This document shows, in pieces, positions 1 to 64,000 of a stretch of 64,000 bases of DNA (position 1 is the stretch's first letter; the number at the start of each line of letters is the position of its first letter). Position numbers and translations under genes: made by a program. Origin of the DNA: Methanothrix sp. (GTDB lineage Archaea; Halobacteriota; Methanosarcinia; Methanotrichales; Methanotrichaceae); NCBI GenBank assembly GCA_963682135.1, contig OY821645.1, positions 864,001 through 928,000 on the forward strand, in the 5' to 3' direction. The notes below the pieces were generated by a model. The model made no database searches and was not told the origin of the DNA. It saw nothing but the letters and a program-made list of their open reading frames with translations.

Positions 1-1
1 G

Positions 2-1561
2 CACGGCGCAACACTTCGGGAGATAACCAAGCTGATTGGCTGGACACCCAAAGTGGTCCGAACTCCACCGGTACGCTCGACGACCATCGCCAACATCAAA
101 GATTATCTGCGCAGTGTGCAGACGGAACGAAAGAGCATCTTGCGAACGGTGGGCCGGAAGATTCACCGAGATATTGCTTCCAAGGATCAATGGATCCGGA
201 TCACAACCCTCGGAGGCTGTCGCGAGGTAGGAAGGAGCTGCATGCTTCTCTCCACGCCCGAGTCGCGAATTATCATCGACTGCGGAGTAAATGTGGGATC
301 TGACGACTCAGCAACGCCATATCTCTATGTGCCTGAGGTCTATCCCCTAAATCAGATCGATGCCGTGGTCTTGACGCATGCTCACCTGGACCACGCGGGT
401 CTGGTTCCCATGCTATACAAATACGGCTATGAAGGGCCTATTTACTGCACTCCGCCTACCAGAGATTTGGCTGTGCTTTTGCAGCTGGATTATATTGAGA
501 TTGCTGGGCGCGAGGGAAAGAGACTGCCCTATGATTCTTCAATGGTGCGTGAGGCCCTCAAGCATACCATCACCCTCAACTACGGAGATGTAACCGATAT
601 CGCACCCGACACCAAGTTGACTATGCACAATGCCGGCCATATCCTGGGCTCCTCCATAGCCCACTTTCATATCGGAGACGGCCTCTACAATGTAGCCTTT
701 ACCGGAGACCAGAAGTTTGAACGAACCCGGCTCTTCGATCCAGCAGTCTGTAATTTCCCAAGATTAGAAACCCTGGTGACGGAGGCTACCTACGGAGGAA
801 CGAACAGCATCCAACCATCCCGCAAAGAAGCGGAAGTAGCTCTCATGAACGTGGTCAAGGAGACCATCAACAAGGGTGGCAAAGTCATCATTCCCGCCTT
901 CTCTGTGGGCCGCAGCCAAGAGGTCATGGTTGTCCTGGAGGAAGCCATCCGAAAGAAGGTCATTGATGAGGTGCCCGTCTGTCTGGACGGGATGATCTAT
1001 GAGGCCACCGCAATTCATACCACTTATCCCGAGTACCTTAATAACGATCTTCGAGATCTCATATTCCATAAAGGCATCAATCCCTTCCTGGCCCAGTGTT
1101 TTGTGAAGGTGGAGACCCCCAAGCAGAGGACGGAGATTATCGAAGGACCGCCCTGTGTGATACTGGCGACAAGCGGCATGCTCAACGGTGGGCCGGTCCT
1201 GGAGTACCTAAAGCGCCTGGGCCCGGATGAGAAGAATACCCTGGTAATTGTAGGATACCAGGCAGAGGGAACTCTGGGAAGGCGCATTCAGAAAGGATGG
1301 AAGGAATTGCCCTTATCCGTTGAGGGCAAGACCCAGACCGTGAAGATTAATCTGGATGTAACCACGGTGGACGGCTTTTCCGGGCACTCCGATCGCCAGC
1401 AGCTTATGGAATACATGCGCCGCATCTATCCCAAGCCCGGTCGGGTCCTCACCAACCACGGCGAAGAGGGTAACTGCCTCGATCTGGCAAGCTCCATTTA
1501 CAAGAGGTACAGAATACCAACTATGGCGCCCATGAATCTGGAAACTGTAAGGCTGATTTGA
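2..1561 (+). CDS. fttA: beta-CASP ribonuclease aCPSF1 / transcription termination factor FttA (5' part outside window)
   Basis: Frame open from nt 2 (KH-domain end ...[13 protein letters not shown]); [23 protein letters not shown] and FSGHSD metallo-beta-lactamase/beta-CASP motifs. Confidence 0.95.
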
Positions 1562-1621
1562 AGAGTTCGTTCTTCAAAAGCTTTATCAAATTTGAGCGAT
1601 AAAACTAATGTGAGGTTCTTT

Positions 1622-2140
1622 GTGACGGGAAAAAGAACGCGGATCATCAACGATCCATCAGATCTGGTCCCTTTGTTGCAGGCCTTCGGCTCCGATGTCC
1701 ATAAGAAGATCTTTGACGAATTGAGTCGAGAATGGCATACTGAGCGCGAGCTGGAAGCGCTTATCGGCGACGAAGCAAGCGTTCACAGGAGCGTAGCGCT
1801 GCTGCGCAAGAGCGGCCTAATCGAGACCAAGTGGAGGGTGCCAGAGCCAGGAGCAAGTCCCGAGAAAGAGTATCATTCTACGTACTCTCGGGTGCAGGCC
1901 AACTTCGGAGCTACCATGGAAGATCTCAGTGAGTTGATAAGCCTCACCTTCATGTCCGATGAGGAGCTGCGTACTGTGATCGAGAAGTTGCAGAAGATGG
2001 TCAACGGTGGCAATAACAGTTTATCCAACCTTTCACGAGAGCTGGGACTCAGCCAAATATTTATTCGCGGAGTGGCTAAAAGGGCAGAGGGACTGGCTGT
2101 GAGAGGTCAGCGCATTGAGCCTTACGTTGAGGATTTCTAA
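1622..2140 (+). CDS. ArsR-like winged-helix DNA-binding protein
   Basis: wHTH-like segment LLRKSGLIETKWR...PEKEYH; GTG start after GAGGT; stop overlaps next ATG. Confidence 0.7.
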   Translation: MTGKRTRIINDPSDLVPLLQAFGSDVHKKIFDELSREWHTERELEALIGDEASVHRSVALLRKSGLIETKWRVPEPGASPEKEYHSTYSRVQANFGATMEDLSELISLTFMSDEELRTVIEKLQKMVNGGNNSLSNLSRELGLSQIFIRGVAKRAEGLAVRGQRIEPYVEDF

Positions 2141-2928
2141 TGGCCAATGTCCTGCAGAGCAAACGGGAAAGCTCTCGTTTTCAGATTCTTGTGGAAATAG
2201 CCGCCCATCAGCCTAACCTTCGACAGAAAGAGGTGGCAGAGAGTATGGGTGTAACTCCCCAGGCCATATCCGAGTATATCAAGGAGCTGGTAGCGGATGG
2301 ACTGGTGACCACCGATGGACGCATGCGCTATCGTATCACCAAAGAGGGTGTGGAGTGGCTGCTGGAGAGTGCAGCCGAACTGAAGCGCTATGCAAGAGTG
2401 GTGATGGAAGAGATCATAAGTCATGTCTCTGTCTGGGCTGCCATCGCTGAAGTTGATCTGGCGGAAGGCGAGAGGGTATCCCTGGAGATGCGCAGCGGCC
2501 TATTATATGCCAATAAAAAAGAAGGGATAGAGGCAAGCGGCGTTGTCATTGCCGATGCACTGTCCGGAGAGGATGTGGGTGTATCAGACCTGCGAGGATT
2601 GATAAGCCTTGAGGAAGGAAGGATTATCCTCTGCAAGGTGCCTCGAGTGCAGAATGGAGGCTCCGGTAAGGTAGATTTGTCGGCTCTGCAGACCCAGCTC
2701 GCCAGAGTGAAGAATGTGGGCTGCCTTGGCATCGAAGCATTGGTGGCGCTGCGCAAGGTGGGGCGCGAGCCGGATATCATATTCGGAGCCAAAGAGTTCG
2801 CAGTAGAGGCGGCATATCACGGTATCAGCTCGGTGATCGTCAGTGTGGATGAGCAGGTTCCGGGGCTTCTTACGCGCCTGGAATCAGAGGGCCTGAAGTA
2901 CGAGCTTATTGACCTTGCTTTGGGATAA
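2140..2928 (+). CDS. predicted transcriptional regulator with N-terminal wHTH (COG1497-like)
   Basis: RQKEVAESMGVTPQAISEYIKELVADGLV HTH. Confidence 0.75.
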   Translation: MANVLQSKRESSRFQILVEIAAHQPNLRQKEVAESMGVTPQAISEYIKELVADGLVTTDGRMRYRITKEGVEWLLESAAELKRYARVVMEEIISHVSVWAAIAEVDLAEGERVSLEMRSGLLYANKKEGIEASGVVIADALSGEDVGVSDLRGLISLEEGRIILCKVPRVQNGGSGKVDLSALQTQLARVKNVGCLGIEALVALRKVGREPDIIFGAKEFAVEAAYHGISSVIVSVDEQVPGLLTRLESEGLKYELIDLALG

Positions 2929-2940
2929 ATATTTTTCAGA

Positions 2941-5382
2941 ATGACTTTTCAGGTTCTAGCTCAGGCGGACCGATCCCGCATACTTCTGCTGCCTCAGAGT
3001 GGCAGCAAGATCCTTTTTGAGGGATATCTGCGTTTAAAGGATATGCCTCAGGGACCCAGAGCCTTTAAATTCCTGGTTAAAAAGGATCAAGAGGCAGAGA
3101 AATTTCTTCCTCCAGAGGATGCTTTGCGAATGCTGCGCAAAGCCGATGCCATTTATCTTGCCCGTGGTGATGCTTCGATGGAGAAGAAGTTCATCGAGCT
3201 TTTGGCGTCTTATCAACTGGGATACAGGTTCGTGCAGGTCTGCAATCATTGCCTCGGCCAGAGAAGAGTCACTTACGTTGATCAGGACGCCATAACTTAC
3301 AAGGGCAGGCGCATCTGTGAGAACTGCGCCGCTGCTGAGCTGCTTCGTGAGGCGGACTTTCGCAAGCTCGGCAGGGCAGCCAAGGCCCATCTGGCCAAGA
3401 TATTGAAGACGCGACGATGCCTGGACGATGTGGTGGGCCTGCTCTCATTGCAGAGGCTGGAGCCTGAACTGACCCGCTTTGACATCATCCCGGCGAGCAA
3501 AGAAGAGCCCACGCTGCCTTTAGAGTCCATCGCCCTGCCTAAATCTCTGCTGCAGCTTCTGCAGCGCAGGCTGACCAGGCTTTTGCCGGTGCAATCCAGG
3601 TCTGTGAAGGCTGGCCTCCTGGAAGGACGAAATCAGCTGGTTGTCTCGGCCACAGCCACGGGCAAGAGCCTCGTTGGTGAAATGGCAGGGGTTAAGAATC
3701 TGCTGGAGAATAGAGGGAAGTTGCTCTTCTTGGTGCCGCTCGTGGCCCTGGCCAATCAGAAGTTCGATCAGCTTTGCGCCTACCGGGAGCTTGGTTTTCA
3801 AACCTCCATCCGCGTAGGGGTCAGCCGCATCCGGCTAGGCAAGGGCCGCAATATTGCGCAAAGCCTCAATGCGGACATCATTGCCGGTACTTACGAGGGC
3901 ATAGACCAGGTGATTCGCACCAAGAAAAGCCTGGGACGCGTAGGCACGGTTGTCATAGACGAGGTGCATATGCTCGAGGACGCAGAACGCGGCCACAGGC
4001 TGGCAGGCATGATTGCCCGGCTGAGGAACGTCGCTCCCCGGGCCCAGTTCATCTTTCTCTCCGCCACAGTGGGCAACCCCGCTGCACTGGCCAAACGCCT
4101 GGGCGCAACTTTAGTCGAATATGAGGTGCGGCCGGTGCCCATCGAGCGGCATCTCATCTTCTCCTCCGGGCCGGAGAAGCGCAAGCTCTTGCGCCAGCTT
4201 TCCAAAGAAGCGCAGGCTCTGACTTCGTCTACGGGCTATCGTGGTCAGACCATCATCTTCACCAATTCCAGGAAGAACTGCTACAACCTGGCCGATGCCA
4301 TTCCCGGAGCTGCAGCCTATCATGCCGGACTGCAGTATCCGGAGAGAAAGAAGATCGAGGAGCTGTTCGGTCAGGGCAAGATTCATACCGTGGTAACAAC
4401 AGCGGCCCTGGCGGCGGGCGTGGATTTTCCTGCTTCACAGGTGGTCTTTGAATCTCTGGCCATGGGCATCGAGTGGCTGAATGTACATGAGTTCAATCAG
4501 ATGCTTGGGCGCGCCGGCAGGCCCGGCTATCATGATAAAGGCCTGGTCTACATTCTGGCCGAGCCGGGACGTCGCTTCTCTTCCGGGCGCAGTGAGTCTG
4601 AGGATGAGATGGCCCTCGCTCTGCTCAATGGCCAGATGGAGGATGTGGCTCCGGAGTTTGAGGAATCGCAGCAACAAGAAGAGGTGCTTGCCAATGCCGT
4701 AGCGGCGCGCTCAAGAGAAGAGCTGGAGCGGTTGCATGCCCTCACCGTGGGCCTGGATGATCTGGACAGCACTCTTGCTGCGCTGGAGAAGGCGGGGCTG
4801 GTGAAGGGCATCGTACCCACCCGTTTGGGCGAAGCAGCTGCGGCTCATTTCCTGGCACCGGAGCAGGTGGCTACCATTGTCAAGCTGCTGGGCAAGGGCA
4901 AGAGCCCCCTGGAGGTGGCGGTGGAGCTGGAGAGCTTTGAGGCCCTTTACCTCAAGTTTGCCGAGCGTATCTCCACAAAACTGCACATGCAGATCTCCCA
5001 GAGGGCGTTGCACGGCTCCTTTTTGGATCTGCTCTCCAGCGCCGACCTGCGGGAGCTTGATAACAAGCTGCAGAGGTACTGCATGGACTTCTCCAGGGAC
5101 TTTTTGCGCTGCACCTGCAAGGAGTCGCCCTACTGCGGCTGTGTTCAGAAGAGCATATCCCTGCGCATACTGGATCTACGGGCAGAGGGCAAGAGCCCGG
5201 AGGGGATCATAGAATACTTCTCCGACCGGTATGGCATGTACGCCTATCAGGGAGATCTCATCAACTGGCTGGACCAGATGGTCCGATACCTGGAGGCGAT
5301 TGAAGCAGTGGCGCGGGTACTGGGCAAGGAGAAGGCGGCCCGGGAAGCCGCTGAGAAGAAGAAGAAGGTGGAGGGGGAATGA
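2941..5382 (+). CDS. archaea-specific Ski2-like SF2 helicase (ASH-Ski2 / DUF5814 type)
   Basis: Q-motif, ATATGKS, DEVH, SAT and QMLGRAGR motifs; N-terminal CxxC..CxxC and C-terminal CxC..YCGC zinc motifs. Confidence 0.88.
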   Translation: MTFQVLAQADRSRILLLPQSGSKILFEGYLRLKDMPQGPRAFKFLVKKDQEAEKFLPPEDALRMLRKADAIYLARGDASMEKKFIELLASYQLGYRFVQVCNHCLGQRRVTYVDQDAITYKGRRICENCAAAELLREADFRKLGRAAKAHLAKILKTRRCLDDVVGLLSLQRLEPELTRFDIIPASKEEPTLPLESIALPKSLLQLLQRRLTRLLPVQSRSVKAGLLEGRNQLVVSATATGKSLVGEMAGVKNLLENRGKLLFLVPLVALANQKFDQLCAYRELGFQTSIRVGVSRIRLGKGRNIAQSLNADIIAGTYEGIDQVIRTKKSLGRVGTVVIDEVHMLEDAERGHRLAGMIARLRNVAPRAQFIFLSATVGNPAALAKRLGATLVEYEVRPVPIERHLIFSSGPEKRKLLRQLSKEAQALTSSTGYRGQTIIFTNSRKNCYNLADAIPGAAAYHAGLQYPERKKIEELFGQGKIHTVVTTAALAAGVDFPASQVVFESLAMGIEWLNVHEFNQMLGRAGRPGYHDKGLVYILAEPGRRFSSGRSESEDEMALALLNGQMEDVAPEFEESQQQEEVLANAVAARSREELERLHALTVGLDDLDSTLAALEKAGLVKGIVPTRLGEAAAAHFLAPEQVATIVKLLGKGKSPLEVAVELESFEALYLKFAERISTKLHMQISQRALHGSFLDLLSSADLRELDNKLQRYCMDFSRDFLRCTCKESPYCGCVQKSISLRILDLRAEGKSPEGIIEYFSDRYGMYAYQGDLINWLDQMVRYLEAIEAVARVLGKEKAAREAAEKKKKVEGE

Positions 5383-5533
5383 GATGGCTGCCAGTAGAAG
5401 AGTCTTGAAGAGATCGCCAATCTGTGGTTAGGAAAGCTGCAAAATCTATGTAATTTTATCGATATGTTGCCGGTTTACTTTCTACTTAACCCTTATTTAG
5501 TTTCATTGATCATGAGATTTCGGAGATGAGTCG

Positions 5534-6019
5534 ATGAGCCGTAGATATCTATTTGGCTTCCTATTGATAAATATAATATTACTAATAATTACTATTGGAT
5601 AGGGAAATGACGAACCTTCAAATGCCCAAGGTCTTGAAGGCGTGACATTGCCCATACCACAAGTCCCGCCAAGTGAGCCAAAACCAACTGATGCAATTAT
5701 TCAGGCTTCATCATCAGAGACCGATTTCCCTGTAACACCCACCACCGTTCAGAATAATGATGTATTTCATGTAGTCGTAATTGGAGATTCAATCGCGTGG
5801 GGTGCAGGGCTAACAAAGTACGAAAAATATTCCTATTTAGTGGCCGAATGGATTGCAGAACATTCAAATAGGCCAGTTAATGTAAATGTTTTTGCACACA
5901 CGGGTGCAACTCTGGGGGGAACTTTAGATTCAGTTATTCAATATCCAGACTTATCAAGCGGAAATCCCACACCCATGGAGCAAACCGAGAAGATGTCGAT
6001 GAGCGCAATATTCAGATAA
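5534..6019 (+). pseudogene. secreted SGNH/GDSL hydrolase remnant
   Basis: ATG 5534 plus signal peptide, in-frame TAG at 5600-5602, then VVIGDSIAWG (block I) and FAHTGA (block II); later blocks absent. Confidence 0.7.
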
Positions 6020-6060
6020 GAGTAAACCGGATAAGGCCATAGCTGCCAAGAAGGAATTGA

Positions 6061-6375
6061 ATGAACCCATCTGATATGGTTGAACGCATTAGAGTCCTTG
6101 TTGATGAGCGGAAGTATATTATAACAACCCATGCAATAATAAGGATGTCAGATAGGGATGTGACCGCGAAGGATCTGATAGGTTTAATAGTCAACGGAGA
6201 GATAATTGAGGAATACCCGAATCGTAAGCCATGCCCTGCCGCTCTGATGCTTGGATTCATATCGGGCAAGCCTTGCCATGCTGTGGTGGCCATATGCGGG
6301 GATCGGCTCAGCATAATCACCGTGTATTGGCCTGATGATGAATGTTGGGTAAATTGTAGGACGAGGAGATCATGA
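6061..6375 (+). CDS. DUF4258-family putative toxin
   Basis: TTHAIIRM...GEIIEEYP...HAVVA...IITVYWPD pattern; overlaps a YgiT-type partner. Confidence 0.8.
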   Translation: MNPSDMVERIRVLVDERKYIITTHAIIRMSDRDVTAKDLIGLIVNGEIIEEYPNRKPCPAALMLGFISGKPCHAVVAICGDRLSIITVYWPDDECWVNCRTRRS

Positions 6376-6626
6376 TAAGCTCAGATGTGTGCGCCCTTTG
6401 TGGAGGCAAACTGTGTGATGGATTCACCGAACTTGTAATGAAGGTCGGAAATGAAGTAGTTGTCATCAAGAGAGTTCCCGCTCTTGTGTGCAATTGCTGT
6501 AGCGAGGCGTATGTGACACCAGAGGTCTCTGAGAAGATCGATGAGGTCACGCAAAAGTTCCGGGCAGGAAAGCTTCTGGTAAGGCCACTTGCCGCTGGCG
6601 AAATCGAGCTGAAGATGAGCGCCTGA
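6372..6626 (+). CDS. YgiT-type zinc finger (MqsA-like antitoxin)
   Basis: CALCGG...VPALVCNCCSEAY motif; ATGA overlap. Confidence 0.82.
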   Translation: MISSDVCALCGGKLCDGFTELVMKVGNEVVVIKRVPALVCNCCSEAYVTPEVSEKIDEVTQKFRAGKLLVRPLAAGEIELKMSA

Positions 6627-6690
6627 ATCCCGGCGATCCAGCCGCGGCCACTTCCTTAGTCCAGTAGATGTTTGAAACGAAAGAGAGATC

Positions 6691-7041
6691 CTAAAGCTCC
6701 CGCAAACGAATTCTTCCCGGTTCTACAACCGCAAAATGGCCTGGCCAATCGCATCTGCAGTCTAATACCTCGGCAATCATCTTCGCAATGTAGTCGGCAG
6801 ATCGTAGTGGTATGCGAAATAGGATGATGTCGCAGGATGGGCGAGGCTTGGAACTGTAAGCCAGCTCCCCGAAATCTTTGTCAAAGGTAAGCAGAATGCG
6901 CGCTTCATTCTCCGCAAGAAACATGACATCTTCATCGCAAATACTGGGTGCGCTTTCTGATATGGCCCGAACATCATGACCCTTTCTGCGCAATCGTTCG
7001 ATGGCCAATAATGGTGTCCTTTCATCAGCTAGAAGCCGCAT
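6691..7041 (-). CDS. DUF5615 PIN-like toxin
   Basis: MRLLADE...GHDV...DEDV...RILLTFDKDFGEL. Confidence 0.82.
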   Translation of the reverse strand: MRLLADERTPLLAIERLRRKGHDVRAISESAPSICDEDVMFLAENEARILLTFDKDFGELAYSSKPRPSCDIILFRIPLRSADYIAKMIAEVLDCRCDWPGHFAVVEPGRIRLREL

Positions 7042-7288
7042 TAAGACCATCCTGCAAGATGGTGTTGGGATAAACACGTTCCGATTTCATCAAGGAGCTG
7101 GCGTAGCAAAGACAGGCCTGAATGTCTTCAGGAGTTAATTTGGGGTAGTTCTGGAGTATCTCGGACTCTTTCCATCCACTGGCCAAAAGGTCGATAACGA
7201 ATTCCACCGCCAGGCGCGTGCCTTTGATCAAAGGTTTTCCTGCAAGGATTTTGGGGTCCAGAGATATGCGGTCTTGCCAATTGATCAT
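7025..7288 (-). CDS. DUF433 antitoxin
   Basis: DPKILAGKPLIKGTRLAVEFV...YPKLTPEDIQACLCYA. Confidence 0.88.
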   Translation of the reverse strand: MINWQDRISLDPKILAGKPLIKGTRLAVEFVIDLLASGWKESEILQNYPKLTPEDIQACLCYASSLMKSERVYPNTILQDGLNAASS

Positions 7289-7369
7289 AGATCACATTAT
7301 GCGGACCATTAAGATATATTTTCTGCGGACGGAGGACAAGCGATAGGCTACATCGAGCGCCCAGCTCCC

Positions 7370-7447
7370 GCCCGCGGGCCTGGGGCCGCCTAGACGAGAG
7401 GCTGCCCAGGGTCGTGCGCCGCCCACGCGCGCGAGCGGGTCCGGCCC
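7370..7447. repeat. GC-rich degenerate inter-TA repeat, copy 1 (parts A+B)
   Basis: GCCCGCGGGCCTGGGGCCGCCT (7370-7391) matches 8122-8143 at 21/22; second half resembles about 8388-8426. Confidence 0.6.
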
Positions 7448-7538
7448 AATTGTCAGGTGCTTGCCAATGCATTTGTCAGCAACCTGTCACGATCTAAAAT
7501 AAGAGTTAAATCCTTTCAGCACACATGAACCAACTACT

Positions 7539-7793
7539 ATGTTCGCAGAGTATGTTCAAGCAGCTTTGAGGCACGCTAAATATGAAGTCCTGGAGGACGA
7601 TACCAACATGGCCACCGTAGATGGTCTTCGTGGTGTCATTGCCGTTGGAAATACAATTGAAGAGTGCAGAGATGACCTCATAGGCGTCATCGAAGGTTGG
7701 GTGGCATTGGGTTTGCGCCTTGGACACATGATACCAACGATTGACGGCCACAACATTAACGTTTCATTGGAGCCGGTGCCGGTTGTCGAATAA
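7539..7793 (+). CDS. hicB: HicB-family antitoxin
   Basis: YEVLEDD...GLRGVIAVGNTIEECRDDL..VIEGW...IP. Confidence 0.85.
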   Translation: MFAEYVQAALRHAKYEVLEDDTNMATVDGLRGVIAVGNTIEECRDDLIGVIEGWVALGLRLGHMIPTIDGHNINVSLEPVPVVE

Positions 7794-8009
7794 GCTTATC
7801 CCGTCTCCAGGCGCGAACTCGTCAGAAGATTAGGGTATCTGGGATTTCACGGGCCCTGTGCAGGTTCAGGCCACGATTTTATGGTCAAAGGCGACATTCG
7901 CGTTACAATCCCCAATACGCATCAAGGTAAAGAAATTGGTGTTAGGCTTTTGGCACAGGTTCTGAAAGAGGCGGAGATCGAAAGAAGGGATTGGCTCCAG
8001 GCTGATTGA
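7783..8009 (+). pseudogene. hicA: HicA-family toxin, frameshifted near its 5' end
   Basis: TTG-SNKLI in one frame; body VSRRELVRRLGYLGF..GSGHDFM..VTIPNTH..EIGVRLLAQVLKEA in another; consistent with 1-bp loss in ATCCC(C)GTC. Confidence 0.75.
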
Positions 8010-8110
8010 TAGTGGCTGAGCTTCGCAGTAGTTCCTCCTCCGATAACGATGGCAAACCAGGTGGAAGAGTTTGCACTCTGCCTGAAATCCCAGCGACCTT
8101 GCAGCATGGC

Positions 8111-8159
8111 GTCCGGCCCCTGCCCACGGGCCTGGGGCCGCCTGGCCGTTAGACTGCCC
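8111..8159. repeat. GC-rich degenerate inter-TA repeat, copy 2 (part A)
   Basis: 8122-8159 matches 7370-7407 at 32/38. Confidence 0.6.
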
Positions 8160-8510
8160 GAGGCAGATGCTGTCTGCGCGTGCCTACGCGGATTATGCCA
8201 GAATGCTATCGTTTTTTTGCATCTGGCAAAAAGGCCTTTGTGCGTCCTTTGTGAGCTTCGTGATCTTTGTGGTTATATCTATATTTGTTTATTATAATTA
8301 TAATAAAATGCCATTGTAATAGCACTATAGCAGAAAGCAGCATTGCATATCTTCAGTGCTACCTGACCCACAATCCCACAGGCATCCCGCCCCCCACACG
8401 CACGCGCACGCAAGCGGGGCCCGACCGGGCGGGCAGCTGCTGCCATTTCCTTCGCTCGGAGGAGATGGAACTGATCGTCAGGGTGCTTGAAAAAAGATCC
8501 AGAAATGCGA

Positions 8511-8735
8511 TTAAAGTAGATCTTGTAGCTCTTCAAGGCTTAAATCGGCATACTTCAAAATCGCATGCAATGTGCCTTTGCGAAGGTCTTTGCTATGAAA
8601 TGGAACAACTGCAATCTTTTCCGTTCGCCGATTATAGTAATAGTAATGGCTCCCTCTGACTCGTATCAGCTCAAATCCAGCATTCTCCAAAGCCCTGGCA
8701 AGCTTTTGGGGTGTTAATACAGGGAGTTTAGGCAT
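8511..8735 (-). CDS. hicA: HicA-family toxin
   Basis: MPKLPVL..KLARALENAGF..IRVRGSHYYY...VVPFHSKDLRKGTLHAILK. Confidence 0.9.
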   Translation of the reverse strand: MPKLPVLTPQKLARALENAGFELIRVRGSHYYYYNRRTEKIAVVPFHSKDLRKGTLHAILKYADLSLEELQDLL

Positions 8736-8961
8736 GGGCTTCAACGGAAACGGTGTACTCCAAAACATCGTTATCTGTTGGCACTTTTTTCCCCAAATCT
8801 ATCAAAGTTTCGATATAGCCTTCTATCGCCTCTTTGGCCATATCAATGGCTTCTTCGACAGTCTCACCAAAGGTAACACATCCAGCCAAAGCAGGCACTA
8901 TCACGGTATAGCCGCCTTCCTCTTCTTTTTCGAGCCTGATTCTGTAATTCAGAGTCTTCAT
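8728..8961 (-). CDS. hicB: HicB-family antitoxin
   Basis: EEEGGYTVIVPALAGCVTFGETVEEAIDMAKEAIEGY. Confidence 0.9.
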   Translation of the reverse strand: MKTLNYRIRLEKEEEGGYTVIVPALAGCVTFGETVEEAIDMAKEAIEGYIETLIDLGKKVPTDNDVLEYTVSVEAHA

Positions 8962-9144
8962 TGCATTATCATAGGCGGTTTTGCTTATTCAACTTTTGGC
9001 TCTGATTTAGAAATTATAGTCCCATGGGTATCGCCTAAGGCAGGGGCTTTCTGTTCCAAAGTCAGGCTCCTCTACATGCAGACCCCCCGTCACTCTTGAT
9101 CCAGCCCCTCAAATTCATCGGAGAAAAAAGTAAAGGCACCGCCT

Positions 9145-10173
9145 CTAAAAAATCTCCTTCCAGTCGTTCTTCATGCTGACTACCTGCCAGCCCCATTCTC
9201 CAGCTATCCCAAGCCCTTTATCCAATCTTCCAATCACGGATGCATTATCATAGGCATACTCCCGGATTGGATCATCGTGGTGGCTTAGCAAACCCAAGGC
9301 CTGGCCTTTGCCTCCTGTGGTGAACTTCAGCATGGGAATATCTCCATCCGAGTTGCCGCAGGCAAGGATGGGACGAAGTCCGATGTTCTGCATAATTTCC
9401 TTAGGTTTCTCCTGACCGTCATCGATAACCAGGATTTCCGGAAGCTTCACGACCGAGCAGCTACTATTATTTTCAATGAACTGTAGCTTAAAGGCCGAAC
9501 CTATCACCTGTTCTGGAGAAATTGCATATACCTCCTCCGAGAAGGCACGCACAAAGTCCTCGTCTCCACCCGTCACTATGTAGATTTTAAAGCCCTCGTC
9601 TCGCAGATAGCCGAGCAACTCTAACATGGGTTTGTACACGCACTTGGTGTACGGCTGCCCGAATTCAGGATTCTCGGATCTGCTCAGCCAGTCTCTTGCC
9701 AGGCTCATGTATTCGTCAGCAGTCAAATTCGAACTGGTGGCGACATAGATTTGCATTGCCTCTTTGGCACTGAAGTTGCCGGTGGCAAATCGTTGGCCGG
9801 ATAGGATAGAACTGAACGGCTCCGTGTCATTCCATTCGGGGTGTTCCGGGGACATATCCTTAACTCGATCGAGCATGAAACGAGACTGGACGTAATCCGG
9901 ATACTCGCACCACAAAGTGCCATCGTTGTCAAAGGTGGCGATGCGCTCAGAAGGTTCTACATAGTTCGGATTGCTCATGTTAGTAATATTTGCCACAAAA
10001 CTGAGAATGGCAATTTTTGCAGATCCCTCGTTCCAAGATGGCAGAGGATCTATTACACCCTGAATGGATGAATCCGGATTTGTATCAGCGACATTGGATT
10101 CAAGCGCAAAGACAGATGATGTCATAAATACAATGGCTAAAACAAACAGGGCCAGATACCTAATAATCTTCAT
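9145..10173 (-). CDS. secreted HAD-superfamily phosphatase
   Basis: Signal peptide; FDNDGTLW motif I, VTGG motif II, GNSDGD motif IV. Confidence 0.85.
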   Translation of the reverse strand: MKIIRYLALFVLAIVFMTSSVFALESNVADTNPDSSIQGVIDPLPSWNEGSAKIAILSFVANITNMSNPNYVEPSERIATFDNDGTLWCEYPDYVQSRFMLDRVKDMSPEHPEWNDTEPFSSILSGQRFATGNFSAKEAMQIYVATSSNLTADEYMSLARDWLSRSENPEFGQPYTKCVYKPMLELLGYLRDEGFKIYIVTGGDEDFVRAFSEEVYAISPEQVIGSAFKLQFIENNSSCSVVKLPEILVIDDGQEKPKEIMQNIGLRPILACGNSDGDIPMLKFTTGGKGQALGLLSHHDDPIREYAYDNASVIGRLDKGLGIAGEWGWQVVSMKNDWKEIF

Positions 10174-10301
10174 ACTTTCACCGCATCCATTTTTATTTTC
10201 TTCATTTTCTGGTTAAATATATATGCGCAATGTATTTGAAATTTGTCCAACAGAAGACCGAGATACATATATATTGGCCTTTGCGCCTATGAGATCTTCA
10301 C

Positions 10302-10508
10302 ATGGCAATGCTAATTGGAATGATGTTGACCGCAGCAGGGGTTGCTCTACTAGGCAAAGTGATAAAGGAAAGCATCTGGCCACAGACGAACTCAGTGAAA
10401 GGTGCTCGTAACTCCCCGGAGATGGTCATTGAAATCGATGAGTACGAAATAGTAGATGAAACTCAGAATCGTCCTTCCGATGGCTACAAAGTGGAGATCC
10501 TCGATTAG
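10302..10508 (+). CDS. small membrane-anchored hypothetical protein
   Basis: N-terminal hydrophobic helix, acidic tail, AT-rich TATA-like sequence upstream. Confidence 0.5.
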   Translation: MAMLIGMMLTAAGVALLGKVIKESIWPQTNSVKGARNSPEMVIEIDEYEIVDETQNRPSDGYKVEILD

Positions 10509-11053
10509 TACACTGATTCATTAGATATTTCGAATCTGGAAAAAAATTCGATTTTAATCCTGACAGATAGGGAATTGGATATCGTGCGATTTTATCCATG
10601 AAAGCAGCAGTCAAGCCAGAAGTGTAGTCTTCGGAAATTGAGCGGAATATGCATATACAAGTTAATCATTATTAATAGTGGTGATTGTCGATGGACGGAT
10701 TTACAGTTGCATTCCTATTATTATGGGCACTGGGCATCTTGATCCTCTCTGGATGGAAAGGACTGGTTAGATTCGGAGCATCTTTGCCATTGTTGGTCCT
10801 GGCCATTGAACGTTTGGCATCTCTAAGAATATCATGAAGGTATTCAGGCAACGCGATTGGGCTCCTCGCGATGGTTGCTTTCTCCCCTTTGTGATCCACA
10901 TGGTTTGCCGCTTTGCGCAGCCAATCCATAACCGTTTCCCCTTCCAATCTATTAGCTCTGCAACTTAAACTCTATTTTTCTTTCCCATGCCAAATTGATG
11001 GGTATATAAGGTCAAAGGGTTTCGGGACTATGCAATTCCATTGAGTTTTAGAA

Positions 11054-11479
11054 TTGGAAATATATGCTAGTCCAGGTGAGATTTGGGTGAATGAGATGAT
11101 CAGCAAGGCGGCGGCGAAAGCCTCTTCGGAGAAGGTCTTCCAGATGCTGGCCTACGGTGCATTGAAGGCCCGGGCGTCCAGAATAGCACCCAACCAGATC
11201 ATCCGCATCGGGGAATTCGATCTGATGGTAGCCGAGGATGAAAACGGCGATGGTCAGGTGGTACAGATAATCCTGCCACTGGAAGATATGCAGGGCATGG
11301 CCCTGGCCAGGGCCCGCGAGCTGGACAGCTCCGTGGATGGCTGGAGCGATAGGGAGAGAAGGGAATGGCTGGCTGCATTCTGGGTGGAGCTGGCCCAGTA
11401 TTTGACCAAATGGCAAGGCATCAAAATGCGTCGCGGACCGGGAGAGAATATCACCTTCGAGAAGGCAGTCAGCAGGTGA
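11054..11479 (+). CDS. hypothetical protein
   Basis: 141-aa ORF with host-like codon usage; no motif recognised. Confidence 0.65.
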   Translation: MEIYASPGEIWVNEMISKAAAKASSEKVFQMLAYGALKARASRIAPNQIIRIGEFDLMVAEDENGDGQVVQIILPLEDMQGMALARARELDSSVDGWSDRERREWLAAFWVELAQYLTKWQGIKMRRGPGENITFEKAVSR

Positions 11480-11557
11480 TTTCCAGTCCGGTGAAACGCA
11501 AGATTAGGATTGAATTCCTGATAATACAGATGCATATTTACAGAGAATCGATTTAGG

Positions 11558-11629
11558 GGCCGGGACCGGGATTCGAACCCAGCTCGAGGGATCCACAGTC
11601 CCTCAGGATAACCACTACCCTATCCCGGC
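11558..11629 (-). tRNA. tRNA-His(GUG)
   Basis: Minus strand GCCGGGATAGGGTAGTGG...GGGACT-GTG-GATCCC...GGTTCGAATCCCGGTCCCGGC-C; 7-bp acceptor stem, T-loop, C discriminator. Confidence 0.95.
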
Positions 11630-11689
11630 ACGCCAGGATTGCAGTCTATTGCAAGGAGATAAAACTTTCCCCGTGTTGTGCCAGTCACA

Positions 11690-11764
11690 GCAAAAGCCTG
11701 TGATGTAGGAGGGAGAAAAAATTGGCTTTTGCCAATAATGAGTACGACGCTTGACGAATATAAG
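11690..11764 (-). ncRNA. candidate hairpin sRNA B with its promoter (anti-SD loop)
   Basis: TTATAT box, then perfect 9-bp stem GCAAAAGCC/GGCTTTTGC enclosing CTCCCTCC; paralogue of the unit at 11803-11880. Confidence 0.5.
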
Positions 11765-11802
11765 CATCTCGCTTTAGGCGATCGACGTGGATAATGGGAG
11801 GG

Positions 11803-11880
11803 GCAAAAGTCGAGTCCTTGGGAGGGATTGGGTTCTTTCGACCTTTGCTTAACCTCACAACGACATTAGACGAATATAAG
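11803..11880 (-). ncRNA. candidate hairpin sRNA A with its promoter (anti-SD loop)
   Basis: TTATAT box, then 11-bp stem GCAAAGGTCGA/TCGACTTTTGC (one G-U pair on the minus strand) enclosing TCCCTCCC. Confidence 0.5.
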
Positions 11881-11973
11881 ACTATCGGTCCGAAAAAAAA
11901 AACTGCCATTTTTCTCTGCAGCCCATTGCCCAGGCAAAAGAGTCAATACATTTGCCGCAGAAAGCAGTGAAAT

Positions 11974-12912
11974 ATGATCTACACGATTACTCTCAATCCG
12001 GCCCTTGACCGTACCATCTGGATCCAGAAGGTACGCGATGATGTATCCAATCGCATCTTAGAAGAGAGGAGCTTTGCAGGAGGCAAGAGCATTGATGTCT
12101 CCAAGGTCCTCAAGAACCTGGGAATTGACAACATCGCTTTAGGATTCGTGGGTGGATTCGCTGGCCGAGAGCTGGAAGGCAGGCTGCTCAATGAGGGCAT
12201 CCAGACGGATTTTGTTCATGTCTCGGGCGAGACGCGCACTAATATCATCATTCATGAGACGGAGATGGGAAAGCAATTGGCCTTCAATGCTCGCGGCCCG
12301 GAGATCAAGCCGTCCGAGCTTATGGAGTTCGTGGAGCTGCTGGAAAGGCTGCCTTGCAGCGATCTGGTGGCCATCGGCGGCAGCCTTCCCCAGGGCGTCA
12401 CTCCCGAGATCTACAGAAAGATCATAACCCTGGTCAAGAGGTGCCAGTCTACCGTGGTGCTGGATGTTGACGGCGCTGCCCTGCGCGCGGGAATTTTAGC
12501 CAAACCTGATGTGATCAAACCCAACATTCATGAGCTGTCCGAGCTGGTGGGCAGGGAACTTGAAGGACTGGATGAGATTCGCGCCGCAGCCAGAGAGATC
12601 AACCGGCAAGGCGTGAGAATAGTCCTCGTATCCATGGGTGGAAGGGGCATCCTGCTGGTCTCGGAAGGCCATGAGTATCTGGCCGTGCCGCCCAATGTGA
12701 ATGTGCAGAGCACCATTGGAGCGGGAGACTCCTCTGTAGCTGGCTTTGTGAGCGGCATGGTTCAGGGCAAGAGCCTGAAAGAGTGCCTGGTCTATGCCGC
12801 AGCGGCCGGGACGGCTACCACTCTTTACCAGGGGACTGCGCTGGCCCAGAAGGAAGATTTCGAGAAGCTGGTGCCGCAGGTGAAGCTTACAGTACTATCC
12901 GAGAAGGCGTAA
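11974..12912 (+). CDS. pfkB: 1-phosphofructokinase-family (PfkB/FruK) hexose kinase
   Basis: TITLNPALD, GGKSIDV, GETRTN, KPNIHEL and STIGAGDS signatures. Confidence 0.9.
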   Translation: MIYTITLNPALDRTIWIQKVRDDVSNRILEERSFAGGKSIDVSKVLKNLGIDNIALGFVGGFAGRELEGRLLNEGIQTDFVHVSGETRTNIIIHETEMGKQLAFNARGPEIKPSELMEFVELLERLPCSDLVAIGGSLPQGVTPEIYRKIITLVKRCQSTVVLDVDGAALRAGILAKPDVIKPNIHELSELVGRELEGLDEIRAAAREINRQGVRIVLVSMGGRGILLVSEGHEYLAVPPNVNVQSTIGAGDSSVAGFVSGMVQGKSLKECLVYAAAAGTATTLYQGTALAQKEDFEKLVPQVKLTVLSEKA

Positions 12913-12944
12913 GAGTGGAAGACCAAAAACGAGAACGAGGACGA

Positions 12945-13862
12945 ATGAAAATGGCAGATGATATCGTAATTCCTCTGGATGTGCCGCAGGAAAGCCGTTC
13001 AAAGTACAAGGAGAACTATCTCAAGATCACCAAAGGCAGTGGACGGCTGATGCTCTTTGCAGGAGATCAGAAAGCAGAGCATCTTAATGACGATTTCTTC
13101 GGGCAGGGGATAGATCCGCAAGATAATGATCCCGAGCATCTTTTCCGCATTGCGTCCAAAGCCAACGTCGGCGTCTTTGCCGCTCAGCTCGGCCTAATCG
13201 CTCGCTATGGCATGGATTATTCCAATGTGCCTTACCTGGTGAAGCTGAACTCCAAGACCAATCTGGTGGAGACGGCTCAGGCAGAGCCCGTCAGTATGCA
13301 ATGGATAGATGTCGCTCAAGTTGTCGATTTCAAGGAGCAGAGCGGCCTCGCCATTCTGGGGGTGGGATATACCATCTATCTAGGAAGCGAACGCGAGGGA
13401 GAGATGTTGACCCAGGCAGCGCAGTTGATATTCCAGGCCCATCAGGCGGGGCTGGTGACGGTGCTCTGGATCTACCCTCGCGGAAAAGCAGTGAAGGACG
13501 AGAAAGATCCTCACCTCATCGCCGGAGCGGCGGGGGTAGCAGCCACGCTTGGCTCTGACTTTGTCAAGGTCAACTATCCCCAGAAATCCGGCCAGGATTC
13601 TGCCCGGATCTTCCGGGAGGCGGTGCTGGCTGCGGGCCGCACCGGGGTGGTCTGCGCTGGTGGAGGGAGTACTGATGCCCAGGTATTTTTGCAGAGGCTT
13701 CATGACCAGATCCATATCAGTGGCGCTTCAGGAAACGCTACTGGCCGAAACATCCACCAGAGGCCACTGGCTGAGGCGATACGTCTCTGCAATGCCATAT
13801 ACGCCATCACTGTGAAGAATGTCGGCGTGGATGAGGCCTACAAGATCTATCGGGGAGACTAG
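12945..13862 (+). CDS. class I (DhnA-type) fructose-bisphosphate aldolase
   Basis: AGDQKAEH, GYTIYLGS, WIYPRG, Schiff-base DFVKVNYP and GRNIHQ motifs. Confidence 0.88.
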   Translation: MKMADDIVIPLDVPQESRSKYKENYLKITKGSGRLMLFAGDQKAEHLNDDFFGQGIDPQDNDPEHLFRIASKANVGVFAAQLGLIARYGMDYSNVPYLVKLNSKTNLVETAQAEPVSMQWIDVAQVVDFKEQSGLAILGVGYTIYLGSEREGEMLTQAAQLIFQAHQAGLVTVLWIYPRGKAVKDEKDPHLIAGAAGVAATLGSDFVKVNYPQKSGQDSARIFREAVLAAGRTGVVCAGGGSTDAQVFLQRLHDQIHISGASGNATGRNIHQRPLAEAIRLCNAIYAITVKNVGVDEAYKIYRGD

Positions 13863-14022
13863 TTCAGTCGGGTCCGGTTTCACGCGAAGCCGCGAAGATG
13901 CATAGTCAAGACATTGGTTTATAGGAAAGCAGGCAGAAGACCCGCTCCCTTTAGGGGGCGGGATGAATGCCGTACCTACTGCATTTGAAACTGAAGCGAA
14001 ATCTATATTTAGTTAGGGGTCC

Positions 14023-14415
14023 ATGGATATATTGATGGATAAAACAAGATACGCACACTACAATATCAACTACCATCTTGTCTGGATACCTAAGTATCGT
14101 AGGAAGGTGTTGGTTGGTACAATCAAGGCGGATCTTGAAAATTTCATCCATGAAATAGCGGCGAAGCTTGGAGTCAAGATTGAATCCTTGGAGGTTCAGC
14201 CAGACCACATACATCTCTTTGTTTCAGCTCCTCCGAGATATTCACCAGCAAACCTGATCAATGCCTTCAAGGGTGCCACATCGAAGCGACTGAGAAACAA
14301 GTACCCATATCTCAAGTCTTTGCCCTCGATGTGGACAAAGACATACTATGTAGGTACTGCTGGTAATGTCTCGGCTGAAGTGATCAAGCGATATATCGAG
14401 GAATGCCAGGGATGA
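14023..14415 (+). CDS. tnpA: IS200-type Y1 (HUH) transposase
   Basis: YHLVWIPKYRR, DHIHL (HUH), MWTKTYY, catalytic YIE..Q. Confidence 0.95.
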   Translation: MDILMDKTRYAHYNINYHLVWIPKYRRKVLVGTIKADLENFIHEIAAKLGVKIESLEVQPDHIHLFVSAPPRYSPANLINAFKGATSKRLRNKYPYLKSLPSMWTKTYYVGTAGNVSAEVIKRYIEECQG

Positions 14416-15557
14416 AGACTGCCTACAAGTTCAGGATGTACCCTAACAAGCAACAAGAAGCTTCGTTAGACTTGACTCTTGATACTTGCAGGCATCTCTA
14501 CAACCGAGCATTGGCTGATAGGAAGAATGCCTATGAACAGAAAGGCATCAGCCGAAGCTATGAAGATCAGGCAGCAATGCTGGTTGTCGAGAAAAAAGAT
14601 GGTAATTTCAAAGCCGTCTTTTCTCAGGTACTTCAAGATGTTCTTCGCAGGTTGGACAAGTCTTTCAAGGCATTCTTCAGACGAGTCAAAGCTGGCGAAG
14701 CACCAGGATATCCTAGATTCAAGGGTAATGGGTGGTACAAGTCGTTCACCTATCCGCAAGTCGGTTTCAAGCTCGATGGTTCGACGCTGAATCTATCCAA
14801 GATCGGCTCTATCAGGATCTTCAAGCACAGGGAAGTCGAAGGCAAGATCAAGACCTGCACCATCAAGAAGGATCTTCTGGGTAACTGGTATGCAACTCTG
14901 GTATCTGAGATCGCGGATGTACCAACAGTAGAGCCAAAGAGCGCTATTGGTGTAGATGTGGGCTTGAATAGTCTGGTTGCTCTTTCTAGTGGTGAAACGG
15001 TTGAATATCCGAGGTACTATGTTCAAGCTGAAAACAAGCTTGCAGTAGCCCAAAGGAACCTTTCGAGAAAGATGAAAGGATCAGCAAACAGACTTAAGGC
15101 AAAAGCCAAAGCTGCAAAGCTACATCAAAAGATCCAGCACCATCGAGATGAGTTCCTGCATCAAGTATCCAGGATGATTGTAGATTCAGCCGACCTAATT
15201 GTATTTGAGAACCTTAATATTTCAGGTATGCTTAAGAATCACCATCTTGCAAAGCATATTCAAGACCATGCATGGGGAAAGCTAATCCAGTTCACTCAAA
15301 GCAAAGCTGCAAAGGCTGGCAAAGTGGTAGAACTGGTAGACGCGAGATACACATCTCAAAAATGCTCCCAGTGTGGTATAATGGTTCCTAAGACGCTGGC
15401 AGAAAGAGTCCATCTTTGCCCTAACTGTGGGCTAGAGATGGATCGAGACATAAATGCCAGCTTGAACATTCGCACCCTCGGACTGAGGGGAAGAGCCTAT
15501 CAAGATCCGACCCCTACTTTGAGCAAACTATCAAAGCAAGTTAGATCGATGACGTAG
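14412..15557 (+). CDS. tnpB: RNA-guided endonuclease TnpB
   Basis: AYKFRMYP N-terminus; RuvC GVDVG, VFENL, DRDINA; zinc finger CSQC..CPNC. Confidence 0.95.
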   Translation: MKTAYKFRMYPNKQQEASLDLTLDTCRHLYNRALADRKNAYEQKGISRSYEDQAAMLVVEKKDGNFKAVFSQVLQDVLRRLDKSFKAFFRRVKAGEAPGYPRFKGNGWYKSFTYPQVGFKLDGSTLNLSKIGSIRIFKHREVEGKIKTCTIKKDLLGNWYATLVSEIADVPTVEPKSAIGVDVGLNSLVALSSGETVEYPRYYVQAENKLAVAQRNLSRKMKGSANRLKAKAKAAKLHQKIQHHRDEFLHQVSRMIVDSADLIVFENLNISGMLKNHHLAKHIQDHAWGKLIQFTQSKAAKAGKVVELVDARYTSQKCSQCGIMVPKTLAERVHLCPNCGLEMDRDINASLNIRTLGLRGRAYQDPTPTLSKLSKQVRSMT

Positions 15558-15616
15558 GAAGCCCTGCCCCTTTGGGGGCATGGGAGGAAGTCACTTCGGC
15601 CTCAGGATAAAGAAAA

Positions 15617-16336
15617 ATGGCGAAACTGGTATTGCTGCGGCACGGACAGAGCCTCTTCAACCTGGAAGGCAGGTTTACAGGCTGGTTGGATATCGATCTG
15701 TCCGAGAGAGGCAAAGCTGAAGCAGGGGAAGCGGGCCAGCTCATGAAGAGTTGTGGCCTTACCTTCGACATCGCCTTTACCTCCGTCTTGAAGCGAGCCA
15801 TCAGAACGCTCTGGATCGTGCTCGATGAGATGGATCAGATGTGGATTCCGGCTCTTGCCTGCTGGCGGCTCAACGAGCGTTTTTATGGAGAACTGCAAGG
15901 CAAGAGCAAGAAGGAGACTGAGGAGCTGTACGGGATAGCGCAGGTGCAGCGCTGGAGAAGGGGCTTTTCCGAGAGGCCGCCCGCTGTGGCCGCAGACGGC
16001 GATCGCAATCCCTGCCGGGATGATCGTTACAGGGATGTGCCGGAGAGCATGCTGCCTAAAACAGAGTCATTGCAGGACACGCAGGAGCGGGTGCTGCCCT
16101 TCTGGCAGGCCCTGATCGGGCCGGAGCTGGAGAAGGGCAAGAACGTCCTGGTTGTATCGCACGGCAACACCATTCGCGCCCTGGTCAAGCATCTGGAAAA
16201 TATCTCCGATCAGGAGATTGAAAAAGTGGAGATCGCCACGGCCCATCCTCTGGTCTACGAGCTGGATGACCGGATGCGGGTAGTGGGCCACAGTTATCTG
16301 GGAAGCGCACAGGTCGGCGAAAGAGAAGGAAAATAG
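15617..16336 (+). CDS. gpmA: 2,3-BPG-dependent phosphoglycerate mutase
   Basis: LLRHGQS..N..FTGW.D, LNERFYG.LQG, SHGNTIRAL. Confidence 0.93.
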   Translation: MAKLVLLRHGQSLFNLEGRFTGWLDIDLSERGKAEAGEAGQLMKSCGLTFDIAFTSVLKRAIRTLWIVLDEMDQMWIPALACWRLNERFYGELQGKSKKETEELYGIAQVQRWRRGFSERPPAVAADGDRNPCRDDRYRDVPESMLPKTESLQDTQERVLPFWQALIGPELEKGKNVLVVSHGNTIRALVKHLENISDQEIEKVEIATAHPLVYELDDRMRVVGHSYLGSAQVGEREGK

Positions 16337-16381
16337 GCACAGAAGACTAACATCTGATGGAATTTTAGAGGTGTGTAAGGA

Positions 16382-17326
16382 ATGGCTTATGCGGTAGAGA
16401 TCATATCCATGGGGCTGAAGGAAGAGCTAGTTAAGAAATATGCAGACCAGGTGCTATACGAGATAAAGTCGGAGATTTACGGGTGCTGCATCAAGCTTCT
16501 TACGGGCAGCTTTTCCGTCAAGAATGCCTGGGAAGAGAGCTTCTATTTTGCTTCCCAAAACATTCGCTCCCACGGGCGGCTTTATGTTCTGGTGGACAAA
16601 ACGGTTGGGGAGAACCAGGTTTACTACGATCCTCAATCCAAGAGCTCTTTTCTCTTTAACATGGACTACTATGGATGGATTAAGTCACTGGCGCTCTCTC
16701 TGGCGGGAGATATCCTGGAGGACGATCACGGCATCTACTCAGTGCACGGTGCCTGTCTCGATTTGCGGGGCAGGGGTGTTTGCATATTGGGCGGATCCGG
16801 GGCAGGCAAGACCACTCACACCTACGGGCTTCTGCGTAGCCCCAAAGCGCGCGTCGTCTCAGACGACTGGTTCTTTGCAAGAATTTTCGGAGAGGAGATA
16901 CTGGCCTACGGATCCGAGAAGAATTTTTACATCCGCGCCGATCTTGCTGATATCTGGAAGGAGTTTTCCAGGCTGGTCGATAAAGCAGTCTTCGATGAGA
17001 AAGGGCGGGCAGTGGTGGACTTGCGCTGGGTGATCGGCAAAGGGCGCATCCTGCCACTCACAACTATGGAAAATGTGATCCTGCTCAAGCGGGATCCCGG
17101 CCAAGAGGAGATGGTACGGGAGCTGGACGACAAGGAGGCGCTGGCCATACTGGAGAAAAATGGCTACTACAATCCCCATCTGCTGGTGAAGAGCGACTTC
17201 AAGCGGGTTCTTCGAAGCCGCTTTTTCGAGGCGCTCTTTGCCCGGGCAAAGGTACACGAGGTCAACACCAGAGGGACGCCGGAGGAGAGCCAGAGGGCGA
17301 TTCGGGAGATATTGGGGGACGGGTAA
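16382..17326 (+). CDS. HPr-kinase/PEPCK-like P-loop protein of unknown function
   Basis: VHGAC..G.GVCILGGSGAGKTT...VVSDDW (His, Walker A and DD of the HPrK/PEPCK fold). Confidence 0.7.
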   Translation: MAYAVEIISMGLKEELVKKYADQVLYEIKSEIYGCCIKLLTGSFSVKNAWEESFYFASQNIRSHGRLYVLVDKTVGENQVYYDPQSKSSFLFNMDYYGWIKSLALSLAGDILEDDHGIYSVHGACLDLRGRGVCILGGSGAGKTTHTYGLLRSPKARVVSDDWFFARIFGEEILAYGSEKNFYIRADLADIWKEFSRLVDKAVFDEKGRAVVDLRWVIGKGRILPLTTMENVILLKRDPGQEEMVRELDDKEALAILEKNGYYNPHLLVKSDFKRVLRSRFFEALFARAKVHEVNTRGTPEESQRAIREILGDG

Positions 17327-17328
17327 GG

Positions 17329-17784
17329 GGATGGCTGGCAGATAAAGATCCTGCCAACGAGACTTACTACGAAGAGCGTTATAATGAATATGCAAAGAGC
17401 TTCGATGCCGTCGAGCCGACAGAGTCTGAGAAGAAGCAGCTCAACCAGACCCAGGTTATAGTCATGCTCTGGCAAAAAGATCCCGTGCAAAACTGGCTGG
17501 GCATGAATGTGGTCAACTTCTTCGCACCTGAGTTTGCCATGAATGGAACCAAAACGGCTGCCAAGATCGTGGACGATATCAACGCCAACCCCGGAAAATA
17601 CCGGAACGTTACCTACGTCATCGAGAATATGCAGTCCGGGGAGCTGGCCAAGGGCATTGAAGAATCGCTGAAGGACAAAGGCATCAATGCCACTCGCGTC
17701 ATCTTCACCAATTTCCCGGGATCTGTGCCGGGAGCGGATACCATGGCAGAAGTGCTGAGTTACAACAAGCACCTGGTGCTCTAG
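17329..17784 (+). pseudogene. 5'-truncated ZnuA/TroA-like metal-binding protein
   Basis: Frame reads WLADKDPANETYYEERY...MAEVLSYN with no N-terminal half; begins at the stop of the preceding gene. Confidence 0.6.
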
Positions 17785-18348
17785 GCCCTTCGTACTCTTT
17801 AAAGACGCAAGAGACTTGGCCTTCTGCAATAAAAGAACTCGTTAATTAATGGCTTGGTGCCGGTAATCGGCTCCAAGCCAAAATGCAGAGACGCCCTCGA
17901 AGACGTTTATGCTGCGATCCGGGCGAGGAGGTCTACTACCGCTCGACTGATCTGGTGGCAAAGCTGAAAGCCCAATACGGCCTGGACCTGCAACAATATT
18001 CTCTGGCGTCTGCAAGCGCTCACCTCTACCAAGAATTTCTTTCCCGAATTTCCTGCGACATAATTCAAAAAATGTTAACACGTATTACACTAAACTATAG
18101 TAAAATGTTTTATAGTATGAGTGCGGTAATAGTATATTATGTTAATAAGCAAGTTCGATGGGAACTCTAAGAAAGTCATCCGATCGGAAATACGCTACTT
18201 CGATAACGACCAAAATCCCGTTTCCAGGGACCGAGCCACCTGGGCGGTGTTCCGAGAGGTGGACGAAAACGGAGCCCTTCTCTTTGAAGCGCAGGGATTC
18301 ATAGATTAGCGAATGTCCGGAACTAAACATAGCATTTTTTTATTGGAA

Positions 18349-19001
18349 CTATAACTGTCTATCAACCTCGGATCGGGGATTCAGCTTCTCTCTTATTCCG
18401 TCACCGAGCAAATGAAAAGCCAATACCGTGACGGTTATGGCAGTTCCCGGAAAGACCATCATCAGTGAATGGGATCGGATGAAAGGCCGGGCATCATTCA
18501 TCATCGATCCCCACTCCGGAGTGGGCGGCTGAACGCCAAGACCGAGAAAGCTCAAAGAGGCCGCACCTAAAATGGCATAGCCTACGCTCAATGTGGCCAT
18601 AACCAGGACAAAAGGAAGGATATTGGGCAGAATATGTCGGCCCATGATATAGAGATCCGAGGAACCGAGACTCTTGGCTGCTTCCAAAAACTCTTTTCCC
18701 TGGAGCGATAGGACCTCGCTTCTCACCAGTCGAGCGTAGCCGGTCCATTCTACCAGAATTAAGGAGAGCATCAGGTTAGCTAGACCGGATCCAAGGAAAC
18801 CTATCACCGCCAGGGCCAGGAAAATGCTGGGAAAGGAGAGGAAGGCATCAACCAGGCGCATGATTGCCTCACCCAGAACGCCTCCATAGTATCCCGCCGC
18901 TCCACCCAGGATTATGCCGATCAAGGCAGAGAAGAGCACCACGACAAGTCCGACAAAAAGAGATATTCTGATTCCGAAAACCACGCGGCTGAATATGCAG
19001 G
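18349..19001 (-). pseudogene. 5'-truncated DppC/NikC-type ABC permease
   Basis: CIFSRVVFGIRISL, EFLEAAKSLG (EAA loop), LGLGVQPPTPEWG; N-terminal TM and GTD motif missing; partner subunits absent. Confidence 0.78.
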
Positions 19002-19018
19002 AAAGATAATCAATAGTC

Positions 19019-20503
19019 TCAAGGATATCTGCTGAATGCAGCCGACAGCAATAATACAATTGTGATCAGCAGAGCTGACATATATTTTTCGCTTTTCTCT
19101 TCAGTCTCGCTATCAGCATCACTTATCTCTGTTTCATTCCAAGCAACATCAGTCAGATTGGTCTGCATCTTTGCTTGCACATCTATCTCAAGTGCCTGCA
19201 TGCTCGTATGGTATTCGTTCCCCCGCACGTCCCGATAGCTGATCTCATCGGGAGGAAGACGGAGCGTCCCCTGCTTGATGCAGCGCAGCTGGTAATCTTT
19301 AGAATAAGTCCCATTAGGGGGGAGCATAAGCGATTCATTGACAGATCCAGAGATCAGTTCGGTTCCTTCCGGCACATTCTCCTGCAAAGATATCCCTGCA
19401 TCTTTGTTTCCTGTATTGGTCAGCTGGATTGAAACCGTGGCTACCTCTCCCGGTTGCAGCTTTGTGGGACGAACGCTCCTATCAGCTTCGATTAGCGGCC
19501 CAAAGACATCTACCACAGGACTCTCGGAGCGGACGGTGTAGCTCTGCTTGTCCCAACTGTAGCAGACAATTGCATTCGGCAGGATTTGGCCTGGGCCTGT
19601 ATGTTTAGCCTCAATGAGATAGCTGATTGTCTTCGCCTCACCAGGAGACAGGTTAAGCTTCCAGCTCAAAGGGGAATCAGCTTGAAAGCCGGATCCAGTC
19701 GAATCTGATAGATCCAGTGTCAGAGTCCTATTGCCTGAGTTTCTCAGGGAGTTGATGACGTAATAGCTTTCTTGCAGTACCTGCGTCTCTTCTACTCTCT
19801 TGTGCAACTGGATGGGACCTGATATCTGAAAGTCTGTTCCGCCCCAGGATTCGTAAGCCTTTCCCTGTGGGTTGGAGTACTGGGCAAGGGCCCGGAGCTT
19901 CAAATTGGTTGGTTTGGGAAAATAGGGTGCTTTTATATTTATTTTAAGATTATCTATCTCGCGGGTGTTCTTCTTTTTATCCCAGACTCTTCCAGCCTCC
20001 ACTATCGAAATACCGTATCTGTTGTTCACAAAGGATGGTAGCGAGTCCAGTCTTATCCTCAAATTCTCGGCATCATCTATTCCATTATTCGCAATCTGCA
20101 ATTGGATCCTCATCTCATCGCCTCCCTGGTAAATTTCTCTATCCCCCTTCAAGATGAGAGATATGTCTGACGCCGCTGGAAGTTGCAGCCTTATTTTGGC
20201 AAAAGGATCATCCTGGAGATCTCCCCTGATGATCTGTTCCACGGTAACCTTTATGGAATCGTTCAGAGTGAAACCTTCTCCTACCTGCAAGGCCCGACTG
20301 GCAATGGTAAGATTATTGGCTTGCAGTTCTACAAGGACCTTGGATGTATGGGATTCTTCAATGGAAAAGTCAGCTAACTTTAGGGTGTAGTTCTCTAAAA
20401 ATAAGGTCTCTCCCCAGTGAAGCTCTCCGCTTATCCCTTCATCCCAGATGACGGCCTGGGCGGTGCATGTCAGAGCTAGCAATATAAATAAACGTTTAAG
20501 CAT
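19019..20503 (-). CDS. exported BatD/DUF11-like beta-sandwich protein with C-terminal membrane anchor
   Basis: Signal peptide; repeated Ig-like units (V...L.N.GN...D..P); C-terminal TM. Confidence 0.65.
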   Translation of the reverse strand: MLKRLFILLALTCTAQAVIWDEGISGELHWGETLFLENYTLKLADFSIEESHTSKVLVELQANNLTIASRALQVGEGFTLNDSIKVTVEQIIRGDLQDDPFAKIRLQLPAASDISLILKGDREIYQGGDEMRIQLQIANNGIDDAENLRIRLDSLPSFVNNRYGISIVEAGRVWDKKKNTREIDNLKINIKAPYFPKPTNLKLRALAQYSNPQGKAYESWGGTDFQISGPIQLHKRVEETQVLQESYYVINSLRNSGNRTLTLDLSDSTGSGFQADSPLSWKLNLSPGEAKTISYLIEAKHTGPGQILPNAIVCYSWDKQSYTVRSESPVVDVFGPLIEADRSVRPTKLQPGEVATVSIQLTNTGNKDAGISLQENVPEGTELISGSVNESLMLPPNGTYSKDYQLRCIKQGTLRLPPDEISYRDVRGNEYHTSMQALEIDVQAKMQTNLTDVAWNETEISDADSETEEKSEKYMSALLITIVLLLSAAFSRYP

Positions 20504-20504
20504 A

Positions 20505-21599
20505 TTAATGCCTTAGTATCAGATAGACAGCTACTATTACTAGTACGGCATATAGGTAAATTTTATCGCTATCCTGAAGAACATCTGTGCTCAAAGGATT
20601 ATCCCTCTCATCGTATGAGGCTTTTTCCGGCAAGAGATTCGTTCTCGTCTCGGCTTTGGCTATGCTCTTTGTGGCTGTTTTATTTGTGCTGCTTGCGGTT
20701 TCATCATTTACTGTATCATTTGTCAAGCTGAATTTTTCGGTTGCGGTTTCCTTTGCAATATCCTTTGCTGGTGCAGTTGTCTCTTTTTTCTCTTTGGAAT
20801 ATGCGGTCTCTTCTGACTGCAGGGCGCTTTGTTTTGCGTCAAAGGAGATGCCTTGAGGCGCATAGAAGACCAAGACATCATCTCTTGCAACCGTTATTTT
20901 TTTGGCCTTCTCGTACTCTATCTTAGTATCCCTGTCCTGCCATCTTACCGATAGATTATGCACCCCCTCTTCCAGCTTAATCGTGCCAAGTTCAGAGGTG
21001 CTGTCTTTGCTGACCTCCTTGCTCTTCTCAAAACTGTCATCTACATAAAGGAAAGCCTCCAAATCGTTGCTATTCTCATTGGTCAGCTTCACCAATATAT
21101 CGAACTTCTCCGGTGCCTCATGATTAGATGCATACAGGTTGATGGAGGTCTCATTCTGGATATCTTTAAGCTCCTGCATCTCGTATGATCTCTTGACATC
21201 CTCGTCCCACCAGGTTATCTTGAAATGGTGAGGTCCTTTTGAGAGTGGATAGCTATTGATCTTTAATTCAGAATCTGAGGAGAGTTCTTTGGTGTCCTTC
21301 AGATCGAAATCTATGAATAAGGAGACCTTGAGGCGCTCATTATCCTTATTGGAGACATAGACATGAACATCATAAACAGATTGATTTATGGATTCATTCG
21401 CCTGTGATAAGTCGCTTAGATTATTCTCGGGTAAAGAGAGCTGCCCGAGTGAGGCATTCTCCTCGGCACAGAGAACCACTTGAGGAATGATGATCCATAC
21501 CAGCAATATGATCTTGAAGGGTGTGATTCTCTCCAGACCTATAGGAAAGGGACAGAGGCACATATCCATTCCATATTGATGATGCTCCTTAAATAACAT
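20505..21599 (-). CDS. exported hypothetical protein with internal duplication and C-terminal TM (start uncertain)
   Basis: Two similar units (V.V.N....L...L.ID...G.H...I.W.D.D); Thr/Ala/Lys linker; TM ending in RH. Confidence 0.6.
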   Translation of the reverse strand: MLFKEHHQYGMDMCLCPFPIGLERITPFKIILLVWIIIPQVVLCAEENASLGQLSLPENNLSDLSQANESINQSVYDVHVYVSNKDNERLKVSLFIDFDLKDTKELSSDSELKINSYPLSKGPHHFKITWWDEDVKRSYEMQELKDIQNETSINLYASNHEAPEKFDILVKLTNENSNDLEAFLYVDDSFEKSKEVSKDSTSELGTIKLEEGVHNLSVRWQDRDTKIEYEKAKKITVARDDVLVFYAPQGISFDAKQSALQSEETAYSKEKKETTAPAKDIAKETATEKFSLTNDTVNDETASSTNKTATKSIAKAETRTNLLPEKASYDERDNPLSTDVLQDSDKIYLYAVLVIVAVYLILRH

Positions 21600-21692
21600 A
21601 TGGTATCAAGATTATAGCATTATGTGTTATTAGTAATCACAAATTTACATTAAAATTCATATATTATAATTAACTAAACGAAAAGATTATGT

Positions 21693-22097
21693 ATGGGCAC
21701 TTGGGATAGTGACCTCATAGAGGATGAGATCTTGACAGATATAGCCATCCAGCTTCTGGTATTGGAGGGCGTGCCCGTTCTGGCATTCGTTTATTATCTG
21801 CTACATAAGAAGCAGATGTATCAGTTGGAGAAGGGAATTGAAGAAAAAGATGATAAACAGATAAGAGCTGAACGCAGGATCATCAATGGCCTCTTCTTGG
21901 CGCTGGCAGGGTCCTCTATGATTCTGGCACCAAGCTTTGCAGTTCTGATAGGCATCGAAGCGCATCTATCCTTTGAGCTTCTCCTGGCGAGCCTCGTGGT
22001 TCTCTGTGCGGGAATCGCGATGATAATCGGTGGAGAGTTGATCAAATATAGGGCTGGTTTTGCCAAGGATCAGAATTCATTGGCGGGATTGAAATAG
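21693..22097 (+). CDS. small membrane protein (DUF6249-like)
   Basis: TM followed by QLEKGI, then two more TMs. Confidence 0.55.
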   Translation: MGTWDSDLIEDEILTDIAIQLLVLEGVPVLAFVYYLLHKKQMYQLEKGIEEKDDKQIRAERRIINGLFLALAGSSMILAPSFAVLIGIEAHLSFELLLASLVVLCAGIAMIIGGELIKYRAGFAKDQNSLAGLK

Positions 22098-22277
22098 GAA
22101 CCGTCACCTGAATGAAACGCTCCTTGTCCTCTCATGTGCCATCTTCATTCCCGCCATCCTTGCCAAGAACATTTTTGTAATAATCATATTTATTAACAAT
22201 GACTCTAAATTAGTTATTAACAAAAGAGACTTATATTTGAATTGTATCAATAAGAAAGAATCATGAGAGGAAGAGAT

Positions 22278-23387
22278 ATGAAGAATAGGATAGTTTCAAC
22301 TTTGCTGGTTCTACCGTTAGTGGCATTGCTCCTCTGCATATCTTGTGGGGCGGCAGAGTATCCAAAGACCTTCACCGACTCAGCTGACAGAGAGGTCACG
22401 CTGCAAATGCCGGTGGAGAGGATTATCGTACTGAGCACCGATGCAGCAGAAGCAGTTGAACTTCTAGGTGCAGGAGATAAGATTGTTGGTGTTACAGATA
22501 CCGTTCAAAAATATAGCTGGTACTTCCCCAATCTCAAAAATAAGGCACTGGTGGGCAAATGGAGCGCACCTGATTATGAGGTTATAGGCCAGATCGCCAA
22601 GGGAACTGAGGACGTCATAACTCCCAATATCCTTGTATTGGGCTATCCTTCCGGTAAGATGGGAGGAAAGTCTTATGGAGTGGATGCGGTGGCCGAGGGT
22701 CTAGCACCATTCAAAGACATAGCTGTTGCCGGCTTCAGTTTCTACAAGGGCGATAGCATGGACAAAGAGATCACCCTTCTGGGCCAGATTCTGGGCAAAG
22801 AGGATAAGGCTGCTGAGTATCTCGCCTGGAAGAACACCAAGAAAGAGGCCATTGCCGGGGCAGTCGAGGGCAAGGGCATTTCCAAGGTCTATTTTGAGAA
22901 CACTCAGCCAAAAGGGCTGGGAGAGCTCAAGACCAATGGAGGGAAATCCGATATCGATATGAGCATCAGGCTTGCAGGAGGGCTCAATGTATTCGGATCA
23001 ACTTCTGATGAGTCCATAACCACCAGCTGGGAGACGGTGATCACTAAGAATCCTGACGTCATCTTGCAGGCCAAGTCGGACGACATTCTCGGTTGGGGAG
23101 CATTTCCATCCAGCAACACGATTGCCGCCCAACAGGCTCGCGATGAGATCATGGGCCGCACCGGCGGAAATGCGGCTCCTGCCATCAAGAATAAAAAAGT
23201 CTGGATCGTCTACCGCAAGATGCTCTACGGACCAGGCAGCATGGCTGGAACTGCCTTCATGGCCAAGCTGCTACACCCCGATGCCGATCTAGATCCTGTT
23301 GCAGTTTATAAGGAGTACCTTGATTTGCTGGGCATCAAATATCCGGAAGGAAGGACTTTTGTATTCCCTCAGATGGAGAGCGAGTAG
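22278..23387 (+). CDS. BtuF/siderophore-type ABC substrate-binding protein
   Basis: Signal peptide; FTDSADREV...PVERIIVL...LGAGDKIVGV; AKLLHPD. Confidence 0.88.
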   Translation: MKNRIVSTLLVLPLVALLLCISCGAAEYPKTFTDSADREVTLQMPVERIIVLSTDAAEAVELLGAGDKIVGVTDTVQKYSWYFPNLKNKALVGKWSAPDYEVIGQIAKGTEDVITPNILVLGYPSGKMGGKSYGVDAVAEGLAPFKDIAVAGFSFYKGDSMDKEITLLGQILGKEDKAAEYLAWKNTKKEAIAGAVEGKGISKVYFENTQPKGLGELKTNGGKSDIDMSIRLAGGLNVFGSTSDESITTSWETVITKNPDVILQAKSDDILGWGAFPSSNTIAAQQARDEIMGRTGGNAAPAIKNKKVWIVYRKMLYGPGSMAGTAFMAKLLHPDADLDPVAVYKEYLDLLGIKYPEGRTFVFPQMESE

Positions 23388-23623
23388 AGACTCCAGCATA
23401 TTTTTTGCGGAACAAAACGCATTATTCATATGATGCGGTTGTTGGACCATCCAATAGCCAATGATAATACCTATATTCAATTAGTGCTATCTAAGGCATA
23501 AATCAATACCTTTTTAAGTCCATACATGTTATCCACATTAGAATAGCTATTAATATAGGTGACATGAATTTGCAGCATTCATATTAAATGATAATAGTTC
23601 TATCAAATAATAGGTGAAATAAT

Positions 23624-26600
23624 ATGAAAATCGTCTCTATAACCTGGGCTAGCGAGCTGCCCCTCTTGCTTGAGGCCGCAAAAGAGATCGGCCTGGACAT
23701 GGAGCTGTGGTCTGCATCTCAGCTTTCCAGCGAAGCAGATCTGGAAAGATGTCTGGAATCTCTAAAGAGAGCCAACCTCATTCTGCTCCATCCCTCCAGC
23801 GATGCCTGCTGGGATGAGATTGTTCCTGCTTTGAATCAAGGTATTCCTGTTATCTCTTTTGGAAGGGATCCATCTCATTGGGCTTTGGCCAATGTCTCAC
23901 TGGAGATGACCCAGATGATCAACAAGTATGTTCTCTTCGCAGGTCCGGAGAACTTCAAGAACATGCTCAAGTATGTCTGCAAAGAGGTTCTGGGGCTCGA
24001 CTTTAAATTTGATCCGCCGCAGGAACTTTTATGGCAGGGATTATATCATCCTCATGCAAAAGCCGCCTTTGCCACTCTCGACGAGTATCTGCAGTGGTAC
24101 GGCACGCTGAAAAGCCCGACCGTGGGCATAATATTCTCGCGAACCTATTGGGCCAATGGGGATACCGCTCTGGCGAACGCCTTCATCGCTGAGCTGGAGA
24201 AACAGGGCTCAGTTCTTCCAGTCTTCTGCTTCGGTATGGGCGATCGGGACCTTGGTGCCTGGTCGAGCGTTGAGGTGGCTGAGAAGATCTTCATGGGCAG
24301 AGTAGATGCGATCATCAATCTCCTGCCCATCTTCCGTCCACGAAAACCAGAGGATTCAGCCAGTATCCTCAAGTCGATTGACGTACCGGTCTTCCATCCA
24401 CTCATGGTCTATCACAAGACTGTGGACGAATGGCAAAAGGACATTCATGGACTCTCCAGCAGCGAGGTAGGCTGGTCTGTGGCAATGCCTGAGTTCGAGG
24501 GTGTCATAGAGCCTCTGATCTGTGGAGTGACCGATAGATCAGAATCAGATGGTGCCCTGATTGAGAGGCATGTGCCCATACCGGAGAGAGTCTCAAAAGT
24601 ATGCAGACGGGTCTCCAAGTGGATCGCACTCAAGAACAAGCCCGTGTCACAGCGCCGTGTGGCCTTTATCCTGCATAACAATCCGTGCGTATCCACAGAA
24701 GCGTCTGTAGGCGGCGGAGCCCATCTCGATACCCTTGAGAGCGTGGCTCGCATCATGAACAGGATGGCTGATGAGGGCTACTCTCTGGAGAATACTCCCG
24801 CAAATGGAAAAGAGCTTATCGAGACGATCATGGGCAGAAAAGCTATCTCCGAGTTCCGCTGGACTCCCATAGAGGAAATTGTCCAGAAAGGTGGAGCGCT
24901 GGCATATCTCTCCAAAGAGGAATATGAGCAATGGTTCGGATGCCTCTCGCCAGAGGTGCGAAGCCGCGTCAGCGAGGCCTGGGGAAATCCGCCAGGTGAG
25001 GAGAAGAACGGAATTCCTGCAGCTATGCTCTATCAGGGAAAGATCGTGATCACGGGCGTCCAGTACGGCAATGCTCTCGTCTGCGCTCAGCCCAAGCGCG
25101 GCTGTGCCGGAGCCAGATGCGACGGCCAGGTCTGCAAGATCCTGCATGACCCGGAGGTTCCGCCAACCCACCAGTACATCGCTACCTACAGATACATAGA
25201 GAAGGTCTTCGGTGCAGATGTGATTGTGCATGTCGGCACCCACGGCAACCTGGAATTTCTGCCCGGAAAGTCTGTAGGCCTGTCCAGCGACTGCTATCCC
25301 GATATTGGAATAGGGGATATGCCTCACCTTTATATCTACAACTCCGATAACCCACCTGAGGGCACAATTGCCAAGCGCCGGAGCTATGCCACACTCGTGG
25401 ACCACATGCAGGCAGTGATGACGGACTCAGACCTCTATGGAGAGCTGAAGGAGCTGGAGGAGAGGATCGCCGAGTACAACCGCGCCAGAATCTCAGATGG
25501 CGCAAGGGCTCATGCCCTGGAGCATATTATATTAGAGCTTCTTCTGAAGAGCAACCTCGCCAAGGAGATGAAGCTTGAGAAGCTGACCGCATCGGGTGCA
25601 AGCTTCGAGCAGATCTTAGAGAGGGCTCACGACAGGATTTCTCTGCTCTACAACACCCAAATTCCAGACGGCATGCACATCTTCGGGTTTCTTCCTGAGG
25701 GCGAGAGGAGACGGGAGATGGTGCGCTCCATTCTGCGAACCGAATTTCGTAAGACTGCAGCAGAGCTTCTGGGAAAGGAGGTCACAACTAATATGGAGGA
25801 TCTGCAGGAGCTGGACAGCCTCTGTAAAGAGCTTGTCTCGGCCATCATGCCATCTTGCGAGAAAGACACAGATGGCGGCAACTGCCAGATGAAGCTGCCG
25901 GAGCTGCTGGAGAGCAGAGGGCTGCATGGAAACGGATCTCTCCTGGCTCTGCAGGGCAGGGTGGAGGATCTCTGCCGGCGGATTGAGGCATCGAGGGAGT
26001 TGGAAAGCCTGCTGCATGGATTCTCAGGAGGCTTCATTGAGCCGGGTCCATCCGGCCTGATCACCAAAGGAAAGATCGAGGTCCTGCCCACGGGACGCAA
26101 CTTCTACTCTCTGGACCCGGAAGCTGTTCCGACGCAGGCCGCATGGATGGTGGGAAGAAGGCTTGCCGACAGCCTGATCGAGAAGTATCGCAAGGAGCAG
26201 GGCCGCTTGCCTGAGAACGTCGCCATGTTCTGGATGGCAGGGGATGTGATGTATGCCGACGGGGAACAGATGGCACAGATCTTCCACCTGATAGGCGTAA
26301 AGCCCGTCTGGAAGGGTGCGAAGCTCAGAGGATATCAGGTAGTCCCTCTGGAGGAGCTGGGACGGCCCAGGATAGACCTGACAATCAAGTCTTCAGGCAT
26401 CATCCGAGACTGCTTCTATAACTGCATAGAAATGGTCGACAGAGCGATACGGGAGGTCGCAGCACTCGATGAGCCGCCGGAGATGAACTATCTTAGAAAG
26501 CATGATCTGGAGAACGGCTCCATGCCTCGCATCTTTGCCAGCAGGCCGGGCACATACGGAAACGGCGTGAATCTGGCAGTCTATGCATCGGCATGGAAGA

Positions 26601-27343
26601 AGGAGAAGGACCTCTCAGACGTCTTCATCTACTGGAACGGTTACGCCTACGGCAAGGGTTTCTTTGGTGAGGAGTCTTCGGAGAAACTCATCAAGCAGCT
26701 CAAGAGTGTGGATGTCACATTCAACAAGACAACAACAGATGAAAAAGACCTGTTTGGATGCTGCTGCTACTTCGGCAATCACGGCGGCATGACCATCGCA
26801 GCCCGTGAGGTCTCCGGCCATCCGGTGGAGGCTTACTATGGAGACACCAGAGACCCGGACAATGTGGAGGTGCGCACCCTGGCCGACGAGGTCCGGCGGG
26901 TTGTACGCACCAAGCTGCTCAATCCCAAGTGGATCGAAGGCATGAAACGGCACGGCTACAAGGGAGCAGGAGACATCTCCAAGCGCGTGGGCCGGGTCTA
27001 CGGCTGGGAGGCGACGACTCAAGAAGTAGACGACTGGATCTTCGACGATATAGCCAAGACCTTCATCATGGATGAGGAGAACCGCAAGTTCTTCGAGGAG
27101 AACAATCCCTGGGCCATGGAGGAGATGGGCAGAAGGCTGCTGGAGGCCGAGCAGAGGGGCCTATGGAAGGCCGACCCGCAGGTGCTGGATGCATTGAAGA
27201 ACCTTTATTTGGAGATAGAGGGCTGGATGGAGGAGAGGATGGGAGATGTCCAGGGCGATTTCCAGGGCGGGGCAATAGATGTCTTCAATGCCGATGAGGT
27301 GGCCGCCTGGAAGGAGAAGATGGCGAAGGTTCTCGGACCTTGA
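23624..27343 (+). CDS. cobN: cobaltochelatase subunit CobN
   Basis: AMPEFEG, HVGTHGNLEFLPGK, AKRRSYA, LPTGRNFY, NPKWIEGMKRHGYKGA. Confidence 0.93.
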   Translation: MKIVSITWASELPLLLEAAKEIGLDMELWSASQLSSEADLERCLESLKRANLILLHPSSDACWDEIVPALNQGIPVISFGRDPSHWALANVSLEMTQMINKYVLFAGPENFKNMLKYVCKEVLGLDFKFDPPQELLWQGLYHPHAKAAFATLDEYLQWYGTLKSPTVGIIFSRTYWANGDTALANAFIAELEKQGSVLPVFCFGMGDRDLGAWSSVEVAEKIFMGRVDAIINLLPIFRPRKPEDSASILKSIDVPVFHPLMVYHKTVDEWQKDIHGLSSSEVGWSVAMPEFEGVIEPLICGVTDRSESDGALIERHVPIPERVSKVCRRVSKWIALKNKPVSQRRVAFILHNNPCVSTEASVGGGAHLDTLESVARIMNRMADEGYSLENTPANGKELIETIMGRKAISEFRWTPIEEIVQKGGALAYLSKEEYEQWFGCLSPEVRSRVSEAWGNPPGEEKNGIPAAMLYQGKIVITGVQYGNALVCAQPKRGCAGARCDGQVCKILHDPEVPPTHQYIATYRYIEKVFGADVIVHVGTHGNLEFLPGKSVGLSSDCYPDIGIGDMPHLYIYNSDNPPEGTIAKRRSYATLVDHMQAVMTDSDLYGELKELEERIAEYNRARISDGARAHALEHIILELLLKSNLAKEMKLEKLTASGASFEQILERAHDRISLLYNTQIPDGMHIFGFLPEGERRREMVRSILRTEFRKTAAELLGKEVTTNMEDLQELDSLCKELVSAIMPSCEKDTDGGNCQMKLPELLESRGLHGNGSLLALQGRVEDLCRRIEASRELESLLHGFSGGFIEPGPSGLITKGKIEVLPTGRNFYSLDPEAVPTQAAWMVGRRLADSLIEKYRKEQGRLPENVAMFWMAGDVMYADGEQMAQIFHLIGVKPVWKGAKLRGYQVVPLEELGRPRIDLTIKSSGIIRDCFYNCIEMVDRAIREVAALDEPPEMNYLRKHDLENGSMPRIFASRPGTYGNGVNLAVYASAWKKEKDLSDVFIYWNGYAYGKGFFGEESSEKLIKQLKSVDVTFNKTTTDEKDLFGCCCYFGNHGGMTIAAREVSGHPVEAYYGDTRDPDNVEVRTLADEVRRVVRTKLLNPKWIEGMKRHGYKGAGDISKRVGRVYGWEATTQEVDDWIFDDIAKTFIMDEENRKFFEENNPWAMEEMGRRLLEAEQRGLWKADPQVLDALKNLYLEIEGWMEERMGDVQGDFQGGAIDVFNADEVAAWKEKMAKVLGP

Positions 27344-27411
27344 GAAAGGCGGAGCAGAGCTCTGGCTGTGGGAATGAATAGGACCAGACGACGCTATCCC
27401 GGCCATTAAGC

Positions 27412-27457
27412 AATGGGATGGGTGTTGCCAATCATTCCTCCCATTATCCTATTTTTC
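27412..27457 (+). terminator. putative terminator after cobN
   Basis: AATGGGA...TCCCATT hairpin followed by T6. Confidence 0.4.
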
Positions 27458-27588
27458 CATCAAATGCTCCAATGCCTATTGTTTTCCGTAATTAATTTTT
27501 GAGTCGGAGATCACACACTCATAAAATGAAATCGAAAGTCATTCCGCTAGTTAGTTATAAATACATAGATTCACATCTGATTCTTTCG

Positions 27589-27611
27589 TATTACTATTAA
27601 GAAAAGTAATA
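27589..27611. promoter_or_regulatory. palindromic operator-like site TATTAC-N11-GTAATA
   Basis: Perfect 7-bp arms; near-copy TATTAC-N11-GTAAAA at 18083-18105. Confidence 0.35.
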
Positions 27612-27638
27612 TCAATTACGCGACTGGTGCAAAAAGAT

Positions 27639-27740
27639 ATGAAATTAGGATTGAAGATAGGTCTGATCGCTTTGCTCATTCTGGCTATATCATATGCTGC
27701 ACTAGGTGCCTCATCAGCAGGCCAGAAGGATGTGAACTAA
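27639..27740 (+). pseudogene. signal-peptide-only remnant of an exported protein
   Basis: MKLGLKIGLIALLILAISYAALGASSAGQKDVN* with GGTG upstream. Confidence 0.45.
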
Positions 27741-27813
27741 AGAAAATTGGTGCTTTATCTATCCGAATGGCTAATGAATTCGAATTGCAGCATTCCGGAG
27801 ACAACTGGGGAAT

Positions 27814-28608
27814 ATGTGGCAAACCGCAATGGATTGGATGGTCAGACTGAGTCATAGATTGAAGCTCGGAGCAGAGGGAGCCTATGCCATCCTCTGGGCG
27901 GATCTGGTCGCACTGAGGCGAAACCTGTCCCATTACCTGATAGCGACAGTTGTCGGCCCACTTCTTTATATGGCAGCTTTCGGCTTTGGCCTGGGCGGGA
28001 GTATCAAGATGGACGGCATGAGCTATCTGGAGTTCGTCATTCCGGGAATTATCGCCATGACTGCCATGAACAGCAGCTTCAATGGCTCAGGAACCAGGCT
28101 GGTAGTGGATCAGATCCACTGGAGAAGCTTCGATGAGTCTCTCATGGCTCCCATCAGCCAGCCATCGCTTCTCCTGGGAAAAGCCCTGATCGGAGTCTTG
28201 CGGGGCAGCGTTAGCAGCATCGCATTTCTTATCATGGCCCTGCTCATCAGGCCGCAGCTTCATATCAGCGCCACTCTCCTCGTGAGCCTGGCTTTAACCT
28301 GCTTTATCTTCTCATTTCTGGGAGTGCTCTCCGCTCTTCTGGCCCGCTCTTATGATGATATGATCATGTTCACCAGCATCATCATCACGCCGATGGCCTT
28401 TTTAGGCGGGACCTTCTTCTCCCTGAATTATGTGCCAGAAGCCCTAAAATATGCTCTTTACCTGCTGCCGCTCACCCATGCCAGCATCTGCTTGCGGGCG
28501 TCTGTTATGGGGCAAGGCGTCCCATACCAGTCAATGCTTGCATTGATCCTCTTTCTGGCCCTCTTTGCGACAGGTGCGCTGCTCGCCCTGAAGAGAAAAG
28601 ACGCTTAG
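27814..28608 (+). CDS. ABC-2 type permease (no ATPase partner in window)
   Basis: SYLEFVIPGIIAM, PMAFLGGTFF, LLPLTHA. Confidence 0.88.
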   Translation: MWQTAMDWMVRLSHRLKLGAEGAYAILWADLVALRRNLSHYLIATVVGPLLYMAAFGFGLGGSIKMDGMSYLEFVIPGIIAMTAMNSSFNGSGTRLVVDQIHWRSFDESLMAPISQPSLLLGKALIGVLRGSVSSIAFLIMALLIRPQLHISATLLVSLALTCFIFSFLGVLSALLARSYDDMIMFTSIIITPMAFLGGTFFSLNYVPEALKYALYLLPLTHASICLRASVMGQGVPYQSMLALILFLALFATGALLALKRKDA

Positions 28609-28759
28609 TCTCTTTGCTTATGGTTTTTGCAGGAGAGCGTGGGACAAAGCCTGATGGGAAGGCCAGGGGCAGCTTCTCGGGGCTACTGCCGTCGAGAAAT
28701 ATATCGTCTAAATAGTAGTCTAAAGTAGTCTTAATCAGATCCATTATAGTTCGGTTTAG

Positions 28760-28900
28760 ACTAATGGCAAATCGCTTTAATGATGGCGATTTCTATGATT
28801 TCACTCATCATACCCAGACCATTTTTCCGTCTAATTCAGAGATTTTTAATGCGTTTTAGACGAAAACCATTTCGATCTTGGATATATTCCAGAGACACGA
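28760..28900 (-). pseudogene. possible degenerate DDE transposase C-terminal remnant
   Basis: Broken frames give SKIEMVF..KR and EIAI(I)KAICH, resembling IS4/IS5 C-termini. Confidence 0.3.
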
Positions 28901-29078
28901 TTATGTCGTAGGAGCGCGTTTCCTGAGCTAAATTCCTTGTTTGTCGCATTAATCAAGGCATCTCTTGAGAATAAACCCGCTCCGTCTTAACGCAAAGGCA
29001 GATTGAAGAAAAGACAAAAAATTGAAAATTCAGGCATTAGCTGCAACAGCTTCTGCCGTTTTTCTTCCTAATTTTCTC

Positions 29079-30398
29079 TCACTCTTCCGGATAGCCCAGC
29101 ACTACCCCTTCCGGATAGGACAGTCCCATGAACTTATCAAGATATTCTCGGTAGATCTTCACAGGATCGATGTCCAGCTCAGGATGCAGCCACTTGGCAT
29201 AGTAGGCTACCCCCGCAATTCCGTCCGGCCCCCAGGCGACCTCAGTGCTAAGCAGATGGGTCCGGTTATTCTTGACGGCATCGAGATTTGCCCAGCCGGG
29301 GCGGCCTTCGATGTAGCCCTTGAGGATCTCTGCCGCTTCATCGGTGCTGTTCCAGCCAGGCTTCTTGCTGCCCGGGGACAGGGTCCTTATTATCATATCA
29401 GGATTCTCTTTGAGCACCCATTCGCTGTCCAGCTTGGGAAATTCCGGAAGGTCTGCAGCAATATTTCTGCCGCCCGCAAAGTTGCTCACGGCGTTGCCGC
29501 TGCTGCCGTTGCCGTAGCTTGAAATCTCAGAAACGGTATTCTTTGTGCCCCATTCCATGAAGAGGCGTGGCTTGTCGTCTTCCTTAAGAGCAGCTACATA
29601 GTCCTCGAGGGGTTGATCATAAGTGCTACGCCATTGAAGATATTCATCCGCCTGCTCATTCTTGTTCAGGAGGAATCCCAGGGTTTTGATCTCCGAGCGA
29701 AGGATGTTGTCCCTGTAGAAGTCCAGTCCAAGGACAGCTATTCCCGTGGCCTTCAGGCTCTCCTCCAGCTTTGTCGCTCTCTCCATGTTGGCAGAAGTTA
29801 TGATGATATCCGGGTGAAGCTTTACTATCGCCTCGCTGTCCGGAGCGGACCAGGTTCCTACCGCCGGCTTATCTGCCAGATCTGAGTAGTAGTATCCGCC
29901 TTCTTTGATATCTGAGGATACTCCTACCATCATATCCTGAGCCTTGAGTATCTTGGCGGCCTCATTCCTGTAGCTGCCCAGAGCTATCATCTTGTTTATG
30001 GGCATCTTGATGGTCACATTTCGGTTTATGGAGTCGCAAACGGTGATCTCTTTCTCCTCGCCCTTAATTATCTCGTTTATCCTGTCGATGTCCTGGGAAT
30101 CTATCTTGCCATCATAGTTGGCATCGGCAAGCCTGGTAGGCGCATTGCTGCCGCTGATTATTCCCTGGACAAATGCCACATCTGCCTCGTTGATTGCGTC
30201 ATCCATATTGGCATTTCCAAAGATGCCCAGCAGATCAACAGAGGCTCCGGCTGACATGGCCAGAGACAGAGCGGCGAACATGATTGCCATAAAAAGGCCG
30301 GTCCTCCACCTCTGCTTTTGGCCTGCTTTTTTATTCCTGATAATACTACTTTTGATATTGATCATATTTGCATCACTAATTCTTATGAATAATGTCAT
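29079..30398 (-). CDS. ABC substrate-binding protein with N-terminal dockerin-like domain
   Basis: GNANMDDAINEAD...DANYDGKIDSQD paired Ca-binding loops followed by BtuF-type SBP (AKWLHPE). Confidence 0.85.
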   Translation of the reverse strand: MTLFIRISDANMINIKSSIIRNKKAGQKQRWRTGLFMAIMFAALSLAMSAGASVDLLGIFGNANMDDAINEADVAFVQGIISGSNAPTRLADANYDGKIDSQDIDRINEIIKGEEKEITVCDSINRNVTIKMPINKMIALGSYRNEAAKILKAQDMMVGVSSDIKEGGYYYSDLADKPAVGTWSAPDSEAIVKLHPDIIITSANMERATKLEESLKATGIAVLGLDFYRDNILRSEIKTLGFLLNKNEQADEYLQWRSTYDQPLEDYVAALKEDDKPRLFMEWGTKNTVSEISSYGNGSSGNAVSNFAGGRNIAADLPEFPKLDSEWVLKENPDMIIRTLSPGSKKPGWNSTDEAAEILKGYIEGRPGWANLDAVKNNRTHLLSTEVAWGPDGIAGVAYYAKWLHPELDIDPVKIYREYLDKFMGLSYPEGVVLGYPEE

Positions 30399-30592
30399 TA
30401 GTTATAACTATTTTGCATGACGTGTTATTAAAAGCATAGAAATCCTCCTCCAAATCGAATGAGAATAAAAAAGGGGATTCAGAGGTTTCCGGTCGGATCA
30501 GCCGTAAATATTGCTATTGGGATAGCCCATTGAACTGCAACATTACGCTATCCCATTGGACCGCCTCGTTGGGCTATCCCATTGCGCTATTC

Positions 30593-30655
30593 CTACATTG
30601 CAATTCGCTCTTCCGGATAGATGAATATCCTGTCCTTCGGATAGGATGATCCCAT
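30593..30655 (-). pseudogene. internally deleted SBP remnant (start fused to last codons)
   Basis: AAGGTGA RBS + MGSS-YPKDRIFIYPEE; tail resembles YPEGRTFVFP and YPEGVVLGYPEE of the neighbouring SBPs. Confidence 0.5.
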
Positions 30656-30888
30656 TATAATCTCACCTTCTTTGATCGGAATTTCTTGATTTACCGCAAG
30701 ATATTTGTAACTAAACTTAACTTTAATTAAGTCAATAAATCTTATCTTAATAAATCTTGCGGCGACCATGACGTCGCAAGAAAAACTGAGCACAGAGCTC
30801 AGTAATAAGTATTAATAATAAAACTCTACATAGTGACAGATAAGTAATACTTAAGCATATTCAAATGCTATTTAAGGTGAGAAAGAAA

Positions 30889-31530
30889 ATGGATACCGAC
30901 TACACAGACATCGGGGCCACCACCACCGAGGCCCTGGAGATAAGCAGAAAAAGCAGGCAGATGATCTCGGATCTCATTGGTGATCTTAGTCTTGAGGATA
31001 AGATTAAGCAAAGGTGCGTTATCGCCACGGGAGACCCGAGTGTCGGCGAGATCCTGGAATTTTGTCATGATCCAGTTCAGGCAGGCCTCAAAGCTCTGCA
31101 AGAGGGCGCCAGGATCTTCACCGACATAAGAATGGTCGAGATGGGAATAGTCAAAAAGGGCCATAACAGCGAAGTCATGACCTTGCTTGGTGCCGGCGAT
31201 GGGCTGGCAGCGAGCAGCGGGATCACCAGGACCTCTGCCGGAGTCATTTCCCGGCAAAATGAGCTTACCGGGTCCATAATTGTAATAGGAAATGCGCCCT
31301 CAGCCTTGATGGCTCTATGCGAGTTGATCGAGTCGGGTTTGGTCACTCCGGCGCTGGTAATCGGCACTCCAGTTGGCTTTGTTAATGCTGATAAGAGCAA
31401 GGAACGGTTGAGAGCGATAGCATTGTCCTCAATTTCAACTGTGGGGACAAGGGGCGGCACTCCTATTGCAGTTGCCGCGATAAACGAGATCATCAACATG
31501 CATAGCAGAGCCGGGCAGGTATCTGGCTAG
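30889..31530 (+). CDS. cbiC: precorrin-8X / cobalt-precorrin-8 methylmutase
   Basis: ITRTSAG, IGNAPSAL, IGTPVGFV, GTRGGTPIAVA. Confidence 0.92.
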   Translation: MDTDYTDIGATTTEALEISRKSRQMISDLIGDLSLEDKIKQRCVIATGDPSVGEILEFCHDPVQAGLKALQEGARIFTDIRMVEMGIVKKGHNSEVMTLLGAGDGLAASSGITRTSAGVISRQNELTGSIIVIGNAPSALMALCELIESGLVTPALVIGTPVGFVNADKSKERLRAIALSSISTVGTRGGTPIAVAAINEIINMHSRAGQVSG

Positions 31531-31537
31531 ATGATGC

Positions 31538-31816
31538 TCACCAAGACATCTTCCCCCTGCGCATGAAGAGATAAACGAAGAATGGAACGCCCAGGAACGA
31601 GGTCATTATTCCCACCGGCAGTATCACCGGTGCCAGTATAGTTCTGGCCAGGGTATCAGCACCCAGGAGGAGAAGTGCACCCACCAGGGCCGAGCCTGGC
31701 AAGAGAAAGCGGTGGTCTGCCCCGATGACCATCCTGGTGATATGAGGGGCGACGAGGCCTATGAAGCCGATGGTACCCGTAAAGCAGATGATGCTGGCGG
31801 TAATCAGCGCCCCCAT
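31538..31816 (-). pseudogene. BtuC/FecCD permease C-terminal fragment
   Basis: [29 protein letters not shown]; only the last ~90 aa present. Confidence 0.8.
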
Positions 31817-31818
31817 AA

Positions 31819-32157
31819 ATGGCTAAACGAAGAATAATATTCCGGGAGCTGGAGCGAATGCAAAGCACTCTGGAGAGCGGCAAAGAGAAGCATCATCACT
31901 GCTTTTTTGACTCATGTCGATCCCTGGTTGTGCTGGCTGATGGCCGCTCTTGCGTTTGCCCCTCTCTGCTCCATCCGGAGATGATGCTGGGAAATATTGA
32001 GGCGTCCGGTTTTGCGGATGGGCTGCTCGATCAAATGGCGAAGAAACGCTGCCTGGTGCAGAGCCCTCAGGATTGCAGCAAGTGCACGGATCGATGGCTA
32101 TGTGGAGGCCCGTGTCTGGCACATTATTATACAGCGGGTTTAGATCTGAATGAGTAA
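31819..32157 (+). pseudogene. radical SAM SPASM-domain fragment
   Basis: C...ADG.SCVC..LGNI..CSKC..RWLCGGPC; no CxxxCxxC core. Confidence 0.7.
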
Positions 32158-32202
32158 TTACTTATCACTCAAAAGCATATTATCCAATATTTAGGTGATT
32201 TA

Positions 32203-32478
32203 ATGAATTTCGAACACGTCGCAGGAAAAGATAAAGGCAAGATCAGGCTCTTTGCCCTGAGCACCTGTATCTGGTGCAAGAAGACCCGGGAGCTCTTATC
32301 ATCTATGGGCGTGGCCTTCGACTACATTTATGTTGACCTATTAAAAGGAGAAAAGAGAGCTGAGGCAGTAGCCGAGGTTAAGAAATACAACCCAAGCCTC
32401 TCGTTTCCAACGCTTGTCATTGGCGAGAAATCCATTGTAGGATTGAAAGAAAAGGAGATCAAGGAGGCGCTGGGCTGA
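32203..32478 (+). CDS. glutaredoxin-like protein (methanoredoxin type)
   Basis: LSTCIWCKK, NPSLSFPT. Confidence 0.88.
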   Translation: MNFEHVAGKDKGKIRLFALSTCIWCKKTRELLSSMGVAFDYIYVDLLKGEKRAEAVAEVKKYNPSLSFPTLVIGEKSIVGLKEKEIKEALG

Positions 32479-33023
32479 TGGCGCAGGATTTTGTTGAGCC
32501 CGCGGGCGAGGAAGTTGATAACTTATGCTCTCGCCTGGATAAAGATGCCAGACAGGGTGGATACAATCTCAATCCCGATGCGGATTTCGTGAGAGGCCTG
32601 GTGAAAGGTCTGCTCATAAACGAGAGGCGATACGGCTACCGTGCCTGTCCCTGTCGCCTGGCCTCCGGCGATAAGGCCGAGGACCTGGATCTCATCTGCC
32701 CATGTGACTACCGAGATGCGGATATCACTGAATTTGGGGCCTGCTACTGTGCGCTTTATGTCTCCAAAGCCGTTCTGTTGGGAAAGAAGGAGCTTTCCTC
32801 CATTCCAGAGAGAAGGCTTCCTCCCGAAGAGAGAGAGAAGCTGCGGCAAAAGAAACAGGCATCTGCTGAGGCGTTGGGTGCTGATATCGCCAGGGTGGCT
32901 TTCAAGCTATCCCTTCCTGTGTGGAGATGCACTGTCTGCGGCTATCTCTGCGCCAGAGATGGGCCTCCTGAGGTCTGTCCCATCTGCAAGGTCGGCAAGG
33001 AAAGATTTGAGCGGTTTATTTAG
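32478..33023 (+). CDS. ferredoxin:disulfide reductase (FTR catalytic subunit + rubredoxin domain)
   Basis: CPCR, CPC, CYC; C-terminal CTVC..CPIC. Confidence 0.9.
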   Translation: MAQDFVEPAGEEVDNLCSRLDKDARQGGYNLNPDADFVRGLVKGLLINERRYGYRACPCRLASGDKAEDLDLICPCDYRDADITEFGACYCALYVSKAVLLGKKELSSIPERRLPPEEREKLRQKKQASAEALGADIARVAFKLSLPVWRCTVCGYLCARDGPPEVCPICKVGKERFERFI

Positions 33024-33025
33024 CC

Positions 33026-35506
33026 ATGACCGCTAACAAAAAGGCCGAGCTGAAGGTTGCCGGCATGGTTTGCGCCGCCTGCACTGCGGCCATCGAGAAG
33101 GCCTTGCGCAATTTGGATGGGGTGGCGTTGGCTCAGGTCAACCTGGGCACGGAGACGGCATCGGTAGAATATGATCCCGAGAAGCTGCGTCTCGCTGATT
33201 TGGAAAAGGCGGTTCAGGATGCCGGCTACGATGTGATCGATGAAAAAGTTGTTCTCAAGATAGGGGGCATGGTCTGCGCCATGTGCGTGGGGGCGCTGGA
33301 GATCGCCCTCAAGAAGCTGGATGGCGTTGTGGAGGTGCGCGTTAACCTGGCATCGGAGAAGGCCTATGTCACATTCAATCCCAGCATGGTTGGCCTGGAG
33401 GACATGAAGAAAGCCGTAGTCGATACGGGTTACGAGTTCCTGGGCAGGGAAGGTGAAGACGAGAAAGCATTGGCCGACCGGGAGAAGGAAGCCCGTCAAA
33501 GGGATATGGCAGACAAGAAGCGGCGCATCATCATCGGCTTTGCCACCAGCCTCTTTCTCATGGCTCTCATGTACCTGCCTGTGCACCAAATCGTGCCCAT
33601 GCAGATTTCAATGGCCTATCCCAATTTCATGAGCCTCTTCATGCTCGCAGTATCTGCTCCCGTCTTTGTTTATGTGAGCTACCCCATCTTTCGGGCTGCA
33701 CTGCGCTCTCTTGCCAATCGAAATCTGGATATGGATGTCATGTACGGCATGGGCATCGGCGTGGCCTATGGCTCTTCCATTCTGGGTACATTCGGAATAG
33801 TCCTGACCTCAGACTTCATGTTTTATGAGACGGCAGTGATGCTGGCTTCTTTTCTCACCCTGGGTCGCTACCTGGAAGCGGGGGCCAAAGGCCGCACCTC
33901 TGAGGCGATTAAAAAGCTGGTGGGCCTTGTGCCCAAGAGAGCCATCATTCTCCGGGACGGGCGGGAGATTGAGGTGTCCGTGGATGAGGTGATGGTGGGC
34001 GATCGGCTATTGGTCAAGCCCGGCGAAAAGATTCCGGCGGATGGCACCGTCACGGCAGGAGAGAGCTACGTGGATGAAGCCATGATCACCGGCGAGAGCG
34101 TTCCCGCTTTCAAGGAGCCGGGCAGCCGGGTGGTGGGCGGCACCCTCAACAAAAACGGCTCTCTCCAGTTCTCGGCCACCCGCATCGGAAAGGACACCGT
34201 CCTGGCCCAGATCATCTCTCTGGTAGAGCAGGCGCAGGGGACCAGGCCGACGGTGCAGAGAATCGCCGACCGTGCGGTGGCCTATTTCATTCCTACCATC
34301 CTTACAATCGCCTTCGCAGCATTTGTTTACTGGTATTTTGTGGCTCATAATACTCTGCTCTTCTCACTCACTGCTCTCATATCCGTGTTAGTAGTAGCCT
34401 GCCCCTGTGCCCTGGGTTTGGCCACACCCACGGCAATTACGGTAGGCATTGGCCGGGGAGCGGAACTGGGCATTCTTATCAAGAGCGGAGAAGCTCTGGA
34501 AGCCTCAGATAAGCTCAAGGTCGTCGCCTTCGACAAGACCGGCACACTGACCGTGGGCAGGCCCGATGTCACGGACATAACTGCCTTTGGCGTGAGCGAA
34601 ATGGAGATGCTGCGCCTGGCAGCTTCTGCAGAGCGGCCTTCTGAGCATCCCCTTGCCGAGGCGGTGGTGCGAAAAGCCCAGGAGCAAAACTTCGCTTTAG
34701 GAGATGCAGAGAAATTCGAGGCCCGGCCGGGAAAGGGTGTGCTGGCCCAGGTGGCTGGTCGGAGCGTTGCGGCCGGAAACCGCATGCTTTTCACTGATTT
34801 GGCCATCGAACTGATCCCCGCATTGCTGGAACGAGCATCAGGCTATGAAGAACAGGGTAAAACGGCGGTGCTCGTCGCTCTGGATGGCCGGGCCTGCGGC
34901 GTTCTGGCCATCTCCGACCGGCTGAAGGCATCGGCCCAGCAGGCCGTATCCGATCTGCAGAAGATGAATTTGTCTGTGGTGATGATCACCGGCGACAACT
35001 CAAGAAGCGCGGCAGCGGTGGCAGGCCAGCTGGGCATAAAAGAGGTTCTCTCCGAGGTCTTGCCGGAAGATAAATCTCAGGAGATCAAGAGGCTGCAGCA
35101 GAGCGGCAGCAAGGTAGCCTTTGTGGGAGACGGCATCAATGACGCTCCCGCTCTGGCCCAGGCCGATGTGGGCATTGCCATCGGCAGCGGCACGGATGTG
35201 GCTATTGAGACCGGCGAGATTGTGCTGATGAAGGACGACCTGCTCGGCGTCGTGGCGGCCATTGAGCTTAGCCGCAAGGTGATCTCGCGAATCAAGCTGA
35301 ATATCTTCTGGGCCTTTGCCTACAACGTGGCCCTGGTTCCCGTGGCAGCGGGTGCGCTCTATCCGGCATTCGGCATCACCTTCCGCCCGGAGCTGGCAGG
35401 GTTGGCGATGGCTCTCAGCTCAGTTACTGTCATCTCCTTCTCGCTCCTGCTCAAAAAGTATATACCGCCGGCAATACAAAACAGGAACAGAAGCGAAATA
35501 TTGTGA
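33026..35506 (+). CDS. copA: Cu(I)-translocating P1B ATPase
   Basis: Two GMxCxxC domains; TGES, CPC, DKTGT, HP, GDGIND, YN, MALSS. Confidence 0.94.
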   Translation: MTANKKAELKVAGMVCAACTAAIEKALRNLDGVALAQVNLGTETASVEYDPEKLRLADLEKAVQDAGYDVIDEKVVLKIGGMVCAMCVGALEIALKKLDGVVEVRVNLASEKAYVTFNPSMVGLEDMKKAVVDTGYEFLGREGEDEKALADREKEARQRDMADKKRRIIIGFATSLFLMALMYLPVHQIVPMQISMAYPNFMSLFMLAVSAPVFVYVSYPIFRAALRSLANRNLDMDVMYGMGIGVAYGSSILGTFGIVLTSDFMFYETAVMLASFLTLGRYLEAGAKGRTSEAIKKLVGLVPKRAIILRDGREIEVSVDEVMVGDRLLVKPGEKIPADGTVTAGESYVDEAMITGESVPAFKEPGSRVVGGTLNKNGSLQFSATRIGKDTVLAQIISLVEQAQGTRPTVQRIADRAVAYFIPTILTIAFAAFVYWYFVAHNTLLFSLTALISVLVVACPCALGLATPTAITVGIGRGAELGILIKSGEALEASDKLKVVAFDKTGTLTVGRPDVTDITAFGVSEMEMLRLAASAERPSEHPLAEAVVRKAQEQNFALGDAEKFEARPGKGVLAQVAGRSVAAGNRMLFTDLAIELIPALLERASGYEEQGKTAVLVALDGRACGVLAISDRLKASAQQAVSDLQKMNLSVVMITGDNSRSAAAVAGQLGIKEVLSEVLPEDKSQEIKRLQQSGSKVAFVGDGINDAPALAQADVGIAIGSGTDVAIETGEIVLMKDDLLGVVAAIELSRKVISRIKLNIFWAFAYNVALVPVAAGALYPAFGITFRPELAGLAMALSSVTVISFSLLLKKYIPPAIQNRNRSEIL

Positions 35507-35516
35507 GGCTGAAAAA

Positions 35517-35663
35517 ATGGCGATAGATCCGATATGCAAGATGACTGTTGATGAGAAGACTGCCAAGCTCAAGAGCGAGTATAAAGGCAAGATGTACTAC
35601 TTCTGTGCTCCGGGATGCAAGAAGGCTTTTGAGGCAAATCCGGAAAAGTATCTGGGAAGCTGA
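35517..35663 (+). CDS. YHS/TRASH metal-binding protein
   Basis: DPICKM...YYFCAPGCK..F.ANPEKY. Confidence 0.88.
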   Translation: MAIDPICKMTVDEKTAKLKSEYKGKMYYFCAPGCKKAFEANPEKYLGS

Positions 35664-35699
35664 GCGCGGTGGAGGCTGGCGCTCGAAATTTTTGCTATT

Positions 35700-35960
35700 G
35701 AAGAGAATAATCCCAAATGAAATGTCAGAGTTACACCTGTCTTCTCATCGGATGTCCAAACGGGCTCTGCAAGCCCCCTTTCTTTGCATTTTCTCAAGAT
35801 TAGGACACTACCTCGCCCTATCTTCTCCATAAAACCACGCAAATAAAGAACATGTGCGATATCGGGGTTCCTAAGCACGGAAAGATGTCCGTTGATCAGT
35901 GTCTCTGGGGTAATCCCTTCCGGCAAGCTGCCTGCACTCCATAGCCGCCAGACCCCATTA
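35700..35960 (-). pseudogene. fragment of AlbA/RecG-C-terminal (HATPase_c_4-like) protein
   Basis: GSLPEGITPE..SVLRNPDIA..GFMEKIGRG. Confidence 0.65.
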
Positions 35961-36035
35961 GTCTTGAATACGATTGGATTATCTACTGCAAAATCCTCAA
36001 GATATTTAAGCCACGACCTATACCCTACTATTACC

Positions 36036-37445
36036 ATGGACAAATTCGATCTTATCGTCATCGGCTCGGGCGCGGGCACGCACGTGGCTTCTCAAGCCAG
36101 GCATGCGGGACTGAAAGTCGCCCTGGTAGATCAGGGCCCCACGGGCGGCACCTGTCTGAACAACGGCTGCGTTCCTTCCAAGATGCTCATCTATCCGGCT
36201 GATGTCATAAGGACCATCCAGGATGCAATAGCCGTGGGTGTGCACGCCGAGATCAATGAGATCGATTTTCCGGCTATTATGAGCCGCATGCATGCGGTAG
36301 TGGATAAAACGCGAAAGAGCCTGGAAGAGGCTTTGCAGGCCAAAGAGAATTTGACCTATTTTCAGGATCGAGCGGAGTTCATCGACGACTATGTCTTGGC
36401 AGTAGGCGGCAAGACCATTACTGCACCAAAAATAGTGATCGCCACGGGTGCCCGGTCTCTCGTGCCGAACATTCCCGGTTTGCAGGAGGCGGGCTTCCTG
36501 GACAATGTCTCGCTGCTGCGGCTGCGGGCTCTGCCAGCAAGCCTGATCATCATTGGGGCAGGCTACATCGGCTGCGAATTCGGCCATTTCTTCTCAGCTA
36601 TGGGTAGTAAGGTTACCATCCTGGGGCGCAGCCCTCAGGTGCTCAAGGGTGAAGATCCGGAAGCGTCCGGATTGGTGCAGAGAGTGCTCTCCTTGTACAT
36701 GCGGGTGATCACCAGCCATGAGGTCGTCTCCGTGGAGAAAAAGGGTGACAAGAAGGTCGTCTCTGCCAGAAATATGGAGGACGGCAAGATCCATCAGTTT
36801 GAAGCTGACGAGATTCTCCTGGCTGCGGGGCGTCGCTCCAACTCCGATATGCTCCATCCGGAGAAGAGCGGCATAAAGACCGATAAGAACGGCTGGATCA
36901 TGGTGGACGAGTATCTGGAAACCAGCAAGAAAGGGATAATGGCATTGGGCGACGCCGTCGGCAAGCACATGTTCCGGCACACGGCCAACTACGAGTCAGA
37001 AGTCGTCTCCCATAATTTGCTTCGGGCTAAAGAGAGTGAGGACCGGGAAGCTGCCGACTACCACGCCGTGCCTTATGCCATCTTCACTCACCCCCAGCTG
37101 GCAGGTGTGGGCATGAAGGAGGCGGACGCCCTTGCTGCCGGACTGAAGGTGCTGATCGGGCGGGCTACGTATTTGGACGTGGCCAAGGGCGTGGCCATGG
37201 CGCAGGAGCATAGCCTGGTTAAAGTGATCCTGGAGGTGGAGACAGGACGCATCTTGGGAGCAACGGTCGTCGGCCCCATGGCTTCAGAGCTGGTGCAGCA
37301 GGTGGTCTACCTCATGAACACCGAGTACCAGGATTTGATGCCGGTCATAAAATCACAGGTAATTCACCCCACCATAAATGAGGTGCTGGTGCGCGCTTTC
37401 TCAGAACTGGAGCATCCAGCTCATCAGCCCGGTCCGAGCCGGTAG
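36036..37445 (+). CDS. class I pyridine nucleotide-disulfide oxidoreductase (dihydrolipoyl dehydrogenase-like)
   Basis: IGSGAG, GGTCLNNGCVPSK, GAGYIG, HPTINE. Confidence 0.9.
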   Translation: MDKFDLIVIGSGAGTHVASQARHAGLKVALVDQGPTGGTCLNNGCVPSKMLIYPADVIRTIQDAIAVGVHAEINEIDFPAIMSRMHAVVDKTRKSLEEALQAKENLTYFQDRAEFIDDYVLAVGGKTITAPKIVIATGARSLVPNIPGLQEAGFLDNVSLLRLRALPASLIIIGAGYIGCEFGHFFSAMGSKVTILGRSPQVLKGEDPEASGLVQRVLSLYMRVITSHEVVSVEKKGDKKVVSARNMEDGKIHQFEADEILLAAGRRSNSDMLHPEKSGIKTDKNGWIMVDEYLETSKKGIMALGDAVGKHMFRHTANYESEVVSHNLLRAKESEDREAADYHAVPYAIFTHPQLAGVGMKEADALAAGLKVLIGRATYLDVAKGVAMAQEHSLVKVILEVETGRILGATVVGPMASELVQQVVYLMNTEYQDLMPVIKSQVIHPTINEVLVRAFSELEHPAHQPGPSR

Positions 37446-37541
37446 ATAAAAGAAGAGCAGTATGCCGGTTGGGAAATATAGAGCTTATGCGCGGCATGCT
37501 GCAAGCATTCTCAGGTGGTGAATTCTGAGTATAAAATTGTT

Positions 37542-37658
37542 TCAATTATCGTTATGATCCTCCGCCAAGTGCAGCTTGAGTTCTTCCTTTGATTCAAAGA
37601 CCATACGACAGATTTTGCATTTGAACTTTCCTTCTCGTTTGGATGCGGCGTTGGCCAT
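37542..37658 (-). CDS. 38-aa C2H2 zinc-finger microprotein
   Basis: FKCKICRMVFESKEELKLHLAEDH fits F-x-C-x2-C-x3-F-x5-L-x2-H-x4-H; GGGGTG RBS. Confidence 0.75.
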   Translation of the reverse strand: MANAASKREGKFKCKICRMVFESKEELKLHLAEDHNDN

Positions 37659-37761
37659 TATCACACCCCGATAGTTCGTACCTGCCGTTTCAGTAGATTC
37701 TCATTATTATTTAGTTTTTCGTTGCGATTGGGCTAAATACTTTGCAGACCTAAAATTAACT

Positions 37762-37926
37762 ATGTCTCAAAAATATCAGTGCACCATTTGCGGATACATC
37801 TACGACCCAGAAAAAGGAGATCCCGACTCAGGAATTGCTCCCGGAACCTCCTTTGCAGATCTGCCGCAAACATGGACCTGTCCGCAGTGCGGCGCAGCGA
37901 AAGATGATTTCCAAGAGATGAAATAG
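37762..37926 (+). CDS. rubredoxin
   Basis: [16 protein letters not shown]...WTCPQCGA (below the ORF-track cutoff). Confidence 0.93.
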
Positions 37927-37968
37927 CTGGATAGGGACTTGGATAAGGAATGGGATAAGGACAATATC

Positions 37969-39147
37969 ATGGCGCTCACAAGAGAGATCAGACCCGGCGT
38001 CAAATGGGTCGGGGCAATAGACTGGGATCGCAGGCTCTTTGATGCATTAATTCCTCTGCCCGAGGGAACCAGCTATAACTCTTACCTCATCCAGGGCAGC
38101 GAGAAGACAGCACTTATTGATGCGGTAGACGAATCCATGGCTGATGTGCTGCAAGGCAACTTGGCAGCATTGGGCATTAAGAGAATCGACTACATCATCG
38201 CCCAGCATGCCGAGCAGGATCATTCAGGAAGCCTGAAAATGCTGCTCGATCTTTACCCCGATGCCAAAGTGCTCGGCTCTGCCAGGTGTCTGGATTTGCT
38301 CATGTTATTTGGACTGGTGAGCAGGACCCAGGTGCAAGAGATAAAAGACGGCGAGAAGATATCTCTGGGAGACAAAAGCCTGCAGTTCATTGTTGCTCCC
38401 TGGGTACACTGGCCGGATACGATATTCACCTATCTGGCCGAGGAGCGCATACTCTTTACCTGCGATTTTCTGGGCTCGCATCTGGCCGGCAGCGACCTTT
38501 ATGCCAGTGATGAAGCCGTCGTCTACCGGGCTGCCAAGAGATACTATGCCGAGATCATGATGCCCTTTCGCCAGAACATAAACCGGCACCTGGCCAGGAT
38601 TGCAAATCTGCCCATGGATGTCATCGCACCCAGCCACGGGCCGCTTTATGCCCGACCAGAGTTCATATTGGACGCCTACCGCGATTGGGCCTCGGAAAGA
38701 GTAAAAAATCAGGTGGTTTTGCCTTATGTTTCCATGCATGGGTCCACCCGTATCATGGTCGGCTACCTGGTAGAAGCTCTCATCTCCCGAGGAGTGGGCG
38801 TGAGACAATTTGATCTCACAAACTACGATGCAGGAGAGCTGGCTGAGTCTCTCGTGGATGCGGCAACTGTGGTCATAGGCACGCCTACCATTCTGGCAGG
38901 AGCGCATCCTCTGGCACTTTATGCAGCCATCCTGGCCAATGCCCTGCGGCCCAAGACAAGGTATGCTTCCATCATCGGCTCCTTTGGCTGGGGAGGCAAG
39001 ATGCTCGAGCAGATAACCGTTGCCCTGCCCAATCTGAAGCTGCAATTCTTCGATCCGGTAGTCGCCAAAGGTCGTCCCAAAGAAGCAGATTTCCAGGGCT
39101 TGGACCGGCTGGCGGATGAGATCGCTGCCAAGCATCGGGAACTCTAG
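37969..39147 (+). CDS. fprA: flavodiiron protein (FprA family)
   Basis: GTSYNSYL, HAEQDH, HWPD, PSHG, SMHGST flavodoxin loop. Confidence 0.92.
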   Translation: MALTREIRPGVKWVGAIDWDRRLFDALIPLPEGTSYNSYLIQGSEKTALIDAVDESMADVLQGNLAALGIKRIDYIIAQHAEQDHSGSLKMLLDLYPDAKVLGSARCLDLLMLFGLVSRTQVQEIKDGEKISLGDKSLQFIVAPWVHWPDTIFTYLAEERILFTCDFLGSHLAGSDLYASDEAVVYRAAKRYYAEIMMPFRQNINRHLARIANLPMDVIAPSHGPLYARPEFILDAYRDWASERVKNQVVLPYVSMHGSTRIMVGYLVEALISRGVGVRQFDLTNYDAGELAESLVDAATVVIGTPTILAGAHPLALYAAILANALRPKTRYASIIGSFGWGGKMLEQITVALPNLKLQFFDPVVAKGRPKEADFQGLDRLADEIAAKHREL

Positions 39148-39207
39148 ATCGCTTGACAGTGTTGGGAGAAAGAAAAAATGCAGGAAATTCGATTGAAGCG
39201 TTGAAGC

Positions 39208-40056
39208 ATGGTGATCTCAGGAACTCTCCTCTCTTATGTTTTGATGCTGCTGGCCACAGGTGTAGCAGTCGGTTTTTCCTGCGGCTTATTGGGTATCGGG
39301 GGCGGCTTTCTCATGGTGCCCGTGCAGATATGGGTGCTGACCTCCACGGGAATCGATCCCACCCTGGCCACCAGAATTGCTTTCGGAACCTCTCTGGCTG
39401 TGGTTCTGCCCACGGCTCTCTCCGGATGCCATGGTCATAACTGCCGGGGCGTGGTTCTCTGGCGACCGGGGATCATCATGGGCCTTTGTGGCCTTTTAGG
39501 GGCCTTTTTGGGTGGGAGCATTGCTGCTCACGCACCCGGAGATCTGCTCAGAATGCTCTTCGGATTCGTGGTGATGCTGGGGTCGATGAGGATGCTCTTT
39601 GCCAGGAGTCTGCTGCTCGGGCAGAGGGCGTTGCCAAAAGAGACAAGAGAAAGTCTCTTGCAGTATGTTCTTTGGGGACTGGTGGTAGGAGCTATATCCG
39701 GTCTGACCGGGATAGGCGGCGGTGTGATCCTGGTGCCGGCCATGGTTATCGCCATGGGCTTTGGCATGTATCAGGCCATCGGCACCTCGTCGGTAACAAT
39801 CGCATTCAATGCCGTGGGTGGGATCATCGCCTATGCCATTAACGGATGGGGCGTGCCCGGGCTTCCTGCGTACTGTTTAGGCTATATCGATCTGCTGCAA
39901 TTTGCACTGCTGGCGGGTGCAAGCATATTCACAGCTTCATGGGGAGTAAAGGTGGCCCACAGGCTGCCGGCGGAGAAGCTGAGGTACATCTTTGTTATGC
40001 TGATGATCTATATCGGACTGAATATGATTGGGGTCTTGGGGTGGGTTGGTCTGTGA
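39208..40056 (+). CDS. TauE/SafE-family membrane protein
   Basis: Two GIGGG..VP repeats; GTS motifs. Confidence 0.88.
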   Translation: MVISGTLLSYVLMLLATGVAVGFSCGLLGIGGGFLMVPVQIWVLTSTGIDPTLATRIAFGTSLAVVLPTALSGCHGHNCRGVVLWRPGIIMGLCGLLGAFLGGSIAAHAPGDLLRMLFGFVVMLGSMRMLFARSLLLGQRALPKETRESLLQYVLWGLVVGAISGLTGIGGGVILVPAMVIAMGFGMYQAIGTSSVTIAFNAVGGIIAYAINGWGVPGLPAYCLGYIDLLQFALLAGASIFTASWGVKVAHRLPAEKLRYIFVMLMIYIGLNMIGVLGWVGL

Positions 40057-40075
40057 ACTAAACAAAAATATTACA

Positions 40076-42676
40076 TCATTTCTGCAAAGTGCTCCTCATC
40101 TCTCTCTGCTGCATTGAACACTCTGCAAGAACGCGGGCAAGATCCCCCAGCCGCACAGGTTTGCTGATGTAGTCGTCCATGCCGGCATCGATGCATCTTT
40201 TACGGTCTCCATCTAAAGCGTGCGCTGTGACGGCGATTATATGAGGCAATCCATTTTTCCAGTGTTTGCGAATAGCCTTTGCCGCTTCAAATCCGTCCAT
40301 CTCCGGCATTTGCAGATCCATGAGAACCACGTCGTAGTCCTGGCGCACCAAAGCCTGCAAGACCTCCCTGCCATTGACTGCCACATCTGCTCTGAGCCCC
40401 AGCTTCTTGAGCATGAGCAGGGCAACCTTCTGATTCACCAGATTATCTTCTGCTAACAAGAGCTTCAAATGATCCGGAATATCATACGACAAACCCAACT
40501 CGAGAGGCTTATCTTGCATCTGCAAACATTGCTCAGGCGTTGCCGCATCGGCTATAATTGTGAAGCTGAATGTGCTTCCCTTGCCAACTTCGCTTTTCAC
40601 CCAAATGGTCCCACCCATAAGCTGCACCAGTTTTTTGCTGATGGCCAGACCTAAACCCGTTCCGCCGTACTTGCGGGTGGTCGACATATCCACCTGGCTA
40701 AAGGACTGGAAGAGGCTATGCATGCGATCCAGAGGAATGCCGATCCCCGTATCACTAACCGAGAAGAACAGCTTGGTCCGTCCATTCTCCATGCTTTCGC
40801 TCGATACATGCACAGATACCTCACCACGATCTGTAAACTTGATCGCATTGCCGAGGAGGTTTATTAAGACCTGGGAAATGCTGGTGACGTCTCCATGCAG
40901 CCTCTTGGGAATATTGGCATCAATATGATGATAAAAGTGGATGTACTTCTCTGCGGCGATGGGCGTGAGCAAATCCATTGCCTCTTCAATACATTTGCTC
41001 AGTTCGAAGGGCTGCTTTTCCATCTCTCTCTTGCCTTCTTCGATCTTAGTGAAGTCCAGGATATTATTGATAACGGACATAAGGACATCACCACTGCAAC
41101 GCACAGTCTCCAAATAGTCTCTTTGATCCGGCTCCAGGGGGGTATCAAGAAGTATTCCCGTCATACCTATGATGGCATTGAGGGGAGTTCTGATCTCATG
41201 ACTCATGTTAGCTAAGAACTCGGATTTGGCGCAAGCCGCGGCTTCCGCTTCATCTTTAGCTATGCGAAGAGCCTCCTGCGCCTTTTTACTCTCCGTAATA
41301 TTGCGTACGGATTCGATGGCGCCGGTGATATTGCCATCCGAATCGTAAAGCACGGTCGCACTCCCCTGCAAAAAAACCCCACAACCTCTCATATTGGGCA
41401 GGAAGGCTTCCCGATATAAACTGCCATCTTCCTGTCTCACCAGGTTTTCGTAAAGACTATCGATGGTCCAATCCTTTTTGCCCCACTCGTCATATTTATC
41501 CAGTGATGCCTTATTATATTCAATCACGAGATCGGCCAGCATCGGTCGACGTTTGCCGTAAAAAGGAAGTGCATGCTCATGGTCGCCCTTTCCCAGCATC
41601 TCTCTGGCTGTAATTCCAGTCATAATCTCAATTGCCCGATTCCAGGCTATGACCGTGCCCTGCCTGTCAATAACAAAAGTGGGGTCCGGCAGGAAATTAA
41701 TGATATCCGCCAGACGGTTCTCGGAGTCTTTTTGCGCATCTTCAGCATCTTTTCGCGCAGTTATATCTCTTATGGATTCAATAGCTCCAATCAATTCTCC
41801 CTCGTCATCACGAAGAGGAGATGCCGTAGCCCAGATATAGGTTCTCTGGCCGCCCAATAAAAAAGGTGCGGCGGTTTCCGCAAATAGCGTATCACCTTTT
41901 CTTTCCACATAACGGTATTGAGACCTTATATCTGGATTTTCGTCATAGATCAAGTCGACCAGAATCGGCCGTCGCTCTCCATAGAAAGGAACTGCGTATG
42001 CATAGTCGCCTTTTCCGATTATTTCCTGTTTTTTGACGCCGGTAATCTCTTCTATGGCCCGGTTCCAGGCAATTACTTTGCGATTCTTGTCAATGACGAA
42101 GGTGGCATCAGGCAGAAAGTCAATTATGTCCATAAGCTGGCGGCGGGTGAGATTCGCCACCTCGTCAGGGCCATAGCCCATCTTTACTTCCTCGCAAATG
42201 AGCTGATTTGCTCCATTTTCCTGCTGGACGGCTGCAAATCTTATGGTCTTTTTCGTCCCATCCTTGCAGGTTACCGTAAACGTCCGGCACCTTTTTACAC
42301 CGGCTCCAATTTCATTCATGTCATTGATCCAGGTAGCTATGGCGAACCTTCGATAATCCGAGTCAGGATAGGCTCTCTTAAACCATTCTTTTCCGCAAGA
42401 AACCTCCTGCGGACCATAGCCGAAAATATCGATAAATTTTGGGTTTATGCTGCTAAAGGTTCCATCTTTTTCAATAATGGCAATGGCCAATGGAGCATTC
42501 TCAATAATGCTGGCGATGTTGCGACTGCGATCTTCCAGCTCTTCCAGGCCGACTCGAAGGCGCTCCATCATTTCTGAAACGGTCTGACAGGTCGGGCAGG
42601 TTGTTGCGATCTTGCCGATCAACTCATCCAACGTGATGCTGACATCATTTATTTTATCGCTAAAGTAGCTGCCCAT
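40076..42676 (-). CDS. cytoplasmic hybrid histidine kinase (3 PAS, HisKA, HATPase, REC)
   Basis: [37 protein letters not shown]. Confidence 0.93.
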   Translation of the reverse strand: MGSYFSDKINDVSITLDELIGKIATTCPTCQTVSEMMERLRVGLEELEDRSRNIASIIENAPLAIAIIEKDGTFSSINPKFIDIFGYGPQEVSCGKEWFKRAYPDSDYRRFAIATWINDMNEIGAGVKRCRTFTVTCKDGTKKTIRFAAVQQENGANQLICEEVKMGYGPDEVANLTRRQLMDIIDFLPDATFVIDKNRKVIAWNRAIEEITGVKKQEIIGKGDYAYAVPFYGERRPILVDLIYDENPDIRSQYRYVERKGDTLFAETAAPFLLGGQRTYIWATASPLRDDEGELIGAIESIRDITARKDAEDAQKDSENRLADIINFLPDPTFVIDRQGTVIAWNRAIEIMTGITAREMLGKGDHEHALPFYGKRRPMLADLVIEYNKASLDKYDEWGKKDWTIDSLYENLVRQEDGSLYREAFLPNMRGCGVFLQGSATVLYDSDGNITGAIESVRNITESKKAQEALRIAKDEAEAAACAKSEFLANMSHEIRTPLNAIIGMTGILLDTPLEPDQRDYLETVRCSGDVLMSVINNILDFTKIEEGKREMEKQPFELSKCIEEAMDLLTPIAAEKYIHFYHHIDANIPKRLHGDVTSISQVLINLLGNAIKFTDRGEVSVHVSSESMENGRTKLFFSVSDTGIGIPLDRMHSLFQSFSQVDMSTTRKYGGTGLGLAISKKLVQLMGGTIWVKSEVGKGSTFSFTIIADAATPEQCLQMQDKPLELGLSYDIPDHLKLLLAEDNLVNQKVALLMLKKLGLRADVAVNGREVLQALVRQDYDVVLMDLQMPEMDGFEAAKAIRKHWKNGLPHIIAVTAHALDGDRKRCIDAGMDDYISKPVRLGDLARVLAECSMQQREMRSTLQK

Positions 42677-42723
42677 AACTAAGACACCAAATTAAGGAAG
42701 AGCATTAACATTCATATTAATAT

Positions 42724-43011
42724 TCATTTCGATTGGCCTAATTTGGACTCAATCGTGATATCCTTATCCAGGCGATAATCGATATGAATAGTGGTTATTA
42801 TTCTCTGCACACCCATATCAGCCAGCTTTTTGTTTGCTTCTTCGATCACCTCAAAAAGCCGCCCAAAGCTGCTCGCCTCAACGGCTGTAGACATCGGTCC
42901 GGCTACGAATTTGATGCCGGACTGATTCAAGAGTTCATGAACCGTCCGCACATATTGAGAGGCGCTGGTCCCAGTGCCCATGGGAATGGTAGAGAAATCC
43001 GCTACGATCAT
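42724..43011 (-). CDS. MTH1187/thiamine-binding family protein
   Basis: ADFSTIPMG..S.SQYV..GPMSTAVE..IDYR.DK. Confidence 0.85.
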   Translation of the reverse strand: MIVADFSTIPMGTGTSASQYVRTVHELLNQSGIKFVAGPMSTAVEASSFGRLFEVIEEANKKLADMGVQRIITTIHIDYRLDKDITIESKLGQSK

Positions 43012-43105
43012 AATAGCACATAAATCTGCAGATATAGAAAAGTTTTGAAGATCCGGCCAAAAGGGCATCGCTTCGGCCCGGTTTACATGATCCAAACCGG
43101 AGAGC

Positions 43106-43762
43106 CTAAGCAGACGGCAAAAGAGCGAGAAGCTTCTTCGCCGATACAACCGGATCTTCTGCTTCATAGACCGATCTGCCCACAATCAGATAATTTGCGC
43201 CCGCCTGCACAGCTGCACCGGCAGAGCCACCCTGGGCACCCACGCCGGGCGAGATGATGATACGCTCTCCGATGATGGAACGGATTTGCTTAATTCTATC
43301 CGGGCGCGTGGCAGGAGCCACCACTCCGGCTGCGTTCACCTCTACAGCCAGCCGGGCCATCTTCTCGGCCAGAGGTGCCATAAACAGCTCTGCACCGGGA
43401 TGGCTCATCTCTGTGACCACAAAGAGATCGGCATCATGCTCTGCGGCGCTCTTAGCACAGGCCTGCAAAGAGTCCTTTCCCGGGAAGGCCTGAGCGATGA
43501 TTCCGCACGCTCCAGCATCGAGAACCGCCTGACAGATGAGGCGGTTGGTGTTGGGAATGTCAGCCACCTTCAGATCGGCAATTACAGGTGCAAGAGCACT
43601 GATCTCGGTTATGATTCCCAGGCCGGACGAGAGGATAAGCGGATAGCCGATCTTGATGGCGTCGAAGTGATCTTTGAGTTGCACGGCTAAGGAGAGAGCC
43701 CGTTCTCGCATTGTGACATCCAATGCCAAAATCAGCCTTGTTTCACTCTTCATGTGCATCAT
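43106..43762 (-). CDS. pyrF: orotidine-5'-phosphate decarboxylase
   Basis: LILALD, DLKVADIPNT, SPGVGAQGG, IVGRS. Confidence 0.95.
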   Translation of the reverse strand: MMHMKSETRLILALDVTMRERALSLAVQLKDHFDAIKIGYPLILSSGLGIITEISALAPVIADLKVADIPNTNRLICQAVLDAGACGIIAQAFPGKDSLQACAKSAAEHDADLFVVTEMSHPGAELFMAPLAEKMARLAVEVNAAGVVAPATRPDRIKQIRSIIGERIIISPGVGAQGGSAGAAVQAGANYLIVGRSVYEAEDPVVSAKKLLALLPSA

Positions 43763-43778
43763 ACCGCCTTCGTCTTCC

Positions 43779-44417
43779 CTAAATGAAGCCGTCGATCAGT
43801 ACCATTGCCTCTCGCAGATCGCCCACTACCTCGCGACCGGAGCGCTCTCCCTTGCGGTCTAAGAAGAGGGCATCCAGACCTGCCTCCAGGGGAGACTCAT
43901 AATCGTAATTGTAATGATCGCCGATATGCAGAACCTCGAAGGGCTTCACGCCCATGTGAGCGCAGACTGTGCCGTAGATCAGAGGCGATTTCTTTACCTC
44001 CCGGAAATCAGAGGTGGCGGAAAAGATCTCTCTAAAGTAGTCCGACAGGCCCTCCAGCTCAAAGTCGATGAACTCGCGAGCAGCGTTGGATGTCACTACC
44101 AGATCGTAGCTTTCACTGAGCTGATCCAGCACCTCCTGCACCTCAGGATAGGTCTCAATCTCGTCCTCGTACATCTGCAATAGCTCTTCCTTGCCCACCT
44201 TCAGCCCAAACTTATCGATCCAGTAGAGCAGGTCGTACCACTCCAAATGGTCGCTTCCTATCTTCATGTACTCGCCGACAACGTATTCCTTGGCAGAGAG
44301 AAAGTCCAGGCCGGTCTTTTCAGCATAAAGCATGGGCATGCCTTCCATCCAAACCTTGTCCACGAACCTGGAGTTAACCAGGGTGCCGTCCATGTCCAGG
44401 GATATGACGCGAATCAT
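43779..44417 (-). CDS. HAD-superfamily hydrolase
   Basis: DMDGTL, TSN, K, HIGD...D. Confidence 0.88.
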   Translation of the reverse strand: MIRVISLDMDGTLVNSRFVDKVWMEGMPMLYAEKTGLDFLSAKEYVVGEYMKIGSDHLEWYDLLYWIDKFGLKVGKEELLQMYEDEIETYPEVQEVLDQLSESYDLVVTSNAAREFIDFELEGLSDYFREIFSATSDFREVKKSPLIYGTVCAHMGVKPFEVLHIGDHYNYDYESPLEAGLDALFLDRKGERSGREVVGDLREAMVLIDGFI

Positions 44418-44565
44418 CTAATTCTCCGATATGAATAGAAATGAATCGCTGTATAGGTAATTATTCTTTTTGGGTCGAACGGGTCAAACGCTGGAGGTCG
44501 AATGCAGGGATTTGCTTTTGATGCAGTCCGAAAGATGCTTGTATCTCCTTCTCGTCTTTAGAGCC

Positions 44566-45171
44566 ATGCGCAATTTCATCGTTGTCGGTCACAAGGCCAC
44601 TACCACTCCCAATTTCTCCCTGGAAGACATCCCCGGCACCTCCGGACGCCTGGACATTCTCTGCCGGGCCGTCACTGCCTCCTTTGTCATCTCGCACGGC
44701 ATTCGAAAGGATGTCTGCGTCTACCTGATCCTGCTGGGCGGGGAGATTCCCAAGACGATTCAGCTTCGGGGCGAGACGCTGCGCCACCTCAACCCGGATG
44801 AGCGCACCACTGCAGCTCTGCTCAAGAAAGCTCTGGCGCTGCCCGCAGCAGCGGAGTGGCACATGTCTACCTCCGGCATCTTTGTGCGCACGGGCAGCCT
44901 CGCAGAGCTGCTGGCCGATCTGAAAGAAACAAAATTGGTCTACCTGCGCGAGGATGGTGCGGATATTCGCGGCCTTGAGGCAAGCGGCCTTTCCGGCGAG
45001 ACGGCCTTCATCCTGGGGGACCACACCGGCATGACTCCCGAAGAGGAGGCTCTGCTCGAGCAGGCCGGGGCAAAGGTCGTCTCCCTGGGGCCGACCAGCC
45101 TACATGCCGACCACTGCATTGTGCTCTTAAACTGGCTTTCCGATACTAACCTTTCTATACCTAGATGTTGA
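44566..45171 (+). CDS. trmY: tRNA (pseudouridine54-N1)-methyltransferase, C-terminus apparently supplied by the island
   Basis: SGRLDILCR, LNPDER, FILGDH.G, SLGP.SLHADHCI SPOUT motifs. Confidence 0.92.
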   Translation: MRNFIVVGHKATTTPNFSLEDIPGTSGRLDILCRAVTASFVISHGIRKDVCVYLILLGGEIPKTIQLRGETLRHLNPDERTTAALLKKALALPAAAEWHMSTSGIFVRTGSLAELLADLKETKLVYLREDGADIRGLEASGLSGETAFILGDHTGMTPEEEALLEQAGAKVVSLGPTSLHADHCIVLLNWLSDTNLSIPRC

Positions 45172-45180
45172 TTTTCATGT

Positions 45181-45675
45181 GTGCCACGCCCGAACGCAAG
45201 GGATCGCCAGTTCATGATGTATTTCCCATCCGAAGCTGATAGAGAGCGATGGAGAAAGAATGCCCGAAAATCAAAGATGCCCTTCACGGACTGGATCTAT
45301 TCCATGGTGGAGTCTAAGCTTGCAGACGAGGACGAAGGGGCCAGAACTGCACAAACAGTATCGACACTTGCCGAAAATAGACAGCTTCGTAGAGAGCTGC
45401 AAAAGAGCGAGGCTAGGATCAACGATCTGGATATGGAGATCTTCAAGCTGAGGGAGCAGAAATTCGCAGAGGATCAGGGGCGGGCACCAATCGATGAAAA
45501 ACTAGTCCAAGTGTTGCAAAAGAGTGGCATCTGGTCGAATGCCGCGATCTTAGAGGAGCTCGGCGTCGACCCTCATGACATTGAGGCAATTGAGTTGTTG
45601 AGCCGACAGCTCCAGCTATTGCAGGACATTAAATTGGTGCGTGAATCGGCTTGGGGTTGGCGATGGTTCGGCTAG
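45181..45675 (+). CDS. integrase-associated protein (RHH-like N-terminus, coiled coil, wHTH-like C-terminus)
   Basis: RQFMMYFPS..RERW...WIYSMVE; heptad segment; overlaps the integrase start. Confidence 0.65.
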   Translation: MPRPNARDRQFMMYFPSEADRERWRKNARKSKMPFTDWIYSMVESKLADEDEGARTAQTVSTLAENRQLRRELQKSEARINDLDMEIFKLREQKFAEDQGRAPIDEKLVQVLQKSGIWSNAAILEELGVDPHDIEAIELLSRQLQLLQDIKLVRESAWGWRWFG

Positions 45676-46112
45676 AAGAATTCCGGGCAGACCTAGAGTT
45701 CCAGGGTCGATCCAAGAGCTATATGGACACCGTCCTCTGGGAAACGCGTCGTTACCTGGCCTGGACGCAGGCGCCAGAAACCCGAGCATCCTTGCTCGCA
45801 TACCTGGCCGACATGCGAAAAAAGGGAATACGCCAAAGCACGATTGAACGGGCATTCTCTAATCTATCTGTGTATTTTGACTACTTGGTCGAGATTGGCG
45901 AGCTCCAGCAAAATCCTATCCAGCCTCTAAAAAAGCGCTACCTTTCAGCCTACAAGGATGAGGTTCAACAGCGCCAACTAATATCTGTAGAGGCTGCGGG
46001 AAAAATGGTTCGAGCTACGACTGATACTAGTATTACAGTTCTAAATTAACATATCAATACTCCGCCGTCCTTGTCAGCAACAATCCCGCCAGCCATTTTA
46101 TCCATTTTGTAC

Positions 46113-47253
46113 GAGGATTCCTATAAACCAGCCCAATTCTTAATATAGAAATGTTTATATACTATTAACACCATTATATGTTATGAATTCTTTTACCACT
46201 TGGGTATTGCGAGGGCTTAGCGAGACGCAAGGTAAATCTCGGTTATCGCAGATATCGGATTTGATCGACTGGTTACCCATTCGCCGGATACTGGATGAGA
46301 TGTATGACAATAAGAGCGAAAAGGGTGGAAGGCCCAACTGCGATGTAATTTTGATGTTCAAGATCCTGATACTCCAACAATGGTACGGCTTGAGCGATTT
46401 GGAAATTGAGCGACAAATGGCTGACCGCATCTCGTTTATGTCATTTCTTGGTTTCCCTGATATGTTCCCCGATTCTAGGACGATATGGCTATTTAGAGAG
46501 CGCATGGCCAATGCTGGAAAAGATGAAGTTGTCTGGGCAGAACTTCAGAGGCAATTGGATGCTATGGGTTTACAGGTCAAACATGGAACGATCCAAGATG
46601 CCACGTTCATTGAAGCAGATCCCGGAAAGTTCAAGAAACCACGTGGAAAAGATGCTAAGACCCGCCGCAGTAGGGATGGGACAATAGCCAAGAAGGGCAA
46701 TGAATTCCATTTTGGCTACAAACTGCATCAAAAAACCGATATTGATTATTGCCTGATTCGTGAAATCGAGACTTCCACGGCTTCGTTGCATGATAGTCAG
46801 GTTGATCTCTCAATTGAGGATGAAGTGGTGTTAAGAGACAGGGGGTATTTTGGGGCAAAGGCCAGGGGAATAGATTTTACAATGAAGCGCAGGACAACCG
46901 ATAAGCCACTGGAGGAACTTGATAAGGAGCGAAATCGATTGATCAGCAAGCTAAGATCCCCAGGTGAGCGCCCCCATGCAGTGATCAAGAGAATTTTTAA
47001 CTCGGGCTGGGTGTTGGTTACAACGATAAAGAGGGTTCATATAAAAATGATGGCTACCGCCTTTGCTTTCAATTTATATCAGCTCTGCACTCTGAAAAAA
47101 GCCGGAATCATTTGAGCCTAGCGGACGCTGTCGAAGAATGATCAGAAAAGGGGGCTGACGAATGAAGTATTTAGCGAAATTGCCTCCTCGTGAAGCGAAT
47201 TATGCATGAATTTCTGAAAACAATCTCTTAAACCGAAGTAAATAGGAATCCTC
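46113..47253 (+). mobile_element. IS5-family element, 1141 bp
   Basis: TIR GAGGATTCCTAT at both ends; GTAC TSD at 46109-46112 and 47254-47257. Confidence 0.92.
46183..47115 (+). CDS. IS5-family transposase
   Basis: GGRP, LQQWYGLSD; DDE QDATF / RDRGY / RSPGER. Confidence 0.93.
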   Translation: MNSFTTWVLRGLSETQGKSRLSQISDLIDWLPIRRILDEMYDNKSEKGGRPNCDVILMFKILILQQWYGLSDLEIERQMADRISFMSFLGFPDMFPDSRTIWLFRERMANAGKDEVVWAELQRQLDAMGLQVKHGTIQDATFIEADPGKFKKPRGKDAKTRRSRDGTIAKKGNEFHFGYKLHQKTDIDYCLIREIETSTASLHDSQVDLSIEDEVVLRDRGYFGAKARGIDFTMKRRTTDKPLEELDKERNRLISKLRSPGERPHAVIKRIFNSGWVLVTTIKRVHIKMMATAFAFNLYQLCTLKKAGII

Positions 47254-48369
47254 GTACTTCCATTTAAATATTGTTGGAGTTTCATTCATGTCGTCTATAT
47301 ATTGACTCATGCGATCTTTCAACTCTTTTTTGGATGATACACGAATCCCTCTCAGCATGCTTCGAGTCATTTTGCTGAATAGGCTCTCGATTATGTTTAG
47401 CCATGAGGCATGTTTTGGTGTAAAGACAAAATGAAAGCGTTGCGGAACTGTTTTGAGATATCTCCTGGTTTCCTTAGATGTGTGTACGCGAACATTATCA
47501 AGAATAATAATTATTTTTATATCTTTCAGATAGGCTGAATCGACGCATTTTAAGAATTCAATGAACTCCCTACTTCTATGCCTGTCGAATATCTTATAAT
47601 GGACAGTCCCGGTTAAGAGATCAATCCCTGCAAGTAGGGATATTGTTCCGTGCCTTATATATTCATAGTCGCGAGAAAGCGTGGCATATTCACCTGACTC
47701 AGGCATTAAATCGGGATATTTATTTTCAATAGCTTGAATTCCTGGCTTCTCATCGTATGAAATGATAACCATGTCGAGCGGCTTATTTTCTTTGGACATC
47801 TGTTGAAGCAATTCTACCTGCTTGTAGGTATGTAGTACAACCACGCTCTTCGGCTCAAATTCCGGATCGATTGGAGCAAGGTATGATGAAATTTTATGAG
47901 GCTTTACGTTGCTAGCGCCAAGTATTTTTGAGACGGTTCCGCGAGATAACTTTGATAATTCTGGAAACCCATTATTTAAACAATGGTTCCGAATATGTTC
48001 TGCTAATAAACTTTGTGTCCATAATTCATATGAATATCCAAGGTCTAGTGGTTTTGAGCAAGCAAGAGACAGAATCCATGTTCTTGCGCCTGAGGATATT
48101 TTTCGTGGTCTGCCACTTCTTGGAAGATCTTCCAATGCTGCATATATTCCATAGGCGAAGGCTTTGTCAATCGTACGCTCAATTTTAGGCCGATTGGTTT
48201 CTAAGTCTCGTGCAATTTGCGAAATTGATTTGCCCTCATAATACTCAAGAAGGATTTTGGAATGATCTACTGCTCTTTCAGGGAGCGTTCTTGACTTGCT
48301 AGCTTTATTAAGGCACTCAAGCTCTTCTTCAGTTAATTGCAGAGCAGGCCGCTTACTCACAAATGGCAT
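47200..48369 (-). pseudogene. IS630 transposase with native C-terminus displaced by IS5
   Basis: DDE YDEKPG / LDN..H / IESLFS; native tail YKMDKMAGGIVADKDGGVLIC* lies at 46046-46111. Confidence 0.88.
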
Positions 48370-49177
48370 GATCTCTGATTGAGTTCCAAGTATTAATATA
48401 TTGCTATGTTATTTTGGAAGCTAAACACTAGAGACAGGGCTGTGCTCACGATCCTGCTGAAGACCGGAATCAGGCGAGGAGAGCTTTTAGCCTTGGACGT
48501 AGCTGATGCGGACCTGCCCGCTCGACAGATCCAACTGAAGCCCGCGGCGAAAAGGACCAACAGAACAGTGTTTTTAGATGAAGAGGCCGCCCGATCCATC
48601 AAACGATGGCTTGCTGCAAGAGAGACGCGCTATCGGAAGCCCAAGGAGCAAGCCTTATTCGTGAGCAATAAAGGCACGAGGCTGGAGAGATCGGCAATTG
48701 ATGCTATGGTACGACGAGCGGGAGAGAGAGCCGGTCTGCATGACTGTGTTTCGGCGAAGCTGGAAGACAAGTTCACGCCCCATTGTTGCAGGCATTGGTT
48801 CACTACCCATCTCCTCCGAGCAGGCATGGAGCGGTCATATGTTCAATGGTTGAGAGGAGATTCAATAAGAGAAGCTGTAGACATCTATTATCATATCAAT
48901 CCAGAGGATGTTCGCCGGCCCTACCTGACGCATATCCCTCAGCTCGGGATTTGAATTTGTGCGCTGTACCTCTGTCGGAGCTTGGCCGGATCCAGCCAGC
49001 GTGACACTACGGATAGGAGGGCTGGCTTTCGGGGAAATTGTTTTTGTCATATGCGCCTTCTGTATCATTAGAATGATGTGACACTAGCCAGAAGCACCTC
49101 GGAACGACCAGGATATGTAGGTGAATATGGGGCTTATACTCCGTTGGCACATTATTATCAAGATAATATACTGTCAA

Positions 49178-49534
49178 TTATCCATTAAAATGATCTTTGC
49201 TTGTCTCCGATGCAAAGTCCTCAAAGTTCTTTTGGTAGGCAATGCCAATAGGGGTCGATCTATACCCGTTCTCAATCTTTTCTATTACAACAGCCCTTTC
49301 TAAAAGTCCGAGGTGAAGTTCGACTGCGGCTTCATTCAATCCAAAGTTTCTCTCAATCTCTTCCTTAGACTTAATCCCTGAGCCAATATATTTCATGATT
49401 TTGCGCCTAATTGGCAACTGTAACACTTCACCTGCAAACCTGTGACCATTCGATGTCTCATACCACTTCTTATCTTCTCCAGGCGCAGATGGCTTAAAAA
49501 GATCCCATCCACTCTGGCCAGAATCGATATTCAT
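49178..49534 (-). CDS. ArsR-like winged-helix protein
   Basis: PIRRKIMKYI...ELHLGLLERAVVIE...Y.STP.G. Confidence 0.7.
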   Translation of the reverse strand: MNIDSGQSGWDLFKPSAPGEDKKWYETSNGHRFAGEVLQLPIRRKIMKYIGSGIKSKEEIERNFGLNEAAVELHLGLLERAVVIEKIENGYRSTPIGIAYQKNFEDFASETSKDHFNG

Positions 49535-49638
49535 AATAGCGGCAATTTCAAACTCATATAAATATGATTTGGTTCAAGATGGCTTTGCATGTAAAGTCGC
49601 TCTTGCGGCAAGACTTGCACCTGTCCGGATCTCACGGC

Positions 49639-49890
49639 CTGATGGACATACAGATGCCGGAGATGGATGGTTTTCAAGCCACCAGAGAAATTCGAAAGCG
49701 ATTGGCATCTCAAGATCGACCGAAGATTATCGCCATCACGGCCTATGCGCTCGAAGGTGATCAAGAAAGGTGTTTGGCAGCCGGAATGGATAATTATATT
49801 AGCAAACCTTTGAGGTTGGATAAATTGCGGTCTGTCCTCGAACCTTATGGAGCCTTAGCAGGGGAGCCGCCCCTTCAGAAGACCTCATAG
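49639..49890 (+). pseudogene. receiver-domain fragment of a hybrid kinase
   Basis: [29 protein letters not shown]; N-terminal half of REC missing. Confidence 0.75.
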
Positions 49891-49977
49891 GCCCTGCAAT
49901 TGGCGGCTCTTAGACACCAACGTATTTATGTAGGGATGAGGATTTATTTAGCCAAAGGAAATGGGGTGTTACTACAA

Positions 49978-50223
49978 TTGTCTAATTCCAAGAGTCCGTT
50001 ACTTGCTGTGATATTGAACCTCATTATTGCCGGTTTGGGTCACGTCTATTTGGGGTACAACAAGCGAGGAATAGTCCTGTTCCTGCTCTCGGCGCTGATA
50101 GCAATCATCAGCTCGGGATTGGGCTGGATTGTGGGAGTCATCTTATGCTCTTACGATGCCTGGCAGCTTGCACAGCATCGGCCGGCTCCCTTCGACTTCC
50201 TGGAGAAATATATCGAAGAATAG
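49978..50223 (+). CDS. small TM2-like membrane protein
   Basis: KSPLLAVILNLIIAGLGHVYLG..KRG motif. Confidence 0.7.
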   Translation: MSNSKSPLLAVILNLIIAGLGHVYLGYNKRGIVLFLLSALIAIISSGLGWIVGVILCSYDAWQLAQHRPAPFDFLEKYIEE

Positions 50224-50284
50224 GTGATCGCCCAGTTATCCAAAGCATTGCAGTTATATGTCTTGAAGCACAAATTGAAATGGA

Positions 50285-51181
50285 ATGAAAAAGGCAGATG
50301 CAAAAGGGCCATCACAGCCACTCGCAGAAGTATTTGGCCACCTGGTTAATGATCAGACTAGCAAAGCTGTCAGGTATCGATCACTTCGGCTTTGTCCGTT
50401 TAATAATAAAGTTCCAAACTGCACCAAGGACAAAGCAAAGAATCCACTTGGTGTATGCAGTATCTATTATTGCAGCAGTCCGGTCATCACCTGCCCAATA
50501 AGATTTCGTGAAGAATGGATAATTACCGACGACGCTGCATCATTTTTCTTTGGAAAGGACGCAACGTGGAGTTCCTTGACAGAAGTCAGGCTGAATGATG
50601 CTAACGGCAAAACTGCTGGAAATATCGATGTTGTCCTTGTTGCTTATGACGATGCAGGAAAAGTTTACGATTTTGGTGCTCTTGAGATACAGGCAGTCTA
50701 TATTTCAGGCAACGTGCGCGAGCCATTTGAGTATTATATACAAGATCCATCAGGCCGCTCATCTATGGACTGGTCAGAAGAGCCCAATTATCCCAGGCCG
50801 GACTTTCTTTCTTCATCCCGCAAACGATTGGTTCCGCAGCTTCTTTTTAAAGGCGGCATTCTCCATAGCTGGGGAAAAAAGACCGCTGTGGCTCTGAGCA
50901 AGGATTTCTTTGACACTTTGCCTCCATTGGAGCACGTCAGCAAAAACGAGGCTGATATAGCCTGGCTGGTTTATGACTTGCAGCTTGTCGATTATTGCGG
51001 ACAAGAAAGGTATGCTCTTAAAAAAGTCGAAGAGGTTTATACACAATTTGAAACATCACTGAAATCAATTACTACACCATTGCCCGGAAAAATTGATGAT
51101 TTTCTAAAACGCCTTCAAAATAAGCTTGATGAGCAGCTTGAGACTGCACCTGTGAATAATACTATCGAAGGGGTTTTCTAA
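50285..51181 (+). CDS. NotI-family restriction endonuclease
   Basis: Cys4 pattern CPF..CTK..GVCS..CPIRF; EV.L..GNIDVVL..ALEIQ nuclease core; PRPD..SS.KRL.PQL..KG. Confidence 0.8.
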   Translation: MKKADAKGPSQPLAEVFGHLVNDQTSKAVRYRSLRLCPFNNKVPNCTKDKAKNPLGVCSIYYCSSPVITCPIRFREEWIITDDAASFFFGKDATWSSLTEVRLNDANGKTAGNIDVVLVAYDDAGKVYDFGALEIQAVYISGNVREPFEYYIQDPSGRSSMDWSEEPNYPRPDFLSSSRKRLVPQLLFKGGILHSWGKKTAVALSKDFFDTLPPLEHVSKNEADIAWLVYDLQLVDYCGQERYALKKVEEVYTQFETSLKSITTPLPGKIDDFLKRLQNKLDEQLETAPVNNTIEGVF

Positions 51182-52089
51182 TGACTGCGACCAGACAAGC
51201 GGTACTCTTCCCGGAATCAGAAAATTTCTTTGCTGCAAAACCGGTAAATGTGGCTTGCGTTCCCCTAAGAAGCCCTTTTCGCTATCCAGGAGGAAAGACC
51301 TGGTTTGTTCCTACATTTAGAGAATGGATGAACCAAAAGCATCCAAAACCAAAGGTGCTCATTGAACCATTTGCCGGCGGAGGGATCATCAGCCTCACGG
51401 CTCTATTCGAGAACCATGTCGATAGTGTGGTCATGGTTGAACTTGATGATGATGTAGCGGCGGTCTGGCAATCCGTGATTGGAGGGGATTTGCAATGGCT
51501 GGCAGATCGCATCATGTCTTTTTATTTGTCTCGCGAATCAGTGATTTCAGAGCTTTCCACATCGGCATTCGAGATCAAAGAACGGGCTTTTAAAACCATA
51601 TTGAAAAACCGAACATTCCACGGCGGTGTGCTGGCTAAGGGTTCAGGTCTAATCAAGTCTGGTGAGAACGGAAAAGGCATACGATCCCGATGGTATCCTA
51701 AAACATTAGCCAAGAGGCTTCTAAATCTGGAAAAGGTCTCTCACAGAATTGATTTTCGCTCAGAAGACGGTTTGAAAGTCATGCGAAGCTTTTCGGAAAG
51801 TGAGGATGCAGTATTCTTCATCGATCCCCCTTACACGGCGGGTGGAAAGAAAGCAGGGAAAAGGCTCTATAAATATTGCGATATCGATCATGAGGGATTA
51901 TTTACCATATGCGAGTCGCTGAAAGGAGATTTCTTGATGACCTATGATAATGCCGATGAGGTAAAAGAGATGGCTAAACGTCACGGATTTTCTATTCGCT
52001 TAATTCCCATGAAGAACACTCATCATGCACAAATGCAGGAGCTTGTCATTGGCAGAGACCTATCCTGGATGACCAATTGCAAGCTCTAA
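51181..52089 (+). CDS. Dam-like (alpha-group) DNA amino-methyltransferase
   Basis: SPFRYPGGK, EPFAGGG (motif I), FIDPPY (motif IV), TYD. Confidence 0.9.
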   Translation: MTATRQAVLFPESENFFAAKPVNVACVPLRSPFRYPGGKTWFVPTFREWMNQKHPKPKVLIEPFAGGGIISLTALFENHVDSVVMVELDDDVAAVWQSVIGGDLQWLADRIMSFYLSRESVISELSTSAFEIKERAFKTILKNRTFHGGVLAKGSGLIKSGENGKGIRSRWYPKTLAKRLLNLEKVSHRIDFRSEDGLKVMRSFSESEDAVFFIDPPYTAGGKKAGKRLYKYCDIDHEGLFTICESLKGDFLMTYDNADEVKEMAKRHGFSIRLIPMKNTHHAQMQELVIGRDLSWMTNCKL

Positions 52090-52127
52090 TAAACCAGAAG
52101 CTCGATTGCAGGATATGAAGAGTCATT

Positions 52128-53498
52128 ATGAGTGAAGACAATTTTGAGAATCCCGAGAATCCCCAAGACAACATCATTGATACAGCCAGGAAGATCATCA
52201 GCCTTGGACCTATCTGCGACAATTGCCTGGGCCGCCAGTTCGCCATGCTCTCCACCGGCCTTACCAATGCCGAACGTGGCCGCTCCCTCAAGACAGTGCT
52301 GGCCATGCAGGCTGCAGCTGACGAGGACGCAGCCCTGCTGGAAGTGCTGGCGCCATCCTTCCGATCGGCGCGCCTCAAGCTGGGCCGCAAGAATGAGGAG
52401 GATGCCCGCTGCACCGTTTGCCTGGGCGAGATGGCCGGCGCAAACCTGGACGCCTGGGCGGACAAAGCGGCTGCGGCCATCGCTGATCGGGAGATTGAGA
52501 CCCTGGTGGTGGGCACCAAGATGTCCGGCCTCCTGGCTGAGAATGAGGAGCTACTGCTGGCCGATGGCGGCAGCACCCACGCCGAGCCCTTCAAGTCGGA
52601 GCTGAATCGCGAGGTGGGAAAGAGGCTTTCCACGTTGACCGCAAAGACAGTTGATCTGAAGAACCCGGATGTGGTGGTTCACCTAAATTTGGAGAAAGGC
52701 GAGGTGGAGCTACAGGTCGCATCCCTCTTCATTCGGGGACGCTACCGAAAACTCGTCCGCGGCATCCCCCAAACACGCTGGCCCTGTCGCGAGTGTCGCG
52801 GTCGCGGCTGCCCGCGCTGCCAGGGCACCGGCAAAATGTATCAGGAGTCAGTGGATGAGCTGATCCGCCCCGCTGTGATGGAAGCGACCGCAGCGGAAGA
52901 CACCGTCTTTCACGGCGCAGGTCGCGAGGACATCGACGCCCGCATGATAGGCACCGGTCGCCCCTTCATAGTGGAGGCGGTGCGCCCTCTCATCAGGACA
53001 ATTGATCTGGCCGCGCTGGAGGCAGAGATCAATCGCCATGCGGCAGGCAAAGTCGAGGTACTGGGCCTCGCCAAGGCGCATTCTGCAATGGTTGAAAAGA
53101 TCAAAGAGGCCACATTTGAGAAGACCTACTCCGCCCTGGTTAGGCTGGGTGCAGAGGTTTCAGAAGAAAAGCTTAAATCTGTCCTGAAAGAATTGCAAGG
53201 GCCGATCGATCAGCGTACGCCAACTCGCGTGTCTCACCGAAGAGCTGATAAGGTCAGGGTGAGGAAAGTTCATAGCGCTGATCTACTGGAGGTTACGGGC
53301 AATTTGGCCCGCATAAATATAAGAGGCGACAGCGGTCTGTATATCAAGGAGTTGATCTCCGGAGACGGTGGCAGAACCCGCCCGAACCTCGCCGAAATCC
53401 TCAAAGTCGACGCGATCGTCGAAGAATTAGATGTAATAGATGTAGGTGGAGAATCAGATGGCACATCATCACGGAATGCGGAAGAAGTCCAGAGGTAA
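52128..53498 (+). CDS. pus10: tRNA pseudouridine(54/55) synthase Pus10
   Basis: CDNCLGR, GRYRKLVRGIPQTRW, GAGREDIDARM, GLYIKELISGD.GRT.P. Confidence 0.95.
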   Translation: MSEDNFENPENPQDNIIDTARKIISLGPICDNCLGRQFAMLSTGLTNAERGRSLKTVLAMQAAADEDAALLEVLAPSFRSARLKLGRKNEEDARCTVCLGEMAGANLDAWADKAAAAIADREIETLVVGTKMSGLLAENEELLLADGGSTHAEPFKSELNREVGKRLSTLTAKTVDLKNPDVVVHLNLEKGEVELQVASLFIRGRYRKLVRGIPQTRWPCRECRGRGCPRCQGTGKMYQESVDELIRPAVMEATAAEDTVFHGAGREDIDARMIGTGRPFIVEAVRPLIRTIDLAALEAEINRHAAGKVEVLGLAKAHSAMVEKIKEATFEKTYSALVRLGAEVSEEKLKSVLKELQGPIDQRTPTRVSHRRADKVRVRKVHSADLLEVTGNLARINIRGDSGLYIKELISGDGGRTRPNLAEILKVDAIVEELDVIDVGGESDGTSSRNAEEVQR

Positions 53499-53748
53499 GC
53501 TGAGCAGGACAGTCAGGGCTAAGGGCAAGTCCTCGGTAGTCAGGGCGATTCAGGAGTTCGAGACGGGCGCAATGGTTCATGTAATCATCGACCCCAGCAT
53601 ACACAAGGGTATGCCTCATCCGAGGTTTCACGGAAAGACGGGCGAGGTTGTAGGAACGAGAGGTAGAGCCTTTGTCCTGAAGGTCACTGATGGCGACGCT
53701 ACCAAGACATTGATCACTTTGCCAGAACATCTGACAGCACAAAAATAG
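53458..53748 (+). CDS. rpl21e: 50S ribosomal protein L21e
   Basis: IDPSIHKGMPHPRFHGKTG..PEHL. Confidence 0.96.
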   Translation: MAHHHGMRKKSRGKLSRTVRAKGKSSVVRAIQEFETGAMVHVIIDPSIHKGMPHPRFHGKTGEVVGTRGRAFVLKVTDGDATKTLITLPEHLTAQK

Positions 53749-54096
53749 ATGATTGTCAAAAGCGTATTGCAGGAGGATATCCTGACCATGGCGGAGGTCA
53801 GGGAGATCCTGGACCAGATCCGGCAAAAGCGTGCCGATGAAGCAGAAGAACTGGGTTACGAACTGCGCCGGGCTATCAGGCATGCCGATCTCTTTAGCAA
53901 GGGCACGGCAGAAGAAAGCCTAGCGATGGTAGCGGAGCTAATGAAGCTGGAAAAGATGAACAAGGTAATTGCCGTAAAGGTCGCCGACATCAGACCCGTC
54001 ACTAAGGACGAGTTGAGGGCGATTTATGCCAAGGAACGGTTCACTTTAAGCGAAGAAGAGCTCGATCGCATTTTAGAGATAGTATTCAGGGGGTAA
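53749..54096 (+). CDS. rpoF: RNA polymerase subunit F (Rpo4)
   Basis: ELGYE..A..H..KVADIRP..DELRAIYAKER; conserved position after rpl21e. Confidence 0.92.
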   Translation: MIVKSVLQEDILTMAEVREILDQIRQKRADEAEELGYELRRAIRHADLFSKGTAEESLAMVAELMKLEKMNKVIAVKVADIRPVTKDELRAIYAKERFTLSEEELDRILEIVFRG

Positions 54097-54102
54097 AGGC
54101 AG

Positions 54103-54684
54103 ATGCCTGAGGGGAGACCGCCGAAGAGAGAAGAGGTAGCTAGGATTCTCGATTACCTCCCCTATGGACGTACTCCAGACTCCAGGAGCTACCAAAAGCA
54201 ACCACTTATCCAGGCCGTAGGAGAAGCTAACTTCGTTCTCATGGAGATGACGCCCAAGGAAGGCGTAGTTCCAACTGCCGGGACTCGAGTCTATATTGGC
54301 AGCGGTAGCCGTGATGTCATTGATCATGTCAATCGCAGAATCGACTATTCGGAGCTCTCCAACAACGCTAAGCTTGAGCTTACTTATCAGATTGTCAGTA
54401 TAATCCTGGATAATGAGCCCCGATTCATTCGCTACTTCAATGAAGCCGGACCCATCACCACCCGTATGCATGCCTTGGAGCTGCTGCCCGGAATCGGCAA
54501 AAAGCTGATGTGGGCAGTGCTCAATGAGCGCAAGAAAGGAGCTTTCAAGAGCTTTGCCGATCTGATGGAGAGGGTGAAAGGGCTGCATAATCCCGAGAAA
54601 ATCATCTACAAGCGCGTCGAGGATGAGCTGATGGATGACAAGATCAAGTACCGCGTCTTTACCACAGCACCTCGCATGAGATGA
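54103..54684 (+). CDS. DUF655 putative RNA-binding protein
   Basis: ILDYLPYG, MHALELLPGIGKK HhH; synteny. Confidence 0.9.
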   Translation: MPEGRPPKREEVARILDYLPYGRTPDSRSYQKQPLIQAVGEANFVLMEMTPKEGVVPTAGTRVYIGSGSRDVIDHVNRRIDYSELSNNAKLELTYQIVSIILDNEPRFIRYFNEAGPITTRMHALELLPGIGKKLMWAVLNERKKGAFKSFADLMERVKGLHNPEKIIYKRVEDELMDDKIKYRVFTTAPRMR

Positions 54685-55418
54685 AGCTGGGGCAGCATTT
54701 TCTCATAGATCGCGAGGCGACTATTCGTATCGCAGGCTATGCCGAGATTGGACGGGAAGACGATGTGCTGGAGATTGGGCCGGGCCCGGGAAACCTTACC
54801 CAGGCTCTGGCCTATCGAGCCGGCCAGGTTTATGCGGTGGAGATAGATCCCGAACTGGCAGCGCGGCTCTCGGGCCGTTTTTCTAATGTTCAGGTGATAA
54901 ATGCAGATGCACAAAAGGTAGAGTTTCCCCATTACAATAAGATCGTCTCCAACCTTCCTTATCAGATCTCGTCCAAGATCACCTACCGATTGCTATCCCG
55001 GCCTTTTGATACGGCAGTTTTGATGTACCAGTGGGAGTTCGCGAGGCGCATGACGGCTGCCGCGGGCAGCGAGGAGTACGGCCGTCTGGCCATGACTGTG
55101 GGTTTCTTCTGCCGCATTGAAATCATGGAGAAGGTATCCAAGATGGCTTTTCGACCTGTGCCCCAGGTTGACTCGGCAGTTGTTCGGCTCAAGCCCCGAT
55201 TGGATCGTCCTAAGGTCGACCCGTTTGACTTCATGAGGCTGGCCGAGGGGCTCTTTAATAATAGACGCAAGAAGGTAAAGAAGGGGCTGGCGGCCCTGGG
55301 AGCAGGCCGACGGGCTCTGGCGAAGCTGGACGGAGCCATTTTGGAGAGAAGGCCGGAGGAGCTAACGCCGGATGAAGCGGCGAGCTTGGTAGGGGCTATA
55401 TCCAGGAAATCCGGTTAG
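54681..55418 (+). CDS. rsmA: 16S rRNA adenine dimethyltransferase
   Basis: LGQHFL, EIGPGPG, SNLPYQISS, F.PVPQVDS. Confidence 0.95.
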   Translation: MKLGQHFLIDREATIRIAGYAEIGREDDVLEIGPGPGNLTQALAYRAGQVYAVEIDPELAARLSGRFSNVQVINADAQKVEFPHYNKIVSNLPYQISSKITYRLLSRPFDTAVLMYQWEFARRMTAAAGSEEYGRLAMTVGFFCRIEIMEKVSKMAFRPVPQVDSAVVRLKPRLDRPKVDPFDFMRLAEGLFNNRRKKVKKGLAALGAGRRALAKLDGAILERRPEELTPDEAASLVGAISRKSG

Positions 55419-55425
55419 GGAACAA

Positions 55426-56598
55426 ATGAATAGAGATAAAATCAGCAAGAATATATTACTACTAGGATTTGTAAGCCTGCTTAACGACATCAGCAGCGAG
55501 ATCATTCAGCCTATTCTCCCGCTTTTTATCGCCTCTCTGGGAGGCAGCAGCCTGGCAGTAGGCCTCATAGGCGGCATAAGCGACGGCCTTCCCAGCCTGC
55601 TTAAAGTCCTGGCAGGATATGGGTCAGATCGACTGGGCAAGAGAAAGCCGCTTGTGGTAGCCGGTTATGCCCTCTCGGCGGTAGGCAAGCTCTTTTTGCC
55701 CGCGGCAGCTACCTGGCAGCAGGTTTTCCTGCTCAAGACCCTGGAAAGAAGCGGCAAAGGCGTGCGCTCCGCCCCCCGAGATGCCATGATCTCCGAGTCG
55801 GCCCAGGAGGGGCGACGGGGAAGGGGATTTGGGCTGCATAGAGCCATGGACTCCACAGGCGCGGTCGTGGGCTCGATACTGGCTTATCTTCTCTGGCAGG
55901 GAGGCATGAGCTACAGCTCTATCTTCATGGTGGCAGGAGTATTGTCCGTAGTGGCTCTGCTCCCCTTTTACCGTGTCAAGGAGAGCTTTCGCTCTCCGAA
56001 TTGTGAGGTCAGACTGAATCTGTCCGGGCTCTCGCCACAGCTGCGCCGCTTCCTGGCCGTTGCCAGCCTTTTCGCATTAGGCAACTTCAGCTACATGTTT
56101 TTCGTCCTGCGCGCCCAGGGGCTCTTTTCCGGGGCGGAAGCAGTGGCCGCGCCCCTCTTGCTTTATGCGCTCTTCAACCTTGTTTATGCCGCCCTGGCCA
56201 TGCCCGTTGGCATTTGGTCGGACCGGGTGGGAAGGAGAAAGGTCCTGGCCCTGGGATATGCCCTCTTTGCTCTCACCGCCCTGGGATTTGCGACTGTCAC
56301 CTCGTTAGCTGGCCTGATAGCTCTCTTTGCCCTCTACGGGCTGGTCTACGCACTGGTGGACGGCTCGGAGAGGGCGTTTGTATCCGACCTGAGCCCTGCC
56401 GGTCTGCGCGGCAGTTCTCTGGGACTTTATTACGGAGCCATAGGTGTGGCTTCCATCATTTCCAGCCTCGTGGCCGGTGCCCTCTGGGCCTGGTGGGGAG
56501 CAGAGGCGACGTTCCTCTTCGGGGCAGGAGCGGCAGGGCTGGGGGCGGTGGGGCTCATATGGGGAATGAAAAAGACGGAAGCTAAGGCTACGGCCTAA
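55426..56598 (+). CDS. MFS transporter
   Basis: GSDRLGKRK and WSDRVGRRK motifs; ~12 TMs. Confidence 0.9.
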   Translation: MNRDKISKNILLLGFVSLLNDISSEIIQPILPLFIASLGGSSLAVGLIGGISDGLPSLLKVLAGYGSDRLGKRKPLVVAGYALSAVGKLFLPAAATWQQVFLLKTLERSGKGVRSAPRDAMISESAQEGRRGRGFGLHRAMDSTGAVVGSILAYLLWQGGMSYSSIFMVAGVLSVVALLPFYRVKESFRSPNCEVRLNLSGLSPQLRRFLAVASLFALGNFSYMFFVLRAQGLFSGAEAVAAPLLLYALFNLVYAALAMPVGIWSDRVGRRKVLALGYALFALTALGFATVTSLAGLIALFALYGLVYALVDGSERAFVSDLSPAGLRGSSLGLYYGAIGVASIISSLVAGALWAWWGAEATFLFGAGAAGLGAVGLIWGMKKTEAKATA

Positions 56599-56645
56599 GA
56601 GCAGTACGAAAAAATATCGAGAAAAAATGCGATGAAGAATTCAAC

Positions 56646-57404
56646 TCAGCTCGAACAGGGACACCATCTCTCCAGGCCGAGCAGATATGCGACGCCTGCT
56701 GCTGTGCTCCCGTAAAACACTGTCCTGCTGTTGCAGTCGCGGGCCGCTTCCATCAGATCGTCAATGGTGCCGTTGGCAAATGTCGAGCCGGTCATCAGGA
56801 TGAGCGGGCAGCTTTCAAACATTTGCCCGGCCTGCATTCCATCCAGAACCCTCACATTGCAGCGAACTGATCCCGCCTCAGCCAGATCCGAGACCATAAC
56901 CCTTTCTGGACCGAGGGCCTGTACCAGGGCTTCCAGAAGCGCGGGCTGCAAACCTACCAGCCCTACCTTCTTTGCGCCCTGCTCCACTATCCATTCTGCC
57001 ATTGATGCTTTGCATCTCCCGGGCCCATCATCTCTGCAGTGAACCGTATGCTCGACCTTTCCCAGGTATCTGAGAGCGGCATTCATGGTTGCGATCAGCA
57101 CGGCCCGCTCGAAGAGTCCTCTGAGAGGCATCTCCAAGACATCACCCAGAGAGCCGCGAAAGCCTCCCTTTGCTGCGGTGAATGCCTGCCCAACTGCGCC
57201 CTTGTAAACGGCCTGCATGAGCACCTCTTTGCCCCGGAGGAGAGGAAAGTCATCCCTCCCGGTCTCTCCAATGGCCTCGACTACGCTGAGAGGACGACTT
57301 ATCACCAGCTCATCATGCAGATTCACAGATGCACAAACATTGATCTGCAACTTTAGCTCCGCAACAAAGCGGCTCTTTGCCTCTTGCAGCAGATCTCTTT
57401 TCAA
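56646..57404 (-). CDS. Rossmann-like DUF364-type protein
   Basis: TGSTFANGTID..FYGST; follows modA. Confidence 0.7.
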   Translation of the reverse strand: MKRDLLQEAKSRFVAELKLQINVCASVNLHDELVISRPLSVVEAIGETGRDDFPLLRGKEVLMQAVYKGAVGQAFTAAKGGFRGSLGDVLEMPLRGLFERAVLIATMNAALRYLGKVEHTVHCRDDGPGRCKASMAEWIVEQGAKKVGLVGLQPALLEALVQALGPERVMVSDLAEAGSVRCNVRVLDGMQAGQMFESCPLILMTGSTFANGTIDDLMEAARDCNSRTVFYGSTAAGVAYLLGLERWCPCSS

Positions 57405-57420
57405 TATCTCATCTCATGTT

Positions 57421-58224
57421 TTATTTCACCGGAACGAATCCGTATTTTTTCAGGATGGCCTGACCATCATCGGACATTATCACATCGATGAATGCCTGCG
57501 CCTCCTCTTTATGTTTTGACTGAGAGAGCACCCCCACCGGGAAATCTCCGATCACATTATATTTGTCGGGAATGAGAATCTTGGTGACCTTGCCCACCAT
57601 CTGGGGGCTGACATCGGATATGAAGGCAAATCCCGCATCTGCTTCACCCAGGGCGACTTTGGATACGACGCGATTTACAGTGGTCTCCTGGGAGACTACA
57701 TTGGCCAGAACAGACTCTTTGAAGGCAGGTCCATATTCCGGGTCAGCGGCGAGCTTATCCAGGACCTGAAGAGCATAATCCCCAGCAGGAAGCTCTTTAG
57801 TACCCATCAAGATCTTGATGCCGGGTACAGCCAGATCTTTGAGGCCCGTGATGTTGGCAGGATTGCCATTGGGCACTATTATGGCCACTTTGTTCCTGAC
57901 AAAGATCACAACGGTTTGATTATCGATAAAGCCTTCTGATTTCAAGGCGTTCATGTGCTTGAGGTTTGCTGACACCAGAACATCGGCATAAGCACCCTGC
58001 TCAATTTGGGCACGCAAAGCCGGCACGCCGTCGAAGTTGAATTTGACGCTCATGTTGCTGCTGTTCTCATAGATCTCGCCAATCTCACTCAATGCTCCCG
58101 TGAGCCCGGCACCGCAGTAAACGGTTAGATCTTGTTGCTCCTCGGCAAGGCCCGCAGATGCGATAAAAAGCAGGGCAAAGAGCAATGAAAGAGACATTAG
58201 ATAGGCTGCTTTATTGTTGGTCAT
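57421..58224 (-). CDS. modA: molybdate/tungstate ABC substrate-binding protein
   Basis: VYCGAGL, LRAQIEQGAYADV.VSAN, PAGDYA, GEADAGF..SD. Confidence 0.88.
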   Translation of the reverse strand: MTNNKAAYLMSLSLLFALLFIASAGLAEEQQDLTVYCGAGLTGALSEIGEIYENSSNMSVKFNFDGVPALRAQIEQGAYADVLVSANLKHMNALKSEGFIDNQTVVIFVRNKVAIIVPNGNPANITGLKDLAVPGIKILMGTKELPAGDYALQVLDKLAADPEYGPAFKESVLANVVSQETTVNRVVSKVALGEADAGFAFISDVSPQMVGKVTKILIPDKYNVIGDFPVGVLSQSKHKEEAQAFIDVIMSDDGQAILKKYGFVPVK

Positions 58225-58607
58225 TGGAATTTCCCACCGGACGAATTTTTGTACGTCCTTTCTTCTTCATAAACATATATGATTACTATTTTTGATTACG
58301 TTAACAGAAATGATTAATCTATTAATTCTTTGCGCTTTCATTTCCAGGATTTATCAGGTGGTAAAAGGCCGGAGACGTTCAATTTTGCCTCCGGCCTTCG
58401 GTCATGTCAGATGTCGGGGGATCCGACCGCAAAAGTCTGCTCCTTGAAGTGAAGTGCTTAATCTATACCGTCATTTAAGCCTCGACTCGACTCACCTCCA
58501 AGAGGCCGAAATGCCAACGGATTATAAGGAATTATTTGAGAAGATGGAGGCATTTATCGCAATCATGCAGAGGGATTGTGAAAGGGTGTGAGCCAGGGCA
58601 GGTGCGC

Positions 58608-60041
58608 TTACATCCCCAGGCGAATGTGTTTAGTCTCCAAATAGGCTTCCAGGCCATAGTGCCCCAGCTCCCGGCCCAGGCCGCTCTCCTTCCATCCGCC
58701 GAAAGGCGCTTGCAGGTCCACCACGTTGTTCACATTAACGCCGACGCCCCCCGCCTCCAGCCTCTCCGCTGCCCGCAGCGCCGTCTTGAGGTCATTAGTG
58801 AAGACGTAAGCGGCCAGGCCGTACTCGCTGTCGTTAGCCAGGGAGACTGCCTCGTCGAGCGTTTTGAATTTCATGATAGGCGCAACCGGCCCGAAGGTCT
58901 CCTCTCGCATAACCCTCATGCGGTGGTCGGCCCCGCCCAGCACTGTTGGAAGGAAGAAGTAGCCCTTTTCGTAGGCTTCGCCCCCAGGCTCCTCTCCGCC
59001 TGTGAGAAGCTCTGCCCCTTTTACAGTTGCATCAGCTACATGCTCCTTTGTCCTCTGCCGCTGTGCCCGGCTGAACATGGGCCCCAGGTCCACATCCGGC
59101 TGCATGCCGTCTCCGATCTTCAGCCTCTCGGCACGGCGCACCAGCTCTTCGGTAAACGGCTCGGCCACCTCCTCCGCCACATAAATTCGATTGACACTGA
59201 TGCAGATCTGGCCCATATTGGAGAAGGCACGCTGCGCTGCTGCAGCCGCCGCTGCCTCCAGGTCGGCATCCGCGCAGACGATGAAGGGCGACTGGCCGCC
59301 CAGCTCCAGAGAGACACGCTTGATATGTGCGGCTGCATGAGCCATTATCCAGCGACCCGTCTGCGTCTCTCCGGTAAAGGCGATCTTTCGGGAGATGGAG
59401 TTTTCCACCAGCTCGGCGCCAACAACGCCGCCGGGCCCGTGCACCACATTGGCAGCGCCCGCCGGCAGGCCGGCTTCAGAGACAGCCCGCACAAACTCCG
59501 TCGCAGCCAGAGGAGCGAGGCTGGGCGGCTTGGCCACGAAGGTGCAGCCGGCAGCGAGAGCGGGCCCGACCTTCCAGGCCAATAAGTCCACGGGAAAGTT
59601 CCAGGGGGTGATGAGAGCGGCTACGCCCACCGGCTGGCGTAGCACGATGCTGCGACTATGCGAAGAAGAGATCCACTCGCCAAAGTTTCTCTTGCCCTCT
59701 TCTGCGTAATAGTCCAGAACATCCGCCGAGGAGAGGACCTCCATCTTGGCGTTTTTTATAGGCTTTCCCATCTCCAGAGTGAGCAGTTGGGCTATCTCTT
59801 CGGCTCGCTGCCTTACCAGGTCAGCTGCAGAGTGCAAGATCTCAGCTCGCTTTTGGCAGGAGGTTGCAGACCAGATGGGAAAAGCCCTCTTGGCAGCCTC
59901 CAGGGCCAGGCAAGCATCCTGGCGCGAGCCCATGGCCACTTGAGCCACTGGCTCCTGGTTGGCTGGGTTACAAATGATCTCGGTTTTGCCGGACAAAGAG
60001 ACGACCTGTTCTCCGTTGATAAACATGTGTGATTGGTGCAT
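58608..60041 (-). CDS. NAD(P)-dependent aldehyde dehydrogenase (SSADH-like)
   Basis: ITPWNFP, LELGG, GQICIS, EETFGP. Confidence 0.92.
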   Translation of the reverse strand: MHQSHMFINGEQVVSLSGKTEIICNPANQEPVAQVAMGSRQDACLALEAAKRAFPIWSATSCQKRAEILHSAADLVRQRAEEIAQLLTLEMGKPIKNAKMEVLSSADVLDYYAEEGKRNFGEWISSSHSRSIVLRQPVGVAALITPWNFPVDLLAWKVGPALAAGCTFVAKPPSLAPLAATEFVRAVSEAGLPAGAANVVHGPGGVVGAELVENSISRKIAFTGETQTGRWIMAHAAAHIKRVSLELGGQSPFIVCADADLEAAAAAAAQRAFSNMGQICISVNRIYVAEEVAEPFTEELVRRAERLKIGDGMQPDVDLGPMFSRAQRQRTKEHVADATVKGAELLTGGEEPGGEAYEKGYFFLPTVLGGADHRMRVMREETFGPVAPIMKFKTLDEAVSLANDSEYGLAAYVFTNDLKTALRAAERLEAGGVGVNVNNVVDLQAPFGGWKESGLGRELGHYGLEAYLETKHIRLGM

Positions 60042-60237
60042 AACTACCTCTTGATAGTCATCGTCCAGCCTTTTAAAGCCTATTATATCTGATATAAGAA
60101 ATAGATACTTATATCAAGTATTTACATGTGTTATTGATAGTTACGTCAGCAGGATCTTTCGAAGCATCATGTGAGGAGATAGATGCCACTTGCAGGGTAA
60201 TTTCCGACGAAATCGTGCAAATTGACGGGCTGAGACG

Positions 60238-63237
60238 ATGAGCATTTGCTTAGACCCCAGGCGAAGATACTTTCGCAGCGCTCTGATGATGTCAGCCATC
60301 ATCGTGATTATGTATTTGGCCCTGTTGATTTTAGTTGGAAATGATCTGAAGTCTCGCATCATGATTGATGATTTGCTCTTTCCGATATTCAATGGGCTGG
60401 CAGCAATCGGCTTGCTATACGCGGCCTTTCGCTCTAGGATCTATGGACGACGTGCCTGCCTTGCCTGGACCTTTTTGTTTATGGGCCAGCTCTCTTTTAT
60501 GCTGGGAGACATAACCTGGGCGGCCCTGGAGTTAGTCCTTCATCAAGAGCCTATAGCATCAGTAGCCGACGTTTTTTATCTATTGTATTATCCCCTATTT
60601 GCTCTAGGCATTCTTCTCTTACCAGCAGTACCATTGACTCATAAAGAGTCCCATAAGCTGCTCTTGGACACAGGGATCGTAATGATCTCGGCAATCCTGG
60701 TCTTTTGGGCTTTCCTGATTGTGCCAACTATTGCTGCCAACAAAGATTACACATTGGTTTTAATGGTCTCGCTGGCCTATCCTGTGATGGATTTGATTCT
60801 ATTTTTTGCCTTGCTGCAATTGCTCTTTCGAACACGCCAGTCTGCTAAACAAGGACCATTAATGCTGCTATCAGTCGGCATTGCCATACAGATCATCACA
60901 GACGCTACATATCTGCTGCAATCACTCCAAGAAACATATGCAACAGGCAACCTTTTGGACCTAGGATGGCTAGCAAGCTATGCTTTTGCTGGTCTGGCCG
61001 GAGTGCTGCAGGCGGATACCAGTAAGCTTAACTCAAATGATTCACCCTATAAAATCGAATCGCGAGGGGAACAATTCGTCTGGCTTTCTTATTTCCCCTA
61101 TCTTTGTGCTGTAGCAGCCTACATTATGCTCATTTGGAGCCGCTACCACCTGACCGATTCGTTTTCAGCCTTTTCATGGGGCATTGGTGTTATCATAGGA
61201 CTCGTTATCCTTCGCCAGGTCGTAGCACTGAATGAAAATGTGCATCTTTATAATGAGGCCAAGGTGGAGATCGATGAGCGCAAGAGAGCTGAGAAGCTGC
61301 TTATGCAAAGCGAGGAACGTTATCGCGACGTCTTCGAGGCCGCACCGGATGTGATCTTCACTATTTCATCAAAGGATGCAACCATTACATCTCTCAACTC
61401 TGCTTTTGAAAAATTCTCCGGATGGGATGCAGCAGAGTGGCTTGGAAAACCTTTTACGAAGATCATTCATCCTGAAGATCTTCCTATCGCCTTGGAGATG
61501 TTCCACGATACCCTGGAAGGAAAGAAAGCACGAACCCGCGAATTGAGGTGCCTATCCAATTCCGGTGAGTATCTGACTGCTGAGATCATAGGCGTTCCCC
61601 TGATTGAAAGCGGAAAGATCGTAGGAAAGCTTGGCTTCGCTCGAGACATTACCGAGCGCAAGCAAGCGGAAGTAGAACTGCAAAGAGCTAAGGAAGCGGC
61701 GGAAGCGTCAACCAAAGCCAAATCTGAGTTCCTGGCCAATATGAGCCACGAGATACGTACACCCATGAATGCCGTTATCGGCATGACGGGGCTGCTACTG
61801 GAGGCCGACTTAGCAGAGGAACAGCGTGATTATTTGGAGACTATTCGCAGCAGTGGAAATACATTGTTAGCTCTTATCAATGACATCCTGGACTTCTCCA
61901 AGATAGAAGGCGGCAAACTGGAGCTGGAATGCCGGCTTTTTAACCTGAGAAATGGAGTGGAGGACTCTTTGGACCTGGTGGCTGCCAATGCCGCCGAAAA
62001 AGGTCTGGAGATCGTATGCACTTTTGAGAATAATGTACCAGACACTGTAATTGGGGATGTTACCAGGCTCTGCCAGATATTGGTCAATCTCCTGGGTAAT
62101 GCTGTGAAGTTTACCGAGAAGGGGGAAGTAGTGTTATCAATTAGCTCTTTGCCCATGGAGCGGGGAAAAATCGAGCTCTATTTCGCAATTAGGGACACAG
62201 GTATCGGGATATCTAAGGATCGAATGGACAGGCTGTTCCGGTCCTTCAGCCAGGTTGATTCTTCCACTACCAGACATTACGGAGGGACCGGACTAGGTCT
62301 GGCCATAAGCAAACGCCTTGTCGAAATGATGGGGGGAAGGATCTGGGCAGAGAGCGAACCGGGAAAGGGGAGCACTTTCCAGTTCACCATAATTGCAAAG
62401 TCACTTGCACCAAAAGATGCCGTCCTTACGAACCCCATTCTGATTGGAAAGCGAATTCTTGTGGTCTACAAAAATGACCTGGCCAGAAGCATGCTGGCAG
62501 AAGCCGCGCGGTCTTGGGGGATGATTCCAACAACAGCAACCAGTGGAAAATCCGCTCTAGAAATGCTTGCTGCAGAGGCCTTTGACTTTGTGATTCTGGA
62601 CGGCGCATTGCCTGATGTAGATATCGGATCCCTTTCCAGGGAGGTTAAGAGGGGCAAGAGTGCAGACACTCTATGCGTGATATTCATTCCCATCGGTTAC
62701 AGCCTCTCGCGAGATACATTGATCGATGGTTGGCTGACCAAGCCCATCAAGCTCACCCAGCTTCATAATTTGCTGATAGAGCTTCTCTTGCCGAAAAGTG
62801 ATTCTAAACCGAGCATTACCTGCTCTAAGCCTTCACCAGGCGAGATTAGCGAGCGCAATCTGCGTATTCTCGTGGCGGAAGACAATCCCGTCAATCAGAA
62901 AGTCGCTCTTAGCATGTTAAAGCGTATTGGATATCGGGCTGATGTAGCTGCAAATGGCTTTGAAGTTCTGCAGGCATTGGAGAGGCAGCCCTATGATGTT
63001 GTACTGATGGATGTGCAGATGCCGGAGATGGACGGCTTTGAAGCAACGCGCCGCATTCGAAGCTCTGGATCTAAGGTCTGCATAATAGCTATAACAGCCC
63101 ACGCGCTTAATGGTGATAGAGAAGCCTGTCTGTATGCGGGCATGGACGAATATATCAGTAAACCGATCCGAATGGAAGAGCTGCAAAAGGCGCTGGAAAA
63201 ATGCGTCGCAGTATCCGCTGAGGCTAAAGGACCGTGA
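60238..63237 (+). CDS. membrane-bound hybrid histidine kinase (multi-TM, PAS, HisKA, HATPase, 2 REC)
   Basis: About 9 TMs; [22 protein letters not shown]. Confidence 0.93.
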
Positions 63238-63256
63238 GAAGGTAAGTGGATCTCAT

Positions 63257-63802
63257 ATGATTTCTTTTATCGAGTCTGTAAATTCCTGGCGAGATTTTTA
63301 TATGCTGACGGGGTCAGCCTCAGCCACTCTTGTCGGCCTGATCTTTGTCGCAGTTACATTGCACATTGATGTCATAGCCGAGGCAAAAAAGTCAAGCGAT
63401 ATACGCATGTTGGCTGAAGAGATATTTATAAATTTCTTGATGATTTTATCATTTGCCTTCATATTCGTGGTTCCTTCCGATTCACCGTCGGGATTAGGCT
63501 ATCCACTTCTCATTTTAGGAGCATTGCAGCTGGCTCATACTTCGGTCCTTTGGCTGAGGTTTTTAAGGAGCAAGGGTGAGAACAGAGCCTTCGCATCAAG
63601 TATGATCTTGAGAGGGTTATTGATCCCTAACACGATCTGTTACATGACCATTATAGCAATAGGCGCAGACGTCTTGCAGGGGAAGACTCGCTACCTGGGC
63701 TGGATGGTGATGGTAATAGTATGGCTGACCATTGCAGCCGTCGAGAATACCTGGCATTTGATGATGAGAGTTGCTGAACTAAAGCAGAAGCGTCAGGATT
63801 GA
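63257..63802 (+). CDS. hypothetical integral membrane protein
   Basis: W.DFY..GSASATLVGLIFVA; ~5 TMs. Confidence 0.75.
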   Translation: MISFIESVNSWRDFYMLTGSASATLVGLIFVAVTLHIDVIAEAKKSSDIRMLAEEIFINFLMILSFAFIFVVPSDSPSGLGYPLLILGALQLAHTSVLWLRFLRSKGENRAFASSMILRGLLIPNTICYMTIIAIGADVLQGKTRYLGWMVMVIVWLTIAAVENTWHLMMRVAELKQKRQD

Positions 63803-63878
63803 TGGCTGAAAAAGTATTTAGGCATGAATGGCAAGCATCATCTCCGATGCAGCCGCATAGAAATGGGGGACGTGCCCT

Positions 63879-64000
63879 CTGAACGACGATTTATGGGTCA
63901 TCTCCTTCTTGGGCAAAGACCGGCCCGGACTTATCCGTGATATCCTGGATGAGCCTGCCCAGCAGAATGTGAATATCGTGGATTTGGATCAGCGAGTGAT
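63879..64000 (+). CDS. ACT-domain protein N-terminus (possibly SerB), partial
   Basis: WVISFLGKDRPGLI...NVNIVDLDQ; runs off the window. Confidence 0.55.
   Translation, partial: MNDDLWVISFLGKDRPGLIRDILDEPAQQNVNIVDLDQRV

Follow-up and report, generated by a model that had tools for sequence, protein, structure and literature searches.

Mobile DNA in the last codons of trmY and the layered interval before pus10 in a Methanothrix genome

In the 64,000-nucleotide stretch of archaeal DNA analysed here (the window), mobile DNA has entered the 3' end of the tRNA methyltransferase gene trmY at codon N189 and supplied the encoded protein with a new C-terminus, and the 7-kb interval that lies between trmY and pus10 is made up of at least two layers. 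Pus10 makes pseudouridine 54 and TrmY methylates it. Our preferred reading, to which we give a probability of roughly 0.75, is that positions 45,133-52,118 represent the stacked leftovers of successive site-specific integrations at codon N189 (Table 1). Each incoming element would have carried a short imitation of the trmY 3' end beside its integrase module, and a tyrosine recombinase would have exchanged strands at or beside AAC(TGG), joining the gene body to the tail of the element and displacing the previous tail to its far end. The youngest layer would be what is left of an element related to head-tailed proviruses at least 36-38 kb long: a new tail with the ORF164 promoter region, ORF164, an IS-broken integrase, a winged-helix ORF, a receiver-domain fragment and a displaced tail at 49,898-49,939. 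The older layer, common to the genus, would hold the TM2 gene, joined in some lineages by a NotI-type restriction-modification (R-M) pair, and would end in ...ALINQKLDCRI*. We infer the recombinase chemistry, the exact crossover and a viral origin of the older layer.

Table 1. Features of the trmY-pus10 interval in the window
Feature	Position	Strand	Remarks
trmY body, to codon N189	44566-45132	+	SPOUT tRNA m1-pseudouridine-54 methyltransferase family, PF04013
Crossover zone TTA AAC TGG, end of host-type sequence	45127-45135	+	From comparison with empty-site relatives
Element-supplied trmY tail LSDTNLSIPRC*	45136-45171	+	Includes TATA-like box before ORF164
ORF164	45181-45675	+	Predicted DNA-binding partner of the integrase
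Tyrosine integrase, N-terminal part	45651-46025	+	Interrupted after ...ATTDT
IS630-like element, splits the integrase	46026-48431	-	1261 bp in two pieces, 46026-46112 and 47254-48431
IS5-like element, nested in the IS630-like element	46113-47253	+	1141 bp; DDE_Tnp_1 and DUF772
Tyrosine integrase, C-terminal catalytic part	48432-48954	+	PF00589
Small winged-helix-like ORF, 118 aa, inner-layer cargo	49178-49534	-	Weak PF25213 match
Receiver-domain gene, 3' fragment	49639-49890	+	PF00072, profile positions 47-110 only
Inner displaced trmY tail, putative attR side of the integrase element	49898-49939	+	AAT TGG CGG CTC TTA GAC ACC AAC GTA TTT ATG TAG GGA TGA
TM2-domain membrane protein gene	49975-50223	+	PF05154, under the curated cut-off
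NotI-like restriction endonuclease	50285-51181	+	PF12183, E 1.3e-60
D12-class N6-adenine DNA methyltransferase	51181-52089	+	PF02086, E 6e-13
Outer relic, putative displaced ancestral trmY 3' end ...ALINQKLDCRI*	52064-52118	+	Where the pus10 promoter is expected
pus10 (tRNA pseudouridine 54/55 synthase)	52128-53498	+	Pus10_C, E 2.9e-65, and archaeal THUMP domain

The trmY junction and the inner layer

The trmY gene (44566-45171) matches PF04013 with E 3.9e-57 over residues 1-193, while the solved relatives AF_1056 and MJ1640 (2QMM, 3AIA) align with the window TrmY only to residue 189-192, the swapped part lying outside the core aligned with these structures. Against a profile of 17 ancestral trmY ends, homology ceases exactly at base 45132, the last base of N189, which bears out the proposal of a first-pass annotation that mobile DNA had entered the gene and exchanged its C-terminus. 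The two junction strings that it described are also present in the sequence, the left one (GTGCTCTTAAACTGGCTTTCCGAT) at 45121-45144, with the trmY stop TGA at 45169-45171, and the right one (AAGCTCTAATAAACCAGAAGCTCGATTGCAGGATATGA) at 52081-52118, with TAAAC at 52090-52094 and the stop TGA at 52116-52118. Empty-site relatives match the window up to AAC TGG and differ beyond it, and L071 and G008 part from the window at the same codon pair. The tail-swapped TrmY may retain m1-pseudouridine-54 methylation; NW-type tails are fixed across whole genera with otherwise conserved TrmY proteins.

The inner, young layer (about 45,133-49,903) is the remnant of a tyrosine-integrase element, and its insertion is observed directly against empty sites. 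The block 45,173-49,638 is found in none of the trmY loci of 19 relatives and in none of 20 further loci, and the gene order in G074, G049, G059, G051, G061 and G060 is trmY-TM2(-R-M)-pus10, with trmY, TM2 and pus10 contiguous in the first five. The segment at 49898-49939 aligns with the live trmY tail of the empty-site relatives and is followed, likewise in them, by the TM2 gene; a single stretch of L004 aligns to both 45134-45172 and 49905-49943. The trmY-type tails on the two sides of the element (45133-45171 and 49898-49939) have a similarity of only about 60%. What the inner attL and attR have in common is only AAYTGG and scattered matches, with attR aligned by means of a 3-nt indel, and an alternative att alignment, with GCTCTTA on codons V-L-L, is about equally good. 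Neither attP nor a free circle or excision product was seen, and no contig in four runs joins across the element.

ORF164 and the integrase form a paired module, in which the 3' end of the former overlaps the start of the latter, and an ORF164 homologue stands immediately upstream of the integrase in all 29 integrase loci of the genus. The AlphaFold model of ORF164 (mean pLDDT 83.8) predicts a pair of N-terminal helices followed by a long helix and, at the C-terminus, a winged helix; the folds that it resembles most are those of winged-helix domains, with no match at E<=0.001, and no Pfam or PHROG family was matched. ORF164 is probably an accessory or directionality factor of the integrase. 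TATA-like boxes occur at equal distance in other members of the ORF164-integrase family. The N-terminal part of the integrase covers residues 1-132 when aligned with the intact integrase of L073 and gives a weak match to PF13495 (the N-terminal SAM-like part), and the C-terminal part (PF00589 on 48406-48954, E 6e-30) continues the intact integrases of L073, L074 and L022 at ...DTRDRA.... The motifs ...TGIRRGE..., ...HCCRHWF... and ...DIYYHI..., which we take to hold the catalytic residues R...H-x-x-R...Y, are in place in the alignment with intact homologues, and the gene has no breaks other than the IS elements. Because these nested elements split it between 46025 and 48432, the reading frame is not intact and this copy is inactive. 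In our reading the inactivation is recent. The IS630-like element, with its DDE_3 transposase at 47200-48369, has four further copies in the genome and the IS5-like element, whose insertion left a target duplication marked by a 4-nt overlap, has two, all at 99.9-100% identity. As to the remaining cargo, homologues of the 118-aa ORF are absent from the other family loci and from G075, G076 and L073, and the receiver fragment is 87% identical to a paralogue at 2724692-2724903 of the genome.

A second, independent occupant of the same trmY codon is present in another species. Directly after trmY, three of the four metagenome contigs recovered (L071-L073) carry an ORF164 of 64% identity and an unbroken integrase of 64-65% identity, with the trmY tail NWLLDTNLFKP* and the left-end string GATACTAACCTTT that is also found in the window; the HAD gene also lies upstream in L071 and L072. 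The fourth contig, L074, which has ATACTAACCTTT in common with the window, is integrated at a different site. Homologues of the integrase thus lie beside trmY in L071-L073; none of the integrase matches in 59 genomes of the genus adjoins trmY, nor is any integrase among them more than 61% identical to that of the window, and the module is at trmY in only two lineages, that of the window and the organism behind L071-L073. The ORF164-integrase module itself is present in 36 of the 59 genomes of this methanogen-like lineage, with up to eight matches per genome; a tRNA-Leu gene is called just upstream of it in 3 of 29 family loci, and a fourth locus, L029, begins with a tRNA 3' end. Several relatives are viral in content. 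L073 encodes a large terminase (phrog_7579, E 1.8e-38); the IMG/VR provirus G075, which also has terminase and head-morphogenesis matches, carries an integrase 70-76% identical to the two integrase parts of the window; and G076 (37.8 kb) has the ORF164-integrase pair at one end and a direct repeat matching at 17 of 18 nt at both ends. The viral contigs found are without the end relevant to attP. Pfam and PHROG searches for virion and packaging genes (terminase, portal, capsid, tail) returned none in the element of the window, which contains a provirus remnant at most.

The older layer before pus10 and the history of the TrmY tail

Beyond the inner displaced tail the sequence is of another age. 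The TM2 gene stands immediately after trmY in 10 of 19 loci, as well as in further loci, and is the native neighbour of trmY in the genus, belonging to the older layer. The R-M pair, an adjacent endonuclease and methyltransferase whose intact ORFs abut at 51181, is predicted to be Type II and NotI-like, and the NotI-like endonuclease is found at the same place, with no integrase, in G060, G012 and G013. The last methyltransferase codons run into a block that is conserved even in relatives without R-M genes, and since these relatives keep about 35-70 nt similar to the methyltransferase 3' end, the R-M genes may be old cargo. The G+C content is 0.39-0.53 within the interval, versus 0.56-0.62 in trmY and pus10.

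The string ending nine bases before the pus10 ATG (52128) is present in 11 of the 11 relatives examined in the genus, with or without R-M genes and without any integrase; therefore it is not the attR of the window's integrase, as had been supposed. Taken alone, the 5-mer TAAAC that the two junctions share is no more than expected by chance. We consider it best read as the displaced original trmY tail, for which the statistical support in the sequence is moderate. With the alignment anchored at the stop, 21 of the 36 nt that precede it in the right-hand string are identical to the true trmY tail of G077 (binomial P 8.6e-5), a score that 0 of 20,000 shuffles reached and that one other offset ties in an unanchored scan of 10,000 offsets. 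The profile of 17 trmY ends did not find the relic genome-wide (nhmmer), and scored 3.8 bits (E 0.031) only when the search was confined to 1.2 kb of local sequence. The G077 protein ends in ...AIINNEFDRRI*, with the same length to the stop as ...ALINQKLDCRI*. This ending, together with the ancestral-tail loci of other genera, upholds the earlier identification of the right-hand string as a displaced trmY tail: at all 12 of these loci TrmY has an ending of the NNELDR type, N-[NHS]-E-[LF]-D-R, and pus10 is at most 417 nt away, and relatives of this kind, with trmY close to pus10 and an ancestral tail, had been anticipated. Genomes of family f3 likewise have an ancestral TrmY ending near pus10, and at eight NW-type loci pus10 is 260 nt away, farther, or unlinked.

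Occupied and empty sites, which had also been predicted, can be compared among close relatives in genus g10, where G077 is empty and G078 and G079 are occupied, with the 12-nt repeat ATCATAAAYAAY at both junctions and the flanks otherwise intact. The g10 relic is identical at 30 of 36 positions to the live tail of a congener, and the relics of the intermediate genera g17 and g11 are nearer to the ancestral ATAAAYAAYGAGCTTGAY. In g10 and g11 the older layers encode secreted proteins and are devoid of mobility genes, and because of this we only infer their origin from elements. On a tree of TrmY bodies, the NW tail requires five changes, at least three of them forced by well-supported branches (six and at least four as scored, with one row, G001, mislabelled by the tail rule). 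Across seven genera, every new tail starts with W and retains D-T or D-N at a distance of two or three residues downstream. As to the result that the first-pass annotation named as refuting its reading, an NW-type TrmY ending in island-free relatives, an NW..D ending does occur in relatives without an integrase, but these are not island-free, because they retain the older layer.

A broader proposal, which we put somewhat short of an even chance, is that the W-x-x-D-T C-terminus of TrmY, present in at least seven genera of the family, is not host sequence but the arm of an integrating virus family that became fixed, and that repeated rewriting permanently split trmY from pus10 while the old codons were kept only for their position, where the pus10 promoter is expected. 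If this is true, the TrmY tree implies three or more independent rewritings of the tail, in addition to the one in this genome, and the site is a long-lived docking point, each arriving element recombining with the hybrid left junction made by the one before it.

Alternative readings of the interval

The first-pass annotation had taken 45,115-52,127 for a single compact island, with the R-M and TM2 genes as cargo of the integrase, TAAAC as its bounds and attR before pus10. Such an island would accommodate the existence of both junction strings, the end of trmY homology at the AAC within TAAAC, the likeness of the right-hand string to the ancestral tail and the methyltransferase-like 35-70 nt in R-M-less relatives, but it conflicts with the occurrence of the right-hand string, the TM2 gene and sometimes the R-M pair without the integrase block (the 11 relatives and other loci), and with a second, attR-like displaced tail at 49,898-49,939 that stands right before TM2, as in relatives with an empty inner site. 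We thus regard it as very unlikely. A further reading, also unlikely though less severely so, dispenses with site-specific integration for the older layer and posits a rearrangement hotspot, whose extra tails would stem from partial trmY duplications, IS activity and illegitimate recombination, and at which the module landed once by chance and was then inherited. Partial trmY copies of differing length (40 codons in G042, about 140 in G066, 23+25 in G058) do suggest a part for homologous or illegitimate recombination at the locus as well; in G022, G117 and other genomes trmY is not linked to pus10, the older layers are without integrase and the statistics for the outer relic are weak in the genus. 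Chance landing is nevertheless hard to reconcile with the presence at one codon, in two species, of modules that have diverged to 64% identity and have a left-end string in common, with the clean 12-nt repeat and otherwise intact flanks of the g10 trio, with W-initial tails bearing D-T or D-N throughout seven genera, or with the short att repeat of G076, which is typical of tyrosine recombinases.

Finally, the block before pus10 might be promoter and 5' leader alone, its likeness to a tail being coincidental and the NW tail having arisen by ordinary divergence when TM2 entered on the downstream side of the stop codon. We find this the hardest of all to credit, even though the block is conserved wherever pus10 is, including where pus10 is unlinked from trmY (G015), has a TATA-like TAATAAA about 35-40 nt before the pus10 ATG, and was missed by the genome-wide profile search. 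The anchored 21/36 identity at a stop distance equal to that of G077, the g17 and g11 relics closer to the ancestral sequence and the 30/36 match of the g10 relic to a congener's live tail all argue against coincidence. Moreover, genomes with adjacent genes have the trmY 3' end directly before pus10, at the place of the block, and therefore the relic and promoter readings are compatible. In the stacked-integration reading, the ancestral tail was probably retained because it is located where the pus10 promoter is expected.

Implications and comparison with known systems

Read as stacked integrations, the locus would offer a clean, datable case of viruses remodelling a housekeeping gene rather than merely adjoining it, with repeated replacement of the TrmY C-terminus, separation of two functionally coupled genes, and an old trmY end that seems to persist as a promoter. 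Archaeal attachment sites would gain a further protein-coding target, and the two-gene module of ORF164 and integrase is a candidate tool for site-specific integration in organisms with which genetic work is difficult. For annotation, the C-termini of TrmY in these genomes should be regarded as chimeric, and short pseudo-tails as marks of old integrations.

Integrases of the phage-lambda type that target tRNA genes are a common archaeal and bacterial pattern. As in those systems, the element appears to bring a copy of the 3' part of its target and the gene stays whole; unlike them, the target encodes a protein, and the amino-acid sequence of the restored end is not that of the end it replaces. 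In staphylococci, SCCmec and other elements dock at the 3' end of rlmH (orfX), by means of large serine recombinases (CcrAB/CcrC). The resemblance, which we offer as an analogy only, lies in the use of the last codons of a SPOUT-class RNA methyltransferase gene that stays readable and in the formation of arrays or composite islands, whereas the enzyme here is a tyrosine integrase, and the SCC host is bacterial and its cargo of another kind.

The SNJ2 haloarchaeal proviruses target a tRNA gene. According to passages of a review of archaeal tyrosine recombinases (PMC8371274), their integrase, classical and non-suicidal, shares a transcript with Orf2 and Orf3, a small coiled-coil protein and a small MarR-like winged-helix protein that make integration more efficient. 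ORF164 similarly combines a long helix with a winged helix and overlaps the integrase start, but it would be one fused protein upstream in place of two, and the likeness is one of architecture. Closest are integrated elements and proviruses of archaea whose target is the 3'-distal region of a protein-coding gene, among them thaumarchaeal iMGEs such as NitEve-E2, treated in passages of PMC6563490, and BJ1 and Msmi-Pro1, cited for protein-gene 3' targets in the same review (PMC8371274). The idea that the target had not been described in archaea stands in so far as literature searches turned up no use of trmY and the gene is not among the targets in those passages of PMC6563490, which give part of its target list, or in section 19 of PMC8371274, but not for protein-coding targets as a class, which both sources already describe. 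With the elements in these passages the one described here has in common a tyrosine recombinase, insertion in the last codons, a replacement end with stop codon, IS insertions and, on our reading, putative short att sites and arrays formed by re-use of the site (PMC6563490, PMC8371274). It differs from what they describe in its target, trmY, in a site apparently used across several genera of one family, in a swapped tail that is now a fixed form of the host protein, and in the splitting of the operon-like trmY-pus10 pair.

Boundaries of the inner element

The genes between trmY and pus10 are set out in the table below; the other flank of the interval, ahead of trmY, is a HAD-hydrolase gene, and an Rfam scan of 44400-52300 returned no RNA family. 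The first-pass annotation had described a single compact island, lying between TAAAC-containing strings at the end of trmY and before pus10. A sequence check found both strings at the positions claimed, but the one before pus10 is not the right boundary of the integrase's element, which according to empty-site alignments has its own right end some 2 kb earlier.

Features of the trmY-pus10 interval, in window positions
Feature	Position	Match or remark
trmY	44566-45171	PF04013, E 3.9e-57
ORF164	45181-45675	no family
Tyrosine integrase, N-terminal part	after ORF164, before the IS5-like and IS630-like transposase genes	
IS630-like element	46026-46112 and 47254-48431	1261 bp
IS5-like element	46113-47253	1141 bp, inside the IS630-like element
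Tyrosine integrase, catalytic part	48406-48954	PF00589, E 6e-30
Small winged-helix-like ORF	between integrase catalytic part and receiver fragment	opposite strand
Receiver-domain gene, 3' half only	between small winged-helix-like ORF and TM2-domain gene	
TM2-domain gene	between receiver-domain 3' half and NotI-type endonuclease	
NotI-type endonuclease	3' of TM2-domain gene	E 1.3e-60
D12 adenine methyltransferase	between NotI-type endonuclease and pus10	
NotI-like/D12 restriction-modification (R-M) pair	50285-52089	
pus10	from 52128	

For the empty-site comparison, 44000-54000 was aligned with the trmY loci of 19 relatives and then with 20 further loci. None of the 19 matched 45173-49638, and ORF164 and the integrase were absent from all 20 further loci. 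The TM2 gene directly follows trmY in 10 of the 19; the order is trmY-TM2-pus10 in G074, G049, G059, G051 and G061, and trmY-TM2-endonuclease-methyltransferase-pus10 in G060, while in locus L004 a single stretch aligns to both 45134-45172 and 49905-49943. The trmY of the window matches its relatives through TTA AAC TGG (45127-45135), beyond which it reads CTT TCC GAT ACT AAC CTT TCT ATA CCT AGA TGT TGA, unlike them. A second tail, AAT TGG CGG CTC TTA GAC ACC AAC GTA TTT ATG TAG GGA TGA (49898-49939), corresponds to the live tail of the relatives (W-F/L-L-D-T-N-V-F-M-x-G-stop), with an internal stop in the window, and is followed by the TM2 gene exactly as in the relatives. These empty sites and the two alignments place the start of the inner element at about 45133-45136 and its end at about 49897-49903, a length of 4.8 kb, or 2.4 kb minus the insertion sequences. 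The TM2 start at 49975 is ATG in relatives (ATGTCTAATTCC...) and TTG in the window (TTGTCTAATTCC...), where TTG may serve as the start codon or expression may be weak. A paralogue of the receiver fragment, with 87% identity, lies elsewhere in the genome.

The two integrase halves (...ATTDT and RDRAVL...) align end to end with intact homologues and carry no further defect; the gene is broken by insertion sequences only. The IS630-like element has four other copies in the genome (99.9-100% identity) and the IS5-like element two, the latter having left a 4-nt overlap, its target duplication, on own-genome comparison. Because these copies are near-identical, the inactivation seems to be recent, and the nesting of one element in the other, with the near-identity of the copies, points to recent transposition bursts. 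Four public runs compared with 44600-50300 gave no contig bridging the element and no empty-site joint, and are uninformative about excision; the joint of 46108 to 47254 in the isolate runs represents IS630-like copies without the IS5-like insert, and the large fraction of words shared with metagenome runs X1-X3 comes from insertion sequences and receiver-domain paralogues, not from the inner element.

The ORF164-integrase module and its viral relatives

Of 59 genomes of the genus, 36 have integrase homologues, as many as eight in one genome, at identities of no more than 61%. All 29 integrase loci fetched have, immediately 5' of the integrase and in the same orientation, a homologue of ORF164. 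The neighbors of the module vary: a tRNA-Leu gene is called just upstream in three of these 29 loci (the contigs of such members end before any attR), one more locus starts with a tRNA 3' end, and in another the 3' end of a polyprenyl-synthetase gene precedes the module. Among ten same-strand ORFs ending just before ORF164 in other family loci, seven had no Pfam match and three matched the polyprenyl-synthetase 3' end, a DUF1646 fragment and, weakly, winged-helix families. A conserved block of ~50 nt, which contains GAGGGTGGGATATTC in several cases and then TTTTACAGGTAA, stands ~30-90 nt upstream of ORF164 in eight of the 29 loci (L032, L034, L035, L036, L038, L041, L044, L046), and could represent either a target shared by these elements or an end conserved within one sub-family. 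The structural model of ORF164 (30 sequences, pLDDT 83.8) starts with two short helices (residues 4-9 and 18-30), continues with a helix of 60 residues and ends in a winged helix; Foldseek against the PDB gave winged-helix domains only, at E 0.06-0.4, with no match reaching E<=0.001. Neither the single ORF164 protein nor an alignment found relatives in genome contigs, and a search of viral contigs gave none.

A scan of metagenome contigs with ORF164 yielded four loci, in three of which (L071-L073) ORF164, 64% identical, comes directly after trmY and is followed by an intact integrase (64-65%), the HAD gene being visible upstream of trmY in L071 and L072 as well. All three share with the window the left-end string GATACTAACCTTT, and their trmY ends in NWLLDTNLFKP-stop; ATACTAACCTTT is common to the window and also to the fourth locus, L074, a 53% relative at a different site. 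The host of L071 is another species, and its flank, 88% identical to G008, diverges directly after AAT TGG. L073 has, 3' of its integrase, a large-terminase gene (phrog_7579, E 1.8e-38) and another that may encode the small terminase. The closest integrase (70-76% to the window's two parts) is that of G075, a 36-kb IMG/VR provirus record, which starts inside the integrase gene and encodes a terminase, head-morphogenesis genes and an ORF of 2184 residues, the size expected for a tape-measure protein. In a second record, G076 (37.8 kb; L076, L080), ORF164-integrase lies 45 nt inside a direct repeat (17 of 18 nt) that recurs at the other end, the copies at 44-61 and 37765-37782 flanking a 37.7-kb stretch which begins with the module; the record probably represents a whole provirus of this family, att sites included, that integrated elsewhere than in trmY. 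No trmY-like strings were found in the right ends of L073, L071, G075 or G076. Beside these proviral relatives, the window element reads as a stump.

Displaced and replaced trmY tails

The 55-65 nt before pus10 are kept in 11 of 11 relatives examined, some of them without restriction genes, and G015 retains the block although its pus10 is unlinked from trmY; because of this, the right-hand string cannot be the attR of the integrase. The string itself is real, and seems to be an older trmY tail, with moderate support. It reads ...GCT CTA ATA AAC CAG AAG CTC GAT TGC AGG ATA TGA (ALINQKLDCRI-stop), equal in length to the AIINNEFDRRI-stop of G077, a genome of genus g10 in the same family, and anchored at the stop it matches that live tail at 21 of 36 positions (P 8.6e-5). 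It includes TAATAAA (52,088-52,094), a candidate promoter element of pus10. In an unanchored scan of 10,000 offsets, one other offset ties this value, and the local alignment score is borderline, being reached by 64 of 2000 shuffles against G077 and 59 of 2000 against genus g19; pairwise local alignments with g12, g14 and the window's own trmY were not significant. A genome-wide nhmmer search with the ancestral trmY 3' profile recovered trmY (E 1.4e-5) and not the relic, whose site is recovered only when the search is run locally, and intermediate forms occur in genera g17 and g11. We put the probability that the block is a displaced ancestral trmY tail at about 0.7-0.75. The second-best match of that profile in the genome, outside the window (C1:1634377-1634400, E 0.43), is a trmY-like string, ...ANHCMIIII-stop, ~300 nt from a degenerate second integrase copy (C1:1634712-1635215); it may be a chance match or what is left of the attachment arm of a different element.

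The sister family f3 has trmY next to pus10, usually at a distance of ~50-110 nt, and its TrmY ends in ...N-N-E-L-D-R.... We surveyed 20 loci from 14 other genera of the window's family, which has 16. The ancestral tail N-[NHS]-E-[LF]-D-R is present in 12 loci, all with no more than 417 nt (mostly up to 76) between the trmY stop and pus10. The other eight have a W-x-x-D-T/N tail, and in them pus10 lies at a distance of 260 nt or of 0.9-4.1 kb, or is not linked to trmY. Genus g10 contains both states, and includes the relative with contiguous trmY and pus10 that the first-pass annotation had anticipated. In G077 trmY ends ...CAT TGC ATA GCC ATT ATA AAT AAT GAA TTT GAT CGT AGG ATT TGA and pus10 begins seven bases on; in its congeners G078 and G079 trmY ends ...ATC ATA AAC AAC TGG CTA GAT ACT..., 4.1 kb of other genes follow, and ATC ATA AAT AAT GAG CTT GAT CGT AGG ATT TGA, identical to the G077 live tail at 30 of 36 positions, stands before pus10.

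On a maximum-likelihood tree of TrmY bodies (41 rows, tails removed), G077 is sister to G078 and G079 (support 99/93) and genus g22 stands apart from the other W-type genera. The distribution of the W-type tail takes 6 changes, at least 4 of them forced by well-supported branches; both counts are too high by one, because G001, with a mutated W-type tail, was mislabelled. Repeated tail replacement is suggestive only on this tree, which was built from one short gene and leaves many forks unresolved. The older layers of g10 and g11 contain genes for secreted proteins and none for mobility, g22 has ordinary chromosomal genes 3' of trmY, and neither integrase nor ORF164 was found near trmY in G117 (g22), G078 (g10) or G081 (g11).

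The R-M pair (seen also in L004, L007, L010, L054 and L063) is patchy and decaying across the genus: intact in G060, endonuclease only in G012, endonuclease mostly deleted in G016 and broken in G042, and where the pair is absent, relatives still have a short sequence similar to the 3' end of the methyltransferase gene. In G042 (L063, G042:C136 5761-8914) a 1007-residue hybrid kinase, whose C-terminal receiver domain has the same relative position as the window's receiver fragment, ends just before a trmY 3' fragment of 40 codons, followed by TM2, the decayed pair and pus10; its full trmY lies among ordinary genes on another contig (L062, G042:C87). Other fragments occur in G058 (L060, G058:C5 7365-7526; residues 27-49 and 165-189, between TM2 and pus10) and in G066 (L065, G066:C13 5476-5910; residues 60-199, 5'-truncated, before TM2-pus10, with a full trmY elsewhere). 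On contig G018:C20 (30.4 kb) codons 1-70 of trmY are present twice, in inverted orientation, one copy at each end (2-211 and 30193-30402); this reflects either misassembly or an inversion that broke within trmY. The pus10 matches of G015, G021, G005, G003, G022, G009 and G081 contain one in-frame TAG within the open frame, which may lie ahead of the true start or within the gene itself.

Proposed mechanism and comparison with known systems

We propose that, next to ORF164-integrase, members of this family bear a sequence imitating the 3' end of trmY, and that recombination at AAY(TGG) would join the trmY body to the element's tail, which also holds a TATA-like box of ORF164, displacing the preceding tail to the element's far end. 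Since the hybrid left junction would still be a substrate, newcomers could stack while earlier elements decay. The alignment with TrmY relatives of solved structure stops at residue 189-192; the swapped segment therefore lies beyond the aligned core, consistent with retained activity.

A full-text literature search on TrmY and integrase returned unrelated papers only, and the trmY site is not described in the portions of PMC4158269 available among work on Methanosaeta proviruses and integrases. The SNJ2 integrase is co-transcribed with coiled-coil and MarR-like proteins that raise integration efficiency, according to the accessible text of PMC8371274, and by analogy ORF164 may likewise raise integration. 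Protein-coding targets of integration are already known in archaea, as parts of PMC6563490 and PMC8371274 document; the chief point of interest here is that the end of a single enzyme seems to have been rewritten repeatedly and over a long time.
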